Source of the DNA: Oscillospiraceae bacterium | GTDB lineage: Bacteria; Bacillota; Clostridia; Oscillospirales; Oscillospiraceae | Reading direction: 5' to 3' | Length of the DNA: 64,000 bases | Assembly (NCBI GenBank): GCA_902795195.1 | Contig: CADBKF010000008.1 | Span: forward strand, 17,677 to 81,676 | In this document: piece by piece, positions 1 through 64,000 of the stretch | Numbering within the stretch: position 1 is the first letter of the stretch | Layout: the number at the start of each line of letters is the position of its first letter | The notes under the pieces: generated by a model | The model's input: the letters and a program-made list of their open reading frames with translations, nothing else | What the model was told of the DNA's origin: nothing | Databases searched by the model: none | Translations under genes and position numbers: made by a program

Positions 1-1714
1 CGCTGGGACCGTCCAGGCCGAGCCAGTCGCCGAACTGGAAGCCGGGGCGGAAGGTATGGCTGCCGTCGGTATCCTGTCGCTCCATGTAGTCGACCCAGCC
101 CTTCATGAGCGGGTAGGCCGCGCGCAGCTCCGCCCGGCTGCCGTAGGCCCGCCAAAGCGTCATCGGCAGGAAGGTGGCGATATCGCTCCAGGCGCTGGTG
201 GCGTCGGTCTTGTGGCCCATGTTGGGCACGTAGTTCGGCACGCCCCCGCCCAGGAAGGCTTGCTCGTCCATGAGGTCCTGCTCGAACTTGCGGAAAAAGG
301 CGCGGGTGTCGCAGTGGTAGCTGGCCGTGGGGGCAAAAATCTGCGCGTCCCCGGTCCAGCCGAGGCGCTCGCTGCGCTGCGGGCAGTCGGTGGGCATGTC
401 GATGAAATTGGAGCGCAGGCCCCAGAGCGTGTTTTCATAGAGCCGGTTGATCTTGGGGTTGCCCGTCTCGATCCGGCCGATGCGCTCGAGCTGAGAGCTG
501 AGCACGCAGCCGCGGAACTGTTCTTTTTTCAATTCGCCGACCCAGCCCTGCACGCGCACATAGCGGAAGCCGAAGAACGTAAAGTGCGGGCGAATCGTCT
601 CCCGCGTGCCGCCGGAGATGTACTCAAAGCGGGAACGGGCGTCCCGATAGTTTTTGTTGTAGAAGTTCCCCTGCTGCAGGATCTCCCCGAAGTCCAGGGT
701 GATTTTGGTGCCCGTTGGGAAGTCGGCGTCAAACTCCGGGAAGCCCGCGAAGTTCTGGCCGAAATCGAGCACGGTTTCTCCGGCGGGCGTGTGCAGAATC
801 TGCTGCACCGGAAGTGTTTCCAAAACCGTGATGGGCAGGCTCAGCCGGTCGCACAGGTGGGATTTTTTCAAATTCGCGGTGTCCGGGTCCTGCTCAGGCG
901 CAGAGAGGACCTCCACGGGCTGCTCCTTCTCCGGCGCTTTGCTTCGGTCGATGCACTCGCCCCAGTAGATGCCGCTGTCCACGATCTGCGAGGGCGCCCA
1001 GGTGAAGCTACCGTCGGTTTTGAGGCACTCGCTCGTGCCGTCGGCGTATTCCAGATGCAGCTCGCCGATCACGGCCATGCGGCTGCCGTAGTTGTTTGCC
1101 TGGTTGTCCAGGCCGAACACGCCCATGTACCAGCCCTTGCCCAGCAGGAAGCGCAGCTCGTTTTCACCCTCGTGCAGCTTCTGCACAGGGAAGGTGATCG
1201 TCTGGATGCGCGTCTCGTAGTTGGTCACGCCGGGCAGCAGGTATTCCTCGCCCAGCTTTTCACCGTTTACGTAGGCTTCAAACAGTCCCACGCCCGTGGC
1301 ATAGAGCCGTGCCCGGACCAGGCCGGCTTTGACCGAAAAACGACGGCAAAGCAGCGGATGGCAGTCCTCCCCTTTCGGCGCGGCGATCCAGTCCGCGGTC
1401 CAGGGCTCGTCCATCTTGCCGGTCTCGAAGCAGGTCTCCGCCTCGGCGTGATCTCCCGCATCTCCGGTGACGCTGACCTGCAGGCGGTAGGCGTGTCTGG
1501 GCTGCAGCGGCGCGTCCAGAAGCACTCCGGCGGGATCGAGGTCCCTCTCCTGCTGCTCGGCCAGGAGATTCCCCTGCGCGTCCAGAAGCCGAATTGCGAT
1601 TCTCTCGGCGTGCTTGCTCTCTGTATCCCGCACCTTGAAGGAGGCCTCCACATGGGGCAGTGCAAAGCCCAGCGGTTCCGGGACGCCGTTGATCTTCAGT
1701 GCTTCAAGTTTCAT
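1..1714 (-). CDS. alpha-L-rhamnosidase, GH78 family (N-terminal ~571 codons; C-terminus lies beyond the window edge)
   Basis: Absent from the ORF track because it has no stop inside the window. Reading the minus strand from ATG 1714..1712 (GGGAGGA at 1727..1721) gives an open frame MKLEALKINGVPEPLGF... containing NFIDMPTDCPQRSERLGWTGDAQIFAPT, a block I recognise from GH78 catalytic domains. I checked that the frame is in phase between 1714 and 397. The 554-aa plus-strand ORF 56..1720 is its antisense shadow. Confidence 0.85.
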   Translation of the reverse strand, partial: MKLEALKINGVPEPLGFALPHVEASFKVRDTESKHAERIAIRLLDAQGNLLAEQQERDLDPAGVLLDAPLQPRHAYRLQVSVTGDAGDHAEAETCFETGKMDEPWTADWIAAPKGEDCHPLLCRRFSVKAGLVRARLYATGVGLFEAYVNGEKLGEEYLLPGVTNYETRIQTITFPVQKLHEGENELRFLLGKGWYMGVFGLDNQANNYGSRMAVIGELHLEYADGTSECLKTDGSFTWAPSQIVDSGIYWGECIDRSKAPEKEQPVEVLSAPEQDPDTANLKKSHLCDRLSLPITVLETLPVQQILHTPAGETVLDFGQNFAGFPEFDADFPTGTKITLDFGEILQQGNFYNKNYRDARSRFEYISGGTRETIRPHFTFFGFRYVRVQGWVGELKKEQFRGCVLSSQLERIGRIETGNPKINRLYENTLWGLRSNFIDMPTDCPQRSERLGWTGDAQIFAPTASYHCDTRAFFRKFEQDLMDEQAFLGGGVPNYVPNMGHKTDATSAWSDIATFLPMTLWRAYGSRAELRAAYPLMKGWVDYMERQDTDGSHTFRPGFQFGDWLGLDGPS

Positions 1715-1750
1715 TCATAGTCCTCCCAGCGACAGAAATTCTTTTCTGCA

Positions 1751-3565
1751 TCACAGCGGAAAGACCGTTCCCTCGGTGATGCCGGATTCGTTGAAGGCGT
1801 CCACGCGGACCCAGACCGGCTCGCCCTTGGTCAAGGCGCCGATCTTCTTCTCAAAGGCGCCGAGGACCATATAGCTGTGGTAGAGCTTGTCCGGCGCACA
1901 GCCCCAGAGGACGTTGTAGCCCACGGCGCCGGTGTCGGTCCAGGAAACCAGCATATCCAGATCGCCGAGGCGCTTTGCCTCTGCCCGGGGCGCTTCGGGC
2001 AGCGCGCCCTCACTCTTGCCGAAGACGCGCAGACCGGAGACACAGATCCGCTGCCGGAAGGGCAGCTCCGCCACGGTCAGCCTCAGATAGCGCACGCGAA
2101 CGCCGCCATCCGGCATCACAAAGTCGTTGCCAAGGTCCTGCGTGGCTTCGCGCTTGTCCGCGATGGGGAAATAGGTCTCGCCGTCCTCAGATCCCTCGAG
2201 CAGCCAGCGGCTCACGCGCTTCTCGGTGTCGATGTAGCGGATCTCGTGGGCGATGAGGCGGTCGACGCCCTCGGGGATCTGCGCGTCGATGCCCTCGTCC
2301 GCCAGGTTGATCTGAATCGCCCGGACGTCCTGCACAGAGCCGAGATCGACCCGGCACCATTCGTTTTCATTCCCGTCGGCGCGCCACCAGTCGCGCACGT
2401 TCTCATTGGTGACCTTCTCGGCGCCGCTGCCGGAGGAAACCGTGACCGGCTTATTATAAGACAGAAGCATGAATTCCGGCTTTGCGAAGGCGGGCGCCTC
2501 GACGTTGACCGGCCAGTCGCCGTAGCGCTGGTCGCACCAGAGCTCGCCGTCGGCGTCGAAGCCGGCCTTCCACAGGCCGAGCCGGCGCTCCATGTCGTTG
2601 TTCACGGAGATGGACATGCTGGCGGTGTGCCAGTAGTTCCCGTTCTTGTCCGCGATGGTGGAGCCGTGGCCGGCGCCGTTGATGAAGCCGCCGGGCTTGT
2701 AGGAGAAGGGATTGTTCTTCGCGAAATGGTAGGGGCCCAGCGGCTTGTCGGCCACGAGGACCGCGTCGCCGTAGACATTCAGCTGCGTGGCCGGGAAGGC
2801 GTACTGCAGATAGTATTTTCCATTGTGCTTGGTCACATAGGCGCCTTCGATATAGGGATCGTCCCCGGCAAAGCCTCTGGCCAGACGGCGCACGGCGGCC
2901 TCGTCGGTGAGCCCCTCTTTTTCCCTGAGCGCTGCGGGCATCTGCATCAGGCCCTGGAACATTTTTTCCGTCTCGGCCTCAATGTCGATTCCCGCCTTGG
3001 GGCTCACGTGGTCCATGCCGACGCGCTCATAGCCTCTGGTCTTGTTGTCCATCGTGAACATGACCTGCTGCTTACCGATGGGCTGCATGGTCTCAGGGTC
3101 GAGCTCCACACCCCAGATCGGGGTGATGTTGGAGCAGCCCCAGTAGAAATAGAAGCGGCCGTCGTCATCCACAAAGAGATCGGGGTCCCAGAAGGGGAAG
3201 GTTCCTTTGATTCTCTCCCACTGTCCGCCAAGGGGGTCCTTCGTGCGGTAGAAGTCGCAGGGCTCGCTGCGCTTGCTGGCGCAGAAATAGAGATACTCCC
3301 CTGCCGCGCGCACATCCGGCGCGTAGTCGAATACCGGGATCGGCGCTTCGAGCGGGTGGTATTCCCAGCTTACCATATCGTCCGAGACATAGAAGCCGCG
3401 GGTCATCGAGGGGAACAGATAGTGCCGGCCCTTGAACAGCACCAGCGTCGGGTCCGCCGCCTCGCGGTAGACCGACAGCTTTGCCTCTCCGAGGCCGGGC
3501 ATATTGGGCTGCTGGAAATTGTATTTATAAGGTAGGTTCAGCGGATTGCAGTAGTATTTGCTCAT
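1751..3565 (-). CDS. GH43-family glycoside hydrolase with C-terminal discoidin-like/beta-sandwich domains
   Basis: 604-aa ORF with AAGAGG upstream of ATG 3565. Propeller-type blocks typical of GH43 (ADPTLVLFKGRHYLF, DPDLFVDDDGRFYFYWG, YIEGAYVTKHNGKYYLQYA), then a WWRADGNENEWCRVDLG discoidin-like segment. Confidence 0.7.
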   Translation of the reverse strand: MSKYYCNPLNLPYKYNFQQPNMPGLGEAKLSVYREAADPTLVLFKGRHYLFPSMTRGFYVSDDMVSWEYHPLEAPIPVFDYAPDVRAAGEYLYFCASKRSEPCDFYRTKDPLGGQWERIKGTFPFWDPDLFVDDDGRFYFYWGCSNITPIWGVELDPETMQPIGKQQVMFTMDNKTRGYERVGMDHVSPKAGIDIEAETEKMFQGLMQMPAALREKEGLTDEAAVRRLARGFAGDDPYIEGAYVTKHNGKYYLQYAFPATQLNVYGDAVLVADKPLGPYHFAKNNPFSYKPGGFINGAGHGSTIADKNGNYWHTASMSISVNNDMERRLGLWKAGFDADGELWCDQRYGDWPVNVEAPAFAKPEFMLLSYNKPVTVSSGSGAEKVTNENVRDWWRADGNENEWCRVDLGSVQDVRAIQINLADEGIDAQIPEGVDRLIAHEIRYIDTEKRVSRWLLEGSEDGETYFPIADKREATQDLGNDFVMPDGGVRVRYLRLTVAELPFRQRICVSGLRVFGKSEGALPEAPRAEAKRLGDLDMLVSWTDTGAVGYNVLWGCAPDKLYHSYMVLGAFEKKIGALTKGEPVWVRVDAFNESGITEGTVFPL

Positions 3566-3591
3566 AGTTTACCTCTTTCTCAGTCGGTTTC

Positions 3592-4938
3592 TCAAAGGTT
3601 CTCTCCGTTGGATGCGATCACGGTTTTGTACCACAGGGCTGAATCCTTTACGGTGCGCTTTTGGGTCCGGTAGTCCACATAGACCAGGCCGAAGCGCGGA
3701 TCATAGCCGTCGGCCCACTCGAAGTTGTCCAGAATGCTCCAGTAGGTGTAGCCGAGAACGGGAATGCCGTCGTCCACGGCGCGCCGGAGCTCCAGCAGAT
3801 AGCGGTGCATCCAGTCCTGCCGCTGGGGATCGTGGACCTTGCCGTCGAGCATCACATGGTCGGTCCCGGCGTAGCCGTTTTCGGTGATCAGCACGGGCAG
3901 GCCGTAGCGCTCATACCAGAACTTGCTGGAGTAGTACATCGACTGCGGGGTCAGGTTCCAGTCAAAGGCGCTTCTGGGGCAGCCCTGATAGGCGTAGTTG
4001 TCGTAGCCGTCGGCAGGAGGCGGATAATCCAGGGTGCCCTGATAGCAGTTGTAGCCGTAGAAGTCCAGCTTCTGCGACACCGAGCGCCACTCCTCCTCGC
4101 TCAGGCGGTACATCCGCTCGCCGAAGAGTTCTTCGGCCTCCTCGGGATAGCGGCCAAGGAAAATCGGGTCAGCCCACCAGGTATTGGACATCACAAAGTC
4201 CCGCCGGATGGAAAGCGAGCGCCGCCGCGCTTCCTCCACCGCTTCGGGGGAGTCGTCCTTCGGCAGGAAGCAGTCGCCCGTGGGTGCCAGTCCGACCAGC
4301 GCAGAGGGGCAGTTCCTTCGCAGAACCGAGACTGCTCTGCCGTGGGCGAGCAGCAGGTTTTTGCTCACGCCGATCAGCGTGTCCTCGTCGTTTTGCTCAA
4401 ACGGGGCGTGCACGCCGATCTCCATGCCGAGGCCCACAAAGACCTGGAATTCATTGAAGGTCATCCAGGCATAGACGCGATCGCCCAGCGCCTTGGAAAC
4501 CACCTCGGCGTATTCCTCGAACCAGGCAGGGCTCTCCGGATTCTTCCAGCCGCCCTTCTCATACAGCGCCATCGGCAGATCCCAGTGGTAGAGCGTGACG
4601 AGCGGCTTGATGCCTGCCTCGATCAGCGCGTCGCACAGATTGCGGTAGAATTCAAGTCCTTTTTCGTTGACGCGGCCGGTGCCCTCGGGCAGCACCCGGG
4701 ACCAGCTGACGGAGAAGCGGTAGCTCTTGAGCCCGAGCTGCTTCATGATGGCGACGTCCTCCTTCCAGCGGTGGTAATGGTCGCAGGCCACGTCGCAGTT
4801 CTCCCCGTGCTTGATGCGGCCGCCCGCGTGCACCAGCGTGTCCCAGATGGACGGTCCGCGGCCGTCCTCATTCCATGCGCCTTCGATCTGCGGCGCAGCG
4901 CTGGCCGCACCCCAGAGAAAATCCTTTGAAAAAGCCAT
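3592..4938 (-). CDS. GH1 beta-glucosidase family enzyme
   Basis: FLWGAASAAPQIEGAWNEDGRGPSIWD, TFNEF and ITENG (the two catalytic Glu motifs of GH1). Start trimmed to ATG 4938 (MAFSKDFLWG) with GGAGGA at 4948..4943. The 47 upstream codons of the tracked ORF have no RBS. Confidence 0.9.
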   Translation of the reverse strand: MAFSKDFLWGAASAAPQIEGAWNEDGRGPSIWDTLVHAGGRIKHGENCDVACDHYHRWKEDVAIMKQLGLKSYRFSVSWSRVLPEGTGRVNEKGLEFYRNLCDALIEAGIKPLVTLYHWDLPMALYEKGGWKNPESPAWFEEYAEVVSKALGDRVYAWMTFNEFQVFVGLGMEIGVHAPFEQNDEDTLIGVSKNLLLAHGRAVSVLRRNCPSALVGLAPTGDCFLPKDDSPEAVEEARRRSLSIRRDFVMSNTWWADPIFLGRYPEEAEELFGERMYRLSEEEWRSVSQKLDFYGYNCYQGTLDYPPPADGYDNYAYQGCPRSAFDWNLTPQSMYYSSKFWYERYGLPVLITENGYAGTDHVMLDGKVHDPQRQDWMHRYLLELRRAVDDGIPVLGYTYWSILDNFEWADGYDPRFGLVYVDYRTQKRTVKDSALWYKTVIASNGENL

Positions 4939-4964
4939 ATTGTCCTCCAAAATATGATAAAGTT

Positions 4965-5534
4965 TCAGTCGTCCGTCTGATCTTGCGATGCCGCATCCTC
5001 CGGCGTGAAGCGCCGGAACTGGAAGCGCAGAAGCTGGGTGTTCACAAAGGCGGTCAGCGCGAAGCCCGCCACCAGCCACAGAAAGCTGATGCGTAAAAAT
5101 ACAAACGTATGCCGCAGCAGCAGATACAGCGGCAGAAGATTCAGCGCCGTCACCACAAGCGCGATCGGCGGATTGTTCAGCGGCAGCAGCACGGCGTTGC
5201 GCAGCGTGTTGCCGAGGCTGGTTTCATACCAGGCCAAAAGCGGCCAGACATAGGAGCTCACCACGACCAGCAGCGCCATCGGCAGCAGCAGGATCAGGGA
5301 GACCAGCAGCGATTTTTTGAAATTCTCCTTGAAGGCCTTGAAAAAGTCCGGCAGAATGGTCGGGTCCTCGTGCCGCGCCATCTTCCGGGTGACGGTGTAC
5401 ATGGCGGCGGTGGATGCGCCTGCGGTCAGCAGCGGCGCCGCGCACAGAAGCCAGAGGATGTTCAGGGCGATAAAGGACGCCGCCGTGCTGAGGATCTGAT
5501 AGATCCTGGAATCGGGATCAAACAGTCTTCTCAT
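4965..5534 (-). CDS. YesL-like (DUF624) integral membrane protein
   Basis: MRRLFDPDSRIYQILSTAASFIALNILWLLCAAPLLTAGASTAAMY... is the typical DUF624 N-terminus, followed by several TM helices. Start trimmed to ATG 5534. Sits inside the sugar-uptake operon as yesL does in Bacillus. Confidence 0.7.
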   Translation of the reverse strand: MRRLFDPDSRIYQILSTAASFIALNILWLLCAAPLLTAGASTAAMYTVTRKMARHEDPTILPDFFKAFKENFKKSLLVSLILLLPMALLVVVSSYVWPLLAWYETSLGNTLRNAVLLPLNNPPIALVVTALNLLPLYLLLRHTFVFLRISFLWLVAGFALTAFVNTQLLRFQFRRFTPEDAASQDQTDD

Positions 5535-5544
5535 CCCAGCGCCC

Positions 5545-6849
5545 TCAGACGTCAAAGACCATGCGGTCCCCCGGCTGTGCCCAGGGCGCCCAGTGCGGCA
5601 GACCCGGCCCGTTCGGCGACCCGGTTTTGATGAAATTGGTCCAGTAGTCCAGCATTCGTTCGGAGAGCGCATGGTCGGCCTCCGTCATCGGCCGCCAGCA
5701 GCGGTCCAGCGTGCCGAACATGTACCAGAGCTCGGCGGAATGGAAGGCGCCGGCGTCGTTGCCCGGCAGCTGCCGGACGAAATCATAGGCATAGACCCGG
5801 TCGTCGCTATGATTGACCCGGGCTTCCGCCCAGGCGTCCACAGCGTGGTAGACCTTGCCGCGCTCTCCGCGCGCGAGCGCCTCCGGATCGACTGCAATAT
5901 CGTTCAGGTTCGAGCCGATGAGATAGGGCACCTCGGCCACATGACCTTCATCGCGCGCCGCGTTGTAGCCCTCCTGCAGCACCCGGCCGTCGATGACCGG
6001 CGTGAAGGGCAGCTCCATCGTGGCAAAGCCCCGCATGATGATCGGGCCGGCGCCCTCCATCAGCTTCTCCAACGGCAGCGTGCGCAGCTCGTCGAGGCTT
6101 TGGACGCCGAGATTGTCGGAGATCTCCTGCCCCTCGGCCACGGCCTTTTCCAGGCTGTGGTCATAGCTCAGACCCAGGCAGCTCTGCAGGATGGCCCCTT
6201 GGATCATGCCCTTTGTCAGCGGCGAGCTCACGAGCGTCTGCACGCTCATGCCGCCGGCGCTCTGGCCCATGACCGTGATGCGGTCCCGATCGCCGCCGAA
6301 GGCCTCGATGTTCTCGTAGACCCAGCGCAGCGCGGCGATCTGGTCGAGAATGCCGTAGTTGCCGGAAACGCCGCCCTGCTCTTTGGAGAGCCAGGGGTGC
6401 GCCAGGAAGCCCATGGCGCCCAGACGGTAGTTGATGGTCACGAGGATCACGCCGCGCCGGCAGAAGGCCGCGCCGTCAAACTCCTTTTCGTGGCCGAAGC
6501 CGCCCATGAAGGCGCCGCCGTGGATCCAGAAGGCCACAGGCAGCTTTTCATCCGCCGCCTTCGCCGGGGTCCAGACGTTCAGATAGAGGCTGTCTTCGCT
6601 GACCGGGGTCTGATAGGACGCCTCATCATAGAATTCTTTATCATAAAAGGGGTCCTCGTGGACCTCCTGCATGCTCCGGGTCGGGAAGTGCACGGCCTTG
6701 CGCACGCCCTCCCAGCTCTCCGCCGGCTGCGGCGGACACCAGCGCAGTGCCCCGACCGGGGGCTTTGCATAGGGAATGCCCAGAAATACGGTATATTCAT
6801 CATGCCGGATCCCTTCCAGGATGCCGGCCTTTGTGTTCACTTGCAGCAT
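5545..6849 (-). CDS. type-B carboxylesterase (para-nitrobenzyl-esterase-like)
   Basis: GIPYAKPPVGALRW, WIHGGAFMGG and the nucleophile elbow GQSAGG. Start trimmed to ATG 6849 (MLQVNTKAG). Confidence 0.85.
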   Translation of the reverse strand: MLQVNTKAGILEGIRHDEYTVFLGIPYAKPPVGALRWCPPQPAESWEGVRKAVHFPTRSMQEVHEDPFYDKEFYDEASYQTPVSEDSLYLNVWTPAKAADEKLPVAFWIHGGAFMGGFGHEKEFDGAAFCRRGVILVTINYRLGAMGFLAHPWLSKEQGGVSGNYGILDQIAALRWVYENIEAFGGDRDRITVMGQSAGGMSVQTLVSSPLTKGMIQGAILQSCLGLSYDHSLEKAVAEGQEISDNLGVQSLDELRTLPLEKLMEGAGPIIMRGFATMELPFTPVIDGRVLQEGYNAARDEGHVAEVPYLIGSNLNDIAVDPEALARGERGKVYHAVDAWAEARVNHSDDRVYAYDFVRQLPGNDAGAFHSAELWYMFGTLDRCWRPMTEADHALSERMLDYWTNFIKTGSPNGPGLPHWAPWAQPGDRMVFDV

Positions 6850-6943
6850 ATCATTTCTCCGATTTCGATAAGAATGACAGAAAAAGGACGCACCCATTTG
6901 TCGTCAAACAAATACGTGCGTCCTCCCTTCTGATACAGTGAGT

Positions 6944-7828
6944 TTATCCCTTCACAGCGCCCATGGTGATTCCCTTGGCAAAGTATTTCTGGAAGAAGGG
7001 ATAGAGCACCAGGATCGGCAGGATGCCGACCACGGCGATGGCCATACGAACGGTCGTCGTCGGCAGATCGGCAAGGTTCACGCCCGATGTGGCGTTTGAG
7101 GCCAGGAAGGCGATGTTGTCATTGATGTTGTTCAGAATGTTTTGGATGGTATACAGGTTCTTGCCTGCGTCGTTGAGGTAGTACAGGCCGTTCTGCCAGT
7201 CGTTCCAGTAGGCGATGCCCATCATCATGCCGATCGTCGCGAGGATCGGCGTGGACAGCGGCAGCGCGACGCGGAAGAAGGTCTGGAACTCGCTGGCGCC
7301 GTCGATGCGCGCAGCCTCATAGAGGTCCTGCGGGATGCTGTTTTCAAAGTAGTTGCGCACGAGCATCACGAGGAAGGCGCTCATCAGCAGGTTCGGCACA
7401 ATGAGGCCAAAGATGGTGTTCTTCACAGCGAAGGTCTTGACGTACATGATGTAGGTCGGGACCAGGCCGCCGTTGAAGAGCATCGTGAACACGACGTACA
7501 GATTCAGGAGGCGCCGGCCGGGCAGGTTCCGGTTGGAGAGCATGTAGCCCAGAAGGGCCGTGATGATGACGCCAACCGAGGTGCCGATGGCGGTGACCAG
7601 GATGGTCATCAGATAGGCGCGGCCGAGCATGGAGGCCTGGCTGACGATGTACTCATACGCGCTCAGGGACCACTTTTCGGGCAGATAGCTGTAGCCGTTC
7701 ATCAGAGCCACCGTCTCGTCGGTGAAGGAGGCGATGATCAGCAGCACGAAGGGCGCCAGCGCCAGGAAGGAGCAGAGAATCATTACGATATTGGCTGCAA
7801 TTTTCCAGCCTTTTCCGGTATTGACCAT
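6944..7828 (-). CDS. carbohydrate ABC transporter permease (LplC/YtcP-like)
   Basis: 294 aa, six TM segments, EAA-loop-like YEAARIDGASEFQTFFRVALP. Confidence 0.9.
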   Translation of the reverse strand: MVNTGKGWKIAANIVMILCSFLALAPFVLLIIASFTDETVALMNGYSYLPEKWSLSAYEYIVSQASMLGRAYLMTILVTAIGTSVGVIITALLGYMLSNRNLPGRRLLNLYVVFTMLFNGGLVPTYIMYVKTFAVKNTIFGLIVPNLLMSAFLVMLVRNYFENSIPQDLYEAARIDGASEFQTFFRVALPLSTPILATIGMMMGIAYWNDWQNGLYYLNDAGKNLYTIQNILNNINDNIAFLASNATSGVNLADLPTTTVRMAIAVVGILPILVLYPFFQKYFAKGITMGAVKG

Positions 7829-7845
7829 GTGTCGTTCCTCCTTCC

Positions 7846-8769
7846 TCAGAACAGCGCGCTGCTCTTATCGAGCTTGGAGACAATCTTGTTGGCTCCCACG
7901 ATGAAGAGGAAGCCCACGACAGACTGCACAAAGCTGGCAGCCGAGGACATGCCCACATCGTTGTTTTTCAGCAGGGCGCGATAGACGTAGGTGTCGATGG
8001 TCTGGGTGACGCCGTAGAGCGAGCCCTGGTTCATGGGCACCTGATAGAACAGACCGAAGTCGGAGCGGAAGACCTGGCCGAGGCTCAGGATCAGCAGCAT
8101 GACCACGGTGGGGATCAGCAGCGGGATGGTGATGTTCTTGTGCTGCTGCCAGCGGGTGGCGCCGTCGAGGGTCGCGGCTTCATACAGGCTGGGGTCGATG
8201 CCCAGAATGGTGGACATGTACAGGATCATGCCGAAGCCCAGGTTGCGCCATTGGTTGACAAAGGTCAGGATAAAGGGCCACCACTTGCTCTCCTGATAGA
8301 ACGCCGGCGCGGTGCCGGTCAGACGCTCGAGCCATTTGGTGAACAGGCCGGCCGTCGGGGAGAGGTAGGCGTAGACCAGATAGGCGATGACGACCATGCT
8401 CATGAGGTAGGGCAGGAGGATGGCGGTCATATAGAATTTCTTTTTCAGCTTGCCGACGACCTCGTTGATGAGGATCGCGGCGGTGACGCCGACGATGGCG
8501 CTGAGGATGATCCAGGCAATGTTGTAGCACAGCGTGTTGCGGATCATGATCCAGGAGTCGGCTGTACGGAACAGGAACTTGAAGTTCTTGAAGCCGACCC
8601 AGGGGCTGTCCCACATGCCCTTGGTATAGCTGAAGTTTTTGAAGGCGATCTGCAGACCCGCAAGGGGCAGATAGTTGTTGATAAACAGGTAGATCAAGCC
8701 AGGCAGACCCATGAGGTAAAACGGGATCCACTGCTTGAAATTGCGTTTTTTCTTCTTGTCCTGCTTCAT
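7846..8769 (-). CDS. carbohydrate ABC transporter permease (LplB/YteP-like)
   Basis: 307 aa, YEAATLDGATRWQQHKNITIPLL EAA loop, multi-TM. Confidence 0.9.
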   Translation of the reverse strand: MKQDKKKKRNFKQWIPFYLMGLPGLIYLFINNYLPLAGLQIAFKNFSYTKGMWDSPWVGFKNFKFLFRTADSWIMIRNTLCYNIAWIILSAIVGVTAAILINEVVGKLKKKFYMTAILLPYLMSMVVIAYLVYAYLSPTAGLFTKWLERLTGTAPAFYQESKWWPFILTFVNQWRNLGFGMILYMSTILGIDPSLYEAATLDGATRWQQHKNITIPLLIPTVVMLLILSLGQVFRSDFGLFYQVPMNQGSLYGVTQTIDTYVYRALLKNNDVGMSSAASFVQSVVGFLFIVGANKIVSKLDKSSALF

Positions 8770-8871
8770 GTGCTTCCCCTCTTTTCAGATTTCTTACCAG
8801 TCTGATTGCAGTTCAGTATCATAAGGCTTCCCGCGAAGGGGAAGCCTTATGAGTATGTTTGAGATCTGCAG

Positions 8872-10401
8872 TTACTTGTTTTCAGCCAGCCATGCGTCCA
8901 GAGCGGCCTGGTTGGCGTCGATGGCGTCCTGCATGCCGGCGGCATTCAGAGCGGCAACAAGCTCGTCGACAGCGGCGTCCACGTCGGCGACCTGGCCGGC
9001 GTTCAGCGCGGGCAGGTACTGCTCGAGCAGGCTGCCGATGGCGCCGGCCTCGGCGCTGAACGGTGTGCCGTCAAAGGTGTAGCCGAAGGTCTGAGAGTAC
9101 TTGGCCTCGTTCTCGAAGGCCTTGAGCTCGTCATAGAAGCTGTCGGTCAGAGGGGCGACGATCTTGAGCATGGTGGGATCGCCGTAGTGCACGAAGCTGG
9201 CGTAGTAGCTGTTGTGGTCGGCGTTTTCGGTGCCGTCATAGGTGATGACGTTCTCGGTGCCTTCCACGGGCGCGTAGTCGGTACCCTCGACGCCGTACTG
9301 CAGCAGGTTGGCAACGTCGGCGTCGGTGTAGATCAGGTTGATCAGATCCATGGCCTTGTCGGGGCGCTTGCAGTTGGCGGCGATGCCGAGCATGAACTCA
9401 ACGGCGCCGGCGGTGGAGATGCTGGGCTCGCCCGTGCGGATGATGCCGGTCTCAAAGTTGGGGTTGAGCCAGACAGCGATCTGGTTGGGGGTGAAGGCGG
9501 TGGAGGTGCCGAAGATGTGCTGCTGAGAGAAGTACTCCTGCACGGAGGTGGTGTCGGTCAGCTGGTCGGCAGGCAGATAGCCGGCGTCGTTCCAGCTCTT
9601 GATCATCTTCCAGTAGTCACGATACTCCTGAGAGTCAAAGACGTTCACAACGGTGGTGGATTCCGCGGGATTCAGGATGCCGCCGAAGGCGCCGCCGGTG
9701 CCGAAGTAGTCGCCGCCCCAGAGGAACTTGTAGTTGAGCTGGGAGCTGGAGCCGAAGGTGGTGAAGTACACGCCGTTCTCCGCGCACTTCGCGGCGGCTG
9801 CGGTGAGCTCCTCGGCGGTCATGCCGTCGTGCATGTCAATGCCGAACTGGTCGGCGAGGGTCTTGTTGTAGACAAAGCCGCCGGACATGGCTGCATAGGG
9901 ATAGCCGCTGACGGCATAGGTGACGCCGTTGATCTTCTGCGCGGCGGCCACATGCTCGGTCACGGCCTTGACACCCTGGCCGCGGGTCTCGAGCAGATCG
10001 TCCAGAGGCAGCAGGATCTCGTTGTTCACCATGGTGTCCAGGGGGCTGGTCAGACCGGCCACAACGATGTCGAGCTTCTCATCGCCGGCAACACCCAGAG
10101 AGGTGGTGGTGGGCAGGTCGCCGATGAACACGGGAACGATGTCCACGGTGCAGTTGATCTTTTCCTTGGTGATGGCGCTGAGCGCAGCCTCGACGTTCGC
10201 GATGTTCTTGTTCTCCTCGAACAGGCCGACGAACTGGATCGAGACCTCATAGGGCTCCTCGTCGAAGTTGATGGCGGCGGGTTCGCCGTCGGCTGCCGAA
10301 GTGTCGGCGGCGGGGGTTTCGGGGTTGGTGTTGCCGCCGCAGCCTGCCAGCAGGGTTGCCAGCATCAGAACGGCAAGCAGAAGTGCCAGAGCTTTTTTCA
10401 T
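8872..10401 (-). CDS. extracellular solute-binding lipoprotein of the large LplA-like class
   Basis: MKKALALLLAVLMLATLLAGCGG lipobox signal peptide, ~500 aa, adjacent to the two permeases. Start trimmed to ATG 10401 (GGGAGGA at 10417..10411). Confidence 0.85.
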   Translation of the reverse strand: MKKALALLLAVLMLATLLAGCGGNTNPETPAADTSAADGEPAAINFDEEPYEVSIQFVGLFEENKNIANVEAALSAITKEKINCTVDIVPVFIGDLPTTTSLGVAGDEKLDIVVAGLTSPLDTMVNNEILLPLDDLLETRGQGVKAVTEHVAAAQKINGVTYAVSGYPYAAMSGGFVYNKTLADQFGIDMHDGMTAEELTAAAAKCAENGVYFTTFGSSSQLNYKFLWGGDYFGTGGAFGGILNPAESTTVVNVFDSQEYRDYWKMIKSWNDAGYLPADQLTDTTSVQEYFSQQHIFGTSTAFTPNQIAVWLNPNFETGIIRTGEPSISTAGAVEFMLGIAANCKRPDKAMDLINLIYTDADVANLLQYGVEGTDYAPVEGTENVITYDGTENADHNSYYASFVHYGDPTMLKIVAPLTDSFYDELKAFENEAKYSQTFGYTFDGTPFSAEAGAIGSLLEQYLPALNAGQVADVDAAVDELVAALNAAGMQDAIDANQAALDAWLAENK

Positions 10402-10583
10402 AAAAATATTTCCTCCCATTTTTTTCCGTGTTTTTTCGTTGAAAAAGCCGGTTTGCTGCGTTCATTATACCGATCCGACCTGCTTTTGGATAGCAATTTT
10501 CGGACCAGATGCTAGCACGATTTTGACTTTTTCCGCAATCACGTCAAAAATGAGAGGATATTTTTATGCAATTCTTACAAAAA

Positions 10584-11393
10584 TTAGGGCGTTTCGTTGG
10601 GGCTGCCGCCCTGTTGGCGGTATTCCTGCGGCGTCATGCCGGTCTCCCTTTTGAACAGGCGGGCAAAATAGGAGTAGTTGTCGTAGCCGACGCTGTCGGC
10701 CACCCGGTTGATCGGATAGTCGGTGCGCACAAGCAGCTCCCTTGCCTGGCGCAGCCGTTCCCCTGTGATATACTCCAGAACAGACAGTCCGGTCGCCTTC
10801 TTGAACAGGCGGGCCAGATACTGCTCGTTCAGATAGACCTGCTCGGCCAGCTTGGACAGATAGATCTGCTCCTGCAGGTGCTTGTGGATATAGTCCTTCA
10901 CCGTGGCGACAGCGCTTTCGCCGGAGCGGCTTCGGTTCTCGTCGGCCAGCCGGCTGAGCACATGTGCAGGGACGCTGCTGTCTTCTTTGTCGGATGGCGG
11001 ATTGCCGTTCTGGTCCGCCCGCTTCCGAAGCCGCTGGGTCACGGTAACCAGAATCCGGTCCAGCTCCTCATAGTCGATGGGTTTCAGGATATAGTCCGCG
11101 CTGCCCAGCTGCATGGCCTTGCGCATATACTCATAGTCCGCGTGACAGGTGATAAACACGCACTCCACCGCGGGATAGTGGGACTTGACCCACGCGAACA
11201 GCTCCAATCCGCTCCCCTGCGGCATCTCGATGTCACAGAGCATCACCTGGATGTCTTTCGAGGAAAACAGCTCCTGTGCCTCGCGCATGGAGTATGCGAT
11301 AGATACCTCTTCTGCACCGTATGCCTTCCAGTCCACCCGCCGCTGCAGCGCCTTGACCGCCACGGCCTCATCGTCCACCAGAATCACATTCAT
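10584..11393 (-). CDS. response regulator, CheY receiver plus AraC-type HTH (YesN-like)
   Basis: MNVILVDDE...MLCDIEMP receiver, then a C-terminal AraC HTH (YSYFARLFKRETGMTPQEYR). ATGA overlap with the upstream kinase stop. Confidence 0.9.
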   Translation of the reverse strand: MNVILVDDEAVAVKALQRRVDWKAYGAEEVSIAYSMREAQELFSSKDIQVMLCDIEMPQGSGLELFAWVKSHYPAVECVFITCHADYEYMRKAMQLGSADYILKPIDYEELDRILVTVTQRLRKRADQNGNPPSDKEDSSVPAHVLSRLADENRSRSGESAVATVKDYIHKHLQEQIYLSKLAEQVYLNEQYLARLFKKATGLSVLEYITGERLRQARELLVRTDYPINRVADSVGYDNYSYFARLFKRETGMTPQEYRQQGGSPNETP

Positions 11394-13144
11394 GCGTTTC
11401 CGACTCCTTTCTTTTCCTGTGCCTGCGGGAGCTTGCCGATCTCGCCGATCTGACTGTGTACCGTGATCATCGGCAGCAGAATCTCAACCGCCGTTCCGCC
11501 GGTCGCCTGCCGGGACAGCGCCACGCTGCCGCTGCCGCCGTAGAGCAGCTCGACCCGGTCGATGGCGTTTTGGATGCCGATGCCCAGGCTCGGGCAGATG
11601 GTACGGGTCTTCCGGAATTCCTCGATGCTCTCCAGCACCTCGTCGGAGATGCCGACTCCGGTGTCGGTCACCCGCAGCAGTAGCTGCCCGTCTGCGTTCT
11701 TTTCGGCGCTCACCCGGATCTCCACAACCGACTCGGGCAGCAGCGCGTATTTGATCGAGTTTTCCGCAAAGCTCTGCAGCAGCAGCGGCGGGATCAGGCA
11801 GTCGGAAAGATCCTCGTCGTATTCCACAACCGCCTCGAAGGTCTTGACAAAGCGGACCTTCTGGATCTCGAAATAGTTGCGCAAATGCTCCATCTCGTGG
11901 CCGAGGGGGACAAAATCCTGATAGGCGTTGACCACATATCTGAAATATCTGGACAGATACAGGATCATCCTCTGGATCAGCGGGTATTCTTCCTGCTCGT
12001 AGCTGTAGAGGATGTTCAGCGTGTTGAGAATAAAGTGCGGCTTGATCTGCTGGGCCAGGAAGCCCATCCGGATCTTCTGCGCCTTGAGCTGCTCCTCATA
12101 CACGCTGATTTTCAGCTCCTCCACCTGATCCATCATGTGGTTGAAGCTGCGGTTGATCCGGTTGAACTCAGTGCCCTGCTCCTTTTCCGGGATCCGGTAG
12201 TCCAGATCGCCGCCCTCCACGATGCCGATGGCCTTGTGAAGCCGTGAGACCGGGCCGACCATCCAGTGCTGGATCGCCAGCACCAGGATCGGCAGGGCGA
12301 TCAGCGCCGCAACGGACAGGATCTGCAGCAGCCGGATCGCAAACGGCAGTGAGCCGCTGATCTGCCGGTCCGGCACAAGCTCCAGCAAATACAGCTCCCC
12401 GGAGAAGGCCCTGGCTGTGGAAATCAGGTAGCTCTGCTTTCCGAGCTTGAGCCGCTCCGTACCCGGCTCGAGCTGCTCCGGCAGCGACGCGGTGGCAAAC
12501 AGAATGCTGCCGTCCCGGTCGGTAAAGGTAAGGATACGCCCTTCCTCCCGCGGGATCTGCTGGGCGAGACCTGCAAGCTCGATCCAGGCGCCGTACCAGA
12601 CATTCCGGTGTTTGCTCATGCTGACCAGTACGGCCCGGTCGTCCAGAGAGATCAGCTGCGTCCGCCGCCTTGGATTTTCAGGGTCGACGTTGATTGCCTC
12701 CAGGATCTTGCTGCGCACCTGGGAGCTTCGGTAGAAATCGCTCTGTGCAAACTGGTCCTTCTCAGGGAAATAGGCATAGAGTCCGCCGATCAGAAACTCG
12801 TCTTCTTTTTTCCTTCTCAGGCTCGACTTCAGATCCACCACGGACTGCAGCTGACGGTAGCGCTCCTCTTCGTTGTTGATCTCTTTGTCCCGCAGACGCA
12901 GATAGTCCGGATCGTCGATGGACAGAAGGGCCAGATAGGTGTCGGCCCGTTTTAAGGCGTCGTCGGCCAGCTTCAGGTAGAGCTCCAGCGTGTGCCGGAT
13001 CTCCATGGTGGTCTGCGCCTCGGCGTCCGCGATGACCCTCTGGCCGAGGACCAGCGTCAGCAGGTTCAGAGGGATCAGCACTGCAAAAATCAGAAACACA
13101 ACGCGGTTGATCCAGGAAGAAAAAAATCGTTTGATGTACTTCAC
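11390..13144 (-). CDS. sensor histidine kinase, YesM-like (TM - HAMP - His_kinase - HATPase)
   Basis: KPHFILNTLNILY block and a C-terminal HATPase (VTDTGVGISDE, GIGIQNAIDRVELLYG). Real start taken as GTG 13144 (VKYIKRFFSSW) with AAGGGGG 5 nt upstream. The remaining 238 upstream codons of the 823-aa tracked ORF run through repeats and antisense to the esterase gene. Confidence 0.85.
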   Translation of the reverse strand: MKYIKRFFSSWINRVVFLIFAVLIPLNLLTLVLGQRVIADAEAQTTMEIRHTLELYLKLADDALKRADTYLALLSIDDPDYLRLRDKEINNEEERYRQLQSVVDLKSSLRRKKEDEFLIGGLYAYFPEKDQFAQSDFYRSSQVRSKILEAINVDPENPRRRTQLISLDDRAVLVSMSKHRNVWYGAWIELAGLAQQIPREEGRILTFTDRDGSILFATASLPEQLEPGTERLKLGKQSYLISTARAFSGELYLLELVPDRQISGSLPFAIRLLQILSVAALIALPILVLAIQHWMVGPVSRLHKAIGIVEGGDLDYRIPEKEQGTEFNRINRSFNHMMDQVEELKISVYEEQLKAQKIRMGFLAQQIKPHFILNTLNILYSYEQEEYPLIQRMILYLSRYFRYVVNAYQDFVPLGHEMEHLRNYFEIQKVRFVKTFEAVVEYDEDLSDCLIPPLLLQSFAENSIKYALLPESVVEIRVSAEKNADGQLLLRVTDTGVGISDEVLESIEEFRKTRTICPSLGIGIQNAIDRVELLYGGSGSVALSRQATGGTAVEILLPMITVHSQIGEIGKLPQAQEKKGVGNA

Positions 13145-13163
13145 ACGCAGACCCCCTTGTTGA

Positions 13164-13200
13164 GTGAATAGAGAATAGAGAATAGAGAATAGGGAATAGG
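13164..13200. repeat. heptanucleotide tandem array, five in-phase units (GTGAATA GAGAATA x3 GGGAATA; minus strand CCTATTC/TCTATTC)
   Basis: Read directly. Exact 7-nt period. Confidence 0.9.
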
Positions 13201-13206
13201 AAAGGT

Positions 13207-13233
13207 ATTTTCCAAATCGGCGATTTGGAAAAT
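13207..13233. other. 27-bp near-perfect palindrome ATTTTCCAAATCG-G-CGATTTGGAAAAT in the kinase leader
   Basis: Read directly: 13-bp arms with a 1-nt centre. A second small hairpin GTCCC-GAA-GGGAC lies at 13245..13257. Confidence 0.85.
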
Positions 13234-13259
13234 GGATTGAAATCGTCCCGAAGGGACAC

Positions 13260-13294
13260 CGACAACTGACAACTGACCACTGGCCACTGACCAC
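13260..13294. repeat. heptanucleotide tandem array, five in-phase units (CGACAAC TGACAAC TGACCAC TGGCCAC TGACCAC; minus strand AGTGGTC type)
   Basis: Read directly. Exact 7-nt period. Confidence 0.9.
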
Positions 13295-13298
13295 TTCC

Positions 13299-13327
13299 AT
13301 TATAAATCGGATCCCCGGATTTGTCAA
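13299..13327 (-). promoter_or_regulatory. consensus sigma-70-type promoter for the yesM/yesN-like operon
   Basis: Minus strand TTGACA (13327..13322), 17-nt spacer, TATAAT (13304..13299). Both hexamers match the consensus exactly. Confidence 0.6.
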
Positions 13328-13348
13328 TTTTCGAGGGGGAGGTCGCGC

Positions 13349-13377
13349 TTGCATTCTTTGATTTTTTCTGATACAAT
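13349..13377 (+). promoter_or_regulatory. candidate promoter of the second carboxylesterase gene
   Basis: TTGCAT (13349..13354), 17 nt, TACAAT (13372..13377), about 50 nt upstream of ATG 13427. Confidence 0.5.
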
Positions 13378-13426
13378 CAGGATACGAAATAAACCGCGAT
13401 CCGCGCTGAACAAGGAGGACTTCCGC

Positions 13427-14998
13427 ATGAAACACACATTCCGCTGCGATGCAGGCACCGCGCTCATCAAGACCGAACGCGGCCTTGTCAAGGGCTACGA
13501 GCACGACGGCCTGCTGATCTTCAAGGGCATCCCCTATGCCAAAGCCAGACGCTTCCACGCGCCCGAGCCGGTCAAGCCCTGGGAAGGGGTGTTCGACGCC
13601 AGCAACTACGGCTTCGTCTGCCCGCTGCTCACAAACGACCGGCCGAACGGCGAGCTGCATGTGCCGCACCGCTTCTGGCCGATGGACGAGGACTGCCTGA
13701 ACCTGAACATCTGGACCCCCGGCACGGACGAAAAAAAGCGCCCCGTGCTGTTCTGGCTGCACGGCGGCGGCTATGAGGCCGGCTCCTCGATCGAGCATCT
13801 GGCCTACGACGGCGCAAACCTGAGCCGTCTGGGGGACGTGGTGGTCGTCTCGATCAACCACCGGCTGAACATCCTCGGCTACTTTGACCTCTCAGACTAC
13901 GGCGAGGAATACGTGAACTCCGGCAACGCCGGCGGAGACGATATCATCGCCGCGCTGCGCTGGGTGCACGAGAACATCGCCCCGTTCGGCGGCGACCCGG
14001 AGAACGTGACCGTCTTCGGTCAGTCCGGCGGCGGCGCCAAGGTCACGACGCTGCTGCAGTCACCGGCGGCGGACGGGCTCTACGCGAAGGGGCTTGTGAT
14101 GAGCGGCGTGATCGGTCCCGTGCTGTCAGACGCAGTCGGCAGCGGCCGCGATCTGGCCGAGGCCCTGATGGCGGAGCTCGGACTGCACGCGGTCAAGGAG
14201 CTCGAAACCGTGGACTACCATCTGCTGGCCGCGGCCTACCGGAAGGTCAAGCCTGCGCTGGAGAAGGCAGGCGCGTATACGGGCTGCCGGCCGCATCCCA
14301 ACGCGTTCTATCTGGGCGAGCCGGTCGCAAACGGCTTCCGGCCGGAGACGAAGGACATCCCGCTGCTGGTGGGAAGCGTCTTCGGCGAGTTCTCCTCGTT
14401 CCTGCCCAGCCCCTACGACCGCTCCAACATGAGCGAGCAGGCGCAGAAGGACGCGATTGTGGAGATGCTGGGGCAGGAAGGCGCAGACGAGCTGATCCCG
14501 CTGTTCCGCGCCGCCTATCCGGAGCGGCAGCTGATCGACCTGCTGCGGCTCGACTTCATTTTCCGTGGGCCGGAGATCCCCTACATCGCCGCGCGCAGCC
14601 GCCTGAACGACTGCACCTGGTCCTACCTGTTCAACATGGACCAGCCCATCGACGGCGGCAACACCCCCTGGCACTGCAGCGACATCCCGTATTTCTTCCA
14701 CAACCTCGACCTCGTGGAGTACCCCCACGGGCCGCAGGCGGACCCCGATCTGTCCGAACGGGTCGAAGCGCTGTGCGCAGGAAGCCTTCTGCGCTTTGCC
14801 CGGACCGGCGACCCCGCCGGAACGGCGCTCCCGGACTGGAAGCCGTGCCGGGATGGCGAGGAGCTGACGTTGCTGATCGACGAGAACCCCCGCGTTCTGC
14901 CGAATTTCGACCACAGCCTGCTCGAAGCGCACAGCCGCGTCATGGGCCCGGTCATGGCCAGGATCATGCAGGCGCTGCACGAAAACATCCAGCATTGA
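13427..14998 (+). CDS. type-B carboxylesterase (second copy)
   Basis: GIPYAKARRFHAPEP, WLHGGGYEAGS, GQSGGG. Start trimmed to ATG 13427 with AAGGAGGA at 13412..13419. Confidence 0.85.
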   Translation: MKHTFRCDAGTALIKTERGLVKGYEHDGLLIFKGIPYAKARRFHAPEPVKPWEGVFDASNYGFVCPLLTNDRPNGELHVPHRFWPMDEDCLNLNIWTPGTDEKKRPVLFWLHGGGYEAGSSIEHLAYDGANLSRLGDVVVVSINHRLNILGYFDLSDYGEEYVNSGNAGGDDIIAALRWVHENIAPFGGDPENVTVFGQSGGGAKVTTLLQSPAADGLYAKGLVMSGVIGPVLSDAVGSGRDLAEALMAELGLHAVKELETVDYHLLAAAYRKVKPALEKAGAYTGCRPHPNAFYLGEPVANGFRPETKDIPLLVGSVFGEFSSFLPSPYDRSNMSEQAQKDAIVEMLGQEGADELIPLFRAAYPERQLIDLLRLDFIFRGPEIPYIAARSRLNDCTWSYLFNMDQPIDGGNTPWHCSDIPYFFHNLDLVEYPHGPQADPDLSERVEALCAGSLLRFARTGDPAGTALPDWKPCRDGEELTLLIDENPRVLPNFDHSLLEAHSRVMGPVMARIMQALHENIQH

Positions 14999-15063
14999 AC
15001 GGCCTCTGTCGGCGTGCGCGGGACAGGCGTTCGGCAGCGTATGAGCAGGAAAGAAGGATTCCC

Positions 15064-15732
15064 ATGAAAATCACATACTGGTCGGATTACGCATGCCCCT
15101 ACTGCTACATCGGAGAGGCGAGATTGAAGAAGGCGATCTCGGAGCTTCCGGAGATCGGCGACGTAGAACTGGAGATGAAGGCGTTTCAGCTCGACCCCAC
15201 CGCAGGCGAGCACGCGACGGGCGATACTCTGACGCGATTTGCCCGCAAATACGGACTGTCGATGGAGCATGCCGCCCGGTCCATCGAGCATATCTCTCAG
15301 ATGGGCAGAGACGAAGGCCTTGATTTCAGATACGCAACGACGCTGTTCACAAACACGATGGACGCGCACCGTTTGACAAAGCTTGCGCAGAGCAAAGGCC
15401 CGGAAGCAGCAAACCGGGTGATCGAGGCGCTGTTCAAGGCGTATTTCACAGACAACAAAGAGCTGGCAGATCAAAAACTGCTGCAGCAGATCGGCGAGGA
15501 CTGCGGCTTGGACGCGGACGAAGTCAGGGCGCTTTTGACCTCGGATCAGTACCGGGAGGAAGTGCTCCTTGATGAACGCGAGGCGGCAAGATACGGCATC
15601 CACGCCGTTCCCTTCTTCGTCGTTGGGAAATACGGGATCCCCGGCGCCCTCAGTGTTGAAGATATGAAGAAAACGCTCCTGAAGGTCATGGAAGAAGATA
15701 CGGTTGGAGCTGAAAAAAGAAGGTACATGTGA
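15064..15732 (+). CDS. DsbA-family (FrnE-like) thiol oxidoreductase
   Basis: MKITYWSDYACPYCYIGE with a CPYC active site and C-terminal GIHAVPFFVV. Only the last 222 codons of the tracked 319-aa ORF are credible. Confidence 0.85.
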   Translation: MKITYWSDYACPYCYIGEARLKKAISELPEIGDVELEMKAFQLDPTAGEHATGDTLTRFARKYGLSMEHAARSIEHISQMGRDEGLDFRYATTLFTNTMDAHRLTKLAQSKGPEAANRVIEALFKAYFTDNKELADQKLLQQIGEDCGLDADEVRALLTSDQYREEVLLDEREAARYGIHAVPFFVVGKYGIPGALSVEDMKKTLLKVMEEDTVGAEKRRYM

Positions 15733-15797
15733 ACAGATCGGCGTGTCTTCTCGCTTTTCTTTCTGTGGTTTGGTACCTTTTAGCACGTCTTTCACAT

Positions 15798-15836
15798 AAA
15801 AACCGCTGGTTTTACTGCAAAATCAGCGGTTTTTTG
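15798..15836 (+). terminator. rho-independent terminator after the DsbA-like gene
   Basis: AAAACCGCTG ... CAGCGGTTTT stem followed by TTTG. Confidence 0.7.
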
Positions 15837-15946
15837 TGCTTTTCGAGCTAATTTTCGCTCGGTTTTCGTGGCTACGGTAACAAAACTGGTAACTGCACAA
15901 ATACATGGCTTACCAGTATTACTTTTATTACTTTTTTGTCTAAGCT

Positions 15947-16027
15947 ATTGATTTGTGCAATTATTTGAGTATAATAGATATTGAATTGTGCAATATAAGC
16001 TGTGATATTTAAATTGAATTGTGTATT
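15947..16027 (+). repeat. three 15-bp direct repeats (ATTGATTTGTGCAAT / ATTGAATTGTGCAAT / ATTGAATTGTGTATT) spaced exactly 33 bp apart
   Basis: Starts at 15947, 15980 and 16013. A TATAAT hexamer (15970..15975) lies between copies 1 and 2. Confidence 0.85.
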
Positions 16028-16068
16028 TTTCTATGTTTTGATTCTGTCGAAATGTGCGGGGGTGCATT

Positions 16069-17384
16069 ATGTTATATCGAAAAATCCAACCGTTTATTGA
16101 AGCCTATCTAAGATCTGATTCAAACAAGGTGCTAATCATCGATGGGGCACGGCAGATCGGGAAAACATTTATTATACGTCATGTCGGACAGCAGCTTTTC
16201 AAAAACTATATTGAGCTGAACTTTGCAGAGGATTATAACGGACCCAGGCTGTTTGAGCAGGTGCGCACGGTCAAGGATTTCTATTTCCAAGTCAGCACCG
16301 TCGCCGGTGATAAAATGGGAGATAAACAAAATACACTCATCTTCCTTGACGAGATCCAAGCATATCCCCATTTGTTGACCATGCTCAAATTTCTGAAACA
16401 AGATGACAGATATACCTACATTGCAAGCGGCTCTCTGCTGGGTGTGACCTTGAAAAAGACGACCTCCATTCCAATGAGGAATTTCTGCTGGCGAACGGAT
16501 TCAATCAGTTCGCGATCAATATGATGCGTGAGAAGTTCCTTGCCGGCGAGAGCCTGGATGTTGCTGCGCACGAAAAGGTGATGGATCTTTTCAAGAAATA
16601 CCTGTTAATCGGCGGGCTGCCCGACGCTGTAAACTCCTTTATTGCAGACACCAATATCGTGAAGGTGAGAACGATCCATCGTGATATTCGGGCGTTCTAT
16701 GCCGATGATGCGTCAAAGTATGAAGCTGACAATAACAGGAAACTGAAAATCCGCAGAATCTATGATATGATCCCCTCAAATCTGGAGAGCAAGAAGAAGC
16801 GGGTGGTCTTCCAGGAAATCGAGGACAAGCGTGGCAAGCGGTTTTCCGATTATCAGGATGAATTTGAATATCTGATTTCGGCGGGGATCGCACTGGACGT
16901 CAGCGCGATCACCACCCCCGTGTTTCCCCTTACGCAGTCCGTCGGCAAAAACCTGCTCAAGCTCTATTTGAACGATGTAGGTCTTTTGACCGATGTTTTG
17001 TACGGCAGCAATATCCGTGCGATCCTGGACGATGAGACCGGAATCAACCTCGGCTCTGTGTATGAAAGCGTGGTGGCCCAGGAGCTGGCAGCCCATGGCT
17101 ATAAGCTGTTCTACTACGATAACCGCAGCAAGGGCGAGGTGGATTACCTGATCGACGATTATGACAGCCTCTCCGCCGTCCCCATCGAGGTCAAGTCCGG
17201 CAAGGACTACACCGTTCACAGTGCGCTGAATACCTTCGTAAAGAACGACGACTATCGCGTGAAAAAGGCCTATGTGCTGTCCAATACCCGTGAGATCACA
17301 ACAAACGGCAAGATCACGTATCTGCCGATCTACGATGTGATGTTCTTCGGGGCGGGGGAGCAATCAAATGCTATCATAGGATAA
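16069..17384 (+). pseudogene. AAA-family ATPase (AAA_14 + DUF4143 type), disrupted by an internal deletion/frameshift near 16474-16480
   Basis: ORFs 16054..16524 and 16521..17384 are the two halves of one protein (Walker A DGARQIGKT, Walker B LIFLDEIQ, C-terminal GEVDYLI...PIEVKSG). After TTSIPM the frame breaks. The continuation EEFLLANGFNQFAINMMREKF is readable in another frame, and roughly 15 residues normally between these blocks appear to be missing (from memory of the family). Confidence 0.65.
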
Positions 17385-17520
17385 GAAGCAGAATAAACAA
17401 AGAGTAAAGAACGAAATAAGCTGCTTACTCAGTATGCGGACGATATCGGCAAGCGGCTGCAGCAGATGGAGCAGGAATGATCTCACACACGGCGCTTTCC
17501 CGCGCCGGAAAGGAGGGCTT

Positions 17521-19161
17521 ATGACAAAGCAACGAAAACACACGCTGCTGTTTCTCGGCTTTCTGCTGCTGGCAGGGGTCTGTCATTCCATGACGCGCAC
17601 AGGATATATGCTCATCGACACGCTGATGAACAGCGTCAGCAGCATGCTCTACCTCGGTCTGCTGCTGTTCTGGCTGATATCGGTGCAGCAGCGGCTGCTG
17701 ATCTCCAGCGCCAGAACCACCATTGTCTGGATCGTCCGGCTGATGATCGCCTGGCTGCTGACGCGAATCGTCGTATATGACTACAATGCCAGTACCTTGC
17801 TCGAGCGTTATCTCATTTATGCCTACTGGACGCCCCAGATGCTGATCCCGGCGCTGTTCTTGCTGCTCAGCCTGCAGATCCGGCAGGGCCACGCCGGGAA
17901 GCGCCGCCGGAACCCGGTGCTGGTGCTGATCCCGGGGGCAGTCTTCGCGCTGCTGGCCTGGACCAGCGACCTGCACCGGCTGATTTACCGGCCCACGGTC
18001 CCGCTTGCCTCCTTTCATGTAAAGACCGGCACCTACGGCTACGGCCCGCTGTTCTGGATCATGATGCTCTGGATGGGGCTGGCGGCTGCAACGGGCGTGG
18101 TCTTGCTGCTCCGGGAATCCGGGAATCGCAGCGCCAAGACAATCCGCCGGCTGCTGGGCATCGTGGGGCTCTGGATCGCCCTGGCGCTGCTGACGCTGCT
18201 GGTGCTGGACCGTCTGCCCATTCCCATCAAATTCTACGGCATGCCGGAGATCAATATTTTCTGTATGCTGGGCTTTCTGGAGATCTGCATCCGGGGCCGC
18301 CTGATCCCCTGCTATGAAAACTACGCCGGGTTCTTCTCCCGGCTGCAGAGCCCGGCGCTGATCACCGATCTGGCGCTGCACCCTGCCTTTGCAGCCGCCC
18401 GGACCCCGGAGGCGGACCGGGAAGCGCTGGAACAGGCCCTGCGCGCTCCCCTGCCCCTGACGGAGGATCTGACCCTCACCGGCAGAGCCGTTTCGGGCGG
18501 CTATGCCTTCTGGGTCGTCGATCAGAGCGCGGTGCACCGGGCGCAGGAGCAGCTTTCCGAGGCCAACGCGCTGCTCGAGCAGGAGAATGATCTCATCCGG
18601 GCAGAGACCGAGCAGCGGGAAAAGGACGCCTATCTGCGCTCCCGCCACCGAATCTACCACGAGATCGCCCAGGCGCTCTATCCCTGCCAGAAGCGGCTGA
18701 GCCGGCTGCTCGAGGCGGCCCGGCCCGGGACCGCGGCGTTCCGGGACCAGATCGCGCTGATCTGCGTGCTCAACGCCTATGTCAAGCGCAAGACGAATCT
18801 GCTGCTTCTGGCCGCCGAGCAGGAGCACATCAGCGCCCGTGAGCTGTTTCTTGCCCTGCAGGAGTCGGCCCGCTATCTGACGCTGGCCGGCCTGCAGACC
18901 ACCGTGGCCGAAGCGGCGGAGCGGCAGTTTGCCCCGGCGCAGGCCGTGGGGCTCTACGACGCCTTCGAGGCCCTGGCAGAGCAGCTCCTGGGCCGGGCCT
19001 CGGCGATGATGGTCTCCTGGAAGCCGGCTGGTCTGTGCCTGGCGGCCCAGACCGACGCTGCGCCGTCGTTGGAGGCCATCGCCCTGCCGGTACAGCTGCG
19101 GCGCGCCGAGGGGGCTCTTTACATGGACATTTTCTCAGAGGCAGGAGGTGCGGAAGCATGA
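17521..19161 (+). CDS. polytopic membrane sensor with degenerate histidine-kinase core (pseudo-kinase or DHp-only partner)
   Basis: ATG 17521 with AAGGAGGG upstream. About 7 TM helices in the first ~290 aa, a coiled coil, and a DHp-like LRSRHRIYHEIAQAL. The region where N/G boxes belong (GLYDAFEALAEQLLGRASAMMVSW...) lacks the Asn and Gly signatures. Confidence 0.7.
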   Translation: MTKQRKHTLLFLGFLLLAGVCHSMTRTGYMLIDTLMNSVSSMLYLGLLLFWLISVQQRLLISSARTTIVWIVRLMIAWLLTRIVVYDYNASTLLERYLIYAYWTPQMLIPALFLLLSLQIRQGHAGKRRRNPVLVLIPGAVFALLAWTSDLHRLIYRPTVPLASFHVKTGTYGYGPLFWIMMLWMGLAAATGVVLLLRESGNRSAKTIRRLLGIVGLWIALALLTLLVLDRLPIPIKFYGMPEINIFCMLGFLEICIRGRLIPCYENYAGFFSRLQSPALITDLALHPAFAAARTPEADREALEQALRAPLPLTEDLTLTGRAVSGGYAFWVVDQSAVHRAQEQLSEANALLEQENDLIRAETEQREKDAYLRSRHRIYHEIAQALYPCQKRLSRLLEAARPGTAAFRDQIALICVLNAYVKRKTNLLLLAAEQEHISARELFLALQESARYLTLAGLQTTVAEAAERQFAPAQAVGLYDAFEALAEQLLGRASAMMVSWKPAGLCLAAQTDAAPSLEAIALPVQLRRAEGALYMDIFSEAGGAEA

Positions 19162-20465
19162 CGATCCGAGACTTGCTGGTTTCCCGGAATGTGCCGGTGA
19201 TGACGCTTCTGCTGCTGCTCTTGAGCGCGCACATGCTGCTGATCCTCTTATCCCAGCACTACAAACGGGGCCGGGTCCGCGTGTGCCTGTATGTGCTCCA
19301 TGGGCTGTTCAGCTTTCTGGGCGCCTATCTTCCGCTGATGAATCTGCTTTGGTCCATTGAATTTACTGTGAAAAGGACAGGGCCAACGGCGGCCATCGCG
19401 GCCTTCGGCGCGCTTCCTGCCGCGATCGTTCTGGTCTATGAGGCCGCGACGCTCCTGATCCTTACAGCCTGCTTTGTGGAACTGCAGCACGACCGCCGGA
19501 CGCATCCGTCCTCAGACAGCATCCAGCAGGCCATGGACCTGCTGCCCACCGGCATTGCCATTGGCAGAGCCGACGGGACGGTGGCGTACTGCAACCAGAG
19601 CATGCACAGCCTGGCCCGGCAGTGCACCGGCCGGGGGCTGCATGATCTGTCCCTCCTGCAGGATGCCTGCGGCGAGGCCGGTGAGGCCCGGCTCAGCGTG
19701 CCGGACGGCTCCGCCGTCTGGCAGCTGACCAAGCAGCGCCTGCGCCTGGATGAGGAAGACTATCTCCAGTTCACGGCCGAGGAGATCACCGAGCAGGCCC
19801 GCATTTTGCAGGATCTGGAGCGCAAGCACGAGCGGCTGTTGAAGCTGCGCCGTCGGCTGGAGCTATACAACCGGCAGGCCGACCGGCTGATCATCGCCCA
19901 GGAGCTGCTCAGCGCCCGGATGGAGGTCCACAGCGCGGTGGGCAACGTGCTGCTCGAGGGCCAGCGCTATCTGCGCGGCACGGCCTCCATTGACGAGCAG
20001 CGGCTGCTGCAGTCGCTCCGATACACCAACGCCGTGCTCCTGCGGGAATATGAGCAGGACGACTCCGACCGCGACGCGCTGGCCGAGGCGCTGGAGGCCG
20101 CGGAGATTTTGGGTGTGGACGTGTCGGTCACCGGCCGCTTCCCGGATTCCGAGCCCTTCCGGGGCATTCTCGCGGCGGCCATCCGGGAATGCGCCGCCAA
20201 CACCGTCAAGCACGCCGACGGCGACCGCCTGCGCGTGGACATCCTCGACGATCCCGGCGGCGGCAGGCGCTATCTGCTGCGCTCGAACGGCACCGCGCCG
20301 GCAGGACCCATCCGGGAATCCGGCGGCCTGCTGGCCCTGCGAAGCCTGGTCGGGCGCTGGGGCGGAACGATGACCGCCCAGGCAGGCCAGGGACCGGATT
20401 GTGCCTTCTGCCTGCAGCTTGCGATTCCCGGCGATCCGGATGAAATTGGGCCGGTTGGCCCATGA
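19158..20465 (+). CDS. sensor histidine kinase (TM - PAS-like - HisKA_3-like - HATPase)
   Basis: ATG 19158 overlaps the preceding stop (ATGA), with AGGAGG at 19143..19148. PAS-like IQQAMDLLPTGIAIGRADGTVAYCNQSMHSL, H-box-like LSARMEVHSAVGNVLL, N-box IRECAANTVKHADG, G-box-like ESGGLLALRSLVGRWGGTM. Confidence 0.8.
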   Translation: MTIRDLLVSRNVPVMTLLLLLLSAHMLLILLSQHYKRGRVRVCLYVLHGLFSFLGAYLPLMNLLWSIEFTVKRTGPTAAIAAFGALPAAIVLVYEAATLLILTACFVELQHDRRTHPSSDSIQQAMDLLPTGIAIGRADGTVAYCNQSMHSLARQCTGRGLHDLSLLQDACGEAGEARLSVPDGSAVWQLTKQRLRLDEEDYLQFTAEEITEQARILQDLERKHERLLKLRRRLELYNRQADRLIIAQELLSARMEVHSAVGNVLLEGQRYLRGTASIDEQRLLQSLRYTNAVLLREYEQDDSDRDALAEALEAAEILGVDVSVTGRFPDSEPFRGILAAAIRECAANTVKHADGDRLRVDILDDPGGGRRYLLRSNGTAPAGPIRESGGLLALRSLVGRWGGTMTAQAGQGPDCAFCLQLAIPGDPDEIGPVGP

Positions 20466-20490
20466 CAAGCCCTGCCGATTCCGATATAAT
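20462..20490 (+). promoter_or_regulatory. candidate internal promoter at the end of the kinase gene
   Basis: ATGACA (20462..20467), 17 nt, TATAAT (20485..20490). Confidence 0.45.
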
Positions 20491-20551
20491 GGAATGGGAC
20501 AGGCGATGGTTTTTGCTCAATGGCCCGAATCAAACAGGGCAAACAGCGAGA

Positions 20552-20593
20552 AAAGGGCATCTGTCCGACATACGGGCGGATGCCCTCTTTTTC
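20552..20593 (+). terminator. terminator-like hairpin between kinase and regulator genes
   Basis: AGGGCATC (20554..20561) pairs with GATGCCCT (20579..20586), followed by CTTTTTC. Confidence 0.5.
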
Positions 20594-20623
20594 TACCAGA
20601 TTTCAGAGAGGACGGCGTTTGCT

Positions 20624-21265
20624 TTGGATGAGAAATACAAGGTCCTGATCGTGGACGACCAGTATGTGGCGCGCGGCTTTTTTGAGCTGCAGGTGGACAT
20701 GCTGCGGCGCTATGCGCTGGCGGCCTCCCTGTCCAGCGCCGAGCAGGCCGTGAGCTGGTGCATGGAGCACCCGGTCGATCTGGTGATTATGGATGTGGTC
20801 ATGAAATACGGCCTGAGCGGCCTGACCTGCGCCAAGACCATCAAGAACAACCACCCGCGGATCAAGGTCATTCTGACCACCTCTACCGCCGAAGCCCGAT
20901 GGATCGAGAAGGCGAAGCAGGCCGGCATCGAGGGCTTCTGGTTCAAGGAGTATTCCGGGCTCCCCCTCTCGGAGGTCATGGATCGGGTCATGGCGGGCGG
21001 CACCGTCTATCCCGAGGCGTTACCCAATCCGGAGTTCGGCGACGTGCGCAAGCTCGATCTGTCCCAGCGGGAGCTGGAGGTGCTCGGCGAGCTGACCCGG
21101 AACCTCACCAACGAGGAGATTGCGGCAAACATCGGTCTGTCCCCGAAGACCGTGAAGCGCCACATTGAAAACCTGCTGGCGAAAACCGGCTACAAAAACC
21201 GCATCGACCTGGCCGTCAACGCAAGACTCCTGGGCCTGGTGGTGCATGAGGACGAAGAGGCATAA
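20624..21265 (+). CDS. LuxR/NarL-family response regulator
   Basis: KVLIVDDQ...VIMDVVM receiver and a C-terminal LSQRELEVLGELTRNLTNEEIAANIGLSPKTVKRHIENLLAKTG HTH. Start set at in-frame TTG 20624. The 54 upstream codons of the tracked ORF (from ATG 20462) use many rare A/T-ending codons and contain the hairpin, so they are probably leader. The alternative start 20462 is not excluded. Confidence 0.8.
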   Translation: MDEKYKVLIVDDQYVARGFFELQVDMLRRYALAASLSSAEQAVSWCMEHPVDLVIMDVVMKYGLSGLTCAKTIKNNHPRIKVILTTSTAEARWIEKAKQAGIEGFWFKEYSGLPLSEVMDRVMAGGTVYPEALPNPEFGDVRKLDLSQRELEVLGELTRNLTNEEIAANIGLSPKTVKRHIENLLAKTGYKNRIDLAVNARLLGLVVHEDEEA

Positions 21266-21315
21266 CATCCACAGCGCAACACTGAAAACAGACCAAAAAG
21301 AAGGAGGAACAAACC

Positions 21316-23634
21316 ATGAAACGTACGCTATCCATTTTCCTGTGTCTTGTGATGCTGCTGGGCATTCTGCCGCTGACGGCGTTTGCCGCTACGACCATCA
21401 CAGTCATCTCCCCGTACATTCCCGACAAGTATCTTCCCTACATCGGCAGGAATGCAAGCGCTGCCGTGAGCAGCAGCTATAATTCCAATTACATCAGCAT
21501 TTATGACTCGGAATGCTATGCTTCTGCTGCTGTATGGAAGGACAATGCATTCAACAACTTCACCGGCCAGTTCGAGGAAGACCCCGCCTACTGTCTGGTG
21601 CTGACGCTGAAGGCAAACTCCGGCTATGTCTTCGGTGACAAGTCCGTCACCTCCATGGACTATGACGACTGCAGAGGCTACGAATATGTGAAACGGAGCA
21701 ACACCGAGGCCGAGCTCCGCATCTGGTTTGACTCCATTCGGGTCTATACCAACCTTGCAAACTATTTCGGCTCGGAATATTCCGGCTTTATCCCGAAGGT
21801 GGAGGCCCCGTCGATCCCCACGACGGACATGACGAAGGACCAGTATCTGGCCCAGGTCAAGCTCAGCGCGGAGGACAGCAAGTATCTGACCCTGACGGAC
21901 CTCGATCTGGACGGCATTTTCAGCGACAGCAACAAGTTCCAGTCCGGAGAGACATATATGGTCTCCTTCAGCCTGGAGGTCAAGGAGGCAATGAAGACGC
22001 AGGCCAGGTTTGACCCGGAGCTGAGCGTCGTGGCCGTGGAATACGGCAATGTGTTCCAGGAGGTGGGCTACTACCCCTTTACCGATTCTGCCTACTTTGC
22101 CTTTAACCTCAACGACGTCGTTGATCGGGTCACGAAGGTGAGCATCAGCGGCCTTGAACGGCCGGTGGTCGGGTCGGCGCCGCAGACCACGGGCTTTACG
22201 ATCGACAACGACAATCTCGAGCTGCGCTTTGACAGCTGGCGGGAGCAGGGCGGCGGCAGCGTCTCCGTCTTCCAGGAGGGCAAGACCTATCTCCTGCGGC
22301 TGCTTCTGAGCGCGAAGGATGTGAACACCGAAATTGCGATCCCCGGTCCCAGCGGCGTCTGGACCAACGCCGGTTCTGTGATTGCGGCCGGCTTCCCCGA
22401 GGTCGGTAACTTCTATGTGGACATTCAGTTCAAGGTCGGCGCCGACATGGGCACGTACACCTTTGATCTCAGCGCCGGTCCGGCGGAATATGTACCGAAC
22501 AGCGATGTATCATATGGCTGGTTTATCGTGCTGCTCGGAGGCTACGTCGATTACAAAGACAGCAAGGTCGACCTGGACAAGGACGGCATTTACGACCTTG
22601 AGCTGTTTAAGGAAGACGATACCCAGTACCTCCGGGTCCTGGACGGCACCAAGCTCTCCGGCACATACGTGATCGACTTCTCGGACAACCAGGCGGTGCA
22701 AAACCTTCTGTCCAGCGGCGGGAATGTCTACACCTCCTTCACCTTTATCTTCCCCGGAGAACCGACGCCCGGCAAGGATCTGGGCAACTATGTCTTTGAT
22801 TTCAGCAAGGGCGATCTGCTGTTTGACGTTACGCAGCTCTGCTGGAGAGAATTGAGAGACCTGGTCAATGGCGGATTCATTCCCTACAGCTCAAGTAATA
22901 TCGACCTCGACGGTGACGGTCGCTTCGACCTCCAGCAGTACAAGTCCCATTCCAACTGGTATCTCAAGCCCCATCCCGACACCAACATCAAAGACAATTA
23001 CACCTTTATCCTGCTGCAGGCGGCCAAGGACCTGTACAAGGACGGCGAGCCCTACTATTCCTCGCTCACCTTCAAGTTCACCAGTGCGCCGATCAACCCC
23101 TTCGTGGACGTCAAGGAAGGCGCCTACTACTATGACGCGGTGCTCTGGGCGGTGAATCACGACCCGCAGATCACCAACGGCGTCGACCCCACCCACTTCG
23201 GCCCCGGCCAGAACTGCACCCGCGGCCAGGTCGTGACCTTCCTCTGGCGCGCGCTCGGCAGCCCGGAGCCCGTCAGCAGCTCCACGCCCTTCACCGACGT
23301 TTCGGCCACGGCCTACTACTACAAGGCCGTCCTCTGGGCCGTGGAGAAAGAGATCACCAACGGTCTCTCGACCACGAGCTTCGGCCCCGGCAGGAGCTGC
23401 ACACGCGGCCAGGTCGTGACCTTCCTCTGGCGCACTGCAGGCAAGCCGGCGGTCACCGGCAGCAACCCCTTCACCGATGTGAAGTCCACCGATTACTACT
23501 ATGAGGCCGTCCTCTGGGCCGTGAAAAACAACGTGACCAACGGCATGAGTGCCACCACGTTCGCCCCCGCTCAGACCTGCACCCGCGGCCAGATCGTCAC
23601 CTTCCTCTACCGCGCCTTCGGCCCCAAGGGCTGA
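21316..23634 (+). CDS. secreted cell-surface protein with three C-terminal SLH domains
   Basis: Signal peptide MKRTLSIFLCLVMLLGILPLTAFA, GGAGGA RBS, and 3 x SLH (FVDVKEGAYYYDAVLWAV...TRGQVVTFLWRA). The N-terminal ~590 aa have no family I recognise. Confidence 0.85.
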   Translation: MKRTLSIFLCLVMLLGILPLTAFAATTITVISPYIPDKYLPYIGRNASAAVSSSYNSNYISIYDSECYASAAVWKDNAFNNFTGQFEEDPAYCLVLTLKANSGYVFGDKSVTSMDYDDCRGYEYVKRSNTEAELRIWFDSIRVYTNLANYFGSEYSGFIPKVEAPSIPTTDMTKDQYLAQVKLSAEDSKYLTLTDLDLDGIFSDSNKFQSGETYMVSFSLEVKEAMKTQARFDPELSVVAVEYGNVFQEVGYYPFTDSAYFAFNLNDVVDRVTKVSISGLERPVVGSAPQTTGFTIDNDNLELRFDSWREQGGGSVSVFQEGKTYLLRLLLSAKDVNTEIAIPGPSGVWTNAGSVIAAGFPEVGNFYVDIQFKVGADMGTYTFDLSAGPAEYVPNSDVSYGWFIVLLGGYVDYKDSKVDLDKDGIYDLELFKEDDTQYLRVLDGTKLSGTYVIDFSDNQAVQNLLSSGGNVYTSFTFIFPGEPTPGKDLGNYVFDFSKGDLLFDVTQLCWRELRDLVNGGFIPYSSSNIDLDGDGRFDLQQYKSHSNWYLKPHPDTNIKDNYTFILLQAAKDLYKDGEPYYSSLTFKFTSAPINPFVDVKEGAYYYDAVLWAVNHDPQITNGVDPTHFGPGQNCTRGQVVTFLWRALGSPEPVSSSTPFTDVSATAYYYKAVLWAVEKEITNGLSTTSFGPGRSCTRGQVVTFLWRTAGKPAVTGSNPFTDVKSTDYYYEAVLWAVKNNVTNGMSATTFAPAQTCTRGQIVTFLYRAFGPKG

Positions 23635-23680
23635 GTCTGACAAAACATAAGGCAGGAGCCCCGGCTCCTGCCTTATCTTG
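23095..23680 (+). repeat. direct repeat copy A (3xSLH coding region plus terminator)
   Basis: Collinear with 27398..27983 at a constant offset of 4303 nt. About nine of ten positions are identical in the stretches I compared by eye. Confidence 0.85.
23649..23680 (+). terminator. rho-independent terminator
   Basis: AAGGCAGGAGC-CCCG-GCTCCTGCCTT followed by a T-rich tail. Confidence 0.7.
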
Positions 23681-23704
23681 ATTTCCATGAAAGGATGGAT
23701 ACAT

Positions 23705-26700
23705 ATGAAACGATGGCTGTCACTTCTTCTCTGCCTGGTGCTGCTGATGTCACTGATGCCGCAGATGGCGCTCTTTGGTGCGGCCGAGGGCGGGCTTCCG
23801 GACCTTCCCAATCTGAAGATCAGCTCCGGCGGGCTGGTCACCTGGGATGAATACCCCGGCGCGGTTTACTACTATGTCTACGCCGACGTATATTGGGACA
23901 TGATCCGCATCGAAGCAGATCAGCCCCGCCGGGTGAACCTGGCCCAGCTTCTGACCGACGGCTACGCCCCCAACGGCACCTATACGCTGCAAATCTCCGC
24001 CGAGGACGCCGAGCACTTCGACATTGCCCTGTCCAGCGTCACCTACACATACACCAACGGCCTTGCGCCGCTGCCCGCCCCGGCAAATCTGCGCTGGGAG
24101 GGCTGTGAGGCGGTGTGGGATGCGGTGGAGGGCGCGTCAAACGGCTACGTCGTGACCCTGCGCAGCGCCTCCGGCGACTACACGATCGGCACCTGGAATG
24201 TCGACGAGCCCCGCTTCGACTTTTCCGATTACATTGTGTATCAGGAGACGCAATACGAGTTCCGCGTCTGTGCCAGGGGCTGCCCCAACGGCGCAAGGAG
24301 CGCCGAGGTCACCTCGCCCTCGCGGCCTGGCCGCTTCACGATGGTCGAATTCCTGCTGGATCTGAGCGGCGACTACATGTACACAGATCCCGACCCTGTG
24401 AAGGACTCCGAGGGCAACCCGATCGACCGCTACTACCTCTATCAGGCGGACGTCAACCCCGCCCAGCTGCCGCGCAGCCGCTACGCCACCGCGAGGCTCA
24501 ATCTGCGCGATCTTCTGTATCACATCAATGCGCCTGCGGGCGAATACCACTACTGGATGGGGGGCGAAAACGCCGAGGGCATGACGGTCACCAAGGAGAG
24601 CAACACCGTCAGCTATGACTACAGCCCCTATCCCGAGGCGCCCATCCAGTTCACCGGTTGGAGCTGTCCCGAGGACTGGCTGGAGGAAGTCCGCATGGAC
24701 GACATGACGGTCTACTCCTATGAGACCTTCCAGGTCCGCCAGGGCGTCAACACCTACTTCACCGTCGTCCCCGATGCGCGGCACACCATCACCGGTCTGC
24801 GGCTGAAATACGGCGGCGAGATCCACGACGATCCCGCCCGCGTCGGCAAGATGAGCACGCTCGAGGACGGCACCACCGGCTTCTGGGTGCTGCCGCCGGA
24901 CGAGGACTTCTCCATCGTCATCGATCAGGAGCGCATCTATCAGCCCCTGACCTCGGCCACGCTGCACTACGACACCACGGCCGGGCAGCCGGTCTATCAC
25001 GGCATCAGCTCCGACGAGGGCTGCTATACCTACCTCTTCAATGTGCTCGACGAAGAGGGCTTCACCTATGAGTGGCTGCTGCCCGGCAAGACCTACACCC
25101 TGGCCTTCGAGCTGAATGCGCCGAGCTACTACCGCTTCACCGAGGACGCGACCATCACCGTCAACGGCACGCCCGCCACAGTGATCAAATGGGCGGACAA
25201 CGGCGACCGGCTCTACGTCAATTACACGTTCACCGTGCCCCAGGCCGGCAGCGTCACCCTGACAGACAGCAGCAGCTATCCCAGGCTGAATCTGACCATC
25301 GACAGCAATGGCTACGCCACATGGGACAGCTTTGCCGGCGCCGCAAAGTATTATATCAGCTCCAGCGCAGGCGACGGCGAGCACCACACCGAGATCGGCT
25401 ATGACGTCAAGGCCAAGCTCGACGAGTGGAACGCCCCCACCGGCTGGTACACGCTGACCGTCGAGGCCGAGGACGCCGAGAACAGCACGCTCGCCTACGA
25501 CTACGCGGCCTACTACCACCAGGGCCTCGACCGGCTTCCCGCGCCGACGAACCTCCGCTGGGACGGCACCGTGGCCCGCTGGGACCCCGTGGAGGGCGCA
25601 AATCAGTATTATGTGGCGCTCTATGAGATGGACCGCTGCAGCCAGGTCAGCTACAAATGGGTCAGCGAGCCGGAATATGACTTTGCAGGCAGCCTCGTGA
25701 ATCAGGACACGCCCTATGCCTTCCACGTCTTCGCGTCCGGGGATACGGAGACTGCAGCGACAAGCGTCCTCTCCCCCTTCTCCCCGATCCGATACGGCCG
25801 CTTCGCCTACGGGCCGATCACGCTGACGCTCAGCGGCGATCTGGCGAGCTGGGACGCCTACACCGACACTGAGGGCCAGCTTGCGGCGTACTACTATGTG
25901 TCGATCTCGAGTTCGGAAAACTATTATGACTCCTACTTCCACACCACCGCGCTCAACCTGCGGCAGATTCTTGAGATGCTGGACGCACCCGACGGCGACT
26001 ATGAGGTCTGGGTCCATGCCTATAACGCCGAGTGGATCACCGTGTCCAAGGAAAGCAACACCGAGATCTACCACTACGCCGCTGACACCGGCCGCAGCAC
26101 CGTGCAGCTGACCGGCTGGCACTACGGCGGCGAGGCCACCAGCCACAGCGGCCTGGACGACGTCTTTATCAACAACCTGGACTACCGGGGCGGCAGAATC
26201 ACGCTCAACGTCGGCGAGACCGCCCGAGTGGAGCTGAAGCCCTATGAGCGCTACCGGATCACAAACGCCTGGCTGCGCTGCGGTGACGAGGACCGCGAGT
26301 TCCCGCTCACGCAAAAGCCTGACGGCAGCGCAACGGGCAGCTTCACGGTGCCGGACACGGACTTTGAGCTGATCCTCCGCAGCGAGTACATACTGCAGGA
26401 AATCCCTGCCATCGAGGTCAGCTTCGACGAGACGCCCGGCACATTGCTGGCGCAGACGGCCCTGGATCTGCCCGAGGGCACCAACTACACCGCCAGCATC
26501 TCCGGCATCAGCGGCCCCCACGGCGGCGGCAACACCCACCTGCGCCCCGGCGGGAGTTACATCGTGAGCCTCAGCTTCTATGCAAACTCCGACTACAAGT
26601 TCACAAGCGGCACGACCGTCACGGTCAACGGCCACAGCGTCAGCCTGGAGGATCTGAGTGAGGACGGCCGCTACTGCTACGCCACATACAGCTTCCAGGT

Positions 26701-27937
26701 CTCCTCCGAAATTAGCAGGATCACCGTGCGCGGCGTCAAGGCCCCAGCCGTCGACGAGCTGCCCGAGCTGAACCTGACGGCCGATGGAGGCGACCCCTAC
26801 CGCATCGACTGGGACAACACCAGATGGTACCGCGTGGAGAGCGAAGGCTCCTGGATACGGATGCAGGACGGCGAGGCCTTTGTCCCGGACACTGCCTACG
26901 TGCTGCAGGTAGCCTACGATCCCGCGGAGGACTGCACCTGGGCCGAGACCGTCGAGGCAGTGACCGACCTGGACGAGAGCGACCTCGGGAAGATCGACTA
27001 CATCTTTGTTGGCGACGGCTCCGGCCTGCCGAACAAGCCGAAGATCGTCGAAATCCATTTCAAGCCCTTCACCGCGGGCACGCTGATCGAGCGCGTGGAC
27101 ATCTACTGCACAAAGCCCGTGGGCGGCGCCCACCCGGATCAGCACCCCACCGTCGCAACCGACGCGCCCTACACCGTGACATTCGTCTCCTGGTATCTGT
27201 GCCAAGCGCCCTATCCGCATGTGGAGGCAGACGGCACCTTTACTGCCGGCAGCAGATACGCCCTGCGCGTCGAGATCACGCCGAAGCCCGGCTATCGCTT
27301 CAATGACGCTACGCAGTTCTTCTGCAACGGCGATCCCGCCCATGGCCGATACGGATCCTATGGCAATATGGAGTTCCGCTGGACCGCGGCGGCGGCCAAC
27401 CCCTTCGTGGACGTCAAGGAGGGCGCCTTCTACTATGACGCGGTGCTCTGGGCGGTGAACGCCGATCCGCAGATCACCAAGGGCGTCGACGACACCCACT
27501 TCGGGCCAAACCAGAACTGCACCCGCGGCCAGGTCGTGACCTTCCTCTGGCGCGCGGTCGGCAGCCCGGAGCCCGCCAGCAGCTCCACGCCCTTCACCGA
27601 CGTCTCCGCCACGGCCTTCTACTACAAGCCCGTGCTCTGGGCGGTGGAGAACGAGATCACCAACGGCCTCTCACCCACGAGCTTCGGCCCCGGCAGAAGC
27701 TGTACGCGCGGCCAGGTGGTCACCTTCCTCTGGCGCACCGCGGGCGAGCCGGCAGTCAGCGGCAGCAACCCCTTCACCGACGTGAAGTCCACCGATTATT
27801 ACTATTCCGCCGTGCTCTGGGCTGTGGAGAACAACGTGACCAACGGCCTGAGCGCCACCACCTTCGGGCCCGCCCGGACCTGTACCCGCGGCCAGATCGT
27901 CACCTTCCTCTACCGCGCCTTCGGTCCCAAGAGCTGA
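23705..27937 (+). CDS. giant secreted modular surface protein (Fn3-like modules) with three C-terminal SLH domains
   Basis: MKRWLSLLLCLVLLMSLMPQMALFGAAEG signal peptide (start trimmed to ATG 23705). Repeated LPAPxNLRW(E/D)G...W(D)xVEGA Fn3-like blocks. The C-terminal 3 x SLH is nearly identical to that of the preceding gene. Confidence 0.85.
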   Translation: MKRWLSLLLCLVLLMSLMPQMALFGAAEGGLPDLPNLKISSGGLVTWDEYPGAVYYYVYADVYWDMIRIEADQPRRVNLAQLLTDGYAPNGTYTLQISAEDAEHFDIALSSVTYTYTNGLAPLPAPANLRWEGCEAVWDAVEGASNGYVVTLRSASGDYTIGTWNVDEPRFDFSDYIVYQETQYEFRVCARGCPNGARSAEVTSPSRPGRFTMVEFLLDLSGDYMYTDPDPVKDSEGNPIDRYYLYQADVNPAQLPRSRYATARLNLRDLLYHINAPAGEYHYWMGGENAEGMTVTKESNTVSYDYSPYPEAPIQFTGWSCPEDWLEEVRMDDMTVYSYETFQVRQGVNTYFTVVPDARHTITGLRLKYGGEIHDDPARVGKMSTLEDGTTGFWVLPPDEDFSIVIDQERIYQPLTSATLHYDTTAGQPVYHGISSDEGCYTYLFNVLDEEGFTYEWLLPGKTYTLAFELNAPSYYRFTEDATITVNGTPATVIKWADNGDRLYVNYTFTVPQAGSVTLTDSSSYPRLNLTIDSNGYATWDSFAGAAKYYISSSAGDGEHHTEIGYDVKAKLDEWNAPTGWYTLTVEAEDAENSTLAYDYAAYYHQGLDRLPAPTNLRWDGTVARWDPVEGANQYYVALYEMDRCSQVSYKWVSEPEYDFAGSLVNQDTPYAFHVFASGDTETAATSVLSPFSPIRYGRFAYGPITLTLSGDLASWDAYTDTEGQLAAYYYVSISSSENYYDSYFHTTALNLRQILEMLDAPDGDYEVWVHAYNAEWITVSKESNTEIYHYAADTGRSTVQLTGWHYGGEATSHSGLDDVFINNLDYRGGRITLNVGETARVELKPYERYRITNAWLRCGDEDREFPLTQKPDGSATGSFTVPDTDFELILRSEYILQEIPAIEVSFDETPGTLLAQTALDLPEGTNYTASISGISGPHGGGNTHLRPGGSYIVSLSFYANSDYKFTSGTTVTVNGHSVSLEDLSEDGRYCYATYSFQVSSEISRITVRGVKAPAVDELPELNLTADGGDPYRIDWDNTRWYRVESEGSWIRMQDGEAFVPDTAYVLQVAYDPAEDCTWAETVEAVTDLDESDLGKIDYIFVGDGSGLPNKPKIVEIHFKPFTAGTLIERVDIYCTKPVGGAHPDQHPTVATDAPYTVTFVSWYLCQAPYPHVEADGTFTAGSRYALRVEITPKPGYRFNDATQFFCNGDPAHGRYGSYGNMEFRWTAAAANPFVDVKEGAFYYDAVLWAVNADPQITKGVDDTHFGPNQNCTRGQVVTFLWRAVGSPEPASSSTPFTDVSATAFYYKPVLWAVENEITNGLSPTSFGPGRSCTRGQVVTFLWRTAGEPAVSGSNPFTDVKSTDYYYSAVLWAVENNVTNGLSATTFGPARTCTRGQIVTFLYRAFGPKS

Positions 27938-27983
27938 CCCCCAAAAAACAAAAGGCAGGAGCCCCAGCTCCTGCCTTTCGTTC
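27398..27983 (+). repeat. direct repeat copy B (3xSLH coding region plus terminator)
   Basis: See copy A. Confidence 0.85.
27950..27978. terminator. bidirectional terminator between the SLH gene and the DUF2812 gene
   Basis: AAAAGGCAGGAGC-CCCA-GCTCCTGCCTTTC, with an A-run on one side and a T-run on the other. Confidence 0.7.
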
Positions 27984-27988
27984 TATTC

Positions 27989-28483
27989 CTATTCCCGCAA
28001 GGCGCGTTCGTTTTCCAGATAGTCGATCTTTCCCTTGAAGACGCCGCAGCCGTACATCAAAAGGGCGCAGCACAGCAGGTTCACCCAGCCGAAGTGGCTC
28101 GCATTGAAGGAGTTCATCAAGCCGATGCCCAGATTGAGGATGCCGACCAGCCCGACCATCCGGCGGATATTTTTCAAGTGATTGATCCGGGAGTCCAGAT
28201 CCGAAAACAGGTCGAACTGGCCCAGCTCGCTCCGCTTGCGGAAGTAGATCCATTTCACGACTCTGCCCAGATATTCCGCGCCGGTCTCCCGCATAAAGGC
28301 CAGATAGCCCTCGTCCTGATCGTGCATCTCCAGCCGGATCGTGTAGGCGCCCGGCTCGGTCTTTTCAAAATGATAGGTGCAGAAGCCGACGCCGACCAGG
28401 GCCCAGCCCTGCATCGCCATCTCGTTGAGCCAGCGCTCCTCTTTTTCAAAGTCCCAGACCCAGAACCATTTGCGTACCGTCAT
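27989..28483 (-). CDS. DUF2812-family membrane protein (PadR partner)
   Basis: MTVRKWFWVWDFEKEERWLNEMAMQGWALVGV is the typical DUF2812 N-terminus, with C-terminal TM helices. ATG 28483 forms an ATGA overlap with the padR stop. Alternative start at 28495. Confidence 0.75.
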   Translation of the reverse strand: MTVRKWFWVWDFEKEERWLNEMAMQGWALVGVGFCTYHFEKTEPGAYTIRLEMHDQDEGYLAFMRETGAEYLGRVVKWIYFRKRSELGQFDLFSDLDSRINHLKNIRRMVGLVGILNLGIGLMNSFNASHFGWVNLLCCALLMYGCGVFKGKIDYLENERALRE

Positions 28484-28812
28484 TCTGTCAGCCATTTTTG
28501 CGGCCCTCCCAAAACCGTTTCTCCGTTTTTTACCAGCTCTCTGAGCCGGTTCAGCTCCCCGGTGAGCACCTGCAGGCCCTTGTCGGTGAGCTGATAGTTC
28601 TTCTTTCTGCTGCCGTCCGTCACCGGCAGCTGGACGATCCAGTGCTTTTCCACCATGGCATTCAATGCCCCGTACAGCGTGCCTGCCGCCAGCCGGACCC
28701 GGCCGCCGGACATGGCCTCCACCGCCTGCATGATCCCGTAGCCGTGCTGCGGGTTGTACAGCGACAGGAGGATGTAGTACGTCGCCTCGGTCAGCACGAT
28801 ATTTTCCTGCAT
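28480..28812 (-). CDS. PadR-family transcriptional regulator
   Basis: YYILLSLYNPQHGYGIMQAV...GTLYGALNAMVEKHWI winged-helix signature, 110 aa. Confidence 0.85.
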   Translation of the reverse strand: MQENIVLTEATYYILLSLYNPQHGYGIMQAVEAMSGGRVRLAAGTLYGALNAMVEKHWIVQLPVTDGSRKKNYQLTDKGLQVLTGELNRLRELVKNGETVLGGPQKWLTE

Positions 28813-28867
28813 CGCGTTCCCTCCTTCTATCGTGCTTCGTTCTAACGTTGCACGTTATAACGTCTTC

Positions 28868-28913
28868 CGATATATCGTAAGTCTAATATATCGCATCCCG
28901 ATATATTTGTCAA
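28868..28913 (-). promoter_or_regulatory. padR promoter with overlapping CGATATAT operator-like repeats
   Basis: Minus strand TTGACA (28913..28908), 17 nt, TATATT (28890..28885). Inverted repeat ATATATCG-N5-CGATATAT at 28886..28906 fills the spacer and overlaps the -10 hexamer. Palindrome CGATATATCG at 28868..28877. Confidence 0.6.
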
Positions 28914-29047
28914 GAGGGAAAGCGAAATTTTCTGAGATTTTTTTCATATACTCCGCTCTTTTTTCCGTCGCCCCGCTGTTGCGCTGGGCCGGGTTTTGTG
29001 CTAGACTGAGAAAAAGCGGCAAAAATCGGTTATTTTGAGAGGTTTGC

Positions 29048-30244
29048 ATGAAAGAGTTGACAAAAGAGCAGGCGCGGCGCTTCATACTTGCAAAGCAGGG
29101 TCTGCTGGGACGCTATCGCTTCTCCGGCAAAGCGGGGGCGCTCTGCTATATCCGGCAGGCAGGCTGCATTCAGTACGACCCCGTGGACGTCTGCGGCAAG
29201 AGCGCGGAGCTGACCCTGCAGTCGCGGGTCCGCGGCTTCCGGAAAACCATGCTGCAGGAGCTGCTGTATCAGGACAGGAAGCTCGTGGACTACGCCGACA
29301 AGGAGCTGTCGATCTGGCCGGCGGAGGATTGGCCGTACTTTTCGCCCTATCGTGCGCGCAGCCGCGCCATGGGCGAAGACTTCGAGGGCCTGGCCGGGCT
29401 CGAGGCGCAGGCGCTTGCCTACATCCGGGAAAACGGCCCTGTCTCGAGCGACACGCTGCCGATCGAGGGCGAGATCTTCTGGCACTCGTCGATGCACTGG
29501 AGCGGCAACTGGCACAGGAAATCGCAGGCGGCCCGCTCGGTGCTCGAACAGCTATACACGGACGGCGCGCTGCTGATCCACCACAAAAACGGCGCCCGGA
29601 AATTCTACGATCTGGCCGAGCGCTGCCTGGAGCCGCAGCTTTTGCACGCAGAGAATCCCTGCCCGGACGACGATGCGCTGCTGTGCTGGCGGGTGCTGCG
29701 CCGTATCGGGGCGGTGGGACTGCTGTGGAACAAGAGCTCCCCCGCCCTTCTCGGCATCCGGCTGGACGCCGAGACTCGCAGGCGCATCTTCTCGCAGCTC
29801 GAGGCGCGCGGAGCGATCCTGCCCGCCCGCGTGGAGGGAATAAAGCCGGTGTTCGTTTATCGTGCGGAGGACGAGGCGCTCATGCAGGCGGCATGCGCCG
29901 GAACGCTGGACGCAGGGCCGCGCATGGAGCTTCTGGCCCCGCTCGACCCCCTGCTCTGGGACAAGCAGCTGGTCGCCGCTCTCTGGGATTTTGAGTACAG
30001 CTGGGAGATCTACACCCCGGCGGAAAAGCGGAAGTACGGCTACTACACCCTGCCGATCCTCTGGGGCGAGCGCTTCATCGGGCGCATCGAGGCCGCCGCG
30101 GACCGAAAATCCGGAACGTTGTTTGTGAAAAACATCTGGTACGAGCCCGGCGTCCGAAGAACAAAGAAGCTGCAGGCCGCGATGGATCGAACGCTCCGCA
30201 GATTTGCCGCGTTCAACGACTGCGAAGCAGTGGATATGGCGTAA
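29048..30244 (+). CDS. YcaQ/AlkZ-like winged-helix DNA glycosylase family protein (DUF1006)
   Basis: MKELTKEQARRFILAKQGLLG N-terminus and YGYYTLPILWGERFIGRIE near the C-terminus, both typical of the family. Confidence 0.7.
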   Translation: MKELTKEQARRFILAKQGLLGRYRFSGKAGALCYIRQAGCIQYDPVDVCGKSAELTLQSRVRGFRKTMLQELLYQDRKLVDYADKELSIWPAEDWPYFSPYRARSRAMGEDFEGLAGLEAQALAYIRENGPVSSDTLPIEGEIFWHSSMHWSGNWHRKSQAARSVLEQLYTDGALLIHHKNGARKFYDLAERCLEPQLLHAENPCPDDDALLCWRVLRRIGAVGLLWNKSSPALLGIRLDAETRRRIFSQLEARGAILPARVEGIKPVFVYRAEDEALMQAACAGTLDAGPRMELLAPLDPLLWDKQLVAALWDFEYSWEIYTPAEKRKYGYYTLPILWGERFIGRIEAAADRKSGTLFVKNIWYEPGVRRTKKLQAAMDRTLRRFAAFNDCEAVDMA

Positions 30245-30249
30245 AAATG

Positions 30250-30283
30250 AACCCGCCCGGTGTACTGTTCCGGGCGGGTTTTG
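30250..30283 (+). terminator. terminator hairpin, copy 1 of a duplicated element
   Basis: AACCCGCCCGG-TGTACTGTT-CCGGGCGGGTT TTG. Confidence 0.7.
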
Positions 30284-30733
30284 CAGCATGTCAAAAAACT
30301 GCCGGGAGGTGTGCAGTTGGTTGAACCGAGTGCATTCTCATCCCCCGTCATTGCGAACCAGTGCGCACACTGGTGTGGCAATCCGTTCCCTTGGCGCTTC
30401 ACTCACCGGGTCCTGCCTCCGGCGGCCCTATTTTCTTTGGTTCTTGGCCAAAGAAAATAGGGGAAAAGAAAGGCCGCTTTCCTTCGCGGAAGCTTTCCCG
30501 GCAACCATCGTAACTTTTTGCGGGTCGAGGGCGTTTGGGTACCTGGGAAGGGATTTGACTTGTGTTCTATCCCCGCGCTACCCCGCGACGCAAAACGGGC
30601 TTGCGGGAGACGCCCGTTTTACTGCTATCGCGCTGGCTTTGACCCGAGCGTGGTGCACTGCTCCATCGGTCCATATCCAAGTGCCATACGATATTTCGTC
30701 AAAATTCGTGACGTATGCTTTTTCGACAGTATG

Positions 30734-30772
30734 AAAACCCGCCCGGTGTACAGTACCGGGCGGGTTTTGTTT
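30734..30772 (-). terminator. terminator hairpin, copy 2 of the duplicated element
   Basis: AAAACCCGCCCGG-TGTACAGTA-CCGGGCGGGTTTT. Differs from copy 1 only in the loop. Confidence 0.7.
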
Positions 30773-30773
30773 G

Positions 30774-31760
30774 TCAGCGCTGGCCGTACCAGGCGGCGCG
30801 GTCCAGGCGGTAGCAGTGAAAGCCGTCTGTCTCCGTCTGAAAGGCAAAGCCGAGCTTTTCCAGCACGTGCCGGCTTCTGAGGTTTTTGACCAGGGCGTCT
30901 GCCGTGACGGCCTGCAGCTCCAGCGTGTCAAAGGCGTAGCGCAGTCCCAGCCGCTCGGCCTGTGTGCCGAGGCCCCGGCCCTTGACGCTGTCGTTTTGCA
31001 GGTGGATGCTGAGCTCGCAGGTGCCGCTGCTTCGGCCGATATGCCGCAGGCCCAGCTCGCCGATCACGCGGCCCTCGAACAGCACGGCAAAGCAGAGGCT
31101 GTCTGCTTCTGCGCTGCGCATGTCAAAAAACGCGTCCACCTTCTCCGGGCTGTAGCGGTACTGCTTCGCCTTCTCAAACAGCGCCATGTCCAGAAAGATG
31201 GCCGGGTCATAGACAAAATCGCGGTAGAGCGCGTGCATGTACGCGCGCGTCATCGGCACGAGCGAGACGGCCGGGGCGAGGTATTCATAGGCGATGCGCG
31301 GCGTGCCGTCCGCCACGTGGATGACGCCGCAGCGGCGGAAGCCCCAGGCCTCGATGCGCCGCTGCATCGGCAGGTTGTCTGCGTGCGTGTCCACGCGGAT
31401 GTGGTCGGAAAAGCGCAGGCAGAATTCGACACAGGCCCGGAACACGCCGTGGGCTCTCCCGTCGCCTGCCAGCCGGTGGATCGTCACGTAGGGTGCGTCG
31501 CTGCCCCAGGCGCCGTCCTCAATCACGCGGTAGGTCGGCTCGTCCCCAGGCTGCAGCTTGAACACGCCGTGCACGGCGCCCTGCTCGGTCAGCACGTAGG
31601 CGCCCTTCTGCGCAATATCGGCCTCCAGCAGCGCCCGCGTGGGATAGAAATGCCCCCACTGCGTGGGATTCCCGCTGCGGATCATAAAATCCTGCGCGCT
31701 TCGGTAGATCTCCATGATGCGGCCCAGATCATCCGGGGCCGCCTGTCGGATCTGCAGCAT
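30774..31760 (-). CDS. tandem (fused) GNAT-family N-acetyltransferase, two acetyltransferase domains
   Basis: ATG 31760 (MLQIRQAAPDDLGRIMEIY) with GGAGGG 7 nt upstream. The second domain begins at ...LVPMTRAYMHALYRDFVYDPAIFLDM. There is no stop or RBS between the domains. The upstream 200 codons of the tracked 528-aa ORF are antisense to the ADH gene. Confidence 0.75.
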   Translation of the reverse strand: MLQIRQAAPDDLGRIMEIYRSAQDFMIRSGNPTQWGHFYPTRALLEADIAQKGAYVLTEQGAVHGVFKLQPGDEPTYRVIEDGAWGSDAPYVTIHRLAGDGRAHGVFRACVEFCLRFSDHIRVDTHADNLPMQRRIEAWGFRRCGVIHVADGTPRIAYEYLAPAVSLVPMTRAYMHALYRDFVYDPAIFLDMALFEKAKQYRYSPEKVDAFFDMRSAEADSLCFAVLFEGRVIGELGLRHIGRSSGTCELSIHLQNDSVKGRGLGTQAERLGLRYAFDTLELQAVTADALVKNLRSRHVLEKLGFAFQTETDGFHCYRLDRAAWYGQR

Positions 31761-31874
31761 CGTGTTTCCCTCCTTGTGTTCGCTTGTATCGTATCCGCTC
31801 GGCCGGCGGACGCGGAAAACGCGCGCTTCGCCTTGCGCCCGGGCGGGTTTTGTGTTAAAATGGAGCGGGAGATG

Positions 31875-32990
31875 ATGAATATGGAATTTTTTATGCCCAC
31901 ACGCCTGATCACCGGAGAACACTGCGTGATGGAAAACCGCCGGCGGCTCGCCGCATTCGGCAGCCGCTGCCTGATCGTGACCGGCGGCAGCGGGGCCAGG
32001 CGCTCCGGCGCGCTGGCCGATCTGACCGCCGCGCTCGAGGCTGAGGGCGTCACCTATGAGATATTTGACCGGATCACGCCGAACCCCGCCGTCTCGCTCT
32101 GCCAGGCCGGCGGGCAGGCGGCAGCGGCCTTCCGGGCCCAATTTGTGGTCGGCGTCGGCGGCGGCTCGCCCCTGGACGCGGCCAAAGCCGTGGCGGTCTT
32201 CGCCGCCAACCTGGAGATGACGGAGGCGGAGTTTTATTCCGCCGACTGGCCGCGGCCGCCGCTGCCCATCGTCCTGGTGGGCACCACCGCCGGCACCGGC
32301 AGCGAGGTCACCTCGGTCGCCGTGCTCACCGACGGCGCCGGCAGAAAGCACAGCATCCACGACGACCGGCTCTATGCCGCCCTCGCGCTAGGCGATGCCC
32401 GCTACACCATGACCCTGCCCCAGGATGTGACGCTCTCGACCGGCATCGACGCCGTCGCCCACTGCGTGGAGAGCGCCTTCAGCAAAAAGGCCGACCGGCT
32501 CTCCCGCCTGTTTGCCGCCGAGGGCGTGCGTCTGGCGGTCCCGGCGCTCAGCGCCGCTGCCGGGGCTGACACCGCGCCGGATGCGCAGACGCGCGCGCAG
32601 CTCTATGCCGCGTCCATCCTGGGCGGTCTCGCCATCAACCGCACCGGCACGGTCTTCCCGCACAACGTGGGCTATTATCTGACCGAGCGCTGGGGCATCC
32701 CCCACGGCTTTGCCTGCGCGGTCTTCCTGCCGGATCTGCTGGACCATGTGGCGCAAAGCGCGCCGGCGCTGGCCGAAGACTTTTACCGCGCCGCCGGGGT
32801 CTCGGCGGACGAGCTGCGCCAGCTGGTCCGTGCGTGCCTGCCGCCCATGAACGCCTGCGCGACCGAGGCTGAGCTGCGTGCCGCCCTGCCCCGCTGGCAG
32901 AACAACGGCTCGGTGAAAAACACCGTCGGCGCCGTCAGCCAGGAACAAATTTTCACCGCTCTGAAGCAGCTGCTGGTGGATCGCGCCTGA
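31875..32990 (+). CDS. iron-containing alcohol dehydrogenase family protein
   Basis: GGGSPLDAAKAVA, VGTTAGTGSEVT and GIDAVAHCVES motifs. Several close ATGs (31860, 31872, 31875, 31881, 31893), so the exact start is uncertain. The N-terminal half of the tracked 739-aa ORF is antisense to the GNAT gene. Confidence 0.8.
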   Translation: MNMEFFMPTRLITGEHCVMENRRRLAAFGSRCLIVTGGSGARRSGALADLTAALEAEGVTYEIFDRITPNPAVSLCQAGGQAAAAFRAQFVVGVGGGSPLDAAKAVAVFAANLEMTEAEFYSADWPRPPLPIVLVGTTAGTGSEVTSVAVLTDGAGRKHSIHDDRLYAALALGDARYTMTLPQDVTLSTGIDAVAHCVESAFSKKADRLSRLFAAEGVRLAVPALSAAAGADTAPDAQTRAQLYAASILGGLAINRTGTVFPHNVGYYLTERWGIPHGFACAVFLPDLLDHVAQSAPALAEDFYRAAGVSADELRQLVRACLPPMNACATEAELRAALPRWQNNGSVKNTVGAVSQEQIFTALKQLLVDRA

Positions 32991-33112
32991 GAAATCGCCT
33001 GCCCTCCCCGGGATGGCAAAAATTGTCTGTTCAGATGCTGTTTTGATCCCGCTTCGTCCACAGACGGATGCCGGTTCCCGATAGTCTTGTTCCAACAAAG
33101 GAGGACAAGACC

Positions 33113-34135
33113 ATGATCGAACAAATCCGTCTCGAACAGGCACAGGCGCTCGACGCCTTTGTGCAGGCGCACCCGCGCGGACATTTCATGCAGAGCTCTC
33201 TCTGGGGCCGCGTCAAGCAAGGCTGGCCCTGGACCGCGTTTCTGCTGCAGGACGAGCGCACCGGCGAGATCCGCGGCAGCCTCGCGCTGCTGCGGCACGA
33301 TCTGCGGCATCTGCCCGGCTGCTGCTTTTTCTATGCCCCGCGCGGGCCGATCTGCGATGACGCCGCGTCCTTTCGCGCCCTGGTGGAGGCCGCCGCCGGA
33401 TATGCCAGGGCGCACGGCGCCTATCTTCTGCGCATCGACCCGGAGATTTCGGAAACCGACACCGGCTTTGCAGCGCTTGCCGCCAAGATGGGCTTTCACA
33501 TCAATCAGGCGCAGGATTTTTCCCTGTTTCAGCCGCGTCTGTGCTATCTCAGCGATCTGCGCGGCAAGGACGCGCAAAGTCTGCAGGCGGGTTATCGCCG
33601 CTCCACCAGGAGCAACATCCGCAAGGCGCTGCGCGGCCCGCTGACAGTACGGCGCGGCGATCGGGACGATCTTCCGGCATTCTGCCGCATGATGGCAAAA
33701 ACAGGCGCAAAAAACGGGTTCACGCCCCGCCCGCGATCCTATTTTCAGGCGCTGCTGGATGGGCTTGGCGCTCACGCAAGGCTGTATCTTGCAGAGCTGA
33801 GCGGCAGACCGGTTGCCGCAGCGATCTCCGTGATCTACGCGCGAACCTGCTCGTTTTGCTACGGCTGCTCCGAGGAGGCCGGGGACAAGCTCCACGCAAA
33901 CGAGCTGCTGCAGTGGGAAATGCAGAATGAGGCCATCGCCCTGGGCTGCGAGCGCTTCGATTTTCGCGGCGTTGAGGGGCCGCCGGAGGAATCCAATCCC
34001 CACTATGGGTTGCACCGGTACAAGCAGGGCTTCGGCGCTGCCTTCACCGCCTGGATCGGACAGCTGGATCTTCCCCTTCGTCCGCTGCTCTACACCCTGG
34101 TGGAGCACCTGGCCGTACACCGTTTTCACTTTTGA
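33113..34135 (+). CDS. FemAB-family peptidoglycan-bridge aminoacyltransferase-like protein
   Basis: MIEQIRLEQAQALDAFVQAHPRGHFMQSSLWGRVK and YFYAPRGP typical of the Fem/MurM family. AAAGGAGGA at 33097..33105. Confidence 0.75.
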   Translation: MIEQIRLEQAQALDAFVQAHPRGHFMQSSLWGRVKQGWPWTAFLLQDERTGEIRGSLALLRHDLRHLPGCCFFYAPRGPICDDAASFRALVEAAAGYARAHGAYLLRIDPEISETDTGFAALAAKMGFHINQAQDFSLFQPRLCYLSDLRGKDAQSLQAGYRRSTRSNIRKALRGPLTVRRGDRDDLPAFCRMMAKTGAKNGFTPRPRSYFQALLDGLGAHARLYLAELSGRPVAAAISVIYARTCSFCYGCSEEAGDKLHANELLQWEMQNEAIALGCERFDFRGVEGPPEESNPHYGLHRYKQGFGAAFTAWIGQLDLPLRPLLYTLVEHLAVHRFHF

Positions 34136-34148
34136 TGTAGGGCCTCCC

Positions 34149-35024
34149 TCACGCGTCCGCCGGGCCTCTGTGGAGCTCCTGGTAGGCCGAGGGAGACAGG
34201 CCGAATTCTTTCTGGAAGGCGCGGTAGAAGCTGGAATAGTCGCCGAAGCCGTAGCGAAGATACAGCTCGGTGATCTTCGCGCCCGAGCGGATCGCCGCGG
34301 CGCAGGCGGCCAGGCGCTTTTTGGTGATGTACTGGTGCACCGAAAGGCCGACGCTCTCCTGGAACAGGTGCGCCACGTAGTATTTGCTGAGGTAAAATTC
34401 CCCGGCGATGCGCTCAAGCGAGAGCGGCTCCTCAAGGTGGGTGTCGATGAAGGCCGTGATGGCCTCGTATTTCGAGACGCTCTCCTGCCGGGCGCCGGTC
34501 TGGGCCTGCTCGTGCACGAGGCGGTTGAGCTGCAAAAGCAGCTGGCAGATGTAGAGGCCAATTTGGGTCTGCTTGCCGTAGCGCTCGGTGTGCAGCTCGT
34601 CGAGCAGGGCAAAGAGCGAGCCGCGCAGCGCGTTGAAGCTTAGAAGGTCAAAGTGGTGGCGGTAGGCGCCGCGCTCTGCCAGCGCAAGCAGCGCGCTGTA
34701 GTCCGCAGATTGGGCGGTCAACGCCCGGCAGTAGTCCCGGCCGAGCCAGAGCACAAAGCGCCGGTAGGGCACGGTCTCATCCTGGATCAGCGCCCGGTGC
34801 TGCACGCCCGGCGGGACCACGATCACGTCGCCCTGCTGCAGAACATAGCGCTCGCGCCCGATCTCCATGCAGACCGCGCCCTCGACAAAGAAATAGAACT
34901 CATAATAATCGTGCGCGTGGCTGCCCACGCTGCGAAAATGCAGATCGCTGTAATAGTAGATCTCATAATCCTTCGAGAGCATGTACTGCCTCGGATTGAA
35001 CACAGAAGACCGTCGTTTCGACAT
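34149..35024 (-). CDS. AraC-family transcriptional regulator (cupin + HTH)
   Basis: N-terminal cupin (HAHDYYEFYFFVEG), C-terminal FGDYSSFYRAFQKEFGLSPSAY. Confidence 0.85.
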   Translation of the reverse strand: MSKRRSSVFNPRQYMLSKDYEIYYYSDLHFRSVGSHAHDYYEFYFFVEGAVCMEIGRERYVLQQGDVIVVPPGVQHRALIQDETVPYRRFVLWLGRDYCRALTAQSADYSALLALAERGAYRHHFDLLSFNALRGSLFALLDELHTERYGKQTQIGLYICQLLLQLNRLVHEQAQTGARQESVSKYEAITAFIDTHLEEPLSLERIAGEFYLSKYYVAHLFQESVGLSVHQYITKKRLAACAAAIRSGAKITELYLRYGFGDYSSFYRAFQKEFGLSPSAYQELHRGPADA

Positions 35025-35040
35025 ACGCCCCTCCTTATAA

Positions 35041-35075
35041 AACTAACCACTAACCACTAACAACTACCCACTATT
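35041..35075. repeat. heptanucleotide tandem array, five in-phase units (AACTAAC CACTAAC CACTAAC AACTACC CACTATT; minus strand AGTGGTT type)
   Basis: Read directly. Fills the whole space between the -10 box and the RBS of the AraC gene. Confidence 0.9.
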
Positions 35076-35100
35076 ATAACAACTTTTGCAAACTATGCAA
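35073..35100 (-). promoter_or_regulatory. near-consensus promoter of the AraC gene 34149..35024
   Basis: Minus strand TTGCAT (35100..35095), 16 nt, TATAAT (35078..35073). Confidence 0.55.
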
Positions 35101-35164
35101 CAATCAAAGCAATTCTTTTTCTGACTTTTTTACGGTATGCTCAAAGAAAAAACGGAGGGTTCCT

Positions 35165-36646
35165 ATGAAGGCGTTTATGGATCGAGATTTTTTGCTGCAA
35201 AGCAGCACGGCGCAGCGGCTGTACCACGAGGCCGCAGCCGGCTGCCCCATCATTGACTACCACTGCCACCTGAGCGCGCAGGAGATTTATGAGGACCGGC
35301 GCTTTGAGAACATCACGCAGGTCTGGCTGGGCGGCGACCACTACAAGTGGCGGCTCATGCGGAGCTTCGGCGTCGATGAGCGCAGGATCACCGGCGATAG
35401 CTCCGACCGCGAGAAGTTCCAGGCCTGGGCCGAGACCCTGGCGCTGGCGATCGGCAACCCCCTGTATCACTGGAGCCACCTGGAGCTGCGCAACTATTTC
35501 GGCTTTGAGGGCACGCTGAACGGCGAGACCGCCGAGGCCGTCTGGCAGCTGTGCAACGTGAAGCTGGCCCGGCCCGAGTTCTCCGCCCGGAGCCTGATTC
35601 AGCGCTCGAACGTCGAGGTCATCTGCACGACCGACGACCCGGCGGATTCGCTGGAATGGCACGAGAAGCTCGCCCGAGTCTGTCATTCTGAGCAAAGCGA
35701 AGAATCTCATGCTGAGTCTGGGACAGATTCTTCGGCGCAAGCGCCTCAGAATGACAATGCGGAAGGCTTTTCCGTCAAGGTGCGGCCGAGCTTCCGCCCG
35801 GACAAGGCGATCTGCCTTGAAAAGGCGGACTATGCCGCCTATCTGGAAACGCTCGGCGCTGCAGCCGGCTGCAAGATCGACTCCTTCGCCTCTCTCTGCA
35901 AGGCCCTGGCACAGCGGGCGGACTTCTTTGACCGCCTGGGCTGCCGCGTGTCGGACCACGGCCTGGCGGCGGTGCCCTACGCTGAGGCAGACGCCGACAC
36001 CGTGGAGGCCATCTTCCAAAAGCGCCTGGCAGGCGAGGCCCTGTCCGTACTCGAGCTCGCGCAGTTCAAAACCGCGCTGCTCGTGTTCCTCGGCCGCATC
36101 TACGCCGAGAAAGGCTGGGTCATGCAGCTGCACTTCGGCGTCATCCGCGACAATTCCAAGCGCGTCTTCCGCGCCCTGGGCCCGGACGCCGGCATCGACT
36201 CCATCGGCGACGCGGCCTCGATCCAGGATCTGGCCTGCTTCCTCAACGCGCTCGACGAAACCGATCAGCTGCCCCGGACCATCCTCTACTCCCTGAACCC
36301 CAACGACAACGCGGCGCTGGGCACGGTCATGGGCTGCTTCCAGCAGGGCGGCATCCCCGGCAAGCTGCAGCTCGGCAGCGCCTGGTGGTTCAACGACCAC
36401 CGGCCCGGCATGGAGGCCCAGCTCACCGCGCTGGCAAGCCTCGGCCACCTGGCGACCTTCGTCGGCATGCTGACCGACTCCCGCTCCTTCCTCAGCTACG
36501 CCCGGCACGAATATTTCCGCCGCATCCTCTGCAACCTGCTCGGCACCTGGGTGGAAAACGGCGAATATCCCGCCGACATGGCCGCCCTGACCACGATCGT
36601 GCGCGGCATCTGCCACGACAACGCCGCCCGCTATTTCGCATTCTGA
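35165..36646 (+). CDS. uxaC: glucuronate isomerase carrying an in-frame ~28-codon palindromic-element insertion
   Basis: DYHCHL, GDHYKWR, GNPLYHWSHLELR, MLTDSRSFLSYARHEYFRRILC are all UxaC hallmarks. 493 aa against the ~470 aa I remember for the family. Confidence 0.9.
   Translation: MKAFMDRDFLLQSSTAQRLYHEAAAGCPIIDYHCHLSAQEIYEDRRFENITQVWLGGDHYKWRLMRSFGVDERRITGDSSDREKFQAWAETLALAIGNPLYHWSHLELRNYFGFEGTLNGETAEAVWQLCNVKLARPEFSARSLIQRSNVEVICTTDDPADSLEWHEKLARVCHSEQSEESHAESGTDSSAQAPQNDNAEGFSVKVRPSFRPDKAICLEKADYAAYLETLGAAAGCKIDSFASLCKALAQRADFFDRLGCRVSDHGLAAVPYAEADADTVEAIFQKRLAGEALSVLELAQFKTALLVFLGRIYAEKGWVMQLHFGVIRDNSKRVFRALGPDAGIDSIGDAASIQDLACFLNALDETDQLPRTILYSLNPNDNAALGTVMGCFQQGGIPGKLQLGSAWWFNDHRPGMEAQLTALASLGHLATFVGMLTDSRSFLSYARHEYFRRILCNLLGTWVENGEYPADMAALTTIVRGICHDNAARYFAF
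35682..35755. repeat. nested-palindrome element GTCATTCTGAG...GAAGAATCT / AGATTCTTC...CTCAGAATGAC inside uxaC
   Basis: An 11-bp outer arm pair and a 9-bp inner arm pair, read directly. Translates as CHSEQSEESHAESGTDSSAQAPQND. Confidence 0.85.
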
Positions 36647-36655
36647 ATAAGCGCA

Positions 36656-36690
36656 AAAACGCCCGATTCCGACGAATCGGGCGTTTTTCG
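36656..36690 (+). terminator. rho-independent terminator after uxaC
   Basis: AAAAACGCCCGATTC-CGAC-GAATCGGGCGTTTTT. Confidence 0.8.
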
Positions 36691-36711
36691 CTTTACCTCG
36701 GGTGTTTTTTG

Positions 36712-36720
36712 TGCTACAAT
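36712..36720 (+). promoter_or_regulatory. extended -10 element (TGcTACAAT) upstream of the second AraC gene
   Basis: TG at 36712..36713, TACAAT at 36715..36720, about 33 nt upstream of ATG 36753. Confidence 0.4.
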
Positions 36721-36752
36721 GGCAGAAAGCACACTGCAAGGGAGGACAGTTC

Positions 36753-37703
36753 ATGGACAGCAGCATCCTCAATCGCCTGGCTGAGATCACGCCCGAGGAG
36801 CAGGCCATTTTATCCGGCACGCGGCGGGTCGACCGCTCGATCTACATGGACGGCAGCCGCGACGTCGTCACCGGCGACAAGCTGCTCGACCCGGGCAAGC
36901 AGATCACGATCCGGCCGCACACCCGCTTTGTGGCCTTCCCGACCCACACGCACGACTATGTGGAGCTGGTCTACATGTGCCAGGGCAGCACCACCCACAC
37001 CGTCAACGGCGAGCGCATCGTGCTGCGCGCCGGTGAGATCCTCATGCTCGGTCAGAACGCCACGCAGGCCATCGAGCCCGCCGGCACGGAAGATCTGGCG
37101 GTCAACTTCATCGTCCGGCCCTCGTTTTTTTCGAGCGTCCTGCCCTATCTGGGCGAGCAGCAGACGCCCCTGCACCGCTTCATCCTCTCATGCCTGACCG
37201 GCGAGGCGGAGACCGGTTGGCTGCTCTTCCGCGCCGCGGAAATCCTGCCGATCCAGAACCTGGTGGAGAACCTGCTCTGGACCCTGATGCGCGACACGCC
37301 CAACAAGCGCGGCATCCATCAGCTGACCGTGGGCCTGCTGTTTGCGGAGCTGCTCAACCACACCGAGACGCTGCAGTTTTCCTCCCGGGAGCAGACGCTG
37401 CTCATCACGGTGCTGCGCTACATCGAGGAGCACTATTCTGACGGCTCGCTGCAGCAGGTCGCAGACCAAACCCACTACACTCTGCCGGCCCTGTCGCGGC
37501 TGATCCGGCAGAAGACCGGCAAGACCTACACCGAGCTCGTGCAGGAAAAGCGCATGTCCCAGGCGGCATGGCTGCTGCGCAACACCGACCGCCGGGTGGA
37601 CGAGATCGCAAGGCTCGTCGGTTATGAGAACGTGAGCTATTTCCATCGCCTGTTCGCCTCGGTGTTCGGGCAGTCGCCGAAGCATTTCCGGGACTGCAAA
37701 TAA
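36753..37703 (+). CDS. AraC-family regulator (cupin + HTH), likely regulator of the downstream rha-type operon
   Basis: Start trimmed to ATG 36753 (GGGAGGAC at 36740..36747). Cupin HTHDYVELVYMCQG, HTH YENVSYFHRLFASVFGQSPKHF. Confidence 0.8.
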   Translation: MDSSILNRLAEITPEEQAILSGTRRVDRSIYMDGSRDVVTGDKLLDPGKQITIRPHTRFVAFPTHTHDYVELVYMCQGSTTHTVNGERIVLRAGEILMLGQNATQAIEPAGTEDLAVNFIVRPSFFSSVLPYLGEQQTPLHRFILSCLTGEAETGWLLFRAAEILPIQNLVENLLWTLMRDTPNKRGIHQLTVGLLFAELLNHTETLQFSSREQTLLITVLRYIEEHYSDGSLQQVADQTHYTLPALSRLIRQKTGKTYTELVQEKRMSQAAWLLRNTDRRVDEIARLVGYENVSYFHRLFASVFGQSPKHFRDCK

Positions 37704-37730
37704 GGACACTTTTTTGCGCAAAAAACGATA

Positions 37731-37759
37731 TTGCATCCGCCCCCTGCTTCTGGTATGAT
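37731..37759 (+). promoter_or_regulatory. candidate rhaB promoter
   Basis: TTGCAT (37731..37736), 17 nt, TATGAT (37754..37759) preceded by TG. Confidence 0.5.
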
Positions 37760-37785
37760 AGCTTCAGAAACAGGGGGCGTTTTTT

Positions 37786-39084
37786 ATGAAATATTACCTT
37801 GCAATCGACATCGGCGCATCCTCGGGCCGGCACATCGTGGGCTGGACGGAGGATGGCGCGCTCAAAACCGAAGAGCTCTACCGCTTCCCCAACGGGGTGC
37901 AGTCGCAGGACGGGCACCTGATCTGGGACATCGAGGCGCTGCTTTCCCACGTGAAGGCCGGCATCGACGCGGCGCTCGAACAATTCCCGCAGATCGAGAG
38001 CCTGTCCATCGACACCTGGGGCTGCGACTACGTGCTGCTGCGCGGCGACGAGGCCGTCCTGCCCTGCTATGCCTACCGCGACGGGCGCACCGAGGAAGTG
38101 ATCCCGGCGGTGCACCGGAAGATGCCGTTTTTCGAGCTCTACGCGCACACCGGCTGCCAGTTCCAGCCCTTCAACACGGTCTACCAGCTCTGCGCCGATC
38201 TGGCGACGGGCCGGCTCGAGGGCGCGACGGACTTCCTGATGGTGCCGGAGTATCTCATGTACCGGCTCACCGGCGTGAAGTCCAAGGAGTACACCAACGC
38301 CACCACGACCGGGCTCGTCAACGCCCGCACCTACGAGTATGACCGCGAGATCATCTCCCGCCTGGGTCTGCCGGCGCAGCTCTTCCCCGCGCTGCAGCAG
38401 CCGGGCACCGAGATCGGCAGCTACAAGGGCATCCGCGTGCTGCTCTGCCCCACCCACGACACCGCCTCGGCGGTCGAGGGCATTGATTTTGCAGCAGACA
38501 AGCCCATGCAAGGCGCGTCCCTGCAGGCTGTTCCCTACATCTCCTCCGGCACCTGGTCGCTGCTGGGTCTGCGCACGCCGGTGGCGCTCACCGATGAGCG
38601 CAGCCAGGCCGGCAACTGGTCCAATGAGGGCGGCGTTGGCTACAACCGCTACCAGAAGAACATCATGGGCATGTGGCTGGTCAACCGCCTGCGCGACGAG
38701 CTCTGTCCGGGCAAGCCCTTCCCCGAGATCGTGGCGCTGGCCAAGCAAAGCCGCTTCGACGGCCTGGTCAATGCCGACGGCGAGAGCTTCCTGGCGCCCG
38801 AGCGCATGAAGGACGCCTTCGACGAGGCGCTGGAGCAGCAGCCCGAGACCATGGGCGACTATTTCCGCTGCGCCTACCGCAGCCTGGCGCTCAGCTACAA
38901 GAACGCGCTCGACGAGCTTGAGCGCAACACCGGCAGAAAATTCGACCGTCTTGTCATCGTCGGCGGCGGCGCGAAAAACCAGTTTTTGAACGACCTCACC
39001 GCGCATTTCACCGCAAAGCAAGTCATCGCCCTGCCCGTCGAGGCCACGGCCTTGGGCAATCTGAAAATTCAAATGAACGCATAA
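37786..39084 (+). CDS. rhaB: rhamnulokinase (FGGY family)
   Basis: YLAIDIGASSGRHIVG, SIDTWGCDYVLL, YAYRDGRT, FQPFNTVYQL parallel the E. coli RhaB blocks as I remember them. Confidence 0.8.
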   Translation: MKYYLAIDIGASSGRHIVGWTEDGALKTEELYRFPNGVQSQDGHLIWDIEALLSHVKAGIDAALEQFPQIESLSIDTWGCDYVLLRGDEAVLPCYAYRDGRTEEVIPAVHRKMPFFELYAHTGCQFQPFNTVYQLCADLATGRLEGATDFLMVPEYLMYRLTGVKSKEYTNATTTGLVNARTYEYDREIISRLGLPAQLFPALQQPGTEIGSYKGIRVLLCPTHDTASAVEGIDFAADKPMQGASLQAVPYISSGTWSLLGLRTPVALTDERSQAGNWSNEGGVGYNRYQKNIMGMWLVNRLRDELCPGKPFPEIVALAKQSRFDGLVNADGESFLAPERMKDAFDEALEQQPETMGDYFRCAYRSLALSYKNALDELERNTGRKFDRLVIVGGGAKNQFLNDLTAHFTAKQVIALPVEATALGNLKIQMNA

Positions 39085-39088
39085 TTCT

Positions 39089-39166
39089 GTAGGGGGCGGC
39101 GTCCTCGACGCCCCGAATATTCCAGTCTTCTGACAATCGCGGGGCGTCGAGGACGCCGCCCCCTAC
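39089..39166. repeat. nested-palindrome (REP-like) element, copy 1
   Basis: 27-nt arms GTAGGGGGCGGCGTCCTCGACGCCCCG (39089..39115) and the exact reverse complement (39140..39166), with a 24-nt spacer. Each arm contains its own hairpin GGCGTC-CTC-GACGCC. Confidence 0.9.
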
Positions 39167-39186
39167 ACAATCAACGGAGGGAAAAC

Positions 39187-40608
39187 ATGTTAGTCAACAC
39201 CACTGCCCGCGTCGGCGTATTCGCCATCGCTCTGGGGGCATATCTGCCCCAGTTCCCGTCCCTGGTGCCTGAGTTCGAGGCCCAGTACGCAGACTTCAAG
39301 ACCCGCATCCCCGCCTCTGTCGAGCTGATCGACGGCGGCATCGTCACCACGAAGGAAAAGGCCATGGAGGCCGGCGACAAGTTCCGCGCCGCCGACGTCG
39401 ACCTTGTAATCCTCCAGCTTCTGACCTACGCGACCTCCTACAACATGCTGCCCGCGGTGCGGGATCTGGATGTGCCGGTGCTGCTGGTGAACCTCCAGAA
39501 GAAAAAGGCCCCGGATTACGCCAACACCGACACCGCCACGTGGCTGGGCGAGCTCTACGCCTGCGGCGCGGTGGGCGAGATGGTGGCAGACCTCGAGCGT
39601 GCCGGCAAGCGTCACGCGGTCCTCACCGGCGTGGTCGAGGGCGGCGATCCCCATGTGGACGCCGAGATCGCCGACTGGTGCCGCGCCGCGCAGGTGCGCA
39701 GGCGTTTCCGCGACACGAATCTGGCCCAGATCGGCCGGCCCTACCCCGGCATGATGGACCTGTACATCGACGAGACCAACCTCTACCACAGAATGTGGCT
39801 CTACACCAAGCAGTTCGACTGGGAAAAGATGTGGGCCATCGCCGACGACATCACGGACGAATCCGCCATCCGCGCCAAGGCCGAGGATATCCTGGACACC
39901 TTCGAGATTGAGGGCGGCGCAACGGTCGAGACCGTGTGGGATATGGCGAAATATGTCGTGGCCTTCGAGCAGTGGGTCAGAGACGAGAAGCTGGGCTTCG
40001 TGGCCTCCCACTACGACGGCTTTGCCCAGGGCGTGGCCGGCAAGCTCGACTCCATGCTGATCCCCGCCTTCTCGATGCTCATCAAGCAGGGCACCGCCTG
40101 CGCGGTCGAGGGCGACATCAAGGTCGCGATGGCGATGAGCATCCTCAAGACGATCTCCGGCATGGGCCAGCTCTCTGAAATGTACTCCATCGACTTCGAC
40201 GAGGACATCTGCATCATCGGCCACTCCGGCTCCGGCGACGCCGATATTTCCAAGGCCAAGAAGCCCACGATGAAGATCGTGCCCGTCTTCCACGGCAAGA
40301 CCGGCGGCGGCTATCTGACCCAGTTCTACCCCGCGCCCGGCCCCGTGACCTACCTCGGCATCACCCAGGACCGCGACGGCCGCTTCAAGTTCGTTGTGGC
40401 CGAGGGCGTGAACGAGGAAGGCCCCATCTTCACCTTCGGCGACACCAACATGCGCACCCGCTTTGCCTGCAGCGCCAGAGAGTTCTGCGACAGATGGAGC
40501 GAGGCCGGCCCCACCCACCACATGGCGGCGGCCTCCGGCCGCTGGATCGACACGATCCTGAAGGTCTCCAAGATCTTCAACGTGCCGGTCGATATCATTA
40601 CGAGATAA
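39187..40608 (+). CDS. L-arabinose/L-fucose-isomerase-superfamily sugar isomerase (putative non-RhaA L-rhamnose isomerase)
   Basis: 473 aa. Blocks ACAVEGDIKVAMAMSILK, LSEMYSIDFD...IIGHSGSGD and GPTHHMAA align in my reading with the AraA catalytic Glu/His blocks. No resemblance to RhaA. Confidence 0.65.
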   Translation: MLVNTTARVGVFAIALGAYLPQFPSLVPEFEAQYADFKTRIPASVELIDGGIVTTKEKAMEAGDKFRAADVDLVILQLLTYATSYNMLPAVRDLDVPVLLVNLQKKKAPDYANTDTATWLGELYACGAVGEMVADLERAGKRHAVLTGVVEGGDPHVDAEIADWCRAAQVRRRFRDTNLAQIGRPYPGMMDLYIDETNLYHRMWLYTKQFDWEKMWAIADDITDESAIRAKAEDILDTFEIEGGATVETVWDMAKYVVAFEQWVRDEKLGFVASHYDGFAQGVAGKLDSMLIPAFSMLIKQGTACAVEGDIKVAMAMSILKTISGMGQLSEMYSIDFDEDICIIGHSGSGDADISKAKKPTMKIVPVFHGKTGGGYLTQFYPAPGPVTYLGITQDRDGRFKFVVAEGVNEEGPIFTFGDTNMRTRFACSAREFCDRWSEAGPTHHMAAASGRWIDTILKVSKIFNVPVDIITR

Positions 40609-40618
40609 CGAAATAATC

Positions 40619-40698
40619 CGTAGGGGGCGGCGTCCTCGACGCCCCGAACCTTTCCACATACAAAGACCTGCGGGGCGTCGAGGACGCCGCCCCCTACG
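40619..40698. repeat. nested-palindrome (REP-like) element, copy 2
   Basis: Same 27-nt arms as copy 1, extended by one bp (40619..40646 and 40671..40698), again with a 24-nt spacer of different sequence. Confidence 0.9.
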
Positions 40699-40714
40699 AT
40701 TTGGAGGAACAACC

Positions 40715-41527
40715 ATGAAAGACATTTTAACTGCCCCTTATGTCATTGAGCTCGTCCGCACCCTCACCAACATGTACGCCCACGGCTGGGATGAGCGCAA
40801 CGGCGGCAACGTGTCCGTGCTGCTGGACGAGGCCGCGCTGGCCGATTATCTGGATCTCAAGGCCGTCATCCGCACCATCCCCACCGGCTTCGAGGCCCCC
40901 GAGCTGGAGGGCAAATACTTCCTCGTCACCGGCACCGGCAAGTATTTCAAGAACGTGCAGTATGACCCGGCTGCCAACCTGGGCATCGTCCGTCTGATCG
41001 ACGGCGGCCGCACCGCGGAGCTGCTCTGGGGCTACACCGACGGCGGCAAGTTCACCTCCGAGTTCCCGGCCCACATGATGAGCCACGTGGCCCGCCTGAA
41101 GGTCGACCCCGAAAACCGCATCGTGATGCACTGCCACCCCGCCAACCTGCTGGCCATGACCTATGTGCATGACCTGGACGAGATCAAGTTCACCCGCACG
41201 CTGTGGCAGATGTGCACCGAGTGCATCGTGGTCTTCCCCGACGGCGTGAACGTGCTGCCCTGGATGCTCTGCGGCACCAACGAGATCGGCGAGGCCACTG
41301 CAAAGAAGATGGAGACCGCCCGCCTGGTCGTCTGGTCCCAGCACGGCATCTACGGCGCGGGCAAGGATCTTGACGAGACCTTCGGCCTCATTGAGACCGC
41401 CGAGAAGGCCGCCGAGATCTACATGAAGATCGCCCACCTGCCGCTGGTCAATACGATCTCCGACGAGGCCATGCACCAGCTTGAGGCCCGCTTCGGCGTC
41501 AAGGCCAGAGACGGCTATCTGAGCTGA
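40715..41527 (+). CDS. rhaD: rhamnulose-1-phosphate aldolase (class II aldolase)
   Basis: GWDERNGGNVSVLL, FLVTGTGKYFKNVQYDPAANLGIV, MHCHPANLLAMTYV, ECIVVFPDGVNVLPWM, ETFGLIETAEKAAE closely parallel E. coli RhaD. Confidence 0.85.
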   Translation: MKDILTAPYVIELVRTLTNMYAHGWDERNGGNVSVLLDEAALADYLDLKAVIRTIPTGFEAPELEGKYFLVTGTGKYFKNVQYDPAANLGIVRLIDGGRTAELLWGYTDGGKFTSEFPAHMMSHVARLKVDPENRIVMHCHPANLLAMTYVHDLDEIKFTRTLWQMCTECIVVFPDGVNVLPWMLCGTNEIGEATAKKMETARLVVWSQHGIYGAGKDLDETFGLIETAEKAAEIYMKIAHLPLVNTISDEAMHQLEARFGVKARDGYLS

Positions 41528-41537
41528 ACCATAAAAA

Positions 41538-41579
41538 ACAATTCCGGCGGCGCATTCTGCCCGCCGGAATTGTCTTTTC
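41538..41579 (+). terminator. rho-independent terminator after rhaD
   Basis: ACAATTCCGGCGG-loop-CCGCCGGAATTGT CTTTT. Confidence 0.8.
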
Positions 41580-41646
41580 CCGCCCGGATTGCGAGGCTTG
41601 ACAGGCGGGCCGAAACATGGTACGATCCGCACAGGAGACGGATGCT

Positions 41647-42966
41647 ATGAAACACAAACTCGATCTTCGACAATGGAATATTCCCTACATCGGCCAGCGG
41701 ATCATGAAGACGACCGTGGCGGTGTTTTTGTGTCTGCTGGCCTATCTGCTGCTGGGCTACCGCGGCAGCACGATCCCCACCGAGGCTGCCATCACCGCGA
41801 TCATCTGCATGCAGCCCTTCGTCAGCCGCACCAAGCAGTATGCCATCACCCGCACGATCGGCACGCTGATCGGCTCGTTCTGGGGGCTTCTGACGCTGGT
41901 GCTGCTCTATTCGGTGCCGGCCATCGGCCAGTGGCTGCCGCTGCCGCATCTGTGCATGGCCATCGGTGTGATGCTCTCGCTCTACAGCGCGAATCTGCTG
42001 CACCGGACCGAGGCTGCCAGCCAGGCCGCCATCGTCTTTTTGTGCATCGTCATCGCCTTTCCGGAGGTGGACGCGCCGCTGCAGCGGGCCGGCCTGCGCA
42101 TCGCGGACGTCTTTCTCGGCACGCTGATCGCGATCGCGGTCAACACCTTCCGCCTGCCGCGCAGAAAGCAGCCGGACACGGTTTACTTTGTGCGCACGCG
42201 GGACCTTGTGCCCGACCGCTTCTCGCAGATTACGCCCACGGTGCTCTTCCGGCTCAACCGGTTGTATGAGGACGGGGCAAAGATCTGCCTGGTCAGCGAG
42301 CACGCGCCCGCCTTCTTCACCCAGCAGATGAACGCGGTCAAGATGAACGTGCCGCTGATCGTCATGGACGGCGCCGCGATTTTTGACGAAAACAAGAACT
42401 GCTTTTTGAAGGAGAACACCATCGCCAAGGCCGACTCCGCCCGGGTGCGCAACCAGCTCGACACCCTGGGGCTGAGCTACTTTATCTACACCATCCACCG
42501 TGACAAGACCTGCATTTTCCACCGCGGACGCTACCGCCCGGAGGAAAATCTGCTCATCGACCGCATGAAGCGCTCGCCCTACCGCAACTATCTCGAGGGC
42601 GAGATCTACGAGGCGGCGGAGATCGTCTATTTCAAGATCATCGCGCAGACCGCCGAGGTGCAGGAGCTTGAGGAGGACGTGCGCAGCGTGCTGCCGACGC
42701 AGAAATACCGCATCGTGACCAAACCCCAGGCCGGCGCCGAGGGGCTGAGCGGCATCTATATCTACGCCGAAGGCTCGAACCCCGAGACGGCAAAGGCCGA
42801 GCTCATGAAGCTGCTGCGCCAGCAGGACCCCCAGCTCAAGCCGCTGAACATGACGCTCAAAACCGGCTACCGCACCGAGCACGACGCCATCCGCCTGCTG
42901 CACAGCATCGAAAGCCACTTTGAGCCGGTCATCTTCCGTAAACGCAGGAGTGCAGCGAGGAGTTAG
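41647..42966 (+). CDS. FUSC/ArAE-like membrane domain fused to a Cof/HAD-like domain lacking the DxD nucleophile motif
   Basis: Start trimmed to ATG 41647. N-terminal ~170 aa with 4-5 TM (RIMKTTVAVFLCLLAYLL...). The C-terminal ~270 aa is HAD-IIB-like, but the position of motif I reads FVRTRDLV. Confidence 0.6.
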   Translation: MKHKLDLRQWNIPYIGQRIMKTTVAVFLCLLAYLLLGYRGSTIPTEAAITAIICMQPFVSRTKQYAITRTIGTLIGSFWGLLTLVLLYSVPAIGQWLPLPHLCMAIGVMLSLYSANLLHRTEAASQAAIVFLCIVIAFPEVDAPLQRAGLRIADVFLGTLIAIAVNTFRLPRRKQPDTVYFVRTRDLVPDRFSQITPTVLFRLNRLYEDGAKICLVSEHAPAFFTQQMNAVKMNVPLIVMDGAAIFDENKNCFLKENTIAKADSARVRNQLDTLGLSYFIYTIHRDKTCIFHRGRYRPEENLLIDRMKRSPYRNYLEGEIYEAAEIVYFKIIAQTAEVQELEEDVRSVLPTQKYRIVTKPQAGAEGLSGIYIYAEGSNPETAKAELMKLLRQQDPQLKPLNMTLKTGYRTEHDAIRLLHSIESHFEPVIFRKRRSAARS

Positions 42967-43065
42967 GGGTCAGGGGTCAGGGGCCAGGAGTCAGTGGACA
43001 GTTGAAAGTGGAAAGTGGAAAGATGTTCCATTCCCTCCTCGTTCCTCACTGACCACTAACCACTC
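42963..43065. repeat. array of ~15 in-phase heptanucleotides whose motif drifts (TCAGGGG -> TCAGTGG -> AAAGTGG -> TTCCATT -> CACTGAC/CACTAAC)
   Basis: Read directly. The phase is kept across the whole 103 nt. The left and right thirds are roughly reverse-complementary. Confidence 0.85.
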
Positions 43066-43130
43066 AAAAAAAAGGGCAAAGCACCAACGCGCCTGCCGGA
43101 GGCAGCTGCGTTGATGCTTTGCCCTTTTTA
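43066..43130. terminator. long bidirectional terminator hairpin
   Basis: A8-GGGCAAAGCA...TGCTTTGCCC-T5, with an inner helix CAACGC-CTGCC-GGA-GGCAG-TGCGTTG. Confidence 0.75.
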
Positions 43131-43189
43131 TATTCGGAACGCCGCCCTGAAAATCGTCGTCCGGAGAAATGTCGTCCGGAAAAACGCCG

Positions 43190-43399
43190 TCAGTGGACGG
43201 GCTGGGGCATGTGCTCGTGGAGTCTTTGGAGGCCGATTTCGTACTGCGCCTGCGAGATCGCGTTCCGGACCCGGAGGGTCTCGAGCATCTCCAGTTCACG
43301 CTGATACATCGCGCGCAGCTTCTGCTGGCGGGTCATCCGCTCCCACTCGCGCTGCTGCGCGCTGGGCTGACGCAAATCGGTTGCAACGTCGATTGCCAT
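43190..43399 (-). CDS. small (69 aa) helical protein with SHOCT-like C-terminal motif; function unknown
   Basis: ATG 43399 with GAGGGGG 7 nt upstream. MAIDVATDLRQPSAQQREWERMTRQQKLRAMYQRELEMLETLRVRNAISQAQYEIGLQRL... Confidence 0.55.
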   Translation of the reverse strand: MAIDVATDLRQPSAQQREWERMTRQQKLRAMYQRELEMLETLRVRNAISQAQYEIGLQRLHEHMPQPVH

Positions 43400-43427
43400 T
43401 TGTATTCCCCCTCGATGAACTCTATGT

Positions 43428-43456
43428 ATTATAGCCCATCGAGGGGAAAAAGGCAA
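43428..43456 (-). promoter_or_regulatory. promoter of the 69-aa gene, bracketed by a 10-bp inverted repeat
   Basis: Minus strand TTGCCT (43456..43451), 17 nt, TATAAT (43433..43428). Arms CCCCTCGATG/CATCGAGGGG at 43408..43417 and 43437..43446. Confidence 0.55.
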
Positions 43457-43511
43457 CGGCGAATTGCGGAAAATCCTAGCCAAAAAATTTTTGAAAATCT
43501 GGTGAATCTGC

Positions 43512-46475
<2,964 letters not shown>

Positions 46476-46585
46476 TTATTATACTCCAAATCCGTCCGGA
46501 TTGCAACGGCTGGCGGCTGATTGCCGGGGCTTTTTCTTTTCCTGTGCCGGTTTGTGAAAAAAGTGTGGCGTTTTTCAGAGCATTG

Positions 46586-46594
46586 TGCTATAAT
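46586..46594 (+). promoter_or_regulatory. extended -10 element (TGcTATAAT) upstream of maf
   Basis: TG at 46586..46587, TATAAT at 46589..46594. Followed by a GC-rich leader hairpin CTGCCGCCC...GGGCGGGCAG. Confidence 0.45.
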
Positions 46595-46667
46595 AGATAG
46601 ACTTCACAGGAAACTTGACTGCCGCCCCGCGGAAGGACCGCGTTGGGCGGGCAGAGAAGGACAGAGC

Positions 46668-47255
46668 ATGGCAATCATTCTTGCTTCCAAATCGCCCCGC
46701 CGGCAGGAGCTGCTGCGGCTGCTGGGGCTGGATTTTACGATCATGACCGAGGACGTGGACGAGCGCATGGACCCGGCCCTGCCACCGGCGGGCGAGGTCG
46801 CCCGCGTGAGCGAAAAAAAGGCAGCTGCCGTGCTGCCGCAGGTAGCGCCGGAGGATCTGGTGGTCTGCGCCGACACCATCGTGGTGCTCGGCGGCGAGAT
46901 CATGGGAAAGCCGAAGGATGCATCCGACGCCTACCGGATGCTGGAAAGGCTTTCGGGCAAGGCGCACACGGTCTACACCGCGGTCACGGTCTGCTGCCAC
47001 GGCCGCAGCACCACCCGTGTCGAGGCCACGCAGGTCCATTTCCGGCCTCTGTCCGAGCGCGAGATCCGCGCCTATGTGGCAAGCGGCGAGCCCATGGACA
47101 AGGCCGGCGCCTACGGCATCCAGGGCCGGGCCTCCGTCTTTGTGACGGGGATCGAGGGCGACTACTTCAATGTGATGGGGCTGCCGGTCTGTATGCTGAC
47201 CGGGATGCTCCGCGATTACGGCATTTCCATTCTGGAGGAGGACCGAAATCCTTGA
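46668..47255 (+). CDS. maf: Maf-family nucleoside triphosphate pyrophosphatase / septum formation protein
   Basis: MAIILASKSPRRQELLRLLGL..., DKAGAYGIQG. Start trimmed to ATG 46668. Confidence 0.85.
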   Translation: MAIILASKSPRRQELLRLLGLDFTIMTEDVDERMDPALPPAGEVARVSEKKAAAVLPQVAPEDLVVCADTIVVLGGEIMGKPKDASDAYRMLERLSGKAHTVYTAVTVCCHGRSTTRVEATQVHFRPLSEREIRAYVASGEPMDKAGAYGIQGRASVFVTGIEGDYFNVMGLPVCMLTGMLRDYGISILEEDRNP

Positions 47256-48085
47256 AAAAGAAACTGACTGCAAAGACAAAGGCGATCCTGGCCCTGGCGC
47301 TGGTGCTGGCGGCGGTGGTCACGATCGTCGGCGCGCTGACGCTGGCGACGCCGCCGGGAGAAAACGTCGTGCAGACGATCCTCTCCCCCTTCCGCGCCGC
47401 GGCCAACGCGATCGTGCGGCAGGCCGAGCGCTACTATAATTATATCTTCCAGTACGAGGCGCTGGAGGCCGACAACGAGGCCCTGCGCGCCCGCGTGATG
47501 CAGATGGAGGACGAGATCCGCACCGCCGACGAGCTGCAGCGCGAAAACGAGCGCTTGCGCCAGCTGCTGAATCTGACCAAGGAGCACGAGGACTACGAGC
47601 TGGTCTCGGCCTATATCGTGGCCTGGGAGGAGAGCAACTGGAAGAGCACCTTCACGATCGGCAAGGGCACCAACTCCGGCATCGAGGTAGGCCTGGTCGC
47701 CATCACCGAGTATGGCCAGGTGGTGGGCCTTGTGACGGACGTCGGCCCGAACTGGGCCACAGTCACGACCGTGCTGGACTCGGCCTCCGAGATCAGCGCC
47801 ACCGTCGCCTCCACGGGCTACAACGGCATCGTCGAGGGCGCATACGCCACCGGGCAGGAGGGCCTGCTCCGCATGAGCTACCTGCCGACCGACTCGGTGC
47901 TGCGAAACAACGACCAGGTGCTGACCACCGGCTCGACGGTCTACCCGCGCCGGCTCATCATCGGCTATATCGTGGACGCCGACATCGACGAGACCGGCGT
48001 TGCCAAGTACGCGATCCTGCAGCCCGCCGCCGACTTCGACGACATCGAGCAGGTGTTTATCATCACCAACTACGAGAATCAATAG
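47252..48085 (+). CDS. mreC: rod shape-determining protein MreC
   Basis: TTG 47252 (GGAGGAGGAC 8 nt upstream) overlapping the maf stop. N-terminal TM, a coiled coil (LEADNEALRARVMQMEDEIR), and a C-terminal beta domain. Confidence 0.8.
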   Translation: MKKKLTAKTKAILALALVLAAVVTIVGALTLATPPGENVVQTILSPFRAAANAIVRQAERYYNYIFQYEALEADNEALRARVMQMEDEIRTADELQRENERLRQLLNLTKEHEDYELVSAYIVAWEESNWKSTFTIGKGTNSGIEVGLVAITEYGQVVGLVTDVGPNWATVTTVLDSASEISATVASTGYNGIVEGAYATGQEGLLRMSYLPTDSVLRNNDQVLTTGSTVYPRRLIIGYIVDADIDETGVAKYAILQPAADFDDIEQVFIITNYENQ

Positions 48086-48125
48086 CGCGGCGCGCGATTC
48101 ATTTTCTGCGAAAGGAGGGGCTGCG

Positions 48126-48659
48126 ATGTTTCAGCATTTCCATCTGACCCGGCGGCAGTGGTTCGGCATACTCAAGTGGTCGGTCTATGTGCTGGTGTTT
48201 CTGCTCACGGTCGTGACGCAGTCGGCCATTTTGTCCCGGCTGCGGCCGTTCGGGCTGAAATTCAACGTCGTGCCCATCCTGCTGGTGTGCATCTGCCTGC
48301 GCGAGGGGCCGGAAAAGGGCGGTCTGTTCGTGCTGCTGGGCTCCACCTTCTATGCTCTCTCGGGCGTGGATATGGGCAACGTGTCGCTGCTCGTCGTCAC
48401 GGTGTGCGCGGTGCTGTCTGCTTTTCTCTGCCAGACCGTACTGGCTGACCGCATCATCTCCGCAGCGGTCTGCTGCTTTGCGACGTTGCTCATCAACAGC
48501 AGCCTCATCTTTGCCTACAAGCTGCTGCTCGGGCTCGTGCAGCCACGGAGCTGGCTCACCGTGCTGCTGCCAAGCGCCGCGCTGTCGATGCTCTTTTTTC
48601 CGCTGACCTATCTTCTGGTCAAAGCCATTTCCCGGATCGGAGGCGACCATGGCGTATAA
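48126..48659 (+). CDS. mreD: rod shape-determining protein MreD
   Basis: ATG 48126 after GAAAGGAGGGG. 177-aa polytopic membrane protein located between mreC and PBP2. Confidence 0.7.
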   Translation: MFQHFHLTRRQWFGILKWSVYVLVFLLTVVTQSAILSRLRPFGLKFNVVPILLVCICLREGPEKGGLFVLLGSTFYALSGVDMGNVSLLVVTVCAVLSAFLCQTVLADRIISAAVCCFATLLINSSLIFAYKLLLGLVQPRSWLTVLLPSAALSMLFFPLTYLLVKAISRIGGDHGV

Positions 48660-50721
48660 CACAAGACTGCGGCTGACGCTGTTTCTGCTGCTGTTTGTCG
48701 GGGCGCTGACCTTCTTCACGGTCAGGCTCTACAGCCTGCAGGTGGTCAACAACGAGCAGACCACCTCGGGCTCCGGCACCTTCACCTACGACACCCGCGT
48801 CAGAGCCGCCCGCGGCGAGATCCTCGACCGCAACGGCAACGTGCTGGTCTCCAACCGGGCCAGCTACGACCTCATCATCACCAACTACGCGCTCTTCAAT
48901 GCGCCGGACCCCAACGAGTCGCTGCGGCAGCTCGTGGCGCTCGGCAACGAGCTGGGCGTGGAGTTCACAGACCATCTGCCCATCACGAAGACCAAGCCCT
49001 ACGCCTACACCGAGGCCGCCTCCGTGGGCCGGTGGAGCTATTATTTCAGCGAGTTCCTCAGCCACTACGACTGGGACCCGGACATCGCCGCGCCGCAGCT
49101 GTTCAAGCTCATGCGCGCCCGCTTCCACATCCCCAACGACTGGACCGACGAGGAGGTCCGCGGGGTCATCGGCATCCGCTACGAGCTCGATCTGCGCTAC
49201 TACACGGCGCTTGCCACCTACACGCTGATGGAGGACGTGGACGCCACGCAGCTGGCTGAGCTCATGGAGCTCTCCACGCCCGGCATGAGCGTGATGTCGA
49301 GCACCGTGCGCGAATACAGCACGCAGTACGCCGCCCACATCCTCGGCCGCATCGGCCCGATGGACCCGGACGAGTACGAGGAGCTCAAGGATCAGGGCTA
49401 CGCCATGGACGCCTACGTGGGCAAGGACGGCCTGGAAAAGGTCTTTGAAAAGGAGCTGCACGGCACCGACGGTCTGCTTCGCACCACGGTCGACCGCGAC
49501 GGCAACGTGCTCAACCAGACCTATGTCAAGGCTCCGGTGGCCGGCAACAACGTCGAACTGACGCTGGATATCGACCTGCAGATGTCCACCGAGAAGGCCC
49601 TCGAGGCCACGATCCTGAACCTGCGGGAGACCGGCGTCAACGGCAAGCACGAGGGCGAGGACGCCAAGGGCGGCGCCGCGGTGGTCATCGACGTGCACAC
49701 CGGCGAGGTCCTCGCCTGTGCGAGCTATCCCACCTACGACATTTCCACCTACTCCGAGAACTTCAACGAGCTGGCGGCAGACCCCTACTCTCCTCTGTTC
49801 AACCGGGCGCTCGGCGCAGCCTATCCGCCCGGCTCCACGTTCAAGATGGTCACCTCCATCGCGGCGCTGCAGTCGGACAAGGGCATCACCCGCCTCACGC
49901 CGGTCGAGGACCGCGGCATCTACACCTACTACGACGACTACCAGCCCGCCTGCTACTACTACACAAGCTACCATATGACGCACGGCATCGTGAACGTGGA
50001 AAAGGCGCTGGCCGTGTCCTGCAACTACTATTTCTACGAGGTCGGCCGCATGATCGGCTGGCGGCAGATCGACAAGGTGGCCAAGGCCTTCGGCCTCGGC
50101 GAGAGCACCGGCATCGAGCTGCCCGAGGAGCTTGGCCGCCGCGGCAACCCCGACACCAAGAAGGAGCTCTACGCCGATTATCCGGAGCTGCAGGCCTGGA
50201 CCGGCGGCGACACGCTGTCGCTGGCGATCGGCCAGTCGGAATGCCGCTTTACGCCGCTGCAGCTGGCGGTCTACACCGCCGCGCTGGCCAATGGCGGCAC
50301 CCGCTACCGCGCGACCTTCCTCTCGCGCATCATCTCCTCGGACTATCAGGACCTCATCTACCAGACCGAGCCCGAGGTCATGAGCAAGGTCACGATCACC
50401 GACGAGGCCTACCAGGCCTACACGACCGGCATGCGCATGGCCGTCACCGACGAGAACGGCACGGCAAACAAGGTCTTTGGCGACTACGAGATCCCGGTGT
50501 GCGCCAAGACCGGCACCGCGCAGCACGGCTCGGCCGGCTCGGACCACGCCTCCTATGTCTGCTACGCGCCCGCCGACGACCCGCAGATCGCGATCGCGGT
50601 CTATGTCGAAAACGGCGCCCAGGGCGGCGTTCTGGGCAACGTGGCCAAGGCCATCTTCGACGTCTATTTTGCCACTGTCTACCAAAACGACGTCGTCCAG
50701 CCGGAAAACGCACCCAACTAA
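48649..50721 (+). CDS. mrdA: penicillin-binding protein 2 (class B transpeptidase)
   Basis: N-terminal TM, PBP dimerisation domain, STFK (PGSTFKMVT), SCN and KTGTA motifs. Confidence 0.85.
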   Translation: MAYNTRLRLTLFLLLFVGALTFFTVRLYSLQVVNNEQTTSGSGTFTYDTRVRAARGEILDRNGNVLVSNRASYDLIITNYALFNAPDPNESLRQLVALGNELGVEFTDHLPITKTKPYAYTEAASVGRWSYYFSEFLSHYDWDPDIAAPQLFKLMRARFHIPNDWTDEEVRGVIGIRYELDLRYYTALATYTLMEDVDATQLAELMELSTPGMSVMSSTVREYSTQYAAHILGRIGPMDPDEYEELKDQGYAMDAYVGKDGLEKVFEKELHGTDGLLRTTVDRDGNVLNQTYVKAPVAGNNVELTLDIDLQMSTEKALEATILNLRETGVNGKHEGEDAKGGAAVVIDVHTGEVLACASYPTYDISTYSENFNELAADPYSPLFNRALGAAYPPGSTFKMVTSIAALQSDKGITRLTPVEDRGIYTYYDDYQPACYYYTSYHMTHGIVNVEKALAVSCNYYFYEVGRMIGWRQIDKVAKAFGLGESTGIELPEELGRRGNPDTKKELYADYPELQAWTGGDTLSLAIGQSECRFTPLQLAVYTAALANGGTRYRATFLSRIISSDYQDLIYQTEPEVMSKVTITDEAYQAYTTGMRMAVTDENGTANKVFGDYEIPVCAKTGTAQHGSAGSDHASYVCYAPADDPQIAIAVYVENGAQGGVLGNVAKAIFDVYFATVYQNDVVQPENAPN

Positions 50722-50725
50722 CGCA

Positions 50726-50757
50726 CAGCGGACCCCATTTCGGGGTCCGCTGTTTCA
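50726..50757 (+). terminator. rho-independent terminator after PBP2
   Basis: CAGCGGACCCC-ATTTC-GGGGTCCGCTG TTTC. Confidence 0.75.
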
Positions 50758-50796
50758 TTCCAAATGTAAACATTCAAAGAACATTTCGGAAAAGTG

Positions 50797-50825
50797 TTGC
50801 AAATTGTAACTTTTCATGCTATACT
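50797..50825 (+). promoter_or_regulatory. candidate promoter of the SLH-M15 peptidase gene
   Basis: TTGCAA (50797..50802), 17 nt, TATACT (50820..50825). Confidence 0.55.
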
Positions 50826-50884
50826 GCAAGCATCAAAATCGGCGTGGTCCAACTTGGACGCGCTTTGGGAAGGGAGGTCGTCGG

Positions 50885-52768
50885 ATGCTGCAAAAAAGCC
50901 TGTCGATTTTGCTGGCGGCCGTGCTGCTGTTGGGCTGCATGAGCCCGGTCTTTGCCGAGGAGCCCCAGCCGCATTGGGGTGAGAACGCCCTTGCGCGTAT
51001 GGAAGCGCTCGGTCTCTTCTCCGGGCACTACGGCGAGGATTACCAGCCGGACGACCTCATGACCCGCGCCATGTTCGTGACCGTCCTGGGCCGGATGGTG
51101 GACGCCAATCCAGAATTCTGGGACCGCGACGATCTGACCCTGATCTTCTCCGATGTCGACCCCGACGCCTATTACGCCCCCTACCTCAGCTGGGCGGTGC
51201 ACACCGGCGTGGTCAGCGGCTCCGGCCACGGCCTGTTCGGCCCGGACGAGCTGCTCACACGCGAGCAGATGGCACAGATGATTGCAAACTTCCTGGTGGT
51301 TTCCGGCACGGAGCTGGAGCCGCCCAGCCTGGCAAACGCCCTGCAAACCGGCGCGCAGCCCGAAAACGAGGCCAAGCTGAATGAGCCTGAGCCCGGCCCC
51401 GACACCGAAGCGGCCCCGGCTGAGACCCTGGCGGTCATCACCCCGGAGATGCACGAGGCGGCAGAGGCCGCCCGGGAGACCGAAGCGCCCGCGGAGCAAG
51501 CCTCGGACGGGAGCGCCGCGCCTGAGGACGCGCCTGCCGCACAGTCGGGCCTGGCCCTGCGCACGCGGGACAACAGCCTGCAGAACGTGCACCGGCAGAT
51601 GCTCGGCCAGAAGGAGGCTCCGCTGGAAACCGAGGCCCTGCTCATGGGCTACTTCACCGACGCTGCGGACATCGCCCCCTGGGCCAGAGTCGGCGTCTGC
51701 CTGCTGGTCAGCCAGCATGTGATCGGCGGCCGGCTCAACCCCGACGGCGGCTACCGCTTTGACCCGCAGGACGGCACGACTCGCGCAGAGTGCGCGGTGC
51801 TGATCTGCCGTTTGCTCGATCTGATGCGCCCGGCTGCCCAGGTCCTGCAGGACCCGGTCTCTCTGGTGCTCAACGATTCGTATCTGGAGCTGGAGGTCGA
51901 TGCGCAGACGAATCTGGTCGCCTCCGTGTTCCCGATGGATGTCTCCAACCAGACCGTGGTCTGGTACGCCGAGGACCCCGAGATCCTCTCGGTGGACATT
52001 GACGGCGGCATCGTGGCCCTGGCGCCCGGTGAGACCGTGGTGCACGCGGTGTGCAGCAACCTCATTGAGGAGCTCTGCGTCGTCCGCGTGATGGCCCCGC
52101 CGGAACCCGAGCCCGAGCCCGAAACCGAGGCGCCCACGGAGCCTGAGACCGAAGCGCCTGCAGAAGCTGAAACAGAAGCACCCGCCGAGCCGGAACCGGA
52201 AGCAGCCATCGAAGCGCCCGACGAGCCCGAGACTGTCCGCACGATCGGCAGCGCCGATATGAGCGAGCACGAGAAGGATCTGATGATCTTCGGGCAGGAC
52301 GTGGCCGACCCGCGCCTGTACTACAGCAGCGACGACGCCGCCTTGGCCCACCAGACCGTGATCGTGGTCAAGACCTGGGATCTGGCCGAGGACGGCACCA
52401 AATACACCCGCACCTGGAACCTGCAGGTACACGAGAACATCGCGGCCACCGCGCAGGCGATCTTCGACGAGATCTACGAGCACCCCGAGATGCCGGTCAT
52501 TCACTCCATGGGCGGCTGGCGGCCCAACGCCGGCAAGTCCGAGCATCAGCCCGGTCTGGCCATCGACATCAACTGGCTGGAAAACTACTACTGCGACCCC
52601 AACGGCAAGGCCATCACCGGCTACTACTTCAAGCCGGGCGAGGACCCCTACTCCATCCCCGTTGGCGGCGCGATCGACCAGATCTTCAGCAAATACGGCT
52701 TTATCCGCGGCATCAACTGGCGCAGCGGATATCGCGACTACATGCACTATTCGTTCTACGGAACATAA
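50885..52768 (+). CDS. cell-wall hydrolase: signal peptide - SLH domains - Big_2-like - acidic Pro/Glu linker - M15 (VanY/LAS-type) peptidase domain
   Basis: Start trimmed to ATG 50885 (GGGAGG upstream). SLH-type LMTRAMFVTVLGRM. Big_2-like VVWYAEDPEILSVDIDGGIVALAPGETVVHAV. SEHQPGLAIDIN and DYMHYSF zinc ligand motifs. Confidence 0.75.
   Translation: MLQKSLSILLAAVLLLGCMSPVFAEEPQPHWGENALARMEALGLFSGHYGEDYQPDDLMTRAMFVTVLGRMVDANPEFWDRDDLTLIFSDVDPDAYYAPYLSWAVHTGVVSGSGHGLFGPDELLTREQMAQMIANFLVVSGTELEPPSLANALQTGAQPENEAKLNEPEPGPDTEAAPAETLAVITPEMHEAAEAARETEAPAEQASDGSAAPEDAPAAQSGLALRTRDNSLQNVHRQMLGQKEAPLETEALLMGYFTDAADIAPWARVGVCLLVSQHVIGGRLNPDGGYRFDPQDGTTRAECAVLICRLLDLMRPAAQVLQDPVSLVLNDSYLELEVDAQTNLVASVFPMDVSNQTVVWYAEDPEILSVDIDGGIVALAPGETVVHAVCSNLIEELCVVRVMAPPEPEPEPETEAPTEPETEAPAEAETEAPAEPEPEAAIEAPDEPETVRTIGSADMSEHEKDLMIFGQDVADPRLYYSSDDAALAHQTVIVVKTWDLAEDGTKYTRTWNLQVHENIAATAQAIFDEIYEHPEMPVIHSMGGWRPNAGKSEHQPGLAIDINWLENYYCDPNGKAITGYYFKPGEDPYSIPVGGAIDQIFSKYGFIRGINWRSGYRDYMHYSFYGT
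52121..52192 (+). repeat. 3 x 24-nt tandem coding repeat (ETEAPTEP / ETEAPAEA / ETEAPAEP) in the linker
   Basis: Read directly. Confidence 0.85.
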
Positions 52769-52833
52769 TCGCAACATCATCCGCGCTCCCCGTCCCCCGG
52801 CGGAGAGCGCTTTTCAAAGGCACAGGAGGCACA

Positions 52834-53388
52834 ATGGATTTATTGGAACAGCTGCGGCGCTATGTGCCGTTCAACGAGCAGGAGGCCATGGACCGAGCAG
52901 AGCTCATCCGCCTTTTGGAGTCCGGCGAGGCGCTCTACACCCGCGACAACCGCTCCCGGCATCTGACCGCCTCGTGCTGGGTCGTGAGCCCGGACCGGCA
53001 GAAGGTCCTCATGGCCTACCACAAGATCTACGACTCCTGGGCCTGGCTGGGCGGCCACGCCGACGGCGAGCACGATCTTCTGCAGGTCGCCGCCAGAGAG
53101 CTGCAGGAGGAAAGCGGCCTGCAGCAGGCAAGGCCGGTCTCAGACGAAATCTTTTCCCTGGAAATCCTTACCGTGGACGGCCATGAGAAGCGCGGGCAGT
53201 ACGTCAGCTCCCATCTGCACCTGAATGTGACCTACCTCTTTGAGGCCGATCCGACGCTGCCGCTGCGCAGCAATCCCGACGAGAACGCCGGCGTGGCCTG
53301 GTTCGGCCGGGACGAATGCCTGCAAAAATCCACCGAGCCGTGGTTTTGCAGACGCATATACGGAAAATTGTTGAAAAAATTTCCGTAA
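52834..53388 (+). CDS. NUDIX hydrolase
   Basis: Nudix box GGHADGEHDLLQVAARELQEESGL. AGGAGG RBS. Confidence 0.85.
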   Translation: MDLLEQLRRYVPFNEQEAMDRAELIRLLESGEALYTRDNRSRHLTASCWVVSPDRQKVLMAYHKIYDSWAWLGGHADGEHDLLQVAARELQEESGLQQARPVSDEIFSLEILTVDGHEKRGQYVSSHLHLNVTYLFEADPTLPLRSNPDENAGVAWFGRDECLQKSTEPWFCRRIYGKLLKKFP

Positions 53389-53442
53389 CGCATCTTTTTT
53401 GTGAATTTTTTGAAAATAATCCTTCAAAATGTGAAAAAAAGC

Positions 53443-53471
53443 TTGACCGATTGTTACAAATGTATTAGTAT
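53443..53471 (+). promoter_or_regulatory. candidate promoter of the RHH gene
   Basis: TTGACC (53443..53448), 17 nt, TAGTAT (53466..53471). Confidence 0.5.
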
Positions 53472-53489
53472 AACCCCAGAGGTGATTGT

Positions 53490-53714
53490 ATGAGCCAACC
53501 GGTGTTTCAGATTCCACAGAAAAAGTATGTGGAAGAGTCTGTCGTGATCTCCATGCGCCTGCCCAAGGACATGCTGCGCGACCTGGACGAGGCCGCCAAG
53601 CTGAGCGGCCGTCCTCGCAATGAGGTCCTGTCGCTGGCTCTGGAATTCGCCCTGCATCACATGGTCATCACCCCGGCGGACAAGCCGGTCGTGACCGTGG
53701 CCGGGCGGGAATAG
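53490..53714 (+). CDS. ribbon-helix-helix (CopG-like) small DNA-binding protein
   Basis: VVISMRLPKDMLRDLDEAAKLSGRPRNEVLSLALEFAL has the beta-strand/helix/helix pattern of RHH proteins. 74 aa. No adjacent toxin-like ORF. Confidence 0.65.
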   Translation: MSQPVFQIPQKKYVEESVVISMRLPKDMLRDLDEAAKLSGRPRNEVLSLALEFALHHMVITPADKPVVTVAGRE

Positions 53715-53724
53715 ATCACAAAAA

Positions 53725-53763
53725 ACAGCGCCCCGGGAGCAATCCCGCGGCGCTGTCTCTTTA
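53725..53763 (+). terminator. rho-independent terminator after the RHH gene
   Basis: ACAGCGCC(CCGGGA-GCAA-TCCCG)GGCGCTGT CTCTTT. Confidence 0.7.
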
Positions 53764-53768
53764 TACTA

Positions 53769-53912
53769 GAATGCAATAAAACCATTTATAATGGTTTTAT
53801 TCGTCGAACACTGAAAGCGTTCGACGCTCCGCATGAAATGCGGAGGCATTCGTACGTATTGGCATCTGCGGCGTTCGCCGCAGGCAATAAAACGATTCAA
53901 TCGTTTTATTGC
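53769..53912. other. cluster of five abutting hairpins; the first three are closed by a 6-bp helix into a linker-free four-way junction (candidate structured RNA or DNA element)
   Basis: GAATGC [AATAAAACCATT/AATGGTTTTATT] [CGTCGAAC/GTTCGACG] [CTCCGCAT/ATGCGGAG] GCATTC (53769..53851), then CTGCGGCG/CGCCGCAG (53866..53883) and GCAATAAAACGATT/AATCGTTTTATTGC (53884..53912). The pairings were read directly. Function is unknown. Confidence 0.5.
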
Positions 53913-53928
53913 AGTTCAGTATTATTTT

Positions 53929-54807
53929 TCATATGTTCTTGAGGATCTCCCGGATCTCTTCGGGCGTGAATTTGTACTCTGTGTCGCAGAACTGGCACTC
54001 GATGTTCATCGTCTCGCCCTCGTCTGCCAGGCTCTGCAGCTCCTTGCGGCCCAGGCTGATCAGCGTGCGCTCCACGCGCTCGCGCGTGCAGTAGCAGCGG
54101 TAGCTGACCGGCTCCGGGTCGAAGAATTCGACCGCATCGGTGCCCAGGGCGGCAATCAGCATTTCCTCCAGCGTCATGCCCCGGTCGAGCATGGCCGAGA
54201 CCGGGCCGGCCTGCTCGATCGACTGCTCCAGCCGGCCGATCACGGACTCCGGCGCGCCTGGCAGCAGCTGCAGGATGTAGCCGCCCGCAGCGTGGACGTG
54301 GTAGTCCACGTCCACCAGAACGCCCAGCGCGCAGGCGGACGGGGTCTGCTCGCTCTGGGCAAGGTAGGCCGTCACGTCCTCGCCGATCTCGCCGGAGACC
54401 AGCTTCACCGAGCCCACATAGGGCTCCTTCATCTGCAGGTCGCGGATGACCGTGAGCAGGCCGTCGCTGCCGACGCTCGCGCCGACGTCCAGCTTGCCCT
54501 GGTATTTTTTGACCAGCGGCACCTGCGGGTTGGTCACGTAGCCGCGCACGTTGCCGGCGGCGTCGGACACGCACAGGATCGTGCCGATCGGGCCGCCGCC
54601 CTTGATCTGCAGGGTCAGCGAGCCATTTTCGATCTTCTGCATGTTGCCCAGCATTGAGCAGGCCGACAGGGCTCTGCCCAGGGCAGCGGTTGCGTTGGGG
54701 GTGGTATGGTGGATCTGCCGCGCGCGCTCTGCCAGATCGGTCGAGCGGATGGCCACGGCCTTGACCCAGCCGTCTCGCGTCATGGCGCGTAAAATATGGT
54801 CTGTCAT
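53929..54807 (-). CDS. hslO: Hsp33 redox-regulated chaperone
   Basis: C-terminal zinc centre CYCTRERV...CQFCDTEYKF. 292 aa. Confidence 0.9.
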   Translation of the reverse strand: MTDHILRAMTRDGWVKAVAIRSTDLAERARQIHHTTPNATAALGRALSACSMLGNMQKIENGSLTLQIKGGGPIGTILCVSDAAGNVRGYVTNPQVPLVKKYQGKLDVGASVGSDGLLTVIRDLQMKEPYVGSVKLVSGEIGEDVTAYLAQSEQTPSACALGVLVDVDYHVHAAGGYILQLLPGAPESVIGRLEQSIEQAGPVSAMLDRGMTLEEMLIAALGTDAVEFFDPEPVSYRCYCTRERVERTLISLGRKELQSLADEGETMNIECQFCDTEYKFTPEEIREILKNI

Positions 54808-54823
54808 GTGATTCTCCTATGGT

Positions 54824-55561
54824 TTACGGTTTTTCGGCGGCAAAGAAGATGCGCTGCTCGTTTTCTCCGGGCGTTTCCACGCTGCGGTCGCCGAACGAGC
54901 GGATGTGCGTGAAGCCGGCCTCGGCCAGCCAGGCGATCAGCTCGTCCTCGGTGTAGGCGTACTCCCGGTGCAGCTCCTGGCTGCGCTGCCATAGCCTGCC
55001 CCGTCGCTGGAACACATCCATGCCGTAGCTGCAGATGCGGCTTTCCTCGTCGAAATCCGCCCGCCAGACGCAGTAGACCTCGTCGTCCTCGTCGAGGAAG
55101 ATCTGCCCGTCGAGGCCGCGCAGCTTGCAGGCCGAGTTGATGTCAAAGACGAACAGGCCGCCGGGATTGAGGCTCTTATAAACCCGCTTCATCGTCTCGC
55201 GGCAGTCGGCGGGATCGGTCAGATAGTTGATCCCGTCGAGGCAGCAGACGGCAAAGTCCACCGGCTGCGGCAGGCGCAGGCGCTGCATCCTCTGGCGGAT
55301 GAAATAGGGCGGGTTGTCGAGCCCGGAGGCCTTGTCATAGGCCTCGGTCAGCATTTCCTCCGAGGCGTCCACGCCCAGCACCGAGAGCCCCTCCCCTGCC
55401 AAAAGCACCGACAGCGAGCCCGTGCCGCAGGCGAGGTCCAGCGCGCTTTCCGGCGTTTTGTCATAAAGCTGCCAGATGGTCTTGTAGAATTTGAGCAGAT
55501 CCTCGTAGGGGATGTCCTGGGTCAGCCGGTCGTAGGACGCGGCCAGCGCTTCATATGCCAT
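54824..55561 (-). CDS. class I SAM-dependent methyltransferase
   Basis: Motif I LDLACGTGSLS. 245 aa. Confidence 0.8.
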   Translation of the reverse strand: MAYEALAASYDRLTQDIPYEDLLKFYKTIWQLYDKTPESALDLACGTGSLSVLLAGEGLSVLGVDASEEMLTEAYDKASGLDNPPYFIRQRMQRLRLPQPVDFAVCCLDGINYLTDPADCRETMKRVYKSLNPGGLFVFDINSACKLRGLDGQIFLDEDDEVYCVWRADFDEESRICSYGMDVFQRRGRLWQRSQELHREYAYTEDELIAWLAEAGFTHIRSFGDRSVETPGENEQRIFFAAEKP

Positions 55562-55570
55562 GCTTCCTCC

Positions 55571-55604
55571 AAAAAGCCGACGCCGTTTTTCGCGGCGCCG
55601 GCTT
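55571..55604 (-). terminator. terminator after ftsZ
   Basis: Minus strand AAGCCGGCGCCG-loop-CGGCGTCGGCTT TTT, immediately before the methyltransferase RBS. Confidence 0.6.
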
Positions 55605-55621
55605 TGTCTGTTCTGTGGTGC

Positions 55622-56716
55622 TTACTTCTTGAAGATCGAGAAGATCGCGTCGATGTCGTTGATGTCGCCGTTGTCAGCGGGTGCGGTGGGACGGGGCGTT
55701 CTGCCGTAGTCGCTGCTGAGGTTGGAGAAGGACTTGCGCTCGGGCTTCTTCTCCTCCTTCTTGGCCTCGTCGGCAAAGCCGGTGGCGATGACGGTCACGC
55801 GCATTTCATCCTCAAACTCCTCGCTGAAGGTGGCGCCGAAGATGATGTTGGCGTCGGGGTTGGCCGCCTCCATGACGATGTTGGCGGCGGTCTCGACGTC
55901 GTCCAGACCCAGGTCAGCCGCGCCGGTGACGTTGATCAGAACGCCGGTGGCGCCGTTGATGGAGGTCTCCAGCAAGGGGCTGGCAACCGCGGTCATAGCG
56001 GCCTGCTCGGCCTTCTCGCGGCCGGAGGCGGTGCCCACGCCCATGTGGGCGCGGCCGGCGTTCTTCATGATGGCGGAGACGTCGGCAAAGTCGAGGTTGA
56101 TGATGACGCGGTCGGAGTAGCCGACCAGCTCGGAGATGGAGGTCACCGCCTGCTTGAGCACGTCGTCGGCAATGCCGAAGGCGTTGGCAAAGGTGATCTT
56201 CTGGTCGGTGACGTATTTCAGCCGGTCGTTGGGAATGACGATCAGGGAGTCGACCTTCTCGGACAGGGCCTTGATGCCCTCGTCGGCCTGGCGCATACGG
56301 TTGGCGCCCTCAAACTTGAAGGGGCGGGTCACAACGCCGACGGTGAGGATGCCGGCCTCGTGGGCCAGATCGGCAATGATGGGCGCTGCGCCGGTGCCGG
56401 TGCCGCCGCCCATGCCGGCGGTGATGAAGACCATGTCGGTGCCCTCAAGGCACTTGGAGATGGCCGCTCTGCTCTCCTCGGCGGACTTTTTGCCGATTTC
56501 GGGCTTGGAGCCTGCGCCCATGCCGCCGGTCAGCTTCTCGCCGATCTGCAGCTTGTTGGGGCACTTGGACTTGTTGAGGTCCTGACGGTCTGTATTGATG
56601 ACCATGAATTCCACGCCATCGACGGCGGAATTGATCATGCGGTTGACAACATTATTGCCGGCGCCGCCCACGCCGATGACTTTAATCGCAACTACTTTTT
56701 CGGGATAATCAGCCAT
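55622..56716 (-). CDS. ftsZ: cell division GTPase FtsZ
   Basis: IKVIGVGGAGNNVVNRM and the tubulin signature GGGTGTGAAP. Confidence 0.95.
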   Translation of the reverse strand: MADYPEKVVAIKVIGVGGAGNNVVNRMINSAVDGVEFMVINTDRQDLNKSKCPNKLQIGEKLTGGMGAGSKPEIGKKSAEESRAAISKCLEGTDMVFITAGMGGGTGTGAAPIIADLAHEAGILTVGVVTRPFKFEGANRMRQADEGIKALSEKVDSLIVIPNDRLKYVTDQKITFANAFGIADDVLKQAVTSISELVGYSDRVIINLDFADVSAIMKNAGRAHMGVGTASGREKAEQAAMTAVASPLLETSINGATGVLINVTGAADLGLDDVETAANIVMEAANPDANIIFGATFSEEFEDEMRVTVIATGFADEAKKEEKKPERKSFSNLSSDYGRTPRPTAPADNGDINDIDAIFSIFKK

Positions 56717-56839
56717 GGAACAATCCTCCTATGTATCTATCGTTGGTCTGCTCTGCCACCGGCGCAGCCGGGTTTCAGGCGCTGCCCGCCTGCGGCTGTA
56801 TGCTAGTGTTTGCAGAGGTATTTACATTTATACGCTTCT

Positions 56840-56868
56840 ATTTTAGCTTGATTTGTGCGCTAGGTCAA
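56840..56868 (-). promoter_or_regulatory. candidate ftsZ promoter in the ftsQ-ftsZ gap
   Basis: Minus strand TTGACC (56868..56863), 17 nt, TAAAAT (56845..56840). Confidence 0.55.
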
Positions 56869-56921
56869 TAGGAATTTCGGGTTTTTTGCAAATTTTGCGA
56901 AAAAATTTACAATCTGTCGGA

Positions 56922-57830
56922 TCACTCGAAGGGCTGGAATCTGGCGTTGCGTCCCTCGGCGAAGGTGATGTCGATGACGCCGGAAAGGTAGGTCTGGTTC
57001 TGGGCCTTGAACTCGTCGAGCACGCCCTTGAGATAGGCGAACTTGTAGGCCAGCTCATCCGTCGTGCCCAGGTGGATCTCGTACTGGCTGCCGTACCAGA
57101 GGACGATGTCGTAGGAGGCGCTCACGTCCAGGGTCACGATCTTCTTGGCGATCTCGGCCGAATCCTCCAGCGCCTGCAGCACCTGCAGGACCGCCGTGCG
57201 CTTGGCTGCGTTCTCGGTCTCATCGGTGCCCTCGGCGCCGGCGGCCTGGATCGTGCCGCCGATCGTCGGCTGCTGGATCGTCATGCCCTCGACGGTCAGA
57301 TGCTTTCTGGCCTCCTGCTCGGTGCTCTGCTCGAGGACCCTGCCCTCGCAGTTGATGAGCCACCACTGCCCTGCCTCGTCGCAGACGGCGTAGGTGATCT
57401 CAAACTCGGTGATGAGCAGCGTCACGGAGCTGGGGAAGCTCCGCTTGACCTGGACCTGGCTCACATAGGGCAGCGCGGTTTTGATGTGCGCGGCCACGGC
57501 AGCCTTGTTGAGCGTGAGCAGGTTGTCGCCCACCTCGATGCCGGAGGCCTCGATGATCTCCTCCGAGCTGTAATAACGCTTCTCCGAACCCGTCGCGGCG
57601 GGCAGCTCCTGCTCGGAGAGCGTCTGGCCTCCGACGTCGAAGGCCACGGCGATGTGCTGGATCTTGAAGAAGATCACAAAGCCCAGAATAATGGCCGCCG
57701 CCACGCCCAGCATCGTCAGCAGCTTGATGCGGAAGGCCGAGCGGTTCATGCGGTGCACGCGCTTTTTCGGCTGCTTCTGCACCGGCTCCACCCGTTTGAT
57801 CGCGGGCTCTTTTCTCGTTTCGTTGTCCAT
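56922..57830 (-). CDS. ftsQ: cell division protein FtsQ/DivIB (TM + POTRA)
   Basis: Single TM (LLTMLGVAAAIILGFVIFF) and a POTRA-like segment. Position is between murA and ftsZ. Confidence 0.75.
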   Translation of the reverse strand: MDNETRKEPAIKRVEPVQKQPKKRVHRMNRSAFRIKLLTMLGVAAAIILGFVIFFKIQHIAVAFDVGGQTLSEQELPAATGSEKRYYSSEEIIEASGIEVGDNLLTLNKAAVAAHIKTALPYVSQVQVKRSFPSSVTLLITEFEITYAVCDEAGQWWLINCEGRVLEQSTEQEARKHLTVEGMTIQQPTIGGTIQAAGAEGTDETENAAKRTAVLQVLQALEDSAEIAKKIVTLDVSASYDIVLWYGSQYEIHLGTTDELAYKFAYLKGVLDEFKAQNQTYLSGVIDITFAEGRNARFQPFE

Positions 57831-57840
57831 AGCTTGTTCC

Positions 57841-59085
57841 TCAGGTGAATTGTGTCACGTCCGCGCCGAGTCTGCGGCAGCCTTCGCACAGCTGCTCGTA
57901 GCCGCGCGATAAGTGCTGCGCATCCATGATGCGGCTCACGCCCTCTGCCGACAAGGCTGCGATCAGCATGGCCATGCCGCCGCGCAGGTCGGTTGCCTCC
58001 ATCTCTGCGCCCCGGAGCCGGCTGACCCCGCGCACACTGGCCACGCGGCCGCTCACGCGGATGTCCGCTCCCAGGGCCCGGAGGGCCGGCACATGGCGAT
58101 AGCGGTTTTCAAAAACGGTCTCGCAGAAGACCGTGACCCCCCTGGCCCGCAGCAGCGCCGCCATGAGCGGCGCCTGGGCGTCGGTGGGAAAGTCCGGATA
58201 GGGGCCGGTCACCACGGGCGCGATGGCCTGCAGCGGCCCGGCGGAAAGCCAGATGCGGCTGTCGGTTGTCTGCACGCTGCAGCCGGCTGCCTGCAGGGCC
58301 GTCAGCACCGGGGCCAAGGTGTCCGGGCGGATGCCGGTCAGGCGGATCTCACCGCCGGCTGCAGCCGCAGCGCACAGCCAGCTGGCTGCCGCCATGCGGT
58401 CCGGCATCACGCGGTAGTCCGCGCCGCGATCTGGCCCGCGCAGGATCCGGATGTGCCCGGTGCCTGCGCCGCGGATGTCCGCCCCGCAGCGGTTGAGAAA
58501 GCCGGCCAGATCCTCGATCTCGGGTTCCCGGGCAGCGCCTAGGATGGTCACCGGGCCCTGCGCGCCGCAGCCTGCCAGCAGCAGGTTTTCGGTCGCGCCG
58601 ACGCTGGGATAGCGCAGGATCACGGTGCCGCCGCGCAGGGGGCCCCTGCAGCGGATCGTGCTGCCGTCCACATCGATTGTGGCGCCCAGCGCCTCGAGGC
58701 CGGACAGGTGCAGATCCAACGGGCGTGCGCCCAGCACGCAGCCGCCCGGCAGCGGGACGCTCGCCTCGCCGCAGGCGCACACGAGCGCGCCGAGAAAGCT
58801 GACCGACGCGCGCATCTTCCCGGCCGGTTCCGGCGGGAGCGCCGCGCAGCAAAGGCTGCCGGCGTCGATCGTTGCGCCGCTGCGGTCAAATGTCGCCGCG
58901 CAGCCCAGGGCCTTCAGAATTTCGATGGCGGTATGTACGTCGCTGATGTCCGGGCAGCCGCGCAGCGTGCAGCGCTTTCCGGTGCACAATGTCGCCGCCA
59001 GCAGCGGCAGCGCGGCATTTTTCGACCCCTGCACCGCCAGCGTCCCGCGCAGCGGCCGGCCGCCCCGTACTTGAATGAAGCTCAT
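57841..59085 (-). CDS. murA: UDP-N-acetylglucosamine 1-carboxyvinyltransferase
   Basis: MSFIQVRGGRPLRGTLAVQGSKNAALPLLAATL. Start trimmed to ATG 59085. Confidence 0.85.
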   Translation of the reverse strand: MSFIQVRGGRPLRGTLAVQGSKNAALPLLAATLCTGKRCTLRGCPDISDVHTAIEILKALGCAATFDRSGATIDAGSLCCAALPPEPAGKMRASVSFLGALVCACGEASVPLPGGCVLGARPLDLHLSGLEALGATIDVDGSTIRCRGPLRGGTVILRYPSVGATENLLLAGCGAQGPVTILGAAREPEIEDLAGFLNRCGADIRGAGTGHIRILRGPDRGADYRVMPDRMAAASWLCAAAAAGGEIRLTGIRPDTLAPVLTALQAAGCSVQTTDSRIWLSAGPLQAIAPVVTGPYPDFPTDAQAPLMAALLRARGVTVFCETVFENRYRHVPALRALGADIRVSGRVASVRGVSRLRGAEMEATDLRGGMAMLIAALSAEGVSRIMDAQHLSRGYEQLCEGCRRLGADVTQFT

Positions 59086-59138
59086 ACCTCTCCCCCACAT
59101 GATGGTTTTGCCATCCTATGCAGGAGAAATCAAAAACG

Positions 59139-60263
59139 TTATGCGTTTGAGAGTTCGAAGATCGTTTGCAGGATCCGCTCGGCGGAGTCCACCACGGCCA
59201 TGTTAGACAGGTTCGAGCGCATCCGGTCGCGGGCGGACTGGTCCGCCAGCAGGCGCTTCGCCTCGTTGTAGAGGACCTCGCCGTCGCAGTCGGCCTCGCG
59301 CAGGACGACCGCGCCGCCGCCGCGCTCGAGCACGCGGGCGTTCTTTTCCTGGTGGTTGTCGGTCACGTTGGGCGACGGCACGATGATGCAGGGCGTGCCC
59401 GCCGCCATGATCTCGTTGAGCGTGGAAGCGCCGGCCCGCGTGATGAACAGGTCGGCCGCGGCCATGAGCTCGGGCATGTTGAAGATGTACTCGCGCATGT
59501 CAATTTCAGGATGCGCCGCCAGGTCCACGCCGCGCTCTTTGACATAGTCCGGCATCCAGCGCCAGCCATAGGAGCCGGTCGCGTGGATGTGCCGCCAGGG
59601 CGTGCCGTCGCGGCACTCCAGAGCCATGAAATCGGCGATCTTCTTGTTCATTTCCCGGGCGCCCAGGCTGCCCCAGGCGGAAATCACCAGCGGGCGGTCG
59701 CCCAGGCCGAGCTTTTCTCTGGCGCCCGAGCGCCGGGTGTAGAGGAACTCCTCGCGCACCGGCATGCCCACGACCGCCACGCGCTCGGGGTTGTTATAGT
59801 AATTGCGGCTCTCCTCGAAGCTGACCAGAATCCGGCTCGCGGTGTCGGCCACCATGCGGGTGGTCAGGCCCGGGACCGCGTTGGCCTCGTGCACCGCCGT
59901 GGGAACGCCGCGCTTGGCGCCCATCTTGAGCATCGGAAAGCTCGCGTAGCCGCCGGTGCCGACGATCACGTCGGGCTGAAATTCCTTCAAAATGCGGTCG
60001 GCCTTGCGCATGGAGCCGGCGATATTTGCGGCGGTCGCCACATTGTGCGCCACAGCCTTGGGGCTGAGGGAGCGTTGATAATTTGAAATTTTCAGGGTTT
60101 CGAGCCGGAAGCCCTCTCTGGGGACCAGCTTGTTTTCCATGCCGTCCTCGGCGCCGACAAAGAGGATCTCGGCGTCCGGCTTACGGCTCTGCAGCAGCTT
60201 AGCAACGGCGATGGCCGGGTTGATGTGCCCGCCCGTGCCGCCGCAGGTGAAGATGACTCTCAT
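59139..60263 (-). CDS. murG: undecaprenyldiphospho-muramoylpentapeptide beta-N-acetylglucosaminyltransferase
   Basis: MRVIFTCGGTGGHINPAIAVA and C-terminal RAGASTLNEIMAAGTPCIIVP. Confidence 0.9.
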   Translation of the reverse strand: MRVIFTCGGTGGHINPAIAVAKLLQSRKPDAEILFVGAEDGMENKLVPREGFRLETLKISNYQRSLSPKAVAHNVATAANIAGSMRKADRILKEFQPDVIVGTGGYASFPMLKMGAKRGVPTAVHEANAVPGLTTRMVADTASRILVSFEESRNYYNNPERVAVVGMPVREEFLYTRRSGAREKLGLGDRPLVISAWGSLGAREMNKKIADFMALECRDGTPWRHIHATGSYGWRWMPDYVKERGVDLAAHPEIDMREYIFNMPELMAAADLFITRAGASTLNEIMAAGTPCIIVPSPNVTDNHQEKNARVLERGGGAVVLREADCDGEVLYNEAKRLLADQSARDRMRSNLSNMAVVDSAERILQTIFELSNA

Positions 60264-61480
60264 GCGATGCGAACCTCCTTATTGGTGCACCAGCGCGAAA
60301 TGCTGAGCACGATGCCCATTTCCGCCAGCTGGATCACCAGCGCCGTGCCGCCGTAGGAGAAGAACGGCAGCGAGATACCCGTGGAGGGCAGCAGATTGGA
60401 AACCACCGCCATATTGAGGAAGACCTGCAGCGCCAGCAGCGTCGTCAGGCCCGCCGCCACAAGCGTGCCGAAGCGGTCACGTGCGTGCAGGGCGATCCAG
60501 TAGCCCCGCAGGATCAGCAGCACGAAGAGCAGAATGATGCCCGCCGCACCGATGAAGCCCAGCTCCTCGCAGACGATGGCGAAGATGTAGTCGTTGTGCT
60601 CCTCGGGCAGATACAGATATTTCTGCCGGGAGTGGCCGAAGCCCAGACCTAGAAAGCCGCCCGAGCCGATGGCGTAGCGCGACTGGATGATCTGATAGCC
60701 CGTGTCCTCGGCGTCATTTTCCGGGTGGAGCCAGGCGGTGATGCGGTCGCCTGTGTAGCCCTTGCTGCTTAAGTACACGAAGACGAACACCACACCCATG
60801 AGCAGGCCCACGCCGAACCATCTGGCCTTGGTGCCGCCCAGGAACATCATCGTGGCGCCCAGGGCCAGGATGATCACCGTGGCGGACATGTGCGGCTCGA
60901 GATAGAGCAGCACCGCCATCACGCCCAGCACCAGCGCATAGGGCAGAACGCCGTACTGGAAGGTGTCCATTTTGTCCTTCCAGACCGACATCATTGAGGC
61001 AAAGGAGAGCACCACGGCGATCTTGGCGATCTCCGAGGGCTGGAAGTTCTGGCCCAGAATGACGATCCAGCGGCGCGCGCCGTTGGCCTTGACGCCCACA
61101 AAGGGCACCATCAGCAGCAGCACCAGCGACACCGCCAGCGCCAGCATCGACAGGCGGTGGAAGATGAAGTAGTTCAGGCGGCTGACCACCAGCATCACCA
61201 CGATGCCGAAGGCCGCAAAGCCCGCCTGGCGCACAAAGTAATAGGCCGCGTTTCCGGTGTCGTGGAGGGCTCTTGCGTAGCTGGCCGAGAACATCATCAA
61301 AAGCCCGATGGCGACCAGCAGCAGCGTCAGCACCAGATAGGGAATGTCGAGCATGCCCGTGCTGTCAAAAACCTGGCCCTCGTCGCCCTCGAGCGCGCCG
61401 ATCGGGTTGCCGGCGCGGTTGGTTTTCAGCCGCGGCTCCTGCGGCAGCGCGTCCTTGTTCAGTTTTTTCGCAGCAGCCAT
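60260..61480 (-). CDS. ftsW: FtsW/RodA/SpoVE-family peptidoglycan glycosyltransferase
   Basis: Polytopic SEDS protein (GARRWI, LPEEHNDYIFA, LPFFSYGGTA). ATGA overlap with murG. Confidence 0.85.
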   Translation of the reverse strand: MAAAKKLNKDALPQEPRLKTNRAGNPIGALEGDEGQVFDSTGMLDIPYLVLTLLLVAIGLLMMFSASYARALHDTGNAAYYFVRQAGFAAFGIVVMLVVSRLNYFIFHRLSMLALAVSLVLLLMVPFVGVKANGARRWIVILGQNFQPSEIAKIAVVLSFASMMSVWKDKMDTFQYGVLPYALVLGVMAVLLYLEPHMSATVIILALGATMMFLGGTKARWFGVGLLMGVVFVFVYLSSKGYTGDRITAWLHPENDAEDTGYQIIQSRYAIGSGGFLGLGFGHSRQKYLYLPEEHNDYIFAIVCEELGFIGAAGIILLFVLLILRGYWIALHARDRFGTLVAAGLTTLLALQVFLNMAVVSNLLPSTGISLPFFSYGGTALVIQLAEMGIVLSISRWCTNKEVRIA

Positions 61481-61516
61481 AAATGAACAACCTTTCCTGC
61501 AGAATCGGGTGACGCC

Positions 61517-62509
61517 TTACCGGATGAGCGGCTGCACCGCATAGAAGGCCAGCGCGCAGAAGAGAACGCTCACGCTCACAAAGACGATCCAGATCTTGAC
61601 CTCGCTCCAGTCGCACATCTCAAAGTGGTGGTGGATCGGCGTCATCTTGAAGATGCGCTTGCCGTGGGTGAGCTTGAAGTAGCTGACCTGCATCATGACC
61701 GAGAGGGTCTCGACAATGTAGACGATGCCGACCAGGATCAGGATCAGCGGCATATCCAGGGCAAAGGCCAGGCCGCACACCGCGCCGCCGAGAAACAGCG
61801 AGCCGGTGTCGCCCATGAAGGTCTTGGCCGGGTGGAAGTTGTAGCACAGGAAGCCGCCCAGCGCGCCGAAGAGCGCCGCCGGGAAGATGGCAAGCTCGGT
61901 CTTCTTGAGCAGCACCGCCGTCAGCAGGAAGAAGACCATGACCGGCATGGTCACGCCGGTTGCAAGGCCGTCGATGCCGTCGGTCAGATTGACCGCGTTC
62001 ACGGTGCCGACGATCACGAACATGGCAAAGAAGATATAGATGATCGGGTGGATCTGCCAGCGAAGGGTCGTAAACGGGATCCACAGCTCGCAGCTCATCA
62101 CGTCGCGCTGGTAGAGGATGAACAGATACAGGGCCGAGGCGATCAGCTGCAGGGCGAATTTCTGCCCGGATTTGAGGCCCTCGTTCTGCTTCTTTTTGAC
62201 CTTGAGAAAGTCGTCGGAAAAGCCGATCAGGCCGAACACCAGGGCAAACAGGAACACAAACACCGAGGTCCAGCGCTGCCAGATCAGCGTCATGATCAGA
62301 ATGCCGATGAACGAGGCGCAGATGAAGATGATGCCGCCCATGGCAGGCGTGCCCGCCTTGGAGTTGTGCCACTTCGGACCGACCTCGCGGATGGACTGGC
62401 CGGCCTTGAGCGCCCGCAGCATGGGGATGATGAACTTGCCCAGGATCAGCGCGATCACGAAGCAGACCGGGATCATGGCCAGCAGTAAAATCAGTCTTGT
62501 GTTCAGCAT
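61517..62509 (-). CDS. mraY: phospho-N-acetylmuramoyl-pentapeptide transferase
   Basis: Start trimmed to ATG 62509 (GGAGG 6 nt upstream). NAVNLTDGIDGLA and HHHFE motifs. Confidence 0.9.
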   Translation of the reverse strand: MLNTRLILLLAMIPVCFVIALILGKFIIPMLRALKAGQSIREVGPKWHNSKAGTPAMGGIIFICASFIGILIMTLIWQRWTSVFVFLFALVFGLIGFSDDFLKVKKKQNEGLKSGQKFALQLIASALYLFILYQRDVMSCELWIPFTTLRWQIHPIIYIFFAMFVIVGTVNAVNLTDGIDGLATGVTMPVMVFFLLTAVLLKKTELAIFPAALFGALGGFLCYNFHPAKTFMGDTGSLFLGGAVCGLAFALDMPLILILVGIVYIVETLSVMMQVSYFKLTHGKRIFKMTPIHHHFEMCDWSEVKIWIVFVSVSVLFCALAFYAVQPLIR

Positions 62510-62551
62510 GGGAATTCCTCCGTTTTTTTGCTTTGGTTGCGGGCAATTGCA

Positions 62552-62632
62552 CCGTAGTGGCCGATGCCCACATCGGCCATCTCGCCGTAAGGCGCTTCGC
62601 GCTATGGCCGATGTGGGCATCGGCCACTACGG
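62552..62632. repeat. nested-palindrome (REP-like) element between murF and mraY
   Basis: 29-nt arms CCGTAGTGGCCGATGCCCACATCGGCCAT (62552..62580) and the reverse complement (62604..62632), with a 23-nt spacer. Each arm contains the hairpin GGCCGATG-CCCA-CATCGGCC. Confidence 0.9.
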
Positions 62633-62636
62633 GCTA

Positions 62637-63989
62637 TTATTCTGCCAGAAACAGCTCCAGCACGCGCTCCATGTGCATGCCGTGGCTGCCCTTGAAGAGC
62701 AGCACGTCGCCGGGACGGGCGATTTCCTTCAGGGCATCCGCCATGGCGGCGTGTTCGGTAAAGTGGCGGGCGGAGACCGCGTCCATACCGGCGGCTCTGG
62801 CGCCGTCTACGGTGAAGCGGCTGCACTCGCCGTAGGCAAAGAGCAGGTCTGCCGCCTTTGCCGCCAGCTCGCCGGTGTGATAATGCGCCTGCTCGGCGGT
62901 CTGGCCGAGCTCGAGCATGTCGCCCAGCACGGCGATGCGCCTGCCGCCGGTTTTGCGGCCGGCCAGCACGCTCAGCGCTGCCGCGGTGGACTCGGGGCCG
63001 GCGTTGTAACAGTCGGCGATGATCGAGAAGCCGTTTTGCGCAAAGCTCCTCTGCCGGTCGCCGGTGTTGGCGAAGCTCGCCAGCGCCTCGGTGATCTGCC
63101 GGGGCGCTACGCCGGCGCACAGGCCGACGGCAGTGGCCGCCAGCGCGTCATAGACATGGTGTCGGCCCTCCACCGGAAGCGTCACGCGGAAGTCCGCGCC
63201 CAGGCCCGTGACCCGGAACGCGGTGCTGCCGGCGCTGCTCTCGAGCTCGCTTGCGCGCAGGTCGCAGTTGGTGTCGATGCCGAAAAAGATGGGCGTCTGC
63301 TCGATTTTCGCGTTTCGCAGCAGCGGCTCGTCGCCGTTGAGAATCACCCTGCCGCCGGGACGCAGGCCCTCGAGGATCTCGAGCTTGGCCTTCAGAATGC
63401 CCTCGCGGGAGCCCAGATATTCGATGTGCATCGTGCCGATGTTCGTAATGACCGCGATGTCCGGCTGCGCGATGCCGGTGAGATAGGAGATCTCACCGAA
63501 GTGGTTCATGCCCATCTCGGTGACCGCCATCTGGCAGTCCTCCGGGATCGAGAGCACGGTCATCGGCAGGCCGATGTGGTTGTTGAAGTTCGCGGCGGTC
63601 TTGTGGACCGAAAACGCCGCAGCCAGCACCGCCGCGGTCATCTCCTTGGTGGTGGTTTTGCCCACGCTGCCGGTGATGCCGACGACCCTGGTATCAAGGC
63701 GCTGCCGCCAGGCACGGGCAATGTCGCCAAGGGCCTTGAGCGGATCGGCGCAGATCAGCACCGGAATGCCGTCCAGCGCCCGCCTGCCCAGCACCGCGGC
63801 CGCACCGCGCGCCATGGCCATGGGCGCAAAGTCGTGGCCGTCTCTGGCGCCCTCGAGCGCCACAAACAGCTGCCCGGCACCGATCGTCCGCGAATCGGCG
63901 GACGCGCCGAAAAATGTCAGATTTTCATATTCCGCCGCGATCGTCCCGTGACAGGCAAGCGCAGCTTCTTTCAGTGTCATAAAGCTCAT
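62637..63989 (-). CDS. murF: UDP-N-acetylmuramoyl-tripeptide--D-alanyl-D-alanine ligase
   Basis: GITGSVGKTTTKEM P-loop, Mur ligase middle and C-terminal domains. Start is either 63989 or 63980. Confidence 0.85.
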   Translation of the reverse strand: MSFMTLKEAALACHGTIAAEYENLTFFGASADSRTIGAGQLFVALEGARDGHDFAPMAMARGAAAVLGRRALDGIPVLICADPLKALGDIARAWRQRLDTRVVGITGSVGKTTTKEMTAAVLAAAFSVHKTAANFNNHIGLPMTVLSIPEDCQMAVTEMGMNHFGEISYLTGIAQPDIAVITNIGTMHIEYLGSREGILKAKLEILEGLRPGGRVILNGDEPLLRNAKIEQTPIFFGIDTNCDLRASELESSAGSTAFRVTGLGADFRVTLPVEGRHHVYDALAATAVGLCAGVAPRQITEALASFANTGDRQRSFAQNGFSIIADCYNAGPESTAAALSVLAGRKTGGRRIAVLGDMLELGQTAEQAHYHTGELAAKAADLLFAYGECSRFTVDGARAAGMDAVSARHFTEHAAMADALKEIARPGDVLLFKGSHGMHMERVLELFLAE

Positions 63990-64000
63990 ACCAAAATTCT

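What the first reader, a model, noticed from the sequence alone, without database searches (positions are those of the whole stretch)
35678..35760. Palindromic repeat element inserted in frame inside glucuronate isomerase (uxaC)
Within an otherwise canonical UxaC, the segment ...EWHEKLA-RVCHSEQSEESHAESGTDSSAQAPQNDN-AEGFSVKVRPSFRPDKA... is encoded by a nested palindrome. The outer arms are GTCATTCTGAG (35682..35692) and CTCAGAATGAC (35745..35755). The inner arms are GAAGAATCT and AGATTCTTC. From my memory of E. coli UxaC, which reads roughly ...[24 protein letters not shown]... here, about 28 residues are extra and the ORF stays open. In-frame colonisation of genes by palindromic elements is established for Rickettsia palindromic elements. 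I am not aware of it being described for Clostridia. The arm sequence GTCATTCTGAGC..GAAGAATC looks like a widespread intergenic repeat type.
Basis: partly seen in the sequence, partly recalled or inferred. Interest (0 to 1): 0.65.

Follow-up and report, generated by a model that had tools for sequence, protein, structure and literature searches.

The report
Palindromic repeat inside glucuronate isomerase gene
A 76-base hairpin-forming repeat, of a type scattered between genes in bacteria of many phyla, sits in frame inside a sugar-metabolism gene (uxaC) of a rumen Clostridia bacterium, where it adds a floppy 28-residue surface loop, and the same loop carries other palindromic insertions in related bacteria.

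Summary
The uxaC gene (35165-36646, +) contains a nested palindrome at 35681-35756, with 12-nt perfect outer arms and 10-nt perfect inner arms. It sits within 84 extra nucleotides (28 codons, 35678-35761) that solved UxaC structures and the nearest orthologue (78% identity) lack.

The element is an inverted doublet of a self-folding unit: GTCAT tag, 5-bp stem, tandem G.A/A.G mismatches, variable distal hairpin. A 19-nt spacer separates the two units. A looser pattern hit its limit in viral contigs. Copies end sharply at T|GTCAT...ATGAC|A, have no target duplications, are mostly intergenic, and show stem covariation. No Rfam family or paper describing them was found.

AlphaFold2 places the insert as a disordered loop between helix 164-174 and strand 205-210, leaving the barrel intact (TM 0.94 to 3IAC). 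Strain variants show mainly synonymous changes, so the gene appears functional.

Among about 194 UxaC homologues (about 187 clusters), every internal insertion of 4 or more residues lies in this loop: four palindromic insert types plus one uncharacterised 5-residue insert.

In-frame palindromic repeats are already known (Rickettsia RPEs, GTAG/CGTC REPs). This is a new variant. The mobilising enzyme is unknown.

The parts
35165..36646 (+). uxaC (glucuronate/uronate isomerase) CDS, 493 aa, the host gene of the insertion
   Evidence: ORF list. Pfam PF02614 on the precomputed hit. phmmer E = 1.2e-168 to 3IAC. AF2 model matches 3IAC with TM 0.94 normalised to the target. Strain variants differ at 20-25 nt, with 16-18 synonymous changes and 3-4 altered codons.
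35678..35761 (+). The 84 nt (28 codons, V172-A199) that are extra relative to orthologues. They encode VCHSEQSEESHAESGTDSSAQAPQNDNA: acidic, Ser-rich, net charge about -6, predicted disordered.
   Evidence: Alignment of 120 and then 200 sequences. Codon comparison with the empty site of L006/P0002. pLDDT below 50 for residues 175-199 with no secondary structure.
35681..35756 (.). The complete palindromic element, a REPIN-like inverted doublet: T|GTCAT...ATGAC|A, 76 nt
   Evidence: Inverted repeat I1. ssDNA fold -19.7 kcal/mol, z about -4.2 to -4.7. Its ends, length and spacer match the family statistics from 107 unique doublets: T at -1 in 79%, A at +1 in 87%, length mode 70-85 nt, spacer 12-30 nt.
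35682..35706 (+). Unit 1: GTC-ATTCT-GA-GCAAAGC-GA-AGAAT-C. A 5-bp basal stem, tandem G.A/A.G mismatches, and a 2-bp distal stem with an AAA loop.
   Evidence: Regex and fold.
35707..35725 (.). 19-nt spacer between the two units; this part varies within the family
   Evidence: Spacer lengths of 12-30 nt in 107 doublets. The sequence is not conserved between the window, L002 and L251.
35726..35755 (-). Unit 2, read on the minus strand: GTC-ATTCT-GA-GGCGCTTGCGCC-GA-AGAAT-C. Same basal stem and tandem G.A, with a longer distal hairpin GGCG/CGCC.
   Evidence: Regex. DNA fold -5.9 kcal/mol with exactly this structure.
35698..35734 (.). Inner arms of the nested palindrome (CGAAGAATCT / AGATTCTTCG), which are the 3' halves of the two units facing each other
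   Evidence: Inverted repeat I4.

Best explanation
The segment is a copy of a small, non-autonomous, hairpin-forming dispersed repeat that has landed in frame inside uxaC.

Anatomy (shown). The element is 76 nt long and consists of two inverted copies of a 25-30-nt unit separated by a 19-nt spacer. Each unit has a (T)GTCAT tag, a 5-bp stem, a tandem G.A/A.G internal loop and a variable distal hairpin. The arrangement is that of a REPIN/BIME-like doublet.

Insertion (shown). Together with about 8 nt of unassigned junction sequence it adds exactly 84 nt. The frame is kept, and the family has no stop codon in two of its three frames.

Protein consequence (shown, model-based). The 28 extra residues form a disordered acidic loop in the alpha2-to-beta3 turn of the TIM barrel. 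By general TIM-barrel knowledge this is the face opposite the catalytic one, so the enzyme fold is untouched. The gene remains under purifying selection.

Hotspot (shown). The same turn carries four palindromic insert types plus one uncharacterised 5-residue insert in related rumen Clostridia:
- GTCAT doublets in three lineages;
- GTAG-type REP units in two orientations;
- one other hairpin-containing insert.
The turn is therefore a hotspot, or a uniquely permissive site.

Mobilisation (inferred). The element moves in trans as single-stranded DNA, recognised as a hairpin by an unidentified enzyme. An HUH/Y1 transposase of the IS200/RAYT type is the best guess. The reasons are:
- there are no target-site duplications;
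- the intra-arm hairpin, not just the terminal inverted repeat, is what is conserved through compensatory changes;
- copies are often nested inside other palindromes.

Effect on the host (inferred). The insert is selfish or neutral rather than beneficial.
For: - Nested palindrome and open frame.
- Insert absent from solved UxaC structures and from most homologues; nearest relative P0002 has an empty site.
The stricter doublet pattern, with unit 1 fixed exactly, hits the limit in genomes of more than 15 phyla. These include Clostridia bacterium RGIG1738, Lachnospiraceae NC2004, several Oscillospiraceae and an Acutalibacteraceae. In those Clostridia the copies are intergenic.
- Element boundaries: in 107 unique doublets T is at -1 (79%) and A at +1 (87%), with no conservation beyond.
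- No target-site duplication of 2-9 bp above expectation.
- Flanks form further inverted repeats in 24 of 107 doublets against 5 of 107 shuffled controls.
- Unbiased stem covariation in unit 2: T..A 71, C..G 34, T..G 2, C..A 0. Distal stems also covary, while the tandem GA is retained.
- No conserved neighbouring ORF, so the element is non-autonomous.
- Structure: pLDDT below 50 at residues 175-199 between helix 164-174 and strand 205-210, with flanks at 92-95. TM 0.94 to 3IAC.
- Purifying selection: 20 and 25 nt differences in the two strain variants, of which 16 and 18 are synonymous and 3 and 4 codons are altered. None lie in the element.
- Hotspot: every internal insertion of 4 or more aa among about 194 homologues (about 187 clusters) is at this loop.
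- Repeat origin of the other inserts: the 5' part of the L002 insert is a copy of a GTAG REP unit. That unit is also found about 650 nt upstream in L002, in L003 and L247, and inverted within the L004/L005 insert.
- Precedent for in-frame REPs and RPEs: PMC3733652, PMC10969869.
Against: - No second copy of the unit exists in the 64-kb window. The rest of the genome was not available.
- The mobilising enzyme is not identified. No Y1/RAYT homologue was found in 2.16 Mb of unit-bearing loci. That test was weak, because the tblastn queries were recalled from memory.
- The near-identity of the unit across phyla is unlike classical REPIN-RAYT systems, which diverge between lineages.
- About 8 nt of the 84 inserted are not accounted for by the 76-nt element.
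- The window and L251 share the junction GTC|TGTCAT...ATGACA|AT. The window copy could therefore have arrived by recombination with another uxaC allele rather than by a separate transposition.
- Translation and enzyme activity of the insert-bearing protein are inferred, not measured.
Confidence: 0.8

Rival explanations
1. The window's copy did not arise by its own insertion event. One GTCAT doublet entered this loop once, in the lineage of P0004/P0145. The insert-bearing stretch then moved into the window organism's uxaC by homologous recombination between co-resident rumen Clostridia. Alternatively the insert is ancient and was precisely lost many times.
For: - The window and L251 share the non-native junction triplets GTC|TGTCAT and ATGACA|AT. 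These positions are not conserved in the family: positions -2 to -4 and +2 to +3 are unbiased in 107 doublets.
- The insert has the same orientation and reading frame in the window, L002 and L251.
- In the roughly 40 codons upstream of the insert, the window is closer to clade-B alleles (80-86%) than to its overall nearest relative P0002 (71-79%). This reverses the pattern seen in most other regions.
Against: - The sliding-window signal amounts to about 2 standard deviations on 90 nt.
- Unit 2 and the spacer differ completely between the window, L002 and L251.
- On the NJ tree P0001 is sister to the empty P0002 and is nested among many empty alleles, so an ancient origin needs many precise losses.
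- The frame coincidence is weak evidence, because only 2 of 3 frames are open.
Confidence: 0.25
2. The palindrome is kept because it does something at the RNA or protein level in uxaC. Possibilities are an mRNA hairpin that modulates translation or stability, a protein-binding tandem-G.A RNA motif, or a functional acidic loop. On this reading it is an exapted element, not neutral cargo.
For: - The insert is identical in three strain variants that differ elsewhere at 1.3-1.7%.
- The loop is occupied in most close members of clade B.
- GTAG-type doublets in the same window lie between genes of an operon, where REPs are known to affect mRNA (PMC3733652).
Against: - Zero changes in 76 nt is what 1.5% divergence predicts (about 1 expected).
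- The inserts at this loop are unrelated in sequence and length (5-50 aa) and are absent from many close relatives. No common function is therefore evident.
- AF2 gives a disordered loop far from the catalytic face.
- The RNA fold z-score is only -1.9 in its mRNA context.
Confidence: 0.1
3. The extra segment is an ancestral or lineage-specific loop expansion of UxaC that happens to be palindromic, or a palindrome created locally by template switching. It is not a copy of a dispersed repeat.
For: Only one copy is present in the 64-kb window. About 8 nt at the junctions are unexplained.
Against: - The nearest orthologue and most other homologues lack it.
- Unit 1 is identical over 25 nt to copies in many unrelated genomes and phage contigs.
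- The ends, length, spacer and two-unit architecture match the family.
- G+C drops by 15 points over the insert.
Confidence: 0.03
4. It is an assembly or binning artefact, a chimeric join inside uxaC in a metagenome-assembled genome.
For: The source is a metagenome assembly, and palindromes can cause mis-assembly.
Against: The same protein occurs on 3 contigs, and two allelic variants from other samples and assemblies carry the identical insert in otherwise diverged genes. The frame is kept exactly. Related inserts exist in independent studies.
Confidence: 0.01

Closest known systems
Rickettsia palindromic elements (RPEs; Ogata et al. 2000, 2002, as summarised in PMC10969869 and PMC3733652)
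   Same: Both are small palindromic dispersed repeats found in frame inside genes that still look functional. The encoded peptide sits where the fold tolerates it. Both are regarded as selfish DNA with no transposase of their own.
   Different: RPEs are about 100-150 bp, fall into about ten families and are characteristic of Rickettsia, according to the literature. This element is 76 nt and is built from two GTCAT-tagged tandem-G.A hairpin units. It occurs in more than 15 phyla and in phage contigs, and is mostly intergenic. No sequence comparison with RPE consensus sequences could be made here.
REP / BIME / REPIN elements mobilised by RAYT transposases (Bertels & Rainey, PMC3116915; Di Nocera et al. 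2013, PMC3733652)
   Same: - The unit is a 20-40-nt imperfect palindrome with a short conserved tag at one foot.
- Units are arranged as inverted doublets with a variable spacer that can fold into a longer hairpin.
- There are no target duplications.
- Copies are mostly extragenic, with occasional in-frame copies in ORFs. These include different REPs at about the same site of recB in two Xanthomonas species (PMC3733652).
   Different: - The tag is (T)GTCAT, not GTAG or CGTC.
- The stem always contains a tandem G.A/A.G mismatch.
- The unit sequence is nearly the same across phyla, whereas REPs co-diverge with their RAYT in each lineage.
- No RAYT was found next to any copy.
- True GTAG-type doublets coexist in the same window (39088-39167, 40619-40698, 62552-62632).
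Bacterial MITEs (ERIC, Correia/NEMIS, RUP, QMITE1/2 of Coxiella; PMC10969869, PMC5896051, PMC2759123)
   Same: Similar size range, terminal inverted repeats, strong predicted hairpin, no coding capacity for a transposase, and occasional in-frame fusion with host ORFs.
   Different: Classical MITEs are flanked by target-site duplications made by DDE transposases. None is seen here: 0 of 107 above expectation. The small QMITE2 form is described as REP-like and as present outside Coxiella. Whether it is the same family could not be checked, because the paper prints no sequence.

Membership tests
UxaC / glucuronate isomerase (PF02614, amidohydrolase-fold TIM barrel) - the host gene | Full-length sequence and fold match to characterised UxaC, with conserved motifs retained | tested here: met
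   E = 1.2e-168 to 3IAC, 1.2e-81 to 1J5S. PF02614 on the protein. AF2 model TM 0.94 to 3IAC. The HxH motif, WWFND and other invariant columns are conserved in 46 sequences.
REP/REPIN (RAYT-mobilised) | Short imperfect palindromic unit (20-40 nt) able to fold as a hairpin | tested here: met
   Units of 25 and 30 nt fold as predicted. Covariation T..A 71, C..G 34, T..G 2, C..A 0.
REP/REPIN (RAYT-mobilised) | [quoted passage not shown] | tested here: met
   Window: unit + at 35682-35706, unit - at 35726-35755, spacer 19 nt. 107 unique convergent doublets elsewhere, spacer 12-30 nt.
REP/REPIN (RAYT-mobilised) | Conserved GTAG (or CGTC) tetranucleotide tag at the foot of the hairpin | tested here: not met
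   The tag is T-GTCAT. The base before GTC is T in 79% of copies and C in only 16% (17 of 107). GTAG-tagged doublets exist separately in the window.
REP/REPIN (RAYT-mobilised) | A cognate RAYT (Y1/HUH transposase) gene in the genome, typically flanked by the repeats | tested here: inconclusive
   tblastn with IS200 TnpA and E. coli RAYT sequences recalled from memory found nothing in 2.16 Mb of unit-bearing loci or in the window. No recurrent neighbouring ORF. Whole genomes could not be searched.
REP/REPIN (RAYT-mobilised) | Many copies per genome, mostly extragenic | tested here: inconclusive
   One copy in the 64-kb window. Other Clostridia loci hold up to 6 units in 2 kb, all between ORFs. 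Only about 3 of the 120 genome loci have a unit deep inside an open frame.
MITE (DDE-transposase derived) | Terminal inverted repeats | tested here: met
   12-nt perfect terminal inverted repeat.
MITE (DDE-transposase derived) | Target-site duplication flanking the element | tested here: not met
   No direct repeat of 2-9 bp above chance in 107 doublets, and none in the window.
Rickettsia palindromic elements | Palindromic repeat inserted in frame in a gene that stays open and conserved | tested here: met
Rickettsia palindromic elements | Sequence similarity to an RPE family consensus; about 100-150 bp | not tested
The length here is 76 nt and the family is pan-bacterial, which argues against membership.
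Any curated RNA family (Rfam 15) | Match to a covariance model | tested here: not met
   Nothing at the site with E up to 10. No family over doublets in 18 other loci at gathering threshold.

The most novel reading that the evidence does not exclude
The GTCAT-tagged, tandem-G.A hairpin doublets are a so-far undescribed class of mobile hairpin elements present across bacteria and in phages. Their nearly invariant core is recognised, as single-stranded DNA or RNA, by a widely distributed but unidentified enzyme. These elements and GTAG REPs integrate preferentially at structure-prone DNA. The codons of the alpha2-beta3 turn of uxaC would then be a true integration hotspot, rather than merely the only place where selection tolerates inserts.
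Probability: 0.3. Interest if true: 0.8.

Novelty: new variant of a known kind. Interest (0 to 1): 0.6.

Why it matters
In-frame carriage of selfish palindromes is known mainly from Rickettsia and from a few other, non-Rickettsia REP cases. This case adds three things.

First, it extends the phenomenon to rumen Clostridia and to a repeat family with a different tag and a distinctive tandem-G.A hairpin.

Second, it provides a natural experiment. One short surface turn of a well-characterised enzyme has been occupied repeatedly, by four palindromic insert types plus one uncharacterised 5-residue insert. Filled and empty alleles are both available. This makes an open question directly testable: do such elements choose their targets, or does selection simply filter random insertions? 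It also allows a test of what a 28-50 residue disordered loop does to a TIM-barrel enzyme.

Third, the unit's near-identity across more than 15 phyla and in phages is unexplained. No Rfam family and no paper describing it were found. This points to a recognition system worth finding.

On the practical side, these units generate spurious ORFs and odd insertions in annotations (peptides such as CHSERSEES, SFRAQRGIS, VIPSAARNL).

Tried and rejected
- Rfam search at the site with E up to 10, and over 18 other doublet-bearing loci at gathering threshold: nothing.
- Hammerhead-like reading of CUGAG...CGAAG: rejected by inspection, because the G8/A9 core positions are absent.
- Search for a conserved neighbouring gene (transposase, GIY-YIG nuclease and others) by clustering ORFs within 400-500 nt of units. 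This covered 120 viral and 120 genome loci. Only unrelated phage structural genes or housekeeping genes came up.
- tblastn with Y1-transposase sequences recalled from memory: no hits. This is a weak negative.
- Target-site duplications: none.
- Literature search by DNA strings returned only unrelated primer matches. Search by the typical translated peptides returned nothing.
- BLAST of the element against annotated phage and plasmid collections: one unannotated 29-nt hit and no hit respectively, so uninformative for so short a query.
- Exhaustive phmmer of the 34-aa insert region against 1.84 billion representatives. It found only two ORFs that read through tandem arrays of units, and no other host protein.
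- Test of how often units lie in frame inside real genes. Candidate long open frames in phage and genome loci mostly lacked Pfam support spanning both sides. Examples are the units upstream of a His_biosynth domain in L208 and ahead of the Fe-hydrogenase domains in L233. The generality of in-frame carriage for this family is therefore not established.
- Relaxed scan for degenerate units in the window: only the uxaC pair stands out from background.
Full report
**1. What is in the sequence**

The ORF 35165-36646 (+) encodes a 493-aa UxaC. Inside it, the repeat finder reports two perfect inverted repeats, one nested in the other:
- outer arms TGTCATTCTGAG at 35681-35692 and CTCAGAATGACA at 35745-35756, 12 nt each;
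- inner arms CGAAGAATCT at 35698-35707 and AGATTCTTCG at 35725-35734, 10 nt each.

The core pattern is expected 0.00 times in shuffles of the window. As single-stranded DNA the 76-nt element folds at -19.7 kcal/mol on either strand, with z = -4.2 and -4.7, and none of 200 shuffles folds as well. G+C falls to 0.50 over the insert, against about 0.65 on both sides.

**2. The segment is extra**

phmmer alignments to the solved UxaC structures (3IAC, 1J5S, 2Q01) split into two blocks exactly here. Query residues 171-200 face three residues of 3IAC.

In an alignment with the 119 best homologues from 5.8 billion proteins, the window protein has 28 residues that almost all others lack: V172-A199, nucleotides 35678-35761. 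The nearest relative, P0002, is 78% identical outside the insert. It has the ordinary 2-3 residue turn, and its DNA reads GCC AAG ACC GAC TTC where the window has GCC CGA GTC [TGTCAT...ATGACA] AT GCG GAA GGC TTT. The 76-nt palindrome therefore accounts for all but about 8 of the 84 added nucleotides.

**3. The insert is real, and the gene looks alive**

The identical protein lies on three contigs. Two further alleles, P0121 and P0122, come from other assemblies and carry the same insert.

Against the window, these alleles differ at 20 and 25 of 1482 nt. Of these, 16 and 18 are synonymous, only 3 and 4 codons are altered, and none lies in the element. This is the pattern of a gene under purifying selection.

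AlphaFold2 (46-sequence alignment, mean pLDDT 85) gives pLDDT 29-35 and no secondary structure for residues 175-199. These lie between helix 164-174 and strand 205-210, and the flanks score 92-95. The model superposes on 3IAC with TM 0.94.

The insert thus lies in an alpha-to-beta turn of the barrel. By general knowledge of TIM barrels this is the face opposite the catalytic one. That last step is an inference.

**4. What the palindrome is**

Each arm is a self-folding unit: GTC-ATTCT-GA-[G...C]-GA-AGAAT-C. It has a 5-bp stem, a 2x2 internal loop that can form tandem sheared G.A/A.G pairs, and a distal stem-loop of variable length. The minimal form, GAGCGAAGCGAAG, contains the GCGAAGC mini-hairpin.

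In the window, unit 1 (35682-35706, +) and unit 2 (35726-35755, -) face each other across a 19-nt spacer.

In those loci the neighbouring units show other stems that stay complementary: ATCCT/AGGAT, ATCCC/GGGAT, ATTCC/GGAAT, ATACT/AGTAT, ATGTT/AACAT and ATTTT/AAAAT. Distal stems covary freely, and units very often come as convergent pairs about 20 nt apart.
- *Bacterial genomes.* A much stricter pattern was used: the exact 25-mer of unit 1, then 10-30 nt, then GATYCTTCG.
- *Taxa hit.* Hits fell in Planctomycetota, Bacteroidota, Acidobacteriota, Chloroflexota, Nitrospirota, Verrucomicrobiota, Campylobacterota and Patescibacteria, in Alpha-, Gamma- and Deltaproteobacteria, and in Coxiellaceae.
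- *Clostridia hit.* They include a goat-caecum Clostridia MAG (two contigs), the rumen isolate Lachnospiraceae bacterium NC2004, several Oscillospiraceae, an Acutalibacteraceae and an Erysipelotrichaceae.
- *Position in Clostridia.* In those Clostridia the copies lie between ORFs. NC2004 has six units in three successive intergenic gaps.

**5. Family statistics**

Over 107 unique doublets:
- conservation stops abruptly at T|GTCAT (T in 79%) and ATGAC|A (A in 87%);
- total length peaks at 70-85 nt and spacers run 12-30 nt, so the window copy is typical;
- direct repeats of 2-9 bp at the ends are not above chance;
- the flanks form further inverted repeats of 7 or more nt in 24 cases, against 5 in shuffled controls, so doublets are often nested in larger palindromes.

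An unbiased covariation test read the end of unit 2 that the search pattern did not constrain. It gave T..A 71, C..G 34, T..G 2 and C..A 0.

Clustering ORFs within 400-500 nt of the units in 240 loci found no recurrent gene. The elements are therefore non-autonomous.

Rfam has no model for them. Text searches by sequence and by the typical translated peptides found no paper describing them.

**6. The loop is a hotspot**

Among the 120 proteins of the first search, and about 194 UxaC homologues (about 187 clusters) after a second search seeded with the empty allele P0037, every internal insertion of 4 or more residues lies after reference residue 170/171. They are:
- **(a) GTCAT doublets** in three lineages: the window; P0004 (L002), where unit 1 is the identical 25-mer and unit 2 is an ATCCT/AGGAT long-loop unit; and P0145 (L251), with ATTCC/GGAAT and ATTGC/GCAAT units.
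- **(b) A GTAG-tagged REP unit**, GTAGGGGCGGCCATTGGCCGCCC, next to the doublet in L002. Further copies lie about 650 nt upstream in the same locus, and in L003 and L247.
- **(c) A compact pair of hairpins** in P0112/P0027 (L004/L005). It contains the same REP unit in the opposite orientation.
- **(d) A different hairpin-containing insert** in P0006/P0038 (L003).
- **(e) A 5-residue insert** in P0138, whose DNA was not examined.

On an NJ tree built without the insert columns, P0001 is sister to the empty P0002. The other filled alleles fall in a second clade that also contains the empty P0037 and P0050. P0145 is nearest to P0004, at 86%.

At least three to four separate events are therefore needed. 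Two explanations remain open. The DNA here may attract palindromic elements; the empty site reads CTTGCAGGGGCAGCC, which resembles a REP head and is weakly self-complementary. Or this turn may be the only place in UxaC where selection tolerates an insert.

**7. History of the window copy**

The window and L251 share the non-native junction GTC|TGTCAT...ATGACA|AT. In the roughly 40 codons upstream of the insert, the window is closer to clade-B alleles than to P0002. This hints at transfer of an already filled allele segment. The signal is weak, and unit 2 and the spacers are unrelated, so I give this 0.25.

**8. Mechanism**

What is shown:
- the anatomy, the family membership and the absence of target duplications;
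- selection on intra-arm hairpins, including non-Watson-Crick G.A pairs;
- non-autonomy and the location in a disordered loop;
- purifying selection on the host gene.

What is inferred:
- The element moves through a single-stranded hairpin intermediate recognised by an enzyme acting in trans. HUH/Y1 transposases of the IS200/RAYT kind are the known enzymes with these properties. None was found in 2.16 Mb of loci, but that test was weak.
- Survival in uxaC is explained by three things: the added length is a multiple of three; the family has no stop codon in two of three frames (by inspection, the third frame reads TGA); and the turn is permissive.

The near-identity of the unit across phyla does not fit the lineage-specific co-divergence typical of REPIN-RAYT systems, and remains unexplained.

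**9. Comparison with known systems**

- *Behaviour.* The element behaves like RPEs in Rickettsia and like the intragenic GTAG/CGTC REPs described by Di Nocera et al. That paper even notes different REPs at about the same site of recB in two Xanthomonas species (PMC3733652; PMC10969869).
- *Not a GTAG/CGTC REP.* The tag was tested and the criterion is not met.
- *Not a classical MITE.* There is no target-site duplication.
- *RPE membership* is untested and unlikely.
- *Coxiella QMITE2.* Its small form is described as REP-like and as occurring outside Coxiella (PMC5896051). No sequence is printed, so identity could not be checked.

**10. Verdict**

The phenomenon is of a known kind. The variant is new in three respects: a new repeat family, a new host group, and a repeatedly hit loop. 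Interest 0.6.

Noticed in passing
window 39088-39167, 40619-40698, 62552-62632: Three REPIN-like inverted doublets of about 80 nt belong to a different, GTAG-tagged family. An example is TGTAGGGGGCGGCGTCCTCGACGCCCCG..24 nt..CGGGGCGTCGAGGACGCCGCCCCCTACA. The first two share 28-nt arms but have different spacers. They sit between consecutive same-strand genes: FGGY kinase / isomerase-like gene / class II aldolase. The third has arms that each contain their own 9-bp hairpin.
   Followed up: partly
L002 9864-9984 and 10520-10542; L003 7338-7360; L004 10533-10555; L247 1348-1370: The GTAG REP unit GTAGGGGCG(R)(Y)CATTG(R)(Y)CGCCC recurs in intergenic gaps of related rumen Clostridia contigs and inside their uxaC loop, in both orientations. 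The gap between Lar_N and uxaC is 133-154 nt and filled with such repeats in L002 and L247. In L248 it is only 1-2 nt.
   Followed up: partly
L251 1600-1780: The uxaC allele that carries the third GTCAT doublet (P0145) is split near its 3' end (RHEHPL* instead of RHEYFRRIL...), and the rest of the gene continues in another frame. This is either a frameshift pseudogene or a sequencing error.
   Followed up: no
Loci L132, L150, L153, L157, L159, L169, L172, L177, L180 and others (Deltaproteobacteria bacterium NC_groundwater_1936): In this one MAG the same doublet, with identical spacer and flanks, recurs on more than 20 contigs. The flanks form their own terminal inverted repeat (CTGATTAATT...AATTAATCAG). 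This is a larger composite MITE with the doublet nested inside.
   Followed up: no
P0125 (299 aa), P0126 (295 aa): Predicted proteins in public collections are nothing but read-through of tandem arrays of these units in different frames (CHSERSEESHG, LSFRAQRGIS, VIPSAARNLM). They are probably spurious ORFs.
   Followed up: no
L111 3-2810 (viral contig): A 936-codon open frame with a PBECR1 nuclease domain at residues 757-851 contains two doublets (units at 376-457 and 1090-1186). This may be another in-frame carriage, in a phage gene. Both sides of the inserts were not verified as coding.
   Followed up: partly
window 36655-36688: A perfect 15-bp hairpin flanked by A5 and T5 (AAAAACGCCCGATTCCGACGAATCGGGCGTTTTT) starts 9 nt after the uxaC stop codon. 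It looks like a bidirectional intrinsic terminator.
   Followed up: no
window uxaC residues 327-348 (about 36143-36208): A second stretch with pLDDT below 50 in the AF2 model lies in a highly conserved segment (IRDNSKRVFRALGPDAGIDSIG). It is probably a mobile active-site flap rather than an insertion.
   Followed up: no
window uxaC codons about 131-172 (35555-35680): Only in this stretch just upstream of the insert is the window more similar at the nucleotide level to clade-B uxaC alleles (80-86%) than to its overall closest relative P0002 (71-79%). This is a weak hint of a recombination tract.
   Followed up: partly

What the first reader, a model, noticed from the sequence alone, without database searches (positions are those of the whole stretch)
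53769..53912. Five back-to-back hairpins, three of them enclosed in a linker-free four-way junction, in the convergent gap between the RHH gene and hslO
After the RHH gene already has a good terminator (53725..53763), another 144 nt fold almost completely. The helix GAATGC/GCATTC encloses three abutting stems of 12, 8 and 8 bp with zero unpaired junction nucleotides (53769..53851). An 8-bp GC stem and a 14-bp AT-rich stem follow. The first and last stems are near-identical in sequence (GCAATAAAACCATT vs GCAATAAAACGATT), so the GC-rich hairpins are flanked by two copies of one AT-rich hairpin. This density of structure exceeds what two convergent terminators need. Candidates: a small structured RNA, a REP-like cluster, a recombination or attachment site, or a single-strand DNA origin-like element.
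Basis: seen in the sequence. Interest (0 to 1): 0.6.

Follow-up and report, generated by a model that had tools for sequence, protein, structure and literature searches.

The report
Small jumping DNA element (MITE) after hslO
The block of five hairpins is one copy of a small gene-less mobile DNA element that is scattered through rumen Oscillospiraceae genomes and has landed between hslO and its terminator: an ordinary kind of object, from an apparently undescribed and oddly shaped family.

Summary
Window 53769-53912 folds as described on both strands (z -9 and -11 against shuffles).

It is not a structured-RNA gene, an attachment site or a replication origin. It is a 158-nt non-coding mobile element (53764-53921) flanked by a TTA direct repeat. 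It sits in the T-run of the bidirectional terminator shared by the RHH gene and hslO.

- **Mobility:** contigs of near-identical strains in two public metagenomes carry the exact empty site, 161 nt shorter. Five other runs carry the filled site.
- **Family:** well over 100 related copies lie at unrelated places in Oscillospiraceae genomes and metagenome contigs. Full-length copies (165-215 nt) fold into two mirror-image, linker-free four-way junctions. The window copy lacks 30 nt of the right one.
- **Unusual features:** the helix closing each junction co-varies across at least nine subfamilies. The TTA repeat always has the same polarity. About a quarter of insertions sit exactly on a gene's TAA stop codon.
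- **Not found:** no transposase partner and no Rfam match.

Verdict: a new member of a known kind (a MITE, a miniature transposon without a transposase gene). The closest described analogue is the Bacillus cereus repeat bcr1.

The parts
53490..53714 (+). RHH (CopG-family) gene, left neighbour of the element
   Evidence: ORF; Pfam RHH_1 PF01402, E 2.8e-4, above the curated cut-off
53720..53761 (.). Bidirectional intrinsic terminator shared by the RHH gene and hslO. G+C stem 53726-53738 / 53743-53755, A-run on the left and T-run on the right.
   Evidence: Inverted repeat I2. Terminator-like site with tail CTGTTTTTTG on the - strand. In the empty allele the right-hand tail reads TCTCTTTATTTTT.
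53761..53763 (+). Left copy of the TTA direct repeat (target duplication)
   Evidence: Empty-site contigs join 53760 to 53922, with 4 nt (TTAT) fitting either side. TTA precedes all 39 L-type ends examined.
53764..53921 (+). The mobile element proper: 158 nt, from TACTAG to CAGTA. It is an internally deleted copy of a 188-nt form.
   Evidence: Absent as a block of 161 nt (element plus one TTA) in runs X2 and X6. About 99% identical to L109 and L104 apart from a 30-nt gap.
53764..53786 (+). Left terminal inverted repeat: TACTA, a 6-nt variable spacer (GAATGC), then AATAAAACCATT
   Evidence: (I1)
53769..53851 (+). Left four-way junction. Closing helix 53769-74 with 53846-51, A+T hairpin 53775-53801, G+C hairpins 53802-53826 and 53827-53845.
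   Evidence: Minimum-energy fold. Closing helix co-varies across subfamilies.
53852..53865 (+). Remnant of the centre and of the right half. The deletion junction lies between 53858 and 53859. Thirty nt present in L109/L104 are missing here: the 5' strand of the right closing helix and one hairpin arm.
   Evidence: Alignment A3
53866..53883 (+). G+C hairpin of the right half (CTGCGGC-GTTC-GCCGCAG)
53884..53912 (+). A+T hairpin of the right half (GCAATAAAACGATT-C-AATCGTTTTATTGC)
   Evidence: I3
53899..53921 (-). Right terminal inverted repeat; read on the - strand it is TACTGAACTGCAATAAAACGATT
   Evidence: (I1)
53922..53924 (+). Right copy of the TTA direct repeat
53929..54807 (-). hslO (Hsp33). 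Its stop codon TGA is at 53931-53929. Its transcript must cross the whole element to reach the terminator.
   Evidence: ORF; Pfam HSP33 PF01430, E 1e-95

Best explanation
The hairpin block is one copy of a non-autonomous mobile DNA element, a MITE-like miniature transposon. The family is common in rumen and gut Oscillospiraceae. Shown: the element is 158 nt (53764-53921) and ends in inverted repeats, TACTA + 6 nt + AATAAAAC.. on the left and the complement on the right. It inserted at a TTA inside the T-run of the bidirectional terminator shared by the RHH gene and hslO, and TTA now flanks it on both sides. Strains without it carry the intact 53-nt intergenic gap. The five hairpins are the family's standard internal architecture. 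Full-length copies are two mirror-image units. Each unit has a closing helix around one A+T hairpin and two G+C hairpins, which gives two linker-free four-way junctions. The window copy has lost 30 nt of the right unit, so only the left junction is complete. Inferred: the element is moved in trans by a transposase encoded elsewhere, most likely a DDE enzyme that makes a 3-nt staggered cut at TTA. That enzyme was not found. Inferred local effect: the hslO transcript now carries about 165 nt of very stable structure in its 3' untranslated region before it reaches its terminator. The U-run of the RHH terminator is also shortened, from UCUCUUUAUUUUU to UCUCUUUAUAC.
For: - Empty site: contigs in runs X2 (939 nt) and X6 (1190 nt) match both flanks and join 53760 directly to 53922. 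They skip 161 nt, with TTAT fitting either side. X1, X3, X4, X7 and X16 carry the filled site.
- Dispersed copies: the A+T hairpin with its flanks occurs in 46 stretches of genome contigs, of which about 37 (all in Oscillospiraceae/Clostridia MAGs) are family copies. The left end occurs in 68 stretches of genome contigs and 47 of metagenome contigs. Most hits are in Oscillospiraceae MAGs, always with different flanks. One MAG (SIG473) has about 20 copies.
- Depth over the two ends rises 20-70-fold in metagenomes, and the loose ends at 53761 and 53925 have mixed flanks.
- Terminal inverted repeats: 24 nt at 83% in the window, conserved across the family as TACTA-N6-AATAAAAC.
- TTA flanks both ends in all 29 complete copies first collected and in 44 of 44 in the larger set.
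- The window copy is about 99% identical to L109 and L104 at other loci, except for a 30-nt internal deletion.
- Derived forms typical of transposons exist: 'solo' forms of about 50 nt, nested insertions and truncated copies.
- No Rfam family matches, there is no tRNA, and both strands fold equally well.
Against: - No autonomous copy and no transposase with matching ends was found. I looked among about 115 left-end matches in two large collections, in the loci held, in IMG/VR, in plasmids and in phages.
- The TTA repeat has the same polarity relative to the element in every copy. This is not expected of a DDE transposase acting on a non-palindromic 3-nt target.
- The internal closing helices co-vary. 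A simple 'two ends plus junk' MITE does not need that.
- The empty alleles could in principle be precise excisions and not the ancestral state. Either way the element is mobile.
Confidence: 0.85

Rival explanations
1. Same mobile element, different engine. It moves by an orientation-specific, conservative or single-strand mechanism. Candidates are a site-specific/DEDD-type recombinase that exchanges strands within a TTA shared by a circular intermediate and the target, or an HUH enzyme acting on folded single-stranded DNA. In this reading the four-way junctions are the folded substrate, and the flanking TTAs are a shared core and not a true target duplication.
For: - Polarity of TTA is strict: 39 of 39 left-type ends follow TTA, and 32 of 32 right-type ends follow TAA on the other strand.
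- The empty site is clean.
- Closing helices stay Watson-Crick in at least 9 sequence variants although one strand of each is internal.
- The centre of full-length copies looks like abutted right end, 3 nt, left end.
- No DDE partner was found.
Against: - True inverted symmetry of the two ends over 23-45 nt is the hallmark of transposases that bind both ends as duplex DNA.
- There is no orientation bias relative to neighbouring gene direction (32 against 30 loci), unlike IS200/IS605.
- A sister subfamily has the same ends but no terminal hairpins and no four-way junction, only one long imperfect stem (L221, L224, L228, L244, L257). The junctions are therefore not required for the ends to work.
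- The window copy has lost half of one junction.
Confidence: 0.2
2. The block encodes a discrete structured small RNA, or acts as a cis-acting RNA element in the hslO 3' untranslated region whose fold is under selection at the RNA level. Its mobility would be secondary.
For: - The fold is very stable.
- Helices show compensatory changes.
- Non-Watson-Crick cells in stems are G.T twice as often as A.C on the left-to-right strand (50 against 24).
- Some rumen metatranscriptome contigs contain end hairpins of family members.
Against: - No Rfam hit.
- No promoter-like site lies inside the element.
- The junctions have no unpaired nucleotides that could form a conserved core.
- G+C hairpin sequences are unrelated between subfamilies.
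- Copies lie in either orientation relative to local transcription.
- The RNA evidence consists of a few contigs from other copies and could be read-through or DNA carry-over.
- The G.T excess rests on inherited, non-independent cells.
Confidence: 0.05
3. It is host-evolved local structure: extra terminators for two convergent genes, a REP/BIME-type cluster served by a RAYT transposase, or an attachment site or single-strand origin.
For: It lies in a convergent gap next to a terminator. It is made of palindromes. The same genome carries other palindromic repeat families (earlier notes e1-3048960, -61, -62).
Against: - None of the five hairpins is followed by a T-run.
- The real terminator is outside the element and already serves both strands.
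- There is no GTAG/CGTC head as in REPs.
- Flanking direct repeats and terminal inverted repeats are present.
- Related hslO loci have nothing similar.
- There are dozens of unrelated chromosomal sites, and none in phage, plasmid or IMG/VR collections.
Confidence: 0.03

Closest known systems
bcr1, the group A repeat of the Bacillus cereus group (Okstad 2004; Klevan 2007; Kristoffersen 2011; as summarised in PMC3184786, PMC6542083, PMC6199540)
   Same: A Firmicute element of about 155 bp. It is non-coding, has many dispersed copies and is distributed differently between strains. It is flanked by a short A+T direct repeat of fixed polarity (TTTAT there, TTA(T) here). It folds into a cruciform-like structure with independent stem-loops maintained by compensatory changes. 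No transposase has been identified.
   Different: bcr1 is described as confined to the B. cereus group. Its repeat is 5 nt, not 3. I could not obtain its sequence, so homology is untested. The double four-way-junction (dimeric) layout has not been reported for bcr1.
Tourist-type MITEs of PIF/Harbinger, and bacterial IS5-family (IS1031/ISL2/IS427 groups) or ISAzo13-type MITEs
   Same: Size of 100-300 bp, terminal inverted repeats, and a 3-nt TTA/TAA target duplication. They prefer A+T-rich sites and lack a transposase gene.
   Different: From my own knowledge, those families have ends that begin GG/GAG and not TAC, and they insert in both orientations (TTA or TAA). Here the polarity is fixed. 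No IS5-type or ISAzo13-type partner was found or tested. The ISAzo13 link comes only from earlier unchecked notes on other genomes (e1-3902052, e1-3126836).
RUP and other IS630-derived MITEs; Correia/NEMIS elements of Neisseria
   Same: Bacterial MITEs of 100-200 bp with strong hairpin potential. They are often placed at gene ends and at stop codons, and can act on neighbouring transcripts.
   Different: Those elements duplicate TA. Here a TA duplication would predict a 156-nt difference between filled and empty alleles, but 161 nt is observed. That fits only a duplication of 3 nt (or 4).
REP/BIME and REPIN elements with RAYT transposases
   Same: Intergenic palindromic repeats, often downstream of genes. 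Inverted doublets form the mobile unit.
   Different: REPs are 20-40 nt with a GTAG or CGTC head and no target duplication (PMC3733652). Neither feature is present here.
IS200/IS605-derived palindrome-associated elements
   Same: Hairpins lie about 11 nt inside each end. Insertion is next to a fixed short target in a fixed orientation.
   Different: Those elements have no terminal inverted repeats and show a strong replication-strand bias. Here the ends are true inverted repeats and orientation relative to neighbouring gene direction is 32 against 30.

Membership tests
Bacterial MITE (miniature inverted-repeat transposable element) | Small (under about 300-400 bp) with no coding capacity | tested here: met
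   158 nt. The only ORF is a 44-aa frame through the hairpins.
Bacterial MITE (miniature inverted-repeat transposable element) | Terminal inverted repeats | tested here: met
   24 nt at 83% complementarity in the window (I1). Family consensus is TACTA-N6-AATAAAAC at both ends.
Bacterial MITE (miniature inverted-repeat transposable element) | Short direct repeat of target DNA at both ends | tested here: met
   TTA at 53761-63 and 53922-24. The empty allele keeps one copy. TTA flanks 44 of 44 complete copies.
Bacterial MITE (miniature inverted-repeat transposable element) | Many copies at unrelated loci, and presence/absence between strains | tested here: met
   Empty in runs X2 and X6; filled in X1, X3, X4, X7 and X16.
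Bacterial MITE (miniature inverted-repeat transposable element) | A cognate autonomous IS with matching ends | tested here: inconclusive
   None among about 115 left-end matches, nor in the loci held.
Tourist/PIF-Harbinger-IS5 type MITE | 3-nt TTA/TAA duplication in either orientation; ends of GG/GAG type | tested here: not met
   The 3-nt TTA duplication is met. But polarity is fixed (39/39 and 32/32) and the ends begin TAC. The end consensus of IS5 groups is from my own knowledge.
IS630-derived MITE (RUP type) | TA target duplication | tested here: not met
   The filled-minus-empty difference is 161 nt. A TA duplication predicts 156 nt.
REP/BIME-RAYT | 20-40-nt imperfect palindrome with a GTAG/CGTC head; no target duplication; flanks a RAYT gene | tested here: not met
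   No GTAG/CGTC head is present and direct repeats are present.
IS200/IS605-derived elements | No terminal inverted repeats; subterminal hairpins; fixed target 5' of the left end; strand bias | tested here: not met
   Hairpins and fixed target polarity are met. Inverted repeats are present, which contradicts membership. Orientation relative to gene direction shows no bias, 32 against 30.
bcr1-type repeats (B. cereus group A) | Sequence homology to the bcr1 consensus; TTTAT direct repeats | not tested
Only the published description was compared.
Any Rfam RNA family | Covariance-model score at or above the gathering threshold | tested here: not met
   Best hit is 20 bits against a threshold of 45, and it lies on the adjacent terminator. 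Nothing was found for full-length copies.
Intrinsic terminator | G+C hairpin followed directly by a T-run | tested here: not met
   No element hairpin qualifies. The only terminator-like site is the pre-existing one at 53729-53741 with its T-run.

The most novel reading that the evidence does not exclude
The family may be more than a passive deletion derivative of an insertion sequence. It would then be a bcr1-like class of structured mobile DNA whose unit is a folded, linker-free four-way junction. It would be moved by an enzyme not yet linked to such elements, through orientation-specific exchange at a TTA core, often exactly on TAA stop codons. The evidence leaves this open. Polarity is absolute. 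The closing helices co-vary in at least 9 variants although one strand of each is internal. No DDE partner appears among about 115 sampled ends. Copies 99% identical occur in lineages whose Hsp33 is only 71% identical.
Probability: 0.15. Interest if true: 0.65.

Novelty: new member of a known kind. Interest (0 to 1): 0.35.

Why it matters
- **Annotation:** a puzzling 'over-structured' intergenic region turns out to be a transposon insertion, so it should not be annotated as an sRNA or riboswitch candidate.
- **Local effect:** the element now separates hslO from its terminator and shortens the U-run of the RHH terminator. Natural filled and empty strains exist in which any effect on expression could be compared.
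- **Family level:** this is an abundant, apparently undescribed repeat of uncultured rumen Oscillospiraceae. It breaks metagenome assemblies at its ends.
- **Horizontal spread:** near-identical copies in distant lineages point to transfer between them.
- **Open questions:** three properties are unusual for MITEs, namely fixed TTA polarity, co-varying four-way junctions and frequent landing on TAA stop codons. If a non-DDE enzyme proves responsible, the family, together with bcr1, would point to an unrecognised way of moving small structured DNA.

Tried and rejected
- **RNA and tRNA scans.** Rfam scans of the window region and of full-length copies gave nothing near threshold. ARAGORN found no tRNA or tmRNA.
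- **Orthologous loci.** I compared 80 hslO loci (up to 74% protein identity). None has similar DNA downstream, so covariation could not be read from orthologues. Most relatives have a promoter and a tRNA cluster there instead.
- **Whole-genome search.** Copy number in the window's own genome is therefore unknown.
- **Search for an autonomous partner.**
  - Long-range inverted-end pairs in all loci held: only pairs of separate MITEs.
  - Recurrent neighbouring proteins: only SLH surface proteins.
  - Left ends without a nearby right end: L219 and L223 are truncated copies next to host genes (mfd-like and TetR-like by my reading of the sequence, not scanned against Pfam). L287 looks like a chance match next to what I read, by eye, as an RtcB-like gene.
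  - Plasmid and phage BLAST: no match.
  - IMG/VR pattern scan: 90 chance matches, none with the hairpin.
- **Deletion junction.** An exact search for the window's deletion junction found no hit in genome contigs. There is no evidence that the deleted form has itself spread.
- **Metatranscriptomes.** Only a few short contigs from other copies were found. This was not informative about a discrete RNA.
- **TA (IS630-type) duplication.** Rejected, because the empty allele is 161 nt shorter and not 156 nt.
- **IS200/IS605-type strand bias.** Not seen.
- **MAFFT alignment across subfamilies (A1).** It put the G+C hairpins out of register, so pair counts were made only on the 82-84-nt group (A2). 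The other helix variants were tabulated by script.
- **Literature.** No paper on MITEs of Oscillospiraceae or rumen Clostridia was found. The ISAzo13 papers gave no end sequences.

Full report
**1.

- GAATGC (53769-74) pairs with GCATTC (53846-51).
- That helix encloses three abutting hairpins: 53775-53801, 53802-53826 and 53827-53845.
- A G+C hairpin follows at 53866-53883 and an A+T hairpin at 53884-53912.

ViennaRNA returns this fold as both the minimum-energy and the centroid structure. The + strand gives -69.2 kcal/mol and z -9.0. The - strand gives -72.2 kcal/mol and z -10.9. None of 200 dinucleotide shuffles does as well. Because both strands fold equally well, these are DNA-level palindromes and not a strand-specific RNA design.

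The left gene is a CopG-type RHH gene, followed by a strong hairpin at 53720-53761. The right gene is hslO (Hsp33), on the - strand, with its stop at 53929-31.

**2. It matches no catalogued RNA**

Rfam at permissive thresholds gives only sub-threshold noise, and the best hit lies on the neighbouring terminator. Full-length relatives also give nothing. ARAGORN finds no tRNA or tmRNA.

**3. It is a repeat with inverted ends**

The repeat scan shows that the block sits inside a 24-nt inverted repeat, 53763-53786 against 53899-53922, at 83% complementarity.

The 80 closest hslO loci in the species-representative genome set reach at most 74% protein identity. They are rumen and gut Oscillospiraceae MAGs. 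None has similar DNA downstream of hslO.

A pattern for the A+T hairpin alone gave a different picture. It found 46 stretches. About 37 of them are family copies, all in Oscillospiraceae/Clostridia MAGs; the other nine are chance or degenerate matches. One MAG (SIG473) has about 18 and another (SRR873601_bin.87) about 7. Printing the flanks showed a common element with different surroundings each time. A second scan with the left end found 68 stretches in genomes. The same pattern found 47 in JGI metagenome contigs. None of the IMG/VR matches carried the hairpin, and plasmid and phage collections had no match.

**4. It is an insertion, and strains differ**

Laying public rumen and gut metagenome contigs on the window gave the direct test.
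- Run X2 has a 939-nt contig that matches both flanks and joins 53760 directly to 53922. Run X6 has a 1190-nt contig that does the same.
- Each skips 161 nt, and 4 nt (TTAT) fit on either side of the joint.
- Runs X1, X3, X4, X7 and X16 have contigs that run from the unique flank into the element.
- The empty allele reads ...GCGCTGTCTCT-TTAT-TTTTCA(stop of hslO).

So the ancestral 53-nt gap held a single bidirectional terminator, with a T-run on one side and an A-run on the other. The element landed at a TTA in that T-run and is now flanked by TTA on both sides. A TA duplication would predict a 156-nt difference, so it is excluded.

Summed contig depth over the two ends rises 20-70-fold above the flanks. 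The loose ends at 53761 and 53925 have mixed sequence. Both are expected for a multi-copy repeat.

**5. Anatomy of the family**

Complete copies are 165-215 nt between the TTAs. Read left to right, they consist of:
- TTA | TACTA, then a 6-nt strand;
- an A+T hairpin (AATAAAACSATT...), then two G+C hairpins, then the complement of the 6-nt strand;
- a short centre (...GTA-CAA-TAC...);
- the mirror image: a strand, G+C hairpins, an A+T hairpin, the complementary strand, then ..AGTA | TTA.

The minimum-energy fold of nearly every subfamily is therefore two adjacent four-way junctions without linkers. Each half looks like a unit bounded by its own inverted ends. The centre resembles a right end, 3 nt and a left end abutted.

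The window copy is about 99% identical to L109 and L104, which are copies in another MAG at other loci. It lacks 30 nt that carry the 5' strand of the right closing helix and one hairpin arm.

Derived forms also occur:
- 'solos' of about 50 nt, whose single hairpin is a hybrid of the two A+T hairpins (L110, L217, L226, L242, L249, L265-269);
- truncated copies (L219, L223);
- nested insertions into the TTA inside another copy's A+T hairpin (L248, L286, L293, L083, L092, L124);
- a sister subfamily with the same ends but only one long imperfect stem and no terminal hairpins (L221, L224, L228, L244, L257 and others).

**6. Covariation**

On the 15 distinct 82-84-nt left halves that MAFFT keeps in register (A2), I counted base pairs in the named structure.
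- The closing helix is 98.9% paired, and 4 of its 6 pairs change on both sides.
- The second G+C hairpin has 3 of 6 such pairs.
- No shuffle out of 500 reaches the observed score, and slid controls drop to 33-58% pairing.

A script tabulation over all loci finds these closing helices, all fully Watson-Crick:
- ATTCTT/AAGAAT
- GAATGC/GCATTC
- TTCTTC/GAAGAA
- ATTTTC/GAAAAT
- ATTTTT/AAAAAT
- ATCCCT/AGGGAT
- GACTGC/GCAGTC
- ATTCTC/GAGAAT
- ATTCCC/GGGAAT

Two cautions apply. The A+T hairpin is invariant by construction of my queries. Also, because each half is itself bounded by inverted ends, some of this 'covariation' may reflect how subfamilies arise, for example from palindromic end-to-end forms, and not selection for pairing.

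**7. Target and polarity**

In the hairpin-anchored set, which is not biased for flanks, every left-type end follows TTA (39 of 39). Every right-type end, read on the other strand, follows TAA (32 of 32). The TTA repeat therefore always has the same polarity relative to the element. The base beyond it is usually T on both sides.

Orientation shows no bias relative to neighbouring gene direction: 130 kb against 128 kb of coding sequence, or 32 against 30 loci. The gene on the right side is convergent in 34 of 43 cases. In 12 of 44 insertions the right-hand TTA is itself the TAA stop codon of that gene. About 4% would be expected if any TTA or TAA outside ORF bodies were equally likely. That control is rough, because my gene caller is conservative. 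In G+C-rich genomes TTA is rare except at stops, terminators and promoters, so part of this pattern may be availability plus survival of harmless insertions.

**8. How it most likely works**

Shown: this is a non-coding, TIR-bounded, TTA-flanked element that is present or absent between strains and dispersed in many genomes.

Inferred: it is mobilised in trans by a transposase that binds the bipartite ends (TACTA, a variable 6-nt spacer, then AATAAAAC) and joins them to a TTA cut with a 3-nt stagger.

I put about 0.85 on the element being a MITE-like mobile insertion. Within that, I put roughly one half on a DDE enzyme. A conservative or single-strand mechanism remains a live rival at about 0.2, for three reasons: the absolute polarity, the clean empty site and the failure to find a partner. 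Against that rival are the true inverted symmetry of the ends, the absence of strand bias, and the sister subfamily that keeps the ends without the junctions.

Earlier notes of this scan on other genomes describe TTA/TAA-duplicating MITEs of gut Clostridia. They attribute them to IS630-like ends (TACC...GGTA), or to ISAzo13-type parents, and note landing on stop codons. Some right ends here do begin TACCAAT. I could not test either parentage.

**9. Local consequence (inferred)**

On the - strand, hslO ends at 53929. The transcript must now read about 165 nt of element before it meets the hairpin and U-run at 53758-53719. None of the element's own hairpins has a U-run. On the + strand, the RHH terminator keeps its stem, but its tail changes from TCTCTTTATTTTT to TCTCTTTATAC.

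Metatranscriptome contigs were too sparse to tell whether this matters.

**10. Comparison and novelty**

In kind this is a bacterial MITE. The closest described analogue is bcr1 of the Bacillus cereus group. It is about 155 bp, has TTTAT direct repeats, folds into a cruciform-like structure kept by compensatory changes, is transcribed, and has no known transposase (PMC3184786, PMC6542083, PMC6199540). Homology to bcr1 could not be tested.

I found no paper on such elements in Oscillospiraceae.

The copies shared at about 99% identity with a MAG whose Hsp33 is only 71% identical suggest recent horizontal spread. MAG binning errors cannot be excluded.

I rate it a new member of a known kind, of moderate interest. 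The polarity, the co-varying junctions and the missing partner are its unexplained features.

**Limits**

- All run data were assembled contigs, without strand or reliable depth.
- Most carrier genomes are MAGs, in which insertion sequences are often missing.

Noticed in passing
window 53393-53441: TGTGAA-containing inverted and direct repeats lie just upstream of the only promoter-like site of the RHH gene (-35 TTGACC at 53443, -10 TAGTAT at 53466). They look like an operator for autoregulation. Contigs of several runs branch here, so strains vary at this point.
   Followed up: no
L020-L077, 0-330 nt after hslO: In most Oscillospiraceae relatives, hslO is followed within 100-250 nt by a strong TTGACA-N17-TATAAT promoter and a tRNA cluster, and many MAG contigs break there. 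The window has the RHH and NUDIX genes at that position instead.
   Followed up: partly
L109:1000-1193 and L104:406-599 against window 53761-53924: Element copies are about 99% identical between the window and MAG CAMOKD01, although their Hsp33 proteins are only 71% identical. This points to horizontal spread or very recent activity, or to mis-binning.
   Followed up: partly
L248:166-360; L286:4674-4750; L293:3818-3900; L083, L092, L124: Family members are inserted into the TTA inside the A+T hairpin arm or loop of other members. The element's own ends therefore contain its preferred target, tTTAt.
   Followed up: partly
L089, L091, L099, L102, L107, L108, L111, L217, L222, L242, L243 (right ends): In 12 of 44 insertions the right-hand TTA is exactly the TAA stop codon of a convergent gene, so the gene keeps its stop. 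The rough expectation is about 4%.
   Followed up: partly
L083:2830-2900 and L097:462-540: A second repeated sequence (..GCATGAGACGGRATTTTG.., with its own inverted repeat) lies directly beside family members in two different MAGs.
   Followed up: no
stems of 32 grouped full-length copies: Non-Watson-Crick stem positions are G.T twice as often as A.C on the left-to-right strand (50 against 24). This could be strand-biased mutation or a faint RNA-level signal. The cells are not independent.
   Followed up: no
window 35678-35760, 39089-39166, 40619-40698, 62552-62632: Earlier notes report other palindromic repeat families (arms beginning CCGTAG) in this same window. The genome therefore carries several unrelated hairpin repeats. 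I did not re-examine them.
   Followed up: no
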